Assembly: GCA_012862495.1 (NCBI GenBank)
Contig: BLSG01000333.1
Coordinates: 30,187 to 68,755 of the forward strand
Origin: Thraustochytrium aureum
Taxonomy: Eukaryota
DNA: 38,569 nucleotides
Direction of reading: 5' to 3'
The notes under the pieces are model-generated. The model saw only the letters and a list, made by a program, of their open reading frames with translations, ran no database searches and was not told the DNA's origin. How positions within the stretch are numbered: position 1 is the first letter of the stretch; each line of letters begins with the position of its first letter. Both the position numbers and the translations under genes were made by a program. Positions 1-38,569 of the stretch are shown here, piece after piece.

Positions 1-1545
1 GGGACGCATGAATGCGAGCAGAAAGTCGGTGCAGAGGATGACCTGTGCTCAGTCCGCTCTGGCCTGCTCGTAAGACCGTTGTTGGGTGGAGGGCTTCGTG
101 CCTCTAGCCTCGATTCTTCAAAAAACAAACGAGTTGCTTCTTGCGGCAACTCGTCGACGTGGTGGCCGTGACAGTTGCAGTACGCGCATTTGGTGCGTGA
201 CGAGAGGTTTGGTGAGCGTGCGCCGTCATGGCCTTTGTGTCGGGGCTGGCTGGTCGCTCGTTGGGCCTGGCGCATTTCACCACGAGGGGCGCTCTCACTC
301 TTGTGGACTCGTTTCATGAGAGAACGGAACGCCTCGAGAGCTGACACGAAATGTCATTTGCTGACGCGAAGGCCGCAAGTAGGTATACTTCTTCCTTTGC
401 GATTTGGTCTGTCGCAGCCATCATGGCGTCATAGAGCGTTGTGTTGAGGATGAAGCGGAGGTCAAGCGCGATGCTTTGCACTGGGCGTGCTCCAAGAGTG
501 CTGTGATTTCGAGGGTTTGGCAAAGGTGCGTGCAAGTGGGTCGCATTGGGGAACTACTGGAGGTCGGCATGAGGTCGCTGGGCGCATCACAAAATCGGGA
601 GTAGCGGTGNNNNNNNNNNNNNNNNNNNNNNNNNNNNNNNNNNNNNNNNNNNNNNNNNNNNNNNNNNNNNNNNNNNNNNNNNNNNNNNNNNNNNNNNNNN
701 NNNNNNNNNNNNNNNNNNNNNNNNNNNNNNNNNNNNNNNNNNNNNNNNNNNNNNNNNNNNNNNNNNNNNNNNNNNNNNNNNNNNNNNNNNNNNNNNNNNN
801 NNNNNNNNNNNNNNNNNNNNNNNNNNNNNNNNNNNNNNNNNNNNNNNNNNNNNNNNNNNNNNNNNNNNNNNNNNNNNNNNNNNNNNNNNNNNNNNNNNNN
901 NNNNNNNNNNNNNNNNNNNNNNNNNNNNNNNNNNNNNNNNNNNNNNNNNNNNNNNNNNNNNNNNNNNNNNNNNNNNNNNNNTTTCATTGCGCTCGTAAAC
1001 CATTGGGTTGCCCCGCTATCTGGACCCTGTATCCATCTTCTTCGAGCACCGAGCTCATGCTCAGTCTCATTCGGAATGACGAATGTTGCAGCCGTTGTCG
1101 TCGAGCACAAGAAGTCTCGCCATGGATCTGCAACGCCTTGGCATGCTTTGCCTGGGCCAAAGTACAAGTTTGTCCATGACAACTCGGGTCATTGTCAACA
1201 CCGCAAGCTGGTCGTCAAGTTGTGCGCCATCTGGGTATTGATTTGCGCTTGGCCTCCACGCCTCATGGGCCTGGCCTGGGTCCTCACCAGCGAGCCGCTT
1301 GGCGTGGCGCAGTGAGATGCCACTGTTGGCGCTGCCAAACCTAATAAGATGCGCAGCGCCGTTGCGTTCATCTTTTCGAGGCCGCGCCCCCGCCACTTGT
1401 CTTTTTCGTCGAGGAGGGGAGCGACTCAAACCACAGGAGAAGATCAATTCGATTTGATCGAATGAAAGGAAATGGTGTGTTGTTGTTGGAATACAATCAT
1501 CAGTCCATGCGGAAGCCCGAATCTGCTTTGCCGCATCTGAAGGCC

Positions 1546-2201
1546 TTAGCAACAGTTCGGCGAGCGCTGGCTGTTAAGGTTGTCCGCCGTCACCGGAAAC
1601 GTCTCGTTGTCATCCGCACCTGAGTCCTCGGGAGGCGGCAGGTTGAGCGCCACCCAGGTGAACATGCCCTCCACCCCCTCGCCAGTCTTTGCGGACGTTT
1701 CAAAGTAGCGAAGTCCATTTTCCTCGACGAACGCCTGCACGAGCTCGTCGTCCACTTCGCGCCCCTCGCGGTCGGCCTTGTTGCCGACCAGCGCGATTGG
1801 CATGTCAACATTGGGCCGTTCCTTGCGCAGCTTTTTGAGCCACTCCTTGGCTTTCGCGAACGACTCGGCGTAGGTGAGGTCAAACACGATGACGGCGGCC
1901 TGGGCGCTCCGATAGTAGAGCGGCGTGATCGCCTCGTACCGCTCTTGGCCAGCCGTGTCCCAGATCTCAAAGATGTACTGGCCGCCCTCCGCCTCGAGCT
2001 TTTTGGTCATGTACGCGGCGCCGATTGTCGGGAGCCTGCGGGAGCGCAACCAGACCAGAGAGCGGGCAGGAAACCCGCGTCAGCTACCCCCGCAGCGCGC
2101 GCCACTGCGCCGCAGCGCCAGCCCGCGAGCCCGCGAGCCCGCGAGCCCGCTTCGCCGCTGTGCACTTACTGGTCATCATCAAACATGCCCTTGACAAACC
2201 G
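1546..2201 (-). CDS. Rab-family small GTPase, divergent Rab5 group; 5' end in gap; exons 2201-2170 and 2035-1546
   Basis: The spliced frame reads RFVKGMFDDDQ/LPTIGAAYMTKK..FEIWDTAGQERY..YYRSA..LVGNKAD..FETSAKTG..NCC-stop. It has G2-G5 motifs, a Rab5-like IGAA(F/Y) effector loop and a C-terminal CC prenylation motif. The P-loop lies in the gap. Confidence 0.93.
2036..2169 (-). other. Spliceosomal GT-AG intron (134 nt) in the Rab gene
   Basis: Donor GTAAGT at 2169-2164 and acceptor CGCAG ending at 2036. Removing it joins CA+G (Gln) and restores the Rab switch I frame. The intron contains a short GCGAGCCC triplication. Confidence 0.88.
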
Positions 2202-3152
2202 NNNNNNNNNNNNNNNNNNNNNNNNNNNNNNNNNNNNNNNNNNNNNNNNNNNNNNNNNNNNNNNNNNNNNNNNNNNNNNNNNNNNNNNNNNNNNNNNNNN
2301 NNNNNNNNNNNNNNNNNNNNNNNNNNNNNNNNNNNNNNNNNNNNNNNNNNNNNNNNNNNNNNNNNNNNNNNNNNNNNNNNNNNNNNNNNNNNNNNNNNNN
2401 NNNNNNNNNNNNNNNNNNNNNNNNNNNNNNNNNNNNNNNNNNNNNNNNNNNNNNNNNNNNNNNNNNNNNNNNNNNNNNNNNNNNNNNNNNNNNNNNNNNN
2501 NNNNNNNNNNNNNNNNNNNNNNNNNNNNNNNNNNNNNNNNNNNNNNNNNNNNNNNNNNNNNNNNNNNNNNNNNNNNNNNNNNNNNNNNNNNNNNNNNNNN
2601 NNNNNNNNNNNNNNNNNNNNNNNNNNNNNNNNNNNNNNNNNNNNNNNNNNNNNNNNNNNNNNNNNNNNNNNNNNNNNNNNNNNNNNNNNNNNNNNNNNNN
2701 NNNNNNNNNNNNNNNNNNNNNNNNNNNNNNNNNNNNNNNNNNNNNNNNNNNNNNNNNNNNNNNNNNNNNNNNNNNNNNNNNNNNNNNNNNNNNNNNNNNN
2801 NNNNNNNNNNNNNNNNNNNNNNNNNNNNNNNNNNNNNNNNNNNNNNNNNNNNNNNNNNNNNNNNNNNNNNNNNNNNNNNNNNNNNNNNNNNNNNNNNNNN
2901 NNNNNNNNNNNNNNNNNNNNNNNNNNNNNNNNNNNNNNNNNNNNNNNNNNNNNNNNNNNNNNNNNNNNNNNNNNNNNNNNNNNNNNNNNNNNNNNNNNNN
3001 NNNNNNNNNNNNNNNNNNNNNNNNNNNNNNNNNNNNNNNNNNNNNNNNNNNNNNNNNNNNNNNNNNNNNNNNNNNNNNNNNNNNNNNNNNNNNNNNNNNN
3101 NNNNNNNNNNNNNNNNNNNNNNNNNNNNNNNNNNNNNNNNNNNNNNNNNNNN

Positions 3153-3767
3153 TATCAGAGGCGCAACCCCGCCTTCAAGTCCGCCAAGCTCCAAAACCGC
3201 ATGCTCGAGATCTTGCACGGGTACTTGCAAAACTCGTCCAACTCGTGGCACATTCACCATGCCGAGCTGGTCCCCGTCGTCGCCCCCTTCGCGTTCGTGC
3301 TGCGCCGCACCTCAGAAGCGGCGTTTTGCTTTTCGCTCATGATGCGCGCCGTGGACTCGCACTTTGGGCCGCGCAATGGGCGCAAGACGCTTGGCCGCTT
3401 CCTCACACTCTTTCGTTCGCGCCTCCCCGAGCTCTTCACGCACTTCGAGGAGGAAGACCTGGACGCCGCGCGCTGGGCCGGGCCCTGGCTGCAGTGGCTC
3501 CTCTGCCAGCTGCCGTTCGATTGTTGCTTGCGCCTCTGGGACTCGTACTTTGCAGCCCCAGACGGCCACGGCTTTGAGCTGCACACATTCGTGTGTTTGG
3601 CTATTCTTGAGAATTGCCAAACCGACCTCATTGAGCTCGAGCACGCAGAGATCCTGCAATTCCTGCGTCACCTTCCGAGCCTCGACATGGACCGCATTAT
3701 CGTGCAGGCGCAGTACCTGGCGCACGACCTCAGCTCCTGGGTCGGGGGAGCCGACTTGCCCGAGTAG
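3153..3767 (+). CDS. TBC (Rab-GAP) domain protein, C-terminal half; 5' end in gap
   Basis: TBC-like segments VVAPF..SEAAFCF, LFRSRLPELFTHFEEEDL, WLQWLL.QLPFDCCLRLWDSYF and FVCLAIL..L.ELE.AEILQFL. Confidence 0.85.
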   Translation, partial: YQRRNPAFKSAKLQNRMLEILHGYLQNSSNSWHIHHAELVPVVAPFAFVLRRTSEAAFCFSLMMRAVDSHFGPRNGRKTLGRFLTLFRSRLPELFTHFEEEDLDAARWAGPWLQWLLCQLPFDCCLRLWDSYFAAPDGHGFELHTFVCLAILENCQTDLIELEHAEILQFLRHLPSLDMDRIIVQAQYLAHDLSSWVGGADLPE

Positions 3768-3968
3768 TGAGGCTCGGGCCAGTCCTTTTGCTGTGGAGAC
3801 TTGGCCAAGTCGGTTTCGGTTTTATAGTTTTTTTTTTTTAAATTTTTTAAACATCTTTCGTGCTTCCATAACCCATTGGCGGCTGGCCCCCGGGGCCGGG
3901 CCCTACCCATCCTGGTCGCAAGCCCGCCGAGCTCTTCTTCGGAGCTAGAGCTGCGCTCCGGCGCACTG

Positions 3969-6900
3969 CTACGCGTCCAAGAGCTGCCCAATCGGGGCGC
4001 GCCGCGCTCTTGCTTTCCACCCATCCACTGGGCGCGAAAAGAACCGCTTTCCCTTAGCCAATCGTTGCGTGTGAACAGACAGGGCAGCCTGCGTCCAAGA
4101 TGCCGCCAAGCCGTCGTCCTGCAACGCTCCCCAATCATCCCAAAATCGGTCACCAGAGGCAGCAACCTGCGCAGCCACGGTCGCGGCGTCCAATCCAGCA
4201 TCTTTCAACCTAGCGACCCATGGCGCACTCACTGCCACGGCGGCGTTCCAGGTTGACACACACTCAAGCTCGGTGAGGTCGCCTGTCCCGACTTGGGCGG
4301 TGAGAAACGTGACCGGGTCCAATCCAGCGAGCCTCGCGCTGATCTCGCGCCTGCACAAGTGCTCAAAGGTGGCGTTCAGCAATAGCATGTCGAGCGACCG
4401 GTCTCCACCGCAAAAGGCAGCCTGCTGCCAGCGCGGAGTGCCGCAGCTCAAGCACGCTCCTCCCCGTGGCAGGGCCCCGTTGCAGGCCGAGCACAGGCCG
4501 AAGCGGTCCTTCGCGCGCTGGCCAAAGGCGGCAAGAGATGCGTCTGCTCTTGACCGATAGGCTCGTGCTGCCAGCCCGGCGCGAGCCCAGAGCGCCACGT
4601 TCACGGCCCACACTGCGCGCCAAAAATTGCCACTCAGGTGCAGCGCGCCGTCCTCAACTTGGCCAAGCGGCCAGCGACGGTACGGAATGACCGCAAGTTC
4701 CACTACCTCTGCTGCCGCTCCTGGGAGGGCCCAGCGCGTTGGATTCGCCGCGATGGCTTGAGCAACATGGCGCCGGGCGTCCATCACGATCCTCTCCTGC
4801 GCCGAGTGCCGGAAGGACTCCAAGCTGGCCCACCTTGAGCTGATCGCTACAATGTCGCGAAGGAAAGCCATGAGATCCCCGCTGTCCTGCAAGCGCGCCA
4901 AAGCGGGGGCCAAGGCCCTGTGCACGGGGCGTTGGTTGCTGTCTAGTAGGCGGGCTGCGAGTGACCGCCAGTGCGCCGCGAAGGCCCGGAACGCGCGTTG
5001 GATCCTTTCCGCGCAACAGCGAAACGCGGCGGCCCTGACGCGGCTCTTGCTGGACTTGCGGGCCATCGAGTACGCGCTCCACGTTTCAAGAGCAGCTCGA
5101 GCAAGGCGCAGCTTTACACGCGTAGCGACTGCAGCGACTCGCTGCGTCCGCTCGTTGCTTTGCGCCACCGCCCGTNNNNNNNNNNNNNNNNNNNNNNNNN
5201 NNNNNNNNNNNNNNNNNNNNNNNNNNNNNNNNNNNNNNNNNNNNNNNNNNNNNNNNNNNNNNNNNNNNNNNNNNNNNNNNNNNNNNNNNNNNNNNNNNNN
5301 NNNNNNNNNNNNNNNNNNNNNNNNNNNNNNNNNNNNNNNNNNNNNNNNNNNNNNNNNNNNNNNNNNNNNNNNNNNNNNNNNNNNNNNNNNNNNNNNNNNN
5401 NNNNNNNNNNNNNNNNNNNNNNNNNNNNNNNNNNNNNNNNNNNNNNNNNNNNNNNNNNNNNNNNNNNNNNNNNNNNNNNNNNNNNNNNNNNNNNNNNNNN
5501 NNNNNNNNNNNNNNNNNNNNNNNNNNNNNNCACGAAAGAGCACCCAGCGCAAAAAGCGCCCGATCACCTTCGCGGCAGTTCGCTCCCTGGTCCCGCGCAA
5601 AGTGTACCGCCGTAAATTGTGCTGCAGCATCCGAGCCGCCGATGCACGCTCGAGCGCAGCCAGACGCGCTCGTCGACCCCGCCCGGCCTCCTTGCGCGCT
5701 TCGAAAGCCCTCCGCGAAGCCGCGACGCGGAGTCTGCGCGCAGTAGCTTCCCTTGCCAACCTCAGCGTAGCACGCAGCATCAGCCTGGAGCGGTAGGTCC
5801 GCTGTAGGCGCACAGCCGCGGCCCTAAGGGTGCGTTGAAGAGTTTTACTGCACTCGTCCAGGTTCGCCCGGCCGACGCGCAGACTGCCCGCAGTAATCGC
5901 CAGGCGGCGCCACCGAAAGTTTTCCCCGCTCAGGACAACATCTGTCGCCCAGTTTGCTCCGCGCAAGGACCGCGAAACCACCGCGGAAATGACTTCGAAG
6001 GGCAACCTGCTCGGTGCCGGCTTCATTTGCAAGAGCCTTCGCTGGACTTCCGCGATGTGGGTTCGCGCGTCCCGCCACGCCTGCAAAGCGCTTGCGTGGG
6101 CTCGCTCAATTTCGCCAAGCACGACAGTCCTGCCAAGACGAGGCGGCTCAATCTTGTGGCTGGCCAGGACGCGGCGCCAGCCGAGCACGCCGAGCAGCCA
6201 CCGCCGGGCTTCTTCAACCGCGAGCTCGTGTTTGGGCTCCTTGGTGCATGCGTAAATCCAGGCCACAGGGCGACGGCCAGGCCCGACTACGAGAAAGGAA
6301 GCTCGCCCGTCGGCCTTGTCGAATTCTTTGTTTTCAATAGAAAAGCGATTCGCGACAGAGAACGTCGAGCCCTCAATCATGGCGGTGACGCCGTCAGGGT
6401 CGAGCGATGCAACACCGAGGCTTGCGCCTCTCGACGCGGTCAGCTCTCCGCGAGACATGCGCTTCCAGCTGGAGTCGCCACGGGCTACGCGGAGACAAAT
6501 CTCCCCAGAGCTCAGTCGCGCGCCAGCCAGGGGCTGGCACCCCCTCACCAAGCCCTTGCGCACAATCTGAGGCAGGTGCCTTGCGAGCGACCCGCGAACA
6601 ACAGCGGCAATAAGCGTTGCCGCGCGTAGTCTTCGCTGCCTGCTCCAAACCGTCGCATACGCGCTTCGGGGTGAGGGACTCGGCAGTGGCGGCCACCTTC
6701 TACTCGCACAGATCGCCTCCACGAGAACGCGCTGCCAAGTAGTCTTCCGCCAAGCGCACGTTGCCGCGCCGTCACCGCTGAAGCGCACAGCCGCCCTGCC
6801 CCCGCCCCTCATCCACGCGCGCAGCAAGCCGATTCGCGCGCACACCGACCACGACTCGTCCAGCAGGCCGCCGCCGTCGCCGACCGCTCTAGCAGCAACC

Positions 6901-7061
6901 GCTTCAATTCTTCGAAGCTTGCGTGCGTCGAACTCGCGCACAGCTGCAGCGCAAGGATGAACGGCGAGCGCGATCATCGCATCCGCGGCGACGAGGCCTT
7001 GCGCCTCTTCGCCAGCCTCGTCAGGTCCTAGTCCTGTTGGCGCCGTTCGCCATTGGGTCAT
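3969..7061 (-). CDS. Large hypothetical protein with several IQ-like calmodulin-binding motifs, a possible PH-like region and a CxxC..CxxC zinc ribbon; spans a gap; true start may be 7225 with a frameshift
   Basis: Long ORF on both sides of gap 5176-5530. IQ-like segments AATLIAAVVRGSLAR, AAVRLQRTYRSRL, AARMLQHNLRRY and AERIQRAFRAF; also CSACNG..CLSCG. Confidence 0.6.
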   Translation of the reverse strand: MTQWRTAPTGLGPDEAGEEAQGLVAADAMIALAVHPCAAAVREFDARKLRRIEAVAARAVGDGGGLLDESWSVCARIGLLRAWMRGGGRAAVRFSGDGAATCAWRKTTWQRVLVEAICASRRWPPLPSPSPRSAYATVWSRQRRLRAATLIAAVVRGSLARHLPQIVRKGLVRGCQPLAGARLSSGEICLRVARGDSSWKRMSRGELTASRGASLGVASLDPDGVTAMIEGSTFSVANRFSIENKEFDKADGRASFLVVGPGRRPVAWIYACTKEPKHELAVEEARRWLLGVLGWRRVLASHKIEPPRLGRTVVLGEIERAHASALQAWRDARTHIAEVQRRLLQMKPAPSRLPFEVISAVVSRSLRGANWATDVVLSGENFRWRRLAITAGSLRVGRANLDECSKTLQRTLRAAAVRLQRTYRSRLMLRATLRLAREATARRLRVAASRRAFEARKEAGRGRRARLAALERASAARMLQHNLRRYTLRGTRERTAAKVIGRFLRWVLFRXXXXXXXXXXXXXXXXXXXXXXXXXXXXXXXXXXXXXXXXXXXXXXXXXXXXXXXXXXXXXXXXXXXXXXXXXXXXXXXXXXXXXXXXXXXXXXXXXXXXXXXXXXXXXXXXXXXXXXXRAVAQSNERTQRVAAVATRVKLRLARAALETWSAYSMARKSSKSRVRAAAFRCCAERIQRAFRAFAAHWRSLAARLLDSNQRPVHRALAPALARLQDSGDLMAFLRDIVAISSRWASLESFRHSAQERIVMDARRHVAQAIAANPTRWALPGAAAEVVELAVIPYRRWPLGQVEDGALHLSGNFWRAVWAVNVALWARAGLAARAYRSRADASLAAFGQRAKDRFGLCSACNGALPRGGACLSCGTPRWQQAAFCGGDRSLDMLLLNATFEHLCRREISARLAGLDPVTFLTAQVGTGDLTELECVSTWNAAVAVSAPWVARLKDAGLDAATVAAQVAASGDRFWDDWGALQDDGLAASWTQAALSVHTQRLAKGKRFFSRPVDGWKARARRAPIGQLLDA

Positions 7062-7249
7062 GCTCGGCGCCCCTCAGGTGCGGCCGCATTCGCCAGCCGC
7101 GCAATTGCCAAAACAGCACTTTTCAACGCATCGAACGGCTTGCTGCAGGGTGGACGGACGGTGGGCGGAACTCGCGCACGCACAGCCTGAGGCTGTTGTG
7201 CGAGCGGCTCGTCGATGAAAGGCATCGAGAGAAAGCGCCGATGGGCTTG

Positions 7250-7459
7250 GAGCACGCCAAGGCATCGACGCATTGATCGATGGGCACGAAGAGCACGCCA
7301 AGGCATCGACGCATTGATCGATGGGCACAAGGAGCACGCCGAGGCATCGACGCATTGATTGATGGGCACAAGGAGCACGCCAAGGCACGACGCATTGATT
7401 GGGCACAAGGAGCACGCCAAGGCATCGACGCATTGATTGATGGGCACAAGGAGCACGCC
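7250..7459. repeat. 41-bp minisatellite, about 5.2 copies (GAGCACGCCAAGGCATCGACGCATTGATCGATGGGCACAAG)
   Basis: Units start at 7250, 7291, 7332, 7373 (37 nt, deleted copy), 7410 and 7451 (partial), with no spacers. Confidence 0.95.
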
Positions 7460-7995
7460 GATGGTTAGGAAGCAGCAAGGTATNNNNNNNNNNNNNNNNN
7501 NNNNNNNNNNNNNNNNNNNNNNNNNNNNNNNNNNNNNNNNNNNNNNNNNNNNNNNNNNNNNNNNNNNNNNNNNNNNNNNNNNNNNNNNNNNNNNNNNNNN
7601 NNNNNNNNNNNNNNNNNNNNNNNNNNNNNNNNNNNNNNNNNNNNNNNNNNNNNNNNNNNNNNNNNNNNNNNNNNNNNNNNNNNNNNNNNNNNNNNNNNNN
7701 NNNNNNNNNNNNNNNNNNNNNNNNNNNNNNNNNNNNNNNNNNNNNNNNNNNNNNNNNNNNNNNNNNNNNNNNNNNNNNNNNNNNNNNNNNNNNNNNNNNN
7801 NNNNNNNNNNNNNNNNNNNNNNNNNNNNNNNNNNNNNNNNNNNNNNNNNNNNNNNNNNNNNNNNNNNNNNNNNNNNNNNNNNNNNNNNNNNNNNNNNNNN
7901 NNNNNNNNNNNNNNNNNNNNNNNNNNNNNNNNNNNNNNNNNNNNNNNNNNNNNNNNNNNNNNNNNNNNNNNNNNNNNNNNNNNNNNNNNNNNNNN

Positions 7996-9147
7996 AACTT
8001 TCGCGGCGCTCTTGGGGGGCTTCGCGGGCGTCTTGGACGGAGTCTTAGCGGACTCGTCCTTTGGCGCTGCCTCTGCTTTGGCCTTTCTGGCCGGCGTCTT
8101 GGAGGCGCTCTTAGACTCAGCTTCCACCTTGGCCTTTTTCGCAGGCGTCTTGGGCTTTGGGTCTTCGGCCGAGCGTTTGGTCTTTCCTGCAGCAGTGGGC
8201 GCCTCGACATTGTCACTCGCCTTGGCAGGAGTTCCCGCCTTCGCCTTGGTGGAAGCTTTCGCAGCCTTGGCGGGCGTTTTCGTCTTTGCAGCTTTTGGCT
8301 CCTCGGTGGGAGCTTCTTCGACAGCCTCGGCGAGCTTGGTCTTCTTGGCAGGCGCAGGCCGCTCGTATCCTTCGAAAGTGTAGTCGATGTTCTTCTCCGC
8401 AAGGCGCTTGTTCCGCTTGCTCTGCTGCCTGGCAAGGCGAGTGAGGCGCTCATTGTATTGCGCCTCGGTGCGCGGCTGGTTGCGTTTCAGGGCGTCTTTG
8501 CGCTCTGGGTTCCACTGGCCTGCGCGCGGTAATTTCCTGAGACCCTCAAACATTCGCTCGTGCACGTTCTCGGGCTTGACAAGGTCGCACACCAGCACCT
8601 TGTCGGCGAGCATGTACTTGTTCATGGCCTTTTGTACAATCTCAGCAACCTCGCGGCTCTGAAACTGGATGAATGCGTACCCGCGCGAGCGCCCTGTGCG
8701 CTTGCTCCGCGAGAGCCGAAGCCGCAGGACCTTTCCGAACTGGCTGAAGAAACCCTTCATCTGCGGTTCGTAAAAGCCGTGGGGAATGTGCCCGAGGTAC
8801 ACCACACCCTCCTTGGAGGTCACAGCAGCAAGCTTGGCCTTTTTGGCCGTGCCTTTGCCGGCCTTGGCAGCTTTGCCCTTGGTCGCTTTGCCCTTGGCAG
8901 CAGCGCCCTCGGCGTTGTCAGTTGCCGTCGCTTCAGGTGCCGAACCTTCCGCATCATCTACGGCGCTGACATCCGCACCAGACTCGGAGCCAATCGAGGC
9001 GCTGTCGTCGTCCTCCGAGGCGGCCTCGTCCACGTTGCTCTCGTCAAGCGCGACAAGTTCACCGCTCCCGAGTCCGGCCTGGCCGAGCTCGAGCGCAGCT
9101 GCCGCGAGCCTCAGCTTGCGGTCTTTCGAAGCCTTGGACTCCTTCAT
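7996..9147 (-). CDS. NIFK: NIFK/Nop15-like nucleolar RRM protein (60S biogenesis); 3' end in gap
   Basis: GVVYLGHIPHGFYEPQMKGFFSQFGKVLRLRLSRSKRTGRSRGYAFIQF..VAEIVQKAMNKYML..LVC..VHERMF matches the NIFK/Nop15 RRM. Acidic N-terminus and K/A/P-rich tail. Confidence 0.9.
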
Positions 9148-9958
9148 TGTCTCGCCGCGCGACCCTTCAGCGTCCGCCGAGCTGGGCGGGCGTGCCTGCC
9201 TGGNNNNNNNNNNNNNNNNNNNNNNNNNNNNNNNNNNNNNNNNNNNNNNNNNNNNNNNNNNNNNNNNNNNNNNNNNNNNNNNNNNNNNNNNNNNNNNNNN
9301 NNNNNNNNNNNNNNNNNNNNNNNNNNNNNNNNNNNNNNNNNNNNNNNNNNNNNNNNNNNNNNNNNNNNNNNNNNNNNNNNNNNNNNNNNNNNNNNNNNNN
9401 NNNNNNNNNNNNNNNNNNNNNNNNNNNNNNNNNNNNNNNNNNNNNNNNNNNNNNNNNNNNNNNNNNNNNNNNNNNNNNNNNNNNNNNNNNNNNNNNNNNN
9501 NNNNNNNNNNNNNNNNNNNNNNNNNNNNNNNNNNNNNNNNNNNNNNNNNNNNNNNNNNNNNNAAACACAACTTCGCGCAACGTGAAGGTTGCGTTGGTTG
9601 TTGCGCTCGAGCGTGGGCCCGCAAGGGGTTCAGGTCGATGTTGCTTGTCCCGTGCCGCGGGGCGGTCGGTGTTTGAATGTGCAATGTGCAGGTGGTGACG
9701 TTGTCCTCTTCGACATCGTCGAAGACTAGCTCGAGAGAGCTGAGCAAACGAGAGCAAGCAAGAGTGCAGGTTGCTGTTTCTGCACGACGAGAGACCAGGC
9801 TTTCGTTCGTAGGGGATGTGCTCCTCCCCGTCGCTGGCAACGTGCGGGTAAGGCCATGCCGCGGTCACATCGCTGGTTGCTATCTTGAGGGAAAAGGATG
9901 GCTCAATTTTGAATTGCAAGTAATGCAGCAAGCGGCTACACCGCGAGATCGGGAGCGC

Positions 9959-10060
9959 CAAGGCCAACGCTTCAAGGCTAACGCGTCCAAGGCTAACGCG
10001 TCCAAGGCTAACGCTCCAAGGCTAACGCGTCCAAGGCGAACGCTTCACGCGTTAGCCTTG
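9959..10060. repeat. 14-15 bp tandem repeat (CAAGGCTAACGCGTC) x6 followed by one inverted copy
   Basis: Units start at 9959, 9973, 9988, 10003, 10017 and 10032. 10047-10060 ACGCGTTAGCCTTG is the exact reverse complement of CAAGGCTAACGCGT. Confidence 0.92.
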
Positions 10061-10147
10061 ACACCTTGGCGAAGCTTTCCACGGAGTGAACAAGACCGAC
10101 GAAGCCCACTGGTTCATCGTCGCGGAGGGCTCTGCTGAACTCTGCTC

Positions 10148-11158
10148 TTACTTGTCCCAGACGCGACGCCGAAGTTGCGCAAACGCAGAAAATGGTCGCA
10201 GGCGATGAGCTCGGCTTTGCTGGGCTTTCTGCCGTTTGCTGCCTCAAAGTCGCCGCCAGCCATCGAGGCGCTCCTTGGCACGCGCGAGACGCTCCTCTGC
10301 TGTCATTGCTGCCTCGCGCTCGTCGAAAAGGGAATCAAACATGGCTTGGCAGTGCACGGGAGCCATGACAATGTGCTTGACGAGCTCGCCGCTAGCGCTC
10401 TTGGTGATATACACTAGCTCCTGCGACCCGTTTTCGCCGCGAAGCGCGCAAACAAGGCGCCCTCCGGCCCGCAGGAGAGGACCAGTCAATACTTGGACGT
10501 ACTCGCCTTCGCATGGCAGAGCGAAGCCGGCGTGGATTAGGTCAAAAGCGCGCCCTTGGGCGAGGCAGCGATCCAAGAACGAAAGCTGCTCTGCCTCGTC
10601 ATCAGCCGGCGCGAACGCAAGCTCGGTGGGCAACAAGCAGCATTGTGTTTCGGCATCAACCTTGGTCTCGCGAATCACGTTGGCCGCCTTGACAAGGCGT
10701 GGCACCGCGTCGGCAGTGGCGACTTGCACTGCACCGCAGCCCAGCCGCCGGGCCGCTCGCGCAAGGACCACAGCGAGGTACCCGGTCCCACAGCCTAGGT
10801 CCAAGACGTTGCACGGACCACCACGGTGGCGCTCGAGCTGTCGGGCGCACAGCTCGCCCACCATCGCATGGTGGTGCGGCGTTGACAGCGTCGACTTGCT
10901 GAACGCGTCGATCGTAACGGGGGCGTTTTCGTAGGGCTCTGCGTAGATCGCCGCGCCGTGCTCGAGCGGGATGAAGAGCGCCCGGTCCGTCTCTGCCAAA
11001 GCTTGCGCTAGCTCCGCAGTACGCAACACCCCGTTGCGCTGCAGAGCTTTCACGAGGTCCGCTTGCGATTTTTGGCCCCCGCCGACGTCGCCCAACGACA
11101 GCTCGACGAGCCCAAGCTCGCCGCCGCGCTGCTCCTCCGGCCTCTCGTCGATAGTCAT
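10148..11158 (-). CDS. Protein-L-isoaspartate(D-aspartate) O-methyltransferase (PCMT/PIMT)-like protein with a C-terminal extension; in-frame stop at 10244, probable true stop at 10148 after frameshifts
   Basis: SQADLVKAL..GVL, DRALF, PYENAP, TLSTPHHHA (cf. TISAPHMHA), SAM motif I VLDLGCGTGY, FDLIHAG (cf. YDAIHVG) and LRAGGRLV (cf. LKPGGRL). Confidence 0.85.
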
Positions 11159-11928
11159 CGAGAACAACCCAGCGCTACGCTGACCAGCAGCCCTTGCAAT
11201 GGTCGCTCGTTTGACAAGCTCTGCGCCGCCTCGCNNNNNNNNNNNNNNNNNNNNNNNNNNNNNNNNNNNNNNNNNNNNNNNNNNNNNNNNNNNNNNNNNN
11301 NNNNNNNNNNNNNNNNNNNNNNNNNNNNNNNNNNNNNNNNNNNNNNNNNNNNNNNNNNNNNNNNNNNNNNNNNNNNNNNNNNNNNNNNNNNNNNNNNNNN
11401 NNNNNNNNNNNNNNNNNNNNNNNNNNNNNNNNNNNNNNNNNNNNNNNNNNNNNNNNNNNNNNNNNNNNNNNNNNNNNNNNNNNNNNNNNNNNNNNNNNNN
11501 NNNNNNNNNNNNNNNNNNNNNNNNNNNNNNNNNNNNNNNNNNNNNNNNNNNNNNNNNNNNNNNNNNNNNNNNNNNNNNNNNNNNNNNNNNNNNNNNNNNN
11601 NNNNNNNNNNNNNNNNNNNNNNNNNNNNNNNNNNNNNNNNNNNNNNNNNNNNNNNNNNNNNNNNNNNNNNNNNNNNNNNNNNNNNNNNNNNNNNNNNNNN
11701 NNNNNNNNNNNNNNNNNNNNNNNNNNNNNNNNNNNNNNNNNNNNNNNNNNNNNNNNNNNNNNNNNNNNNNNNNGAGCGTGGCATTGCGCCTGTGAAACAA
11801 GCCTTTCGCAACGCACTCCCCTCCTCGCCTCGCTTCGGTCTGCACTCGGATTGAGCCTGCATGGTGACGAACGCTGCGCTGGCGAGCCACTCGAAATGCA
11901 GCAATGCATGGATCGAGCGAGCGAGACC

Positions 11929-12502
11929 TCAAACGCGTTCGCTGGCGTTTGGGTTCGCTGACGTACTATTTGCCGGCTTGCACTTCACCGCTGATGCAAA
12001 CTTGCCCCAGGCTGCACGAACGTCCGGGTCGATTTCGATGCAATAAAAGAGGATGACGACGTTGAGCGCGATGTAGAGCACCCCTACGGTGAACGCGCTC
12101 AACGCGCACTTGCCGCCCAGTCCAACGAGCATCGAGACTGTAGCTAGCAAAATCGTAAGCGCAGTGATCGAGGCATACAGCCAAATGAGCATGATTCCGC
12201 CAAAGTAGGGGAGCAGGATTGGCCCAATGTGGGCGAGCCCGGTATAGTTGAACCACGAGCAGATCGAGCCCATGCCAATGATCGTGACAATAAAGACTGC
12301 AACGCCAAGCAGCATGATGACCTTGTAAAGCTCGGCTTCGTCGTCGCTCTCGGCGACCATGTCCACGCGCAAGAACGGGTCGAGGCTTCTGAAGCAGGAT
12401 TGCTCTTCTTGCTCGATTGGCCTGTCTTGGCCCTCGCGGTACGCCTTGTTGTCGTCCGCCACCTTGGTCTCCTCTCCACCCGCCAGCTGTACCGGACGCC
12501 AT
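11929..12502 (-). CDS. Small multi-pass (3-4 TM) membrane protein, paralog A; probable ATG at 12502 with a 1-nt frameshift near 12480
   Basis: Hydrophobic helices YKVIMLLGVAVFIVTIIGMG, IWLYASITALTILLATVSMLVG and ALSAFTVGVLYIALNVVILFYC. Aligns colinearly with the neighbouring ORF and ends SERV. Confidence 0.75.
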
Positions 12503-13030
12503 TCCTTGGCGCCGCAGCTAGCCCAACAAAGCCTGCACACGCTCGGTCTCGTTGGCAGCCGATGTCGAGCTACGTGCCCTGTGCGACGGGCCTTGCGGCG
12601 GTGGGAGGCCGAGCGCAAGTGTGTCTGTCAGCTCGGCTCGAACTCAACTCGAGGGCGCGGCCGACCAGCTTGCGCGCCCTATGGCAACCGCGATACCGTC
12701 TCCGCTCCGAGCAAAGCCAGCACCGTTGTCGATGTCCCCGGCGCGAACCCGCCGTCCCCGGTGCGAATCTCGACTGCGCCGCAGCAACCTGACCGCTGTG
12801 CGCTGGCAATGGCGCGGTTGTGCTGGCGGCATGCGTACCACGCCAAGTTCATGCCACTTTTTTGGCAGGCCATCATGCCAAGCAGGGTGGACATAACAAG
12901 TGACGAAGCGCCGCCATCTGTGCTGATGAGCTTGCAGCGTGCAGGAGCCGGATCCACCGGCTCGAGGTGCCGAGGCCCTTTTCAGGGAGGTCGAATGTGT
13001 TGGTTGAGTTGAATAGTTACGAGCAATTAA

Positions 13031-13716
13031 TTAAACGCGCTCTGTCGGGTATGCGTCCTTTGACGCCACGACAGAGCCCGCCGCCGGACCTGGCGCCGTG
13101 GTCGCGCTCGAGCACGAACATGAGGAGTAAAAGTTGTCAAATGAGCGCTTGACCTCTGGGTCAAGCAGCATGCAATAGTAGACGATGATCGCGTTGAGCA
13201 CGATGAAAAGTGCGCCCAGCAAAAATGCCTCGAGCGCGCACAGGCTGGCTAAGCCGGCGATGAGTGAAATCAGAGCGAACAGTATGGTGAAGCCTGTCAG
13301 CGCGGCGTACATCTTGATGTTGACCAGCACGTCGAAAAGCGGGTACACCGCAGGCGCAATGTGAAAGAGGCCGAGCAGGTTGTACCAGCGGCAGACCGTG
13401 ATGAGGCCAATGACGCTGATGATAAAGGCCACCACGCCCGCCAGCATCATCGTTTTGTACATCCCGGCCTCCGCGGGGCCTGCTGTTAGCATCTCGACCT
13501 TGCGCAGCGGGTTGTTGCGCTCTGCCCAGGAGGCCCCTTGTGGCGAGCCTGCGTCACCTCCTCCGGACGTTGGTGCGCGCTGCTGTGGCTGCTGCGTCTG
13601 GCGCTGCTCTTGTTGGCGATAGTATCGTCTCGCGAATGATCGTATGCAGGATCTGCGCCGCCGCCGCCGCCGCCGCGGCCGCCGCTGCGAGGCTCGTTGC
13701 CCTGCCGCGGCGGCAT
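13031..13716 (-). CDS. Small multi-pass (3-4 TM) membrane protein, paralog B; probable ATG at 13716 with a 1-nt frameshift near 13625
   Basis: YKTMMLAGVVAFIISVIGL, IKMYAALTGFTILFALISLIAG and ALEAFLLGALFIVLNAIIVYYC..DPEV are homologous to paralog A. Ends TERV. Confidence 0.75.
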
Positions 13717-13775
13717 CGGTGGCCCATTTGACGGGCGCTCGTGCCCGCTCATCTCCTGTGCTGGGCCTGTTCACC

Positions 13776-13833
13776 TGATCGGTTTGGCGTTGGGCGTCGA
13801 GCCTTGATCGGTTTGGCGTTGGGCGTCGAGCCT
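13776..13833. repeat. 29-bp direct tandem duplication (TGATCGGTTTGGCGTTGGGCGTCGAGCCT x2)
   Basis: Identical copies at 13776-13804 and 13805-13833, about 60 nt upstream of the probable ATG of paralog B. Confidence 0.92.
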
Positions 13834-14731
13834 TGCGTTTTTGCCAGAGCCTGGCTTGTGCTCGAACTCGGTCGTCGTCGGGGTAGTTGCAAGCCTCTGC
13901 ACGCGACGCGGCGATTGCAGTCTTGCTTGCCTGTGCTTGGCACGATGCGATGCAAGCTGGGCGTCGTCCGGGCGCTTCTCGCCGCGCGAACTGCGCCTCA
14001 AGCCGAGTTTGGTTGTCACGAGTTCCAGGCGTTTTGCTGGGCTTGCCTCGGCCGGCGCAAGCCACTCACGATTTTCGTTGCGTTTTAGTCTGAGGCCTGC
14101 GGCCGGACCTCCTCACCGCCATGTGGGCGCGGCGCTCGCTGTCAACGCATGCAGAGCAGTCCAATCTGAACGCGCGCTTGTCGCATCGGGCCTCCGAAAC
14201 GAGGCACGCGCCCAGCGGACTCCGCTTGCCATGGAGCAACGAGCTTTTCGTGCCTTCGCTACGGTGCGAAAAGCCGCGGCAGGTGTGCGATCACGTCACA
14301 TACCCCTCCATATGACGAGCAACTCAACAGCATCGCCATTGCTGACCATGCATCACGGCGCATGGCTCCACGCGCCAGAAGCCGACCGGCCGGCTCACCA
14401 AACCGGCCCATCATGATTACGTCGATAGCGAGCCCGCAGCAAGTCCCTCCTCCACGCTCCTCCTTCCGACGAGTCCGTGATCAACCTCAACCGCTCTCAA
14501 TAAAAATCGCCAGTCAACCTTTTGATTGANNNNNNNNNNNNNNNNNNNNNNNNNNNNNNNNNNNNNNNNNNNNNNNNNNNNNNNNNNNNNNNNNNNNNNN
14601 NNNNNNNNNNNNNNNNNNNNNNNNNNNNNNNNNNNNNNNNNNNNNNNNNNNNNNNNNNNNNNNNNNNNNNNNNNNNNNNNNNNNNNNNNNNNNNNNNNNN
14701 NNNNNNNNNNNNNNNNNNNNNNNNNNNNNNN

Positions 14732-14754
14732 GGGAGGGAGGGAGGGAGGGAGGG
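14732..14754. repeat. (GGGA)n microsatellite at a gap edge
   Basis: GGGAGGGAGGGAGGGAGGGAGGG immediately follows gap 14530-14731. Confidence 0.8.
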
Positions 14755-14850
14755 TGACCAGGCGGCCCGCGGGGGGCGCGGCGGCGGTGAAGAAGGCGGT
14801 GGGGCGTGGAGGGCCGTGGAGTGGTGCGTGTGCGTGGCGACGCCGGCAGG

Positions 14851-15693
14851 ATGATGGGGGATGATGGCGATAAAATGGTCAACTCGCTGTCCAACTCGCT
14901 GCAGAAAGCGTGGCCGAGCGACAAGAACATGCTGCAGAGCGCTGCGAACGAAGCCAAGCTGCTCGACACCAAGCAGCAGGAAACGAGGATCATGTCTGGG
15001 CTGCTGCGCAAGGCCTCCATGCTCTGCAAACCCGGCGGAGGCGTCGACCCGTCGCACAAAGCCCTGATGAAGGACCTGGTACTGAACAACGATGCGGCAA
15101 TCATGGCCGCCCTGGACAACTCGGAGGAAGGCGAGGCCGAAACCCTCAACGAGTACCTCCAGCTCCTCTCGCTCGAAAAGGTGACGACGTCCACTGCCGA
15201 GCAAGAGCGCCTCCGCTCCAACAGAAAGGCGCTCGTGGGCCGGTTTTTGAAAAACGTCAAGACGTTTGCGCGGAAAATATCCAGCGAAGAAGACAAGCGC
15301 GGCTCGCTGATGCAGCAAGAGTTCGAGAAGCAGCGCATGCAGCAAGGCCTCGGCTCCAAGCGGAGCCGTCCGGGCAGCATGGTCAACTTCACCTCGTTCC
15401 CCAACAACCACCGCCTCAAGACTGTGCCGGAGAGCCAAGCCGCAGACGACCAGGACGGCGCCGGTGCGGCGAGGGCCAAGGGGCAGCAGGCAACAAGCGG
15501 GCTGGCCACGTCCAGCGCTTCGTTCCGGACCTCGATGCCGCCGCCCCAGCAGGTGCAGGGCGGAACGGGGACAAGCTCTGGCTCCTTTTCGGGAGGGGCA
15601 GGCGCAAGTGGCACCTCGCAGGGCCTTGGAACGACTGCCGTGCTCAACCGGCTCCTTGAGCAGCAGCTCCTCTCGACCCCCCCGCCAAGCGCA

Positions 15694-15725
<32 letters not shown>

Positions 15726-16838
15726 CGCTGCTCTCTGGCCTTGGCAACGTGGACCTGGCCGCCCTCATCCGTCAGGAGCAGTTGAAGCAGCAACAGCAGC
15801 AGCAGCAGCAGAACGCGCTGCAAGCTCAACTGTTGCAAGCGATCGCTCAGGGCGGCTCTGGGCTGGACGCGGAGACGTTGGTCAAGCTCCTCGAAATGCA
15901 AAAGGAACAGCAGCAGCAGCAAGAGCAGCGCCAAATGCAGAGCATCTTGGCTAGCCTCCAGCTGCAGCAGCAGCAACCGCCCCAGCAGCAAGGCCTCGGG
16001 GGGTTCGGAGGGCTTGGCTCGCTCGGCCTCGGTGCGGGCGTTGGCTCTGGCACCGGGGCAGGCTTGTTCGGGTCTGGAGGCGGCCTGCTTGGCTCGCTCG
16101 GCGGTCTCGCGAGCCTCAATCGAGGTCCTAGCGGGCCCGGCGTAGCAGGCCTTCTCAGCAGTCTCGGGGGCGGGGCCGGGAGCGGGGCCGGGGCCGAGCT
16201 CCCCGTCGACCAGAAGCTCGTTCTAGATCGGCTCGTCCAAGAGCAGGGCGGCCGCCAGAGCGGGCCGCCGACCTCGGCGGTGTCCAACCTGCTCCTCACC
16301 CGCAAGTGGGAGCGCGAGAATCGCAAGCAACAGCGTCTTGCAGTGCGGCGCGAGAAGAAGAGCACGCGCGAGCGCCAGCGCCGCTTTGTGCTCAACACCC
16401 TGTACGAGGACCTCGCTGCGCTCCTCTTCGATGAGGTCGAGCGCGAGAACAAGGACAGGGCCTCCGTTCTCCAGACCACAATCGACTTCTTCGTACTTAC
16501 GGACGGCCTCGTCGTGCCGGATCGCGTTCCTGGCGAGGACGAACTTGAAGAGGACGACGAGGAGGAGCCAATCCCGAACGGGCCTAGCCTGACGCCCGCC
16601 GAGAAGGTTGCGCGGCGCCGGTGGAAGAAGAGCCGGCGAGAAAAGCAACGACGCCACAACGTCAACATTCTGTCTGAGCGGCTCGGCTCGATGCTCGCCG
16701 TGCCAGAGATCAAGGACAAGACCACGGTTCTGAACACTGCCATCCAGCAAATCAAGGACAAACAAGCCGCGGGCACCGTGCCGACGCCCGCCGTCACCGC
16801 CGGCGGTCCCCTGGCGCACCTTGCAATTGGGCAAATAA
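14851..16838 (+). CDS. PolyQ/Gly-rich transcription factor with two tandem bHLH domains; frameshift at the C7 run 15677-15683; 3' end uncertain (probable TAA 16836-16838, ORF-track stop 17122)
   Basis: bHLH1 RREKKSTRERQRRFVLNTLYEDLAALL..KDRASVLQTTIDFF (16346-16492) and bHLH2 RRWKKSRREKQRRHNVNILSERLGSML..KDKTTVLNTAIQQI (16613-16759). CAG polyQ tracts lie at about 15690-15980. Confidence 0.8.
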
Positions 16839-16902
16839 AAAATGGTTTCCTTTTCCGCGCCCTCCGGCGCGAGCGAGATAGCTGCGCGGCGACGCGGGCC
16901 CG

Positions 16903-16968
16903 TTCGCTCTTGGAGCTCTATTCACTCTTGGAGCTCTATTCGCTCTTGGAGCTCTATTCGCTCTTGGA
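16903..16968. repeat. 18-bp tandem repeat (TTCGCTCTTGGAGCTCTA) x3.7 overlapping the GDH stop codon
   Basis: Units at 16903, 16921, 16939 and 16957 (partial). Confidence 0.92.
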
Positions 16969-17581
16969 CCCGAGGTGGTGGTCCACCATGGTGCGCGCGC
17001 CGCCGTGGCGCAGAACGTCCACCACGAGTTTCGCCTCCGCCGCGGAGAGCCCCTGCAGAGCGGCCCCGCCGGCCTCGAGTCTCGAGGCGAGCTCGTTCGT
17101 CTCAATTGCGCGCTCGAGGTAGTCGAGCAGCCAGTGGCCAAGCACCTCCTCGTTGATCGACATGGCGTAGCTGACGCCCTCGCGGTACACGAGCTGGCTG
17201 GCAAGGATGCAGGCAAGCTGGAAGCGGATGTAAGCGGGCGGCACGCGGTCTTGGAAGCGGTCCCAAGCCTTGTCCATGAGCGCCTTCGGGAGGTGCGAGC
17301 GGATCACGGGAAGAAGGCGCTGGTACTGCTCGTCCTCGAGGCCCTCGAGCACCGCAGCAAAGGCGTCCGTCGAGCGGTTGATGGCCAGGCTGATCCGCGT
17401 GCTCACAGGCGGGAGCGGCGCGGACGGGTTCGATTTGTACTCGCGAAACATGAGCTTGGCCTCCGACTCGGCGCGCTGGCGCAACCCGTCCAAAACGTCC
17501 GCGACGAGCTTGGGCTTGAGCTCGAGAAACTCGGCCTTGCTCAACAGCATCGACGAGATGATCTCCATCGAAGAGCAGATC

Positions 17582-17616
<35 letters not shown>

Positions 17617-20452
17617 CACGCAGCCGTGCGCCGAGAGCCGCTCGCGCGCCAACGGGGTCAGAAACAGGTTGGCGCCCTCGACAATGAGCGGGCTGGAGGG
17701 CTTCCCGTCCGCCATCAAAAACTTTTCCCAGTTCGAGTCGTTGATGGTGGCCGGCCGCCCTCCAGCGGGGACGAACGCGTCGGCCACAACCTGGTTGTGC
17801 ATCATGTTGCGCTNNNNNNNNNNNNNNNNNNNNNNNNNNNNNNNNNNNNNNNNNNNNNNNNNNNNNNNNNNNNNNNNNNNNNNNNNNNNNNNNNNNNNNN
17901 NNNNNNNNNNNNNNNNNNNNNNNNNNNNNNNNNNNNNNNNNNNNNNNNNNNNNNNNNNNNNNNNNNNNNNNNNNNNNNNNNNNNNNNNNNNNNNNNNNNN
18001 NNNNNNNNNNNNNNNNNNNNNNNNNNNNNNNNNNNNNNNNNNNNNNNNNNNNNNNNNNNNNNNNNNNNNNNNNNNNNNNNNNNNNNNNNNNNNNNNNNNN
18101 NNNNNNNNNNNNNNNNNNNNNNNNNNNNNNNNNNNNNNNNNNNNNNNNNNNNNNNNNNNNNNNNNNNNNNNNNNNNNNNNNNNNNNNNNNNNNNNNNNNN
18201 NNNNNNNNNNNNNNNNNNNNNNNNNNNNNNNNNNNNNNNNNNNNNNNNNNNNNNNNNNNNNNNNNNNNNNNNNNNNNNNNNNNNNNNNNNNNNNNNNNNN
18301 NNNNNNNNNNNNNNNNNNNNNNNNNNNNNNNNNNNNNNNNNNNNNNNNNNNNNNNNNNNNNNNNNNNNNNNNNNNNNNNNNNNNNNNNNNNNNNNNNNNN
18401 NNNNNNNNNNNNNNNNNNNNNNNNNNNNNNNNNNNNNNNNNNNNNNNNNNNNNNNNNNNNNNNNNNNNNNNNNNNNNNNNNNNNNNNNNNNNNNNNNNNN
18501 NNNNNNNNNNNNNNNNNNNNNNNNNNNNNNNNNNNNNNNNNNNNNNNNTGCTTCCGCCTTCTGCGATGTCCTTGTTCTTGAGCTGCTGCGCAAACGCCAG
18601 GTCGTAGCACTCCACGAGTTGGCGGGCGCTCTCCACGGCGTGCATCTCGCGGTTGCGCGGTGTCACGATGCGCAGACCGCCACGAGCGATGTCGCGGAAC
18701 CGGAGGTGAAAGCCGGCGAACCGCCGGCCGTGCACAAAAAAGACGCCATAGGGGACTTCAGTGCGGCCCTGCGCCTCGTCCAAGATGTTTTGCACGCACA
18801 CAGCGGGGTCGAGGCGAAAGCAAACCCCGAACCGGTTTGGCGCAAACAGGTTGGTCCGCTTTACGCCTTGCACGACGTCGAGCAGGGTCGAGAGGACCTC
18901 CTGGGCGATCTTGAGCTCGCCAGAGTCGCGGATCCTGCTGCGCAGCGCCTCGACTTGCGTGGCAAAGACAGCGTCGTCCCGCTCCGGGTGGGCTTCCGCG
19001 GGGTTGAACCGGTTCATGAAGAGCTTGACGATCGCTTGCGTGTACTCGAGGCGCGACGGGTCAGCGACAACGGCCTCCACGTTGGTGCGCGCAAACTCGT
19101 AGGCGTCGCGGGGAGCTAGAATGGCGTGCGCCACGTCGCAGAGGGCGATGACGAGCTCCGACTCGCGCGAGGACATGCCGTAGTTGCGCACCAGGTCGAG
19201 GGCGCGGTCGTCCATCCACTTGCTGACCGTGGGCAGGTCCTCCACAAAGCCGGTGTTCAGCGCGTCCATTCCGCCCGGTACCGCCGCGAGCGCGGCCGCG
19301 TCGTGGGGAGCGACCAAGATGCGAAAGAGAGCGACGCGGTTGGAGCGAAGCATGTCGTAGTGGCCCTTCGCGTCGCGTTCGTCGGTCTCGGAGTCCGACT
19401 TGGGGCCGCGGATCAGGTCCAGGTGTGTGCGGATGATGCGCAGGTTTTTGCTGCTAAAGTACGCGGTGAGCCGCTGGATGGCCGACACGACGAGCACGTT
19501 GGTGACGGCGAGCGTGATCATGGTGCGGTCCGGGGTGCCGGCCCAGTTGGGCTCGATGTCGATGCCAACCTCGTCCTCGCCACGGTTGATGACGTGGTGG
19601 TAGAGCTCGACCTGCTTGCAGAAGCGCCGCGGGCTACTGCGGGTCACGTAGGCTGGCCCGCAGTGCTCTGCCAGGAAGGCGCTCAGGGCATCCTTTTCGA
19701 AGTACGGCGCCGGCTGCGCGTGCAGCGGGTCGGCGGCGAACTCGCCGGCCTGGAGCCGCGCCACGTACTCTTCAAGCTCGGCGCTCATGTAGCCCCCCTG
19801 CGTCTGGGCCTCGCTGTTCTGGAAGGTGAACACGTTGAGCGACATTTCCCCGTCCTTCGAGTTGAAGACCTGCATCCCCGACAGCGGCGCGGTCTTCGGT
19901 AGCCTGGCAAGCTGCTCGCTCAGTTTCGCGGGCGTCACGGTGCCGCCGCTGATCATCGTCATCGAGGTCCCGTCCGCGCTGTTGAGCGTCAGCTCCGGCA
20001 CAGCGTCGAAATCGTACAGCGCCACCAGCGCGCTCAGGTGCTGGTCGCGCAGTTCGGCCGGGACCTGCTTAAAGTACGAAGTCGGCATCTCCTCGAGAAA
20101 CCAGGGGATCTTGACTTGCGCGGCCTCCAGCTGCTCGCGCTGGAGCATTTCGAGGAGGTCGTCGTGGTCGTTCTCCTCCCCGTCGGGGGTGTCCATCACC
20201 ACCATCTCGCTGTCTGCGCGCCGGTACAGCCGATTCTGGCGTCCATCGTCATCGTCATCCTCGCTTCCCCCTTGGCCGTTTGCCCCCGTCGTCCCGGCCA
20301 GAGCGCGCCACGACTGCGCGCCCCACCCCTTGCCGCCTGCGCCGCCTCTCGAGCTCCCAAACGCGCCCACCGCCGTCCTGCCCTCCATTGGCCGCGCCCC
20401 TGGTCGCCAGGGCCCTCGCGGCGCTACCGCGTCCGAGTACTATCCGCAGCAT
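16954..20452 (-). CDS. GDH2: Large NAD-specific glutamate dehydrogenase (eukaryotic GDH2 type, about 1150 aa); spans a gap; probable ATG at 20452 with a frameshift near 20389 (ORF-track start 20388)
   Basis: GFHLRFRDIARGGLRIV, ECYDLAFAQQLKNKDIAEGGS, FVPAGGRPATIN, IVEGANLFLT and KDSSANKCGVICSSMEI. Confidence 0.93.
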
Positions 20453-21346
20453 CGTCGCCTGCGTCCCCAACCGTCCTTGCGCGCACCGAAATCGAGTCGT
20501 TCGTTCCTACAGCCTCAAAACCGCGCCGAATCCCCCGATTCTTTCACCCTCCGGACGCCCGCGGGCCGCCCGCACAACAACAACAGCAGCGCCGCTGTAC
20601 CGCGCGCCAGCCCCGTACGCGCCCCCGCTCCGCGAGTCCGGATCGCTCTCCGCGCGCGCTCTCGCGTTCCGGCTCTGCTGCTGCGCTCTTTGTGTCTCGA
20701 GCGCCTGCCCGCCTTTTCTGCCCCAGGCGATAAAACAACCGCATCCAACCTCTACGAGACCTCTTAGGTGGTTTAGATAGGCCCAGCGCCCATTGGGGTC
20801 GCATAAATGGCCCGCAGGATCCTCTCACGCATTGCGCGCTCGGATTGATCCTCTGCAAAGCGCGCCAGACGCCGGCGCCTCGAAGCACGCTNNNNNNNNN
20901 NNNNNNNNNNNNNNNNNNNNNNNNNNNNNNNNNNNNNNNNNNNNNNNNNNNNNNNNNNNNNNNNNNNNNNNNNNNNNNNNNNNNNNNNNNNNNNNNNNNN
21001 NNNNNNNNNNNNNNNNNNNNNNNNNNNNNNNNNNNNNNNNNNNNNNNNNNNNNCTCTGCCACTTCGGCTCCGTGCAACGGATTTGCCTCTGCTTAGCGGT
21101 ACCGGTTGGGCCGGAGCGATGGATGTGGCGGGCAGTGAGTTTGTGGCCTTGCCCAACTCACTCGAGCACCGACTCGGAGTCGGGACACACAATTCAACAG
21201 AATGGCTCTGGCAAGGCCACAGCCAGATTGCGGCTTGAGACTCTTTTCCTGCAGGCTGGCTCTGGCTGGCCAAGGCCAAGTCGTTGGCGAGCGGGCGCAT
21301 CACCAAAGTTGTCTTGGTTGGCCTTTTCTACTCGTTGTACTTGTCA

Positions 21347-22110
21347 TCAGGACGGAGCTGCCTGGCGTGCCGCCCATGCGGTGCGAACCGCCTCGTACAC
21401 GGCCTTGAGGGGCGCACTTGACGCCTGCGCGGCAGCGCGGCATTGCTCAAACTCCGGGCTCGAGGTGAGCACGGCGCCGGCATCGTCCAAACCGAGCTTG
21501 ATGTCAATTGCCCCAAACTGCGTCTCGACACGGTCGACACGGCGCGCCAAAGCCACGCGGCCAACCTCGCTGCGCCGGATCCCTAATGTGGAGCTCTCGG
21601 CGAACAGGATCCTTCGCGCAGCCTGCTCCGTTTCAGCGGCGCACAGCACGCTGATCTGAAGACCTGGCCGGTTCTTCTTCATTTGGATGCTTGTGAACCA
21701 GACATCGAGCGCTGCGCGCTCGGAGAGGAGGCGCTCCATGACAAAGCCAGCCAGCTCTGGGGTCATGTCGTCGACGTTGGTCTCGAGCTGTACGAGCGAG
21801 TGGAACTCGCCGTCGAGGTACGCCAGCACACTGGGCGCGGCAGACCCGCCGCCCGTGGGAATGGTGCCGAGAATCACGCGGCAAACGTTGGGATACTCGG
21901 CTGGGTCCCGCGTTCCCGCGCCCATGCCAACGCCAGTGATGCGCCACCCCGACCGAGGGAAGCAGGCCACGTCCTCAGGCGAGACGAGCGCCCGAAGCAG
22001 GCTGGCGGCCGTAGGCGTCACGAGCTCGCCGCGCATCACGGCCGGCGCCTGGTGGCTCACTAGGTGGCCCGCCACAAGCCGAAGCGTCGCTGGGGCGGGG
22101 ACCGGCAGGA
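21347..22110 (-). CDS. larC: LarC, nickel-pincer nucleotide cofactor biosynthesis Ni insertase; 5' part in gap
   Basis: LPVPAPATL, GELVTPT, GMGAGTRD..PNVCRV, LETNVDDMTPE, ALDVW..IQMKKNRPG, ESSTLGIR and PEFEQC..AA form the ordered LarC (DUF111) motif series. Confidence 0.92.
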
Positions 22111-22870
22111 NNNNNNNNNNNNNNNNNNNNNNNNNNNNNNNNNNNNNNNNNNNNNNNNNNNNNNNNNNNNNNNNNNNNNNNNNNNNNNNNNNNNNNNNNN
22201 NNNNNNNNNNNNNNNNNNNNNNNNNNNNNNNNNNNNNNNNNNNNNNNNNNNNNNNNNNNNNNNNNNNNNNNNNNNNNNNNNNNNNNNNNNNNNNNNNNNN
22301 NNNNNNNNNNNNNNNNNNNNNNNNNNNNNNNNNNNNNNNNNNNNNNNNNNNNNNNNNNNNNNNNNNNNNNNNNNNNNNNNNNNNNNNNNNNNNNNNNNNN
22401 NNNNNNNNNNNNNNNNNNNNNNNNNNNNNNNNNNNNNNNNNNNNNNNNNNNNNNNNNNNNNNNNNNNNNNNNNNNNNNNNNNNNNNNNNNNNNNNNNNNN
22501 NNNNNNNNNNNNNNNNNNNNNNNNNNNNNNNNNNNNNNNNNNNNNNNNNNNNNNNNNNNNNNNNNNNNNNNNNNNNNNNNNNNNNNNNNNNNNNNNNNNN
22601 NNNNNNNNNNNNNNNNNNNNNNNNNNNNNNNNNNNNNNNNNNNNNNNNNNNNNNNNNNNNNNNNNNNNNNNNNNNNNNNNNNNNNNNNNNNNNNNNNNNN
22701 NNNNNNNNNNNNNNNNNNNNNNNNNNNNNNNNNNNNNNNNNNNNNNNNNNNNNNNNNNNNNNNNNNNNNNNNNNNNNNNNNNNNNNNNNNNNNNNNNNNN
22801 NNNNNNNNNNNNNNNNNNNNNNNNNNNNNNNNNNNNNNNNNNNNNNNNNNNNNNNNNNNNNNNNNNNNNN

Positions 22871-25267
22871 TGTTGCTACCGGTGAGTTTCCAATCGAGTT
22901 GTCCGCCGTGTCGTCGTTTTCTGCAGCCGTCTTGGACGCAAACGTATCGGGGAGCGACGTCCCCATCGCCACAAATGTGATGGCTGTCAGCGTCGGCGGC
23001 AAACCAAGGAGACAGCCAAAGGTTTTCGCAATGTCGCTGCACAGCATCGTAAGCAAGCCGATGAGGACCAACGACACGAAGAACGAAAGGTACCCCGAAC
23101 AGTAGCTTGTTGGTGGCACGATCGTGAAGATCACCTTCCAGGCAAACGATGCAATGTGCAACACGCAGTCAAGCACACTCGGGTCCTCGCCGTCTTCTCC
23201 CTGCACTGTGAGCGCGTCCTTGAGTTGCTCGAACCAGCTCCCTGAACCCACGTTGCCCTGCTCAAGGTGGGCCTGCATGAGCTCGGAGACGCGGTCGACA
23301 GTGTGCTTGTAGTTCTCGTCGGAGGTGATCGTTACTGAAAGCACGCGGTGCTCCCCGTACGCGCAGCCGTTGTCAGGGAAGCCGCGAATCTCAAACTCGA
23401 CTCCAAAGGTGAGCTCCTTGTCGTAGCTCTTGTCGTCTATCAGGCCGATAGAGAAGGAGGCCTCGTTGACGCCGTTTTGGAAAATAAGAGTACCTGTCGA
23501 CTCGTAGTACTCGGAGTCCTTCTTGGCGGAGGCGTCCTTTGTGCGGTACACAATGGTGACGGCGCCGTCAACGCCGCCTGAGCGGCGCACAACGCATTTG
23601 GCAACCTGCTCGGACTCTCGCACGACAAGAGCGCCTTCTGGAAAGCTGAACGTTCCCGGGTGGTCATCGTCAATGATGGTCACCTCGGCCGTTGTGAACT
23701 CGGCGTTCTCGAGATCGGCGTTGTGGTCCGTCCCCTTGGTGCTCAGCAGCACGTAGAATGTCTCGTCCGGCTCGAACGTGTTGTCGTCGATGATCTCGAC
23801 TTTGATCGACTTTTCCGTCTCGCCGGCTTGAAACACGAGCTTGCCGTCGGTGTGCACAAAGTCTTCCGAGCCGCGCGCCGTGCCTGACCGCGTCTCAAAG
23901 TAAACGGTCGTCACCTTGCCCAACTCGAGCGCAGTGCCAGAACGGATTACTGGGAGCGTGATGCTGCCGTCGTTCTCGTTGACTGCGTAAGCGTACGCAG
24001 AAAACCCGACGCGGGGGATGCCCGGTTGCAGATGCTGCGCGTGCTCTTTGGAGGACCTGCTCTTTGCACTGCCCACTTGGCTGAATCTCTGTACCGTGTG
24101 CTTCCTGATAAGGTTGATTTTCTTTTGGATGACGCCGCGACCCCCCGCGAGCTTTCGGCGCGCATCGATGCGGTACTTGAGAGCACTGTTCTTGCCGTTC
24201 TGCAACATGCCTTGCGCAGCTAGTCGGGCCATTTCCTCCTCGCCGAGCCCCTCCGGGAGCTGCTGCAAAAGGTTTGCCACCATTTCCTTTTCCCGCGCCT
24301 CGACGGTGATGAGCCTGTCTGAGGAGCCCGATCCGCCGCCATTGCTCCGGCGGCGCAAGTGCTTGTGGTTTTCTCCGTCGACGGCAACTACGTGGCCCTC
24401 AGGCTTGACCTTGCTCATGCCCTCCGTGCGGCAGAGGCCCCACCAGCCCTTGTTCTGCGCGTAGCTGACGAAGACGAGCAGGGGGAAGAGAGCGAGTGTG
24501 ATGAACGCTTCAACGAGGTTGACCTTGTTGTCTTTGAGCACGATCCACATCCAGAGATACGCGAACACGGAAAAGGTCGAGGTGATAATGAAGACGCCAT
24601 ACCCCTCAATCGACCGCTTTTCACCGTTCTTAAGCGCCATGATGCACACAGCTGAGATGCCCAGCAGGTTAAACGCTGCAGAGCCCACAATAGTGCCCGG
24701 CCCTAGCCCGTCCTCTGGTTCCTTGTCCAGCGTGCCCACTGTCTCCACGACGGAGAGGAGGATCTCCGGCGCGGAGCTGCCCAGCGCCATGAGCGTGAGG
24801 TTTGCGACAGTCTCGTCCCACACGAGAACTTTGCGCTCTTCCGACTCGCCGTCCTCGTTTTCAACGATGACGATGCGCTCTTTTGATGTGATGACCTCGA
24901 TACTTGCCATAAAGTGGTCGCTGATGATTGCCACACCGAGGAACACCCAGACCAAGAGCGCAAAGTACACCACTGTGCGCGCCGGCGTGCTCCAAAGCGG
25001 CTCACTCGCGAACACCGGGAGGAAGTAATCTCCTTGGCACTGTTCGTCGTCGGACTCGCGTTGCGCAAAGAGGAGGTTGCCCTTGGAATATGGCACGTAT
25101 GTAAGGTCATTGCAGGCCGCTTGGGGGTTTTCAGCGTCGCAAAGGGCCATCGTGGTCTCGTTAAATGGTTGCGGGTTCACCACTACAGCGACTGACGGGC
25201 GCGCCAGGTCTGCAACGACCAAAGCCAAGACCCCGGCAAGCGTGGTTTGCCTTGCCACGCGAACCAT
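22871..25267 (-). CDS. NCX: Na+/Ca2+ exchanger (NCX/SLC8 type) with signal peptide and two Calx-beta domains; 3' end in gap
   Basis: Alpha-1 repeat ETVANLTLMALGSSAPEILLS and GPGTIVGSAAFNL; Calx-beta motifs GKLVFQAGETEKSIKVEIIDDNTFEPDETF and VTIIDDD; alpha-2 repeat ITFVAMGTSLPDTFASK. SIGN(V)TGSN has a 1-nt loss near 22887. Confidence 0.95.
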
Positions 25268-26956
25268 TTCTGCCTGGCGTCGAAGAGCCGACTGCGTTCA
25301 GCGAACGCTGACCAACAGGCCACCGCCCCGCGAGAGTGCCTCCACGCAAAGACCCTCGGCCGGTCGGCAAGGTCTGTCCTTGTTCTGGTTGGCTGTAGGT
25401 TCTGGGTGGGTCTTGGCGTTGACCGCGACCGCGCTTGGCCCCGCCAAGGCACCTTGCCTGCTCACCAGGCCCGCTTGCTCTGCGTGCGCACGCCGAGTCC
25501 CGAGCGCGAGGCGCAGGCTACTCTAGGCCGTGGAGGCCGGGGGCTGCGCGCTCAGTCAGGTCAGGTCACTGCCGCCAAGGCCTGCTCGAAGATGCCAACG
25601 AGCAAAACCTGTGCGAAAGCAGCTCGCAAGGAAGCAAGCACGCCTGCCTGAGGCAGTGCCGCTTGCCGGGCTCTCTGTGGCGGGGCATGTGTTCGTTGGG
25701 TCTCTCTGCCAGACCTTGGGCCAGCAAACAAGCGCCTAGGTGGCAGGTGTCGGTTGGGCGCTCGACGTTTTTTAACTTTTTCTCCCTTTGTCTTGCCCAT
25801 TTTACAGCCTCACACGGCATGGACCGCTCGCGCTCACAATTATGAAAAGGCTCCCAGCTCGCCCCAGCTCGCCCCGGCCACCGCCAGCTCGGCTTGCTCT
25901 CTTACGTCGGCTCGTTGAGCGTGGGTTGCCTGATCAACGTTGTACAAAAAATAGAGTGGCCGTTTCGCGAAACGGACAGATCACGCCGACGTCCAGCTCG
26001 CTATTCCTTCAACGGTACCGCGGCGCGCGGCAGCTCTATTTTTGGTAAGTACGCTTCGGTTGGCTCACATGTATCGTGGCGCTGCAGGCTGACTCGGATG
26101 GTTGACTGCGCACCGATTTGGCGACCGGCGATCGGCTGCCTCGAGGGGGTTGCACCGTGCTTCTGACGAAAGCGTCGTTGAACGAGCCGCCGCCGCCCTG
26201 CAATTGCGTACTGAAGAGGGCCGGCCACCCGCAGCGGTAGAGGTAACCCGTACAATTCCCACACAATCCGGCCCGGTGCTTGCATGGGATGACCAGCATC
26301 GACGGGCAACTGTATCGACCGGCTAAGCGCGAACCTTGCGCAAGAAAGGAGGATCAAGAAAGGAGGATTGGACCACTCTGGTCGTTGGGTGCTCGCACAA
26401 TTGANNNNNNNNNNNNNNNNNNNNNNNNNNNNNNNNNNNNNNNNNNNNNNNNNNNNNNNNNNNNNNNNNNNNNNNNNNNNNNNNNNNNNNNNNNNNNNNN
26501 NNNNNNNNNNNNNNNNNNNNNNNNNNNNNNNNNNNNNNNNNNNNNNNNNNNNNNNNNNNNNNNNNNNNNNNNNNNNNNNNNNNNNNNNNNNNNACGAGGT
26601 CGCGAAGGAATGAATGGGTGGCCGACCCTTTGCCATTCTCTGCATTGCCCACGAGATTGATGCGACGACTGCGGCCGCCCGTGCATGCCATAACGCGCGT
26701 CAACCAACGCAGTTGAAAACTGTCAATGCGCGCCGAGCAGCTTTGGGTCGTCCAGTTCGCCTCGCAGGGTGGGTGCGTGCGAAGCCGTCCGTCCATGAGT
26801 CTCTTTTGCCAAGAGAAACGAAGAAACGAATCCACGTTCTTCTGAGACTGGCTGGCTGCTCGTCGTTCTCGATTGACTGCTGCTCGTCAGTGGGCGTCGT
26901 TGTTCGTTTCTGTCCTCACCTACTACACTCTACTTTTCGTAGCAGATTCAAATCCG

Positions 26957-27716
26957 ATGACAATGGCGACAGCGCCGGGAGCGCCGGCCGTCGCGGCCAT
27001 CTGCCAAGCGCGCGTTGTTGCGATCATTCGAGTCGGCGCAGGGCCTAGTACGGAGGAGGTGGTGGCGCGCGTAGTGGAGCTCGTGGACGTCGCTGGTTGC
27101 AAAGTGGTGGAGATTACGGCAGACAGCGTCGGTTCGAGCAAGCCCTGGAAAGCGTTGCCAAAGCTGTTGGCGACCGCGCCCTCGTCGGCGCGGGGACACT
27201 CTTGGACCCGGGGATGTCGCCAAGGTCGCCGCGCTTGGCGCCAAATTTGCTTTGTCGCCAGTCAACCCGCCCGGGTTTGTCGAGGCGTGCCGAACGGCGG
27301 GCTTGGTGAGCATGGCGGGCTGCTGCACAGCTCAGGAGGCGTTTGTGGCGGCCAAGCAAGGCGCGGACTTTATCAAGCTCTTCCCGGCGCAGTTGTGGAG
27401 CCCCAGCGCGCTGCGTGCGCTGCGAGGCGTGCGGTTTTTCAAGGAGCTGCGTTACCTTGCTGCCGGTGGAATCGACAAGGCGGCAGCTCGCGAGTGGATC
27501 GATGCTGGCTGCTCGGCGATCGGCATGGGGGCGCTGGTGGTGGGAAAAGACCTTGGGGCAGAGACACGCGCGGATGCGACCGAGGGTCGCGATGCTTGGT
27601 CCGCGAGCGGTCGAGAGCAAGCCCAGACAGTGTTTTCAGAACTTGAGGATCGCACACAGCCTGGACACATCGACCTGTCCCAAAGGAGAGAGGAGGGCCC
27701 CGTACCACTCGGGTAA
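26957..27716 (+). CDS. eda: KDPG/KHG aldolase (Eda family), with two apparent frameshifts (near 27135 and 27225)
   Basis: VVAIIR, VVEIT (catalytic Glu), LVGAGTLL, GAKFALSP, G..T..E..A..GADFIKLFPA (Schiff-base Lys) and AAGGI..AREWI.AG..AIGMG, spread over three frames. Confidence 0.85.
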
Positions 27717-27961
27717 AGGCATGCACGTCTCCTTTGCGCCTGCTTTTGCTCTCTGTAGCCCGCTCGAGGACGGGCCGCCTCGGGAGTGGCAGGGCCAAGA
27801 CTCGAGCCAGCTCCGATCGCAACACCCCGCGGCGCGACACAGAATCAATGCACTTGTACTCTGCGTGCGGCAGGTGCTGAATGACGGCCTTCCGATGCTG
27901 ACCAGCAGGCGTCTGGATACAGACACGCGATTTGCGTCGAGGCGGAATTCGAAAGATATAC

Positions 27962-29256
27962 TTACATTAGATCGGCAACGTTGGCTGGGAGGGGCGGGAT
28001 GCGGATCTTGTAATGCTGCTCAATGCCCCGCAGGACGCGGCGGTCTTCGTCCGTGACAAAGTTGATCGCGATCCCCTTGCGGCCAAAGCGACCAGAACGT
28101 CCGATGCGGTGCAGGTACAGCTCGCGGTCCGTTGGAAGGTCAAAGCAGATGACAAGCGAGACCTGCTGCACGTCAATGCCGCGCCCCCACAGATCGGTGG
28201 AAATGAGCACGCGGCTCGCCCCAGAGCGGAACTCGTTCATGGTCGCGTCGCGGTCCTTCTGGTCCATCTCGCCGTGCATGGCTGTGACCGTGAAGCCGGC
28301 GGTTCGCATCTCCTTGAGAGCCAGTCCACCTTTTTGCGCGTGTTGCAAAAAATGACGGCTTGCGTAATGGTGAGCATGTCGTACAGATCGCAGAGCGTGT
28401 CAAACTTCCACTCCTCCTTCTCGACGTCTACGTGGAACTGCTTGATGCCCTCCAGGGTGAGCTCGTCGCGCTTGACGAGGACGCAGACAGGGTTGTTGGT
28501 CATTTTGCGGGCCATGCGAAGCACCTCCGGCGGCATGGTCGCGCTGATGAGCACCACCTGCACCGCGCTGGGCATGAACCGATAAATGTCGTAGATTTGC
28601 TCGAGCGAGCCGCGCTGCAGCAGCTCGTCCGCCTCATCGATCACGAACTGGCGCACCGTCCCCGTCCGGAGATTTTGGCGCTTGATCAGGTCGAAGATCC
28701 GGCCCGGCGTTCCAGACACGACTTGCACGCCGGCCTCGAGCTCGCGGATGTCCTCCCCAATCTTCTTGCCGCCGATGCACGCATGGCACTGGATGTTGGT
28801 GGCAGAGCCGAGGGCCTTGAGCACGCTGTGCGTCTGCTCGGCTAGCTCTCTCGTCGGCGAGAGGATGACCGCCTGCGTGTTCCGCTCTTTGTTGTTGACG
28901 ACTTGGAGAACGCCGATGCAAAAGACGCCGGTTTTCCCTGTCCCGCTCTGGCTCTGAGCGATCAAGTCGCGCCCCGTGACGATGGGCACAATGGCGCGCT
29001 GCTGGATCGCCGACGGCTTTTCAAACCCAAAGGCGTAAATTCCCCGGAGCAGCGACTCCTTGAGCCCCATGCTGTCGAACGACCGGAACGCCTTGACGGC
29101 CTCGCTTTCGCTAATCTCTGTTGCGGCCACATCCTGAAGCACCGCGACGCGCCGGGCACGCTTCCCCGCGTCGTCTCGCTCCGCCGCCTCCCGCGGCCTC
29201 TTCTTCCCGGGGCTGGCGTCCTCGCGGCCGCTGGAGCTCGGCCGGCGTTTTTCCAT
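27962..29256 (-). CDS. EIF4A3: DEAD-box helicase eIF4A-III-like (exon junction complex core), with a 1-nt frameshift near 28316
   Basis: Q motif [82 protein letters not shown] and [13 protein letters not shown]. Confidence 0.9.
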
Positions 29257-29795
29257 GGCGGCTGGCCAATCCCAGCCAGCCCGGCCTCGTCCGAACAGAC
29301 CAAAGCCGCGCAGACCAAGCCGCACAGCTGGAGCACGGGCCTCCGCAGCGGACGCCGGACTGCAGCTGACCGGGCGGCCCTGCTCTGCTCGCCCGCGCGC
29401 GCTCGCTCTCTGGCACTGCCGCGCTCACCCAAAAGCGTTTCGCAAAGCACTGAACGCGACGAACAACAACGAACGAAATGAACCTAACGAGCCTAGTACC
29501 TAAAGAGCATGGAGAACATAGAGAACAAAGGAATAAAGCGAGCAACGGTCAAGCGAGATTGATTTTCAAGAAAAGGGAGGAGCAGGCTCGGCAGATTCGT
29601 GGTGCCGTGAACTCGCATGGCGAGATTCCGACTTTGGTGAAGATGCATCTCGCGAGCGGCAGCGGCAAGCGATCGAGCGTCACGCACGGTGCCGGCAAGC
29701 CGACCTGGTCAAGGCCTCTCTCTAGTAGTAGCTTGCTGGTAGTAGTAGAGGTCACTCTGGAGAGTAGAGAGCTAGGTAGCTGCTTACCCAACGAG

Positions 29796-29845
29796 TCAAG
29801 CGACCTGCTTGACTTTGTAATCGAGTTCCTCTTTGTCGCTCTTGG
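29796..29845 (-). CDS. Possible 3' end of a small gene whose body lies in gap 29846-30042
   Basis: A short frame KSDKEELDYKVKQVA-stop emerges from the gap with coding-like codon use. No family was recognised. Confidence 0.2.
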
Positions 29846-31621
29846 NNNNNNNNNNNNNNNNNNNNNNNNNNNNNNNNNNNNNNNNNNNNNNNNNNNNNNN
29901 NNNNNNNNNNNNNNNNNNNNNNNNNNNNNNNNNNNNNNNNNNNNNNNNNNNNNNNNNNNNNNNNNNNNNNNNNNNNNNNNNNNNNNNNNNNNNNNNNNNN
30001 NNNNNNNNNNNNNNNNNNNNNNNNNNNNNNNNNNNNNNNNNNCGCCGCAAGGCCAGGACCCTCCTGTTATTTCATTTCGCGAAGGCTGACGATTGGTTGG
30101 ACCCCAGCGGCGCGTGGAGCCAGGGGCTGCGGAAGTCAGGCAAAGGGAACGAGTAGATTCACGGTCGCCGTCGGAATCAACGCTGCGTTGTCGCACACAC
30201 GCACGTAACGGCCACGCACCAGTGGTGGTGTGCTGCGCTGTGCTTGCCAGTGCTCGCTTGCTCGCTTGCTCTTCCTCAGGCCCCGTATCCTTGAGCTAAG
30301 CGCCGAGTAGCGCCGGTGGCACTGGCGGACAGAGCTCCCTCAGCTGTCGTCATGCTCGGGAGCAAGCAAGAGTGCCGCTCGCCTTGCTCTGGCGGGCGGG
30401 CCCATGGTTGGAGGCTGGCTGCGGCCGACGGGCACAACCCACACATTCCACGCGGGAGCAGGGCGAAAACCTGTTCGAATCTGCCACTGCATACCTACCG
30501 CACGCAATTTCCTGGCGGAGTCTGCAACAGCACCAAACAGGATCGGCTTGTGTTTGCTCGTCCACTTTCGTTTGTGTCCATGGCCCTGCAAGTGCACGCC
30601 CGACCCAGCCAGCCTCCTATTCATTGACATGAGCATTGACTTGCAAATTGAAAAAAGAAATGCAACGCAATGCACCGTTTGTCCTGTCCAAACGCTCTTG
30701 ATCAATGTGCACTTCAATCAAATGCACGACATAAGAGCTGGAAGCTCTGCGCGGTAGAGCAAGTATTGAAATAAGTTGAAATAAGTTTAGGCATCCCTTT
30801 TCGTACCAGCCACGCAGGCAGAAGATTCGAAGCGACTGTCGTGAGGCGGAAACGCCTCACAGCCCAGCGCCCCGCATGTGACGCGACGGCAGAGGCGCGC
30901 CCTGCCAGCTCGCCAGCCAGCCAGCCACTGGCAGCCAGTCACCGCGCCCGCAGCCGTGACGTACAGCACGCTCGTCGCTTGCCACTGCGCTGGCGTTCGA
31001 ACGCGCAAGATTCCTCCTTCCCCTAACTCGCCCTCGGCACCCGCTTCCTCACATGCAAGTGGACGGTGCTTGCTTGCAGGCCCTTGTTGTCTATGTTGTG
31101 CAAGCCCTTCTGCCTTCCTCTCCGCGAGCGACACGTGAGAAGACCGCGCGTCCGACTCGCGAGTAACTCACGGCCTGGCAGGGCTGCCTGGCTGTCGGGC
31201 TGTAGTAGAGTACCTGCGCTGCAGCTCATCAGTTTGTGGTTTGTGGCTGCACATGCTTGCTGCGGAGAAGCTGCACGCGAGATGCAGTTTCGGCCGCCCC
31301 GGCGCGGAGAGGGTCCAAGGCGCTTCTGCGAATGAAGCCCCTCCACTTTCCGACGCTACCCGCTGCTGCTGGTCGAGCTCGTGCGCGCGTGGGAGAGCGC
31401 TCAGCTTCTTCCTCGTTCTTGCAAAGGCGAAACGAAAGGGCGAAGTGAGATGGATGTGTGTGTAGAGAGCATGAAGGCAACACCAGAACAGCAGACATCT
31501 CAAACGACTGTTCCGGAGAGCCCAGTCACCATTTGTCGCTGGAGTTTTGTGGCGTCGAAACAGCACGGTCGTTCACTGCAGGAGAGCTTGACGTGCATAC
31601 CGGGCTGCGCACCGAGGCCAG

Positions 31622-34600
31622 ATGAAGGGCATGCTGCGCGTCGCCGCGGCGGCAGCCGTGGCCCTCTTGGCGGCGACCGTCACGAGCGCCGCCGACGATT
31701 GCGCAGAGTGCGATCGTGTCGAGAGTTTGCTCAGCGTTACCCTTAGCGCAGAAGCGAAGGCTCAGATCAAGCAAGACACGCGATCTCGCACGGATGACGG
31801 GCGCGTGGTTGTGCAAGCCGCCGGGGCGTCGTTTCCTTACCGCCTGTACGACGACTCGATCTTCGCGTACCAGTTCAAGGAGCAGGGTGTCCGTGTCTCG
31901 TACGTGTCGACGGGCTCTGGCAAAGGCCAATGCAGAATCAGGGATTACTGGGAGGAATGCAGCAACCCCTACCGGCCGACTGGCTCGAAGGACGACAAGA
32001 TCTCCCCGCTCTACGTCGATTTCGCTGGCTCGGACTCCGTGTTTAAAGATTCCGATTTCGCTGAATACCCCGACCTGCAAATGTTCCCCGCTGTCGCCGG
32101 CGCAGTCGTGCCCATCTACAACCTTCCGTCCCTCGGAAACCACACGCTCGTTCTGGGCTTCGAGGAGCTCTCGCGCATCTTTCGCAAGTGCACCAACGAA
32201 ACTGAGGCCGAGCTCAACGCGGAGTTCAATTCGAGCAAGACCTGCGCAGAGAACTCTATTGGGCATTGGGGCCACGAGGACATCGTCAAGTACAATGAGG
32301 AGGTGAGGGATCAGCTGATCGCCGCCGGGCCGATCGAGGTCGTTGTGCGCTTGGACGAATCTGGGACGACTGAGATTTGGCGTCAGTCGCTCAGCAAGTT
32401 TGACGATTATAACACGCAGGTCGGCGAAGGCAAGGACAACTCAGAGTACTTTGCCAATGTGACCAAGCACGACACCAACATTGGTGTCGCCGGTTATGTG
32501 GCCGTCACGCAAGGCACGATAGGCTACTCTGTCCTTGGCGAGGCTCTGACGGTGGGTCTTTCCGTTGCAAGTCTCACCAAAGTCGCCGGCGCCGAACCTG
32601 TCGTTGCGTCAACCGAATCGGTGAACAACGCAATGGTGGAGCGCGGCCTCGACTTTGGCACCGGTGAAGCTGCCAAAGAACGCCTCATTGCAGACATCTC
32701 GCGCGCCGAAGGCTCACAGGCCTGGCCAATCGTCGGCTACACCTACTTCGTGATCAGGAAGGACACGGTCCGCCCGGGCGCAACGATCGAAAACGTTCGC
32801 GCGACGCAAGACTTCTTCACTTGGTTCTACACGAACGACGTCCCCAAGAGCATCGCTCGCTCGCTCGGATTTTCGCCGCTTCCCGACTCGGTGCGCGACC
32901 GGGTCTTGGAGAGCGTGACGAAGAACATGCTGTTCAAAGGCAAAGCAGTCTACGTGCCGCCGTCGGATTCGTTGCCAAAGCTCAACTTTGCCGGCCTCGC
33001 GAGTCTCGAGAGCGTTTTTGCTGCCTATGAGCGCTCGTACGCGGTGCTCGACCCAACTGCCATTTTCGAGGCCCCTCAAGCCAGTATCGTCCAAGGAGGC
33101 CATCGTTGGCCAGAAGAGCGCCGCGTTTGGCGACATTTCCGCTGTGCTTGCGTCTGCTACATCGGAAGACGCTGGCGAGGGCCTTGTCGTGTTGCCATTC
33201 GCTGGCGTCGCTCTCGGCGCCATCGTCAACTTTTGCGGCTCCGATTCCGACTCGTGCTCTGTGATGAACCAGGCCGACGTCACGATGACGCTCGAAGTGC
33301 TTGCCAAGGTGCTCTCCAAGGAGATTACCATGTGGAACGACACTGCACTTACTCTCCTCTCCCCCCAGCTCGGAAACGTTCCAGAGCCAATCCTGGTTGT
33401 CGGAGTCGACGGCGACGACGAGCTTCAGGAGCGGTTCGTCGCGCTTATGCGGGAGATTACGGGGAAGCCAAGCTTCAACATCGTTCCAGACTTGAAAAAG
33501 GGCAACGTCGAGCAGCAGCGAAGTGCCATTGCGACGTTGCCGTATTCGATCGGCTTCACTGCGTTCATTGGGGACGTCTCGTTGCGCTTTTCCAAGACGG
33601 TCAAACTGAAGTATAAAGCCGAGTCTGAGCCAGCCGCTCCGACGTACGACGCGATATCCAAGTGCGCAGAGCCGATCAACTACAACTCGCTGGACAACAC
33701 CTTCAACTTTCGCAAGGCAGGTGAAAACACTATCGGCTGCTACCCGCTGGTCGAGGCCATCAATCTTGTCACTCGCTCATCGTACACCGGCTCAGCCAAC
33801 ACCGGCGAGGGCCCCGAGTGCAACAGACTCCTCACTGGCCCGGGACAAACCGCGGCCAAGTTTTTCGGTTTCATCTTCAACAACGTGCTCAACGGCGACC
33901 GCTCGGTTGAAGCCCCGCTGCGAACCCAGGGCCTCTTCCCGCTCCACTCTCTGCCTTTTGCGCGAGCCAACAATCTCAAGTTGCTGAACAGCATTACCTG
34001 CGATGGGGTCAGCATCCTTACGCCAACCGAGGAGCGCAACCTGATTCCGAAAGGCGTCATCATCTTTGCCTTCACGGTGGTTGGCTTTTTCGCCATTTTG
34101 TGCATCGGTTTTGGGTTTTGGATCAACTACAACCGCAAGCGCAAGATCGTGCTCATCTCCTCCCCGCCCTTCATGATCCAGATCCTCGTCGGGGCCGTTC
34201 TTTGTGTGTCCGCCATCATCCCGCTTGTAATGCAAGACGACGACTTCCTCGCTGAGGCGCAAGACACCATCAACTTCCAGAGCAACCCGAACGCGGTGCC
34301 GAACGATTATGCTATCCTTGACGCGGCATGCATTGCGGCCCCTATCCTCTACTCTGTGGGGTTCGTCATCCTGTACAGCTCGCTGTGGCTCAAGACCTGG
34401 CGCCTCGAGAAGATCTTCAACAACCCCAAACTGAAGCGCGTCTACATTACCAACAGGAGCATGCAATTCTACCAGGTCCTGCTCCTCCTGGTTGTCGTCG
34501 GACTCAACGTGGTCTGGGTTATCGTTGACCCGATGCACTGGGAGCGTGTGATTGTTCAGGAAGATGCCCAGAACAGAATCCTCGAGTCTTACGGGCGCTG

Positions 34601-35138
34601 CAGCTCTCCCAATAGCATCTATCTCGGCGCCCCACTCATGGGCATCCTGATTTTCAGCCTTCTCTACGGGCTGCTCCTCGTTTACAAGTCGCGCCGGATC
34701 CCCTCAGAGTTTGGCGAGGGCAAGTACATCGCCTTTAGCCTCGTCACGGCCTTCGAGTCGTTGATTCTCGGCATCCCGATCCTCTTTATCGCCGGCGACA
34801 ACCCCACCGCGCGGTTTTTCGTTTTGCTCACCATCATCTTGGCCACCTCGATCGCCACCGTGTGCTTCCTGTTTCTCCCCAAGGTGGTGTGGGTGTACAC
34901 GTGGGGCTGGGCCTCCAACTCCAACAGCGACTCGGGCGCGCGGTCGCAAACCATCACCGGCCAGACCTCGAAGCCGCGAATCGACGACATTACTGTGCAA
35001 TCTGGTAGTTTCATCGGTAGCTTTGGCGACGACCGCACTTACCAGGGTGCTGGTATGCGCTCGTTCCGTAACGCTTCCGACCGCCGACTCTCGAAGAGCA
35101 CGACCGATCGCCCCGACGAGGAGGACCAGTACGTCTAG
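31622..35138 (+). CDS. Signal peptide + two PstS-like (type 2 periplasmic-binding fold) domains + class C GPCR 7TM domain, about 1170 aa; one extra C in 33072-33075 splits it into two ORFs
   Basis: Signal MKGMLRVAAAAAVALLAATVTSA. PstS motifs AGASFP, TGSGKG, VDFAGSD, FPAVAGAVV.IYNLP, VVRLDESGTT, GTIGY, AWPI, FFTW and PLPDSV, then a second degenerate repeat. The 7TM region has ISSPPF, LKTWR, W..VDP, RRIPSEFGEGKYI and FLFLPK (GABA-B/7tm_3-like). Confidence 0.9.
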
Positions 35139-35567
35139 AGATTCCCAGTTTGCTGGCTGCCAATTGTGTGGCCGAGGCCAGCACCGCGTGCCCTGTGTTT
35201 TCCCACCCAGATGTTTTCCCAGATCAATGTTACACGATGTGAAAAATAGAGCTTAGTTTCCTCTCCTCTCCACTGACCGCGATGCCTCCGCGCGGATTGC
35301 GCTGCGACTCGACACCGGTTGTCTTCAGCAAGCCATCGCCTTGGTGGACCACCAGCCTGCTCGCGTACTCCACTTCCTGAACTCGTCGGAGCTCGAAACC
35401 TACTTCGCGTGCGACCATCCTCGTCGAGAATTTCAAAAAAAANNNNNNNNNNNNNNNNNNNNNNNNNNNNNNNNNNNNNNNNNNNNNNNNNNNNNNNNNN
35501 NNNNNNNNNNNNNNNNNNNNNNNNNNNNNNNNNNNNNNNNNNNNNNNNNNNNNNNNNNNNNNNNNNN

Positions 35568-35597
<30 letters not shown>
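35568..35597. repeat. (CAGG)n microsatellite at a gap edge
   Basis: About seven CAGG units directly follow gap 35443-35567. Confidence 0.85.
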
Positions 35598-35598
<1 letters not shown>

Positions 35599-35743
35599 CG
35601 CCGAGCAACGGACGCGTGCGCTGTGCCGCTGCTGTCTCTGTGCGATTAGGCGGTCGCGAGGCGCAGTCGAAAGTGCGCTTGCTGATTCCGCGCTCGCTCT
35701 GGCCACGGCCACTCGCACGCAAACTCTGGCCTGCTCGACCAGG

Positions 35744-37787
35744 ATGGCGCAGGAGGACGAGCCGGGGAGGAAGCGCAAGACGGAGAAGCGGGAAGAGACC
35801 GTGTTTGAGAACTTCTTGCCGAAGAATGGGGGCCAGCAGAAACGGGCGCGCAAAGCGACGTTTTTCGAGATGACCAAGGAGCTCAACCCAAACGCAGACG
35901 ACCCGGAGGCAATCAGCCTCCTTCGGGCCCAGCAAGCAGGTGGGGGCGACTCGATGGGCGAGGCCCCACGCGACTCGGGCACGGAGGCGGGCCGGGCGGC
36001 GAACGACGAAAACGTGGACGGCCGCCCTGGCTTGCGCGCCTTGCATGCAGCGCAGCCTCCCCGCGCAAACAAGGTCCCCTTGGAGGATGTTACCGGGGCA
36101 GACAGCAACTCTATGGAGCTATACTCGAACTTGATGGGCAAAGTCAACTCGAATCACCCGCCCATGCTTTCAGCAATCGGCCCCGGACTACATCGCCAAT
36201 CCGGCTCGCTCAGCGCACAGCTCCTGGACAATGCTGTCTCACTCCAGCAGTCCGACTCGGTACCGTTTTGGCGGACGAGGCGGAGCGCCCCCGCTCGCGC
36301 GGGCTCTAGCAACGCGGGCCCAAGCGCCAAGCCTGCACCGGTGCCCACCCACCGACTAGACCATGCTGCCGACAGCCTCCCGCAAAACTGGATGTTCTGC
36401 CGCGGTCTGTCGCTCGAAGCATCCCAGGAGGGCTCCTTCGACTGGATCGACACGCAAATGCACGACATGGCCCGAATGGGCGGAGTCGCTGCGGCCGCCT
36501 CAGCATCGTTGGCACCAGGGGGGGACGACGACAGAGCGAGCCCTGCGCAGCGACTCGCCCAGGGCCTGGCGTTCTTTGAGCACCCAGCAGACGACCTCGT
36601 TCCTGGGCTCTTTGGGATTCTCGCCAAACTCAAAGCGAACGCGAAGGACGCCTACCACAGCCAGTTTCGAATGGACGGCGGCGGCGAAGTTGGCGACGCC
36701 GTGAACGGAGCCTCCACAGCCGCTGACGCCGCCACGCTTGATGGTTCCGCAAAACCCGGCTGAGGGTACGGCAAGGACGCGAGACAATCAGTTCATGGCA
36801 ACAAGCAAGTCGCGCTTCGGCACCGCAGCAGATGGTGATGAGCTTGCCGGCACTCGGGCCGACCTGGATGGCGACGCGGCCAACGTTCTCTTTGACCGGC
36901 GCTGCGACTGGGGTGTCGCACTGCGGTCCCTTTCGAACCAGCTTCTCCGCGGCTCGTGCCCTTACTTTTACATGGTGGACCGTGAGGGCGCTGGGCCGCC
37001 CATTGTTGCACTGTTTTTAGGCTCGGGAGTCCCGGGAGGGGACCCGACGATGCCGCCTTGCGCGATGGTGTCGCGGTCCAGCAAGGCATTTCGGTGCCAG
37101 CTCAACAGGTGCAACGTTGCGTTCGAGAGCCCGCTGGATCCAGAGCCTCACGAAAGGCGACGCGGCGGTCGATGTCGACCTGCAAGACGAGCTCTTGGCC
37201 TACTCCAAGTCTACGGCGGCGGTGACGAACGCGGCCAAGACGCAACTGACGCGATCGTCTAGCACGGGGACGCCGGAGGACGAGACCCGATCCCTCTTGT
37301 TTTTTCGGGGCAGGCAGAGCGTTGCTGGCCTTGTCAACGTGTTGCTGAACAGAGTGGTCAAGCGCGCCGGGAGCCACCGAGTCCCCAAACTCACCGCCCC
37401 AGTGCTCTTCGCGAACGCAGCACCGCGGCTGCCCTCCTTCTCGCGGCCATCTGTGACTCGCAAGGCCGGGGCGCCTGCGCAGCAGCTGAGGAAGATGCTG
37501 CGGCCGGTCTGGTTGAGCGAGTGCAGCTTCGCGGGTTCGTTCCGCTTAACCGGCTGCCGCAGACATTGCAAGCTCTTGGCGCGCTGCATGCGGACCGCAC
37601 GGTTGACATCGAGCTCTTTGTGGACCAGTCCACGGCAGTCTTCAACGAGGCACTGTCCCGGATCGTCAGCCAAGCGAGGCGTGAGCGCCCCGAGCCGCCG
37701 CAGCCGGGGCCCGAACAGCGGCCTATCAGGGCCGCGACAAGGCTTCGCATTGACGGGCCGACCTCACGGGTTTCGTTCCGCGCCTAG
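35744..37787 (+). CDS. DONSON: DONSON-like DNA replication factor, with three apparent frameshifts (about 36755, 37140 and 37500)
   Basis: Ordered blocks LPQNW..SFDW, GLAFFEHP, DWGVALRSL..L..G.CPYFYMV, AMVSRSSKAFR..L....VAFESPL, SLLFFRG..V.GLVNVLLN, PKLTAPVLFANA, LRGFV and STAVFN parallel the conserved DONSON blocks (LPVDW, YWLHP, CPYFY, PPTLLSPVAF, PTAVFN). Confidence 0.8.
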
Positions 37788-37902
37788 TTCGGCCGAGCGC
37801 GCAGCCTTTGCGCTCATGTACTGACAAACATTCTGTGTGCTTGCTTCTTGGTTATGGCTCGGCAAGCACGTGGGCGTCCGCCCTGCACGCCTTTCGCAAT
37901 AT

Positions 37903-38569
37903 CTACTTGTCTTTCTTGTCTTCCTTTGGCGCGCGGTCGGCGCGCGCCTCGAGCTGCGCGATCTGCTCCAGCAGCCGCTCGTGCTCGCGTTGGAACCCCT
38001 TGGCCTGCTCCTTGATGACCGCCACCTCCTTGTCTGCCACGGCCACGCGATCCTTGAGCTGGACGTTTTCGCTCATGAGCTTCTCCAGTCGCGAGTCGTG
38101 CTCCGCGGAGGCCGAACTCCCGCCCTTCTTCATCGACTCCACCTCATCCAGCATCTTGAGCGACTGGTCGGAGGCCGCCTTGGCTTGCTTCTGCGTCGCG
38201 AAGAGGTTTTTCTCCATCCGTTCCACCGCGGCCTGCGCGGCCAGCATGCGTCCGCAAAGGCTCTGGCACAGCATAAAGCTAAACAGCAGCGCGCCAACCA
38301 GCAGCGAGCGGAGCAGCGCGACCTGGGCGGCGAGCCACCTCGGGTCCGTCTCGTACGCCGCGCGGTCTCGCCGCGAGGCTTGTACTCGACGAGCACCTTG
38401 CCGTTCTCAAGGAACGGCACCAGCGAGGTGGACGCAGCGGCCACGACTAGCACCCACCCAGGCTTGACCGCGAGCACGGCCTCCAGCACGCTGCGCGGCA
38501 GCGGGGCGGCCACCAGGCACAGCGGACGAGCAGGGCCGCCGCCATCCCATCCCCAAGACCTCACGTGCA
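37903..38569 (-). CDS. BAP29/BAP31-like ER membrane protein; 5' end uncertain or beyond the window; frameshift near 38360
   Basis: Hydrophobic segments (LCLVAAPLP, WLAAQVALLRSLLVGALLFSFML), then a coiled coil with AVIKEQAKGFQREHERLL (cf. KQAE.L..EYDRL) and a C-terminal KKxx ER-retrieval motif, KKDK-stop. Confidence 0.78.

Follow-up and report, generated by a model that had tools for sequence, protein, structure and literature searches.

The locus lies in a window of 38,569 nucleotides, by which we mean the whole stretch of DNA that was analysed, and appears in the list of open reading frames as two overlapping forward frames (31622-33616 and 32919-35138). Joined into a single intron-less reading frame, they encode a protein with two PstS-like outer domains followed by a class C seven-transmembrane (7TM) region (Table 1). 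The window is eukaryotic DNA, with 62% GC outside its 13 N gaps. Pfam matches were obtained for 10 of the 19 neighbouring ORFs scanned, and the neighbours are unrelated housekeeping genes, including Rab, RabGAP, RRM, PCMT and NAD-glutamate dehydrogenase, along with a nickel-insertion protein, a Na/Ca exchanger, a DEAD helicase and BAP31. No phosphate transporter, ABC component or PstCAB gene was detected among these 19 ORFs.

Table 1. Features of the candidate receptor gene, in coordinates of the window
Feature	Position	Strand	Evidence
PstS-PstS-7TM receptor CDS, intron-less, 1171 aa minus extra base	31622..35138	+	homologue alignment, X1 contig
Probable signal peptide, aa 1 to ~23	31622..31690	+	hydrophobic stretch from residue 3
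PstS domain 1, aa 55-445, phosphate contacts intact	31784..32956	+	Pfam, PDB sequence match, site alignment
PstS-fold domain 2, aa 456-800, phosphate site lost	32987..34022	+	profile, model, motif count
Run of C with one base too many in the window assembly; frame break early in domain 2	33072..33075	+	X1 contig, homologues, GC3, helicase control
Short stalk, C793 (last Cys of domain 2) to TM1 (~811), ~18 residues	34023..34058	+	
Class C 7TM, aa 813-1087	34059..34883	+	Pfam, PDB sequence match, hydrophobicity, signature residues
Ser/Thr-rich cytoplasmic tail	34884..35138	+	alignment

A first-pass annotation of this DNA had claimed that dropping one C from the run at 33072-33075 restores a single frame of about 1170 residues, and reading through the break, with an X at the break itself, did give 1171 residues. 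The indel was also looked for in sequencing run X1. One base is missing at 33072, as predicted, from its contig 4, which is 825 nt long with a depth of 4.7 and covers 32373-33198; the support for the missing base is this single contig at a depth below 5, from a run that is possibly the source sample of the window. The 1171-residue protein aligns near full length with 10 of 18 homologues, and 9 full-length homologues cross the break with a gap of at most one residue. Identity to full-length Hondaea, MMETSP and JGI proteins is 46-48% over ~1100 residues, the closest named relative being GBG32804.1 of Hondaea fermentalgiana (48% over 1099 columns); going by this one gene, the host is probably a labyrinthulomycete. 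An eleventh homologue, also a 7TM protein, has 25% identity over 1094 columns. The alternative-frame pieces, i.e., the tail of the first ORF and the head of the second, have no match among the 18 homologues at E<=1. The GC content at third codon positions (GC3) falls from 0.75 before the break to 0.41 after it in frame 1 and rises from 0.58 to 0.78 in frame 2, so that the switch occurs at the break. As a control, the comparison of X1 with the window yielded 12 listed and 8 more indels in 8.5 kb, one of which, closed by X1, lies between the DEAD and HRIGRSGR motifs of the neighbouring eIF4A-type helicase and interrupts that gene. On the basis of the X1 contig, the continuity of the homologues, the GC3 switch and the helicase control, the extra C is very likely an assembly error, and the locus holds one gene.

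A real break, whether as a null allele, as two separate genes or as a programmed frameshift, is very improbable. It could draw on the read support, a single contig with a depth of 4.7 in a run possibly made from the source sample, and on the 9 single-base differences between X1 and the window in 4 kb, which indicate that alleles or strains differ. Set against this, the base absent from X1 is exactly the one predicted, a similar break in the helicase is also closed by X1, the homologues are continuous across the site, and the second OR​F lacks its own signal peptide and has a head that matches nothing. Neither ORF as assembled was present in the protein collection (exact-sequence look-up), and a metagenome scan with the second half produced 192 pattern matches, none of which was confirmed, and no related locus. 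Complete transcripts are known for relatives, namely MMETSP P0003 ('type:complete') and the Heterosigma and Mucochytrium clusters.

The signal peptide claimed earlier is probable, in view of the hydrophobic stretch that starts at residue 3; its cleavage site was placed by eye. The first half of the protein matches the Pfam family PBP_like_2 with 63.8 bits (cut-off 27), and its best solved match in a PDB sequence search is PstS (E value 4e-20). In Foldseek, the model of a homologue retrieved PstS chains at a TM-score of up to 0.91 by target. Sequence and structure comparison thus both place the N-terminal region with the PstS fold, as had been proposed. The positions which we take to be the phosphate contacts of E. 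coli PstS are T10, F11, S38, D56, R135, D137, S139, G140 and T141, read off the E. coli pstS sequence. All nine are kept in domain 1 (9/9), where the equivalents, in the same order, are S70, F71, S99, D138, R243, D245, S247, G248 and T249. In PstS, D56 selects protonated phosphate. Among ligand-bound prokaryotic PBP_like_2 structures, phosphate is found in almost all, according to the portion of PMC10443332 available. With the TIGR00975 PstS model, domain 1 scores 162.9, below the cut-off of 205; together with the 7TM fusion and the absence of ABC genes among the neighbours, this sets the protein outside the PstS group of the PstSCAB importers. Mean identity across 25 receptors is 40% for domain 1, 30% for the 7TM region and 22% for domain 2, the first figure being inflated because the relatives were retrieved with domain 1 as query.

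The second outer domain scores 18-20 bits with PBP_like_2, under the cut-off of 27. The Pfam result expected at the outset, two PBP_like_2 matches plus 7tm_3, was therefore obtained for the first PBP_like_2 domain and for 7tm_3, but not for the second PBP_like_2 domain. Its fold was recovered by other means. A profile built from second domains matches E. coli PstS (E value 1.6e-27), and the model of domain 2 (pLDDT 87.5, pTM 0.85) finds PstS in Foldseek (E value 5e-14, TM 0.65). Compared with PstS, this model has a Z score of 23.0 and an rmsd of 3.1 with 278 aligned, the first non-phosphate protein following at 9.7. Sites in the second domains were scored by MAFFT on 17 proteins and by a motif count, since hmmalign to the domain-1 profile was too gapped. 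The residues of domain 2 at the nine contact positions are A-S-S-A-V-G-D-E-L, and the motif R-x-D/E-x-S-G-T/S is present in 0/45 second domains, as against 45/52 first domains and 27/27 prokaryotic controls. The acidic D-E-L in place of the S-G-T of PstS is common to the window protein and six of the eight relatives closest to it (P0001-P0008). What is conserved in domain 2 is the core and the cysteine positions, without the cleft residues: W571, C681 and C706 are found in 41/41 sequences and C793 in 39/41. A hydrophobic stretch near residue 520 was considered as a transmembrane helix and discarded, as the model of domain 2 shows a long beta strand there. A two-copy complex prediction for domain 2 (Hondaea P0001, residues 456-815), run with no alignment, gave scores of 0.12 and 0.05 against a mark of 0.32. 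Because the site is lost from domain 2, the head comprises one sensor and one degenerate copy, rather than two phosphate-binding domains; judged from its residues, the first domain looks competent to bind, and the degenerate copy joined to it has long been retained. The earlier claim of two PstS repeats consequently holds for both folds, and for the phosphate site in domain 1 but not in domain 2.

The second half of the protein matches 7tm_3 with 132.8 bits (cut-off 33.5) and contains seven hydrophobic segments with starts from 812 to 1067. The best solved match of this region is GABA-B2 (E value 3.4e-20), and in Foldseek the 7TM fold of the homologue model matches GABA-B and GPR156. Signature residues include the C903/C993 pair of TM3 and ECL2, K924 and R927 in TM3, E1032 in TM6 and P1086-K1087 in TM7. 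In 28 7TM sequences including that of the window, C903, K924, C993 and E/D1032 are kept in 28/28, R927 in 26/28 and PK in 27/28, the lone PK exception being a truncated sequence. Residues of this kind are named as class C activation features in the text available from PMC3727952. The KTWR, RRIPSEFGEGKYI and FLPK signatures listed in the first-pass annotation are all present, and with the Pfam score, the seven helices and signature residues kept in at least 26 of 28 relatives, its assignment to the class C receptors is borne out.

There is no match to a cysteine-rich domain before the 7TM region (NCD3G, Pfam). A type 1 Venus flytrap (ANF_receptor) is likewise not what the head consists of: both outer domains match PstS, in agreement with the suggestion that a type 2 PstS fold replaces the flytrap. 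Protist class C receptors with further non-canonical heads are described in the accessible parts of PMC3971589 and PMC3727952. Published class C receptors from outside the animals include some with other binding domains, so that the missing flytrap lowers the case for a 'canonical' receptor and leaves 'class C' in place. The tail carries a motif resembling S-x-x-F-I-x-S-F and ends in an acidic segment whose last residue is Val, features common to the five closest homologues. In a model of the full-length Hondaea homologue (pLDDT 77.7, pTM 0.43), the PstS and GABA-B/GPR156 parts are matched separately; the pTM of 0.43 means that the relative placement of the domains is not fixed by the model.

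The distribution of the architecture was surveyed with three word-indexed searches and one full profile-library search (best 150 of 1743 at E<=0.001). At least 56 relatives carry 7tm_3, and among the matches listed the second domain is present in 54/56 of them (27/27 closer and 27/29 further relatives). Named sources of 7TM members are Hondaea (three paralogues), Mucochytrium, Heterosigma, Mallomonas and Plasmodiophora, along with a record labelled Batrachochytrium salamandrivorans BASA81; in the ESM Atlas, 7tm_3 and PBP_like_2 occur together in a cluster of 52 members (score 0.98). The same tandem head also occurs on class III cyclases (P0041 and six more), on a cAMP-type phosphodiesterase (P0047, Tetraselmis astigmatica), on glutaminases (P0048, of a Tetraselmis striata cluster, P0319 and P0328), on a WWE-PARP (P0267), on an MHYT protein (P0046) and on single-pass Euglena proteins. 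The Euglena tails match a class III cyclase weakly (CyaB, E value 0.072), so that the cyclase label is a lead for them. One 7TM member (P0275) ends in an RGS domain, and its domain 1 site is degenerate (5/9). The occurrence of the tandem head on varied enzymes and of RGS on a 7TM member favours a sensor over a transporter.

All nine contact positions are kept in 34/43 complete first domains of the closer relatives, nine truncated rows being set aside. The more distant set, among the matches listed, has 9/9 sites in 18/47 complete first domains (6/21 in 7TM members), with D56 kept in 37/58 and R135 in 58/66. These losses indicate that a tie to phosphate does not hold for the whole family, which has diversified; on its aligned site residues, the window gene belongs to the part of the family in which the phosphate site is intact. 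Identities of domain 1 and domain 2 are correlated (Spearman 0.57, 41 proteins, 0/999 shuffles as high), which shows joint inheritance and not co-function, since kin share labels. A FastTree analysis, which left out 16/124 rows (short domains, P0052 and every other prokaryotic row), put the second domains on one side with support 100 and long branches. A single duplication may lie behind the second domains, a scenario with which these data are compatible rather than one that they demonstrate.

The suggestion that the architecture may exist elsewhere is also met by published catalogues. PBP_like_2 was reported in 2012 in SPPG_06488 of the chytrid Spizellomyces punctatus, a fungal receptor of the Glutamate family, which like the window protein has a PBP_like_2 ectodomain on a class C 7TM; the comparison is one of domain listings, the excerpt available (PMC3251606) giving a Pfam listing and proposing no ligand. 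In Plasmodiophora brassicae, PBP_like_2 and 7tm_3 fusions were described in 2016 as single transcribed genes, and the part of that paper at hand (PMC4815078) reads four fusions as phosphate transporters, 'transporters unique to P. brassicae' with none in other eukaryotes. P0017 (CEO97692.1) of P. brassicae has the same domain order as the window protein and, like it, an intact first domain (9/9) and a degenerate second one; it is 25% identical to the window protein. The family survey contradicts uniqueness to P. brassicae, and the transporter reading has the receptor residues and the enzyme-linked cousins against it; by sequence comparison, the P. brassicae proteins are one branch of a broad receptor family. 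The architecture is thus already catalogued and has been misread as a transporter. The claim that no PstS-GPCR has been functionally characterised agrees with the open literature, in which these two cataloguing papers were the only ones found and no functional test of a PBP_like_2 and 7tm_3 fusion turned up, subscription papers and supplements being outside the scope of the search. PstS heads were also not found in the accessible text of PMC12716839, PMC12221091 and PMC4053784; the tables of PMC12716839 and the figures of PMC3971589 may list the fusion.

Among animal class C receptors, GABA-B (GB2/GB1) resembles the window protein in 7TM sequence and fold, in its switch residues and in a short stalk without a cysteine-rich domain, but its sensor is a type 1 Venus flytrap, where that of the window protein is a type 2 PstS pair. 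The calcium-sensing receptor senses phosphate through sites in its Venus flytrap at about millimolar levels, whereas the window protein would have a dedicated high-affinity PstS site as its main ligand pocket. The response of that class C GPCR to outside phosphate is noted in the text available from PMC8476121, citing Centeno 2019. E. coli PstS, of the PstSCAB importer (PDB: 1IXH and 2ABH), has its fold and nine contact positions in common with domain 1; the head of the window protein differs in being duplicated, fused to a eukaryotic receptor, without PstCAB among the scanned neighbours and below the TIGR00975 cut-off. The sensor kinases BvgS and EvgS also place two tandem type 2 binding domains, one of them maybe ligand-free, over a membrane signalling unit, but they are bacterial histidine kinases with another binding-protein family and output.

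From these features we propose that the gene product is probably a cell-surface receptor for outside inorganic phosphate, and we regard it as a strong and testable candidate for that role. Phosphate would bind between the lobes of domain 1, which would shut in the manner of a clamshell. Domain 2, which is probably without ligand and is likely a disulfide-stiffened spacer, would relay the movement via the short stalk to the 7TM region, probably inside a dimer, as in other class C receptors, and a shift of the K924-E1032 contact would then switch a heterotrimeric G protein. A sensor that can be moved between proteins would be expected to occur, as the tandem head does, on several output types. 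According to an excerpt of PMC6050695, the genomes of thraustochytrids show an enrichment of G-alpha and class C GPCR domains. In a labyrinthulomycete-like host the output might be zoospore steering, settlement or the control of phosphate scavenging.

Several features count against the phosphate reading: the altered sites of distant paralogues, the 5/9 site of the RGS-bearing P0275 and the TIGR00975 score of 162.9 against 205. A receptor with another agonist, be it a phosphate ester, a phosphonate or another oxyanion at domain 1, or a ligand at domain 2, with phosphate as co-ligand or modulator, is unlikely. Many distant paralogues alter D56, G140 or T141 while keeping R135 (58/66 among the matches listed), which indicates that the scaffold has been retuned; the D-E-L of domain 2 in the window protein and 6/8 of its closest relatives could form another site, binding of arsenate or tungstate is described for some PBP_like_2 proteins (PMC10443332, in the portion available), and phosphate modulates the calcium-sensing receptor. 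Nevertheless, no PstS contact is missing from domain 1 of the window protein, not even the counterpart of D56, and domain 2 conserves its core and cysteines, not its cleft.

It is improbable that the protein acts without a G protein, capturing phosphate at the surface for a separate transporter or regulating one as co-receptor or transceptor partner. G-protein coupling of the window protein is itself predicted from sequence, and PstS in bacteria supplies a transporter as well as stimulating a chemoreceptor (PMC10443332, same portion); yet the residues of TM3, TM6 and TM7 on the G-protein side are almost invariant, one family member is fused to RGS, and none of the 19 neighbouring ORFs scanned encodes a phosphate transporter. 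That the protein is itself a transporter, a binding domain fused to a seven-helix pore, is hardly credible. Such a function was proposed from homology for the Plasmodiophora proteins, which are expressed during infection, in the part of PMC4815078 at hand, where no transport assay is given. The membrane part, however, matches GABA-B, mGlu and GPR156 in sequence and fold, the receptor switch residues are kept, and the same head sits on single-pass enzymes that are incapable of transport.

Extending the phosphate-receptor reading to the family, we offer a tentative model, to which we give a little less than an even chance. The intact and degenerate PstS pair would be an ancient eukaryotic module for sensing outside phosphate that can be moved between proteins. 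Its outputs would include class C GPCRs in stramenopiles and Plasmodiophora, nucleotide cyclases in euglenids and others, a phosphodiesterase and glutaminases in Tetraselmis, as well as a PARP and an MHYT protein, and invertebrate receptor guanylate cyclases would carry a relative of it with a single domain. The window gene would then encode a dedicated high-affinity phosphate GPCR, and the family would be a missing layer of outside-phosphate signalling across protists.

The sensing of outside phosphate by eukaryotes is poorly resolved, the known cases being transceptors, internal signals and calcium-sensing receptor modulation (PMC8476121 in part). If the proposal is true, a PstS-headed GPCR would detect phosphate directly at levels as low as those in sea and soil water, and the published reading of the fusions as transporters unique to one parasite would be corrected. 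It would also mean that a type 2 clamshell can drive a class C 7TM by way of a spacer domain that binds no ligand. The protein would offer a ready scaffold for a phosphate biosensor, and it has close homologues in cultured thraustochytrids.

The positions corresponding to residues 389 and 438, in domain 1 of the window protein, the candidate receptor with two PstS-fold outer domains and a 7TM region, are occupied by cysteine in 37 of 41 first domains. Both cysteines are gone in the window protein itself, P0006 and P0008, and one is gone in P0050. The joint loss of the two suggests that, where present, they form a disulfide. A similar C...ITC pair closes domain 2. In the cytoplasmic tail, the shared motif and the acidic end (see table) may be an export or PDZ-type signal.

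Features of the window and their coordinates
Feature	Position	Strand	Remarks
eIF4A-type DEAD-box helicase	27970-29256	-	frame broken near 28315
Tail motif S-x-x-F-I-x-S-F-like, with acidic end closing in Val	34884-35138		common to the five closest homologues

Comparison of the window with contigs of run X1, possibly from the same source sample, indicated that the helicase break is a one-base gap in the window, the base being supplied by X1. The assembly of the window is prone to indels, and other "frameshift" findings, in the window or the genome, are therefore suspect. The species label of a further relative may be wrong: P0031, recorded as Batrachochytrium salamandrivorans BASA81, clusters with tandem receptors and Heterosigma among protist sequences in the domain-1 tree.

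A single PstS head, with 9/9 of the E. coli PstS phosphate contacts kept, is carried by each of the receptor guanylate cyclases P0053 (Batillaria attramentaria KAK7492270.1), P0300 and P0312, which have the order PstS-TM-kinase-like-cyclase. Proteins of this type are candidate phosphate receptors of animals. A PBP+kinase cluster in the ESM Atlas, in which Mollusca is the commonest group (score 0.84), is taken as a lead only.

Paired PstS domains are found in the orders PstS-PstS-7TM-RGS (P0275) and PstS-PstS-WWE-PARP (P0267), and alongside an ANF Venus flytrap (P0277). P0246 combines four PstS domains with Eph-like repeats and with a membrane region that resembles TRP. In Euglena longa and E. 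gracilis the tandem head is carried by single-pass proteins that form an expanded family (P0010-P0012, P0029, P0037, P0040); their tail matches class III cyclase only weakly (E value 0.07) and is perhaps inactive. A single membrane helix connects the tandem head to glutaminase in P0048 (in a Tetraselmis striata cluster), P0319 and P0328, and to cAMP phosphodiesterase in P0047 (T. astigmatica). The glutaminase fusions could possibly link outside phosphate directly to nitrogen metabolism, and the phosphodiesterase fusion might do likewise to cAMP.
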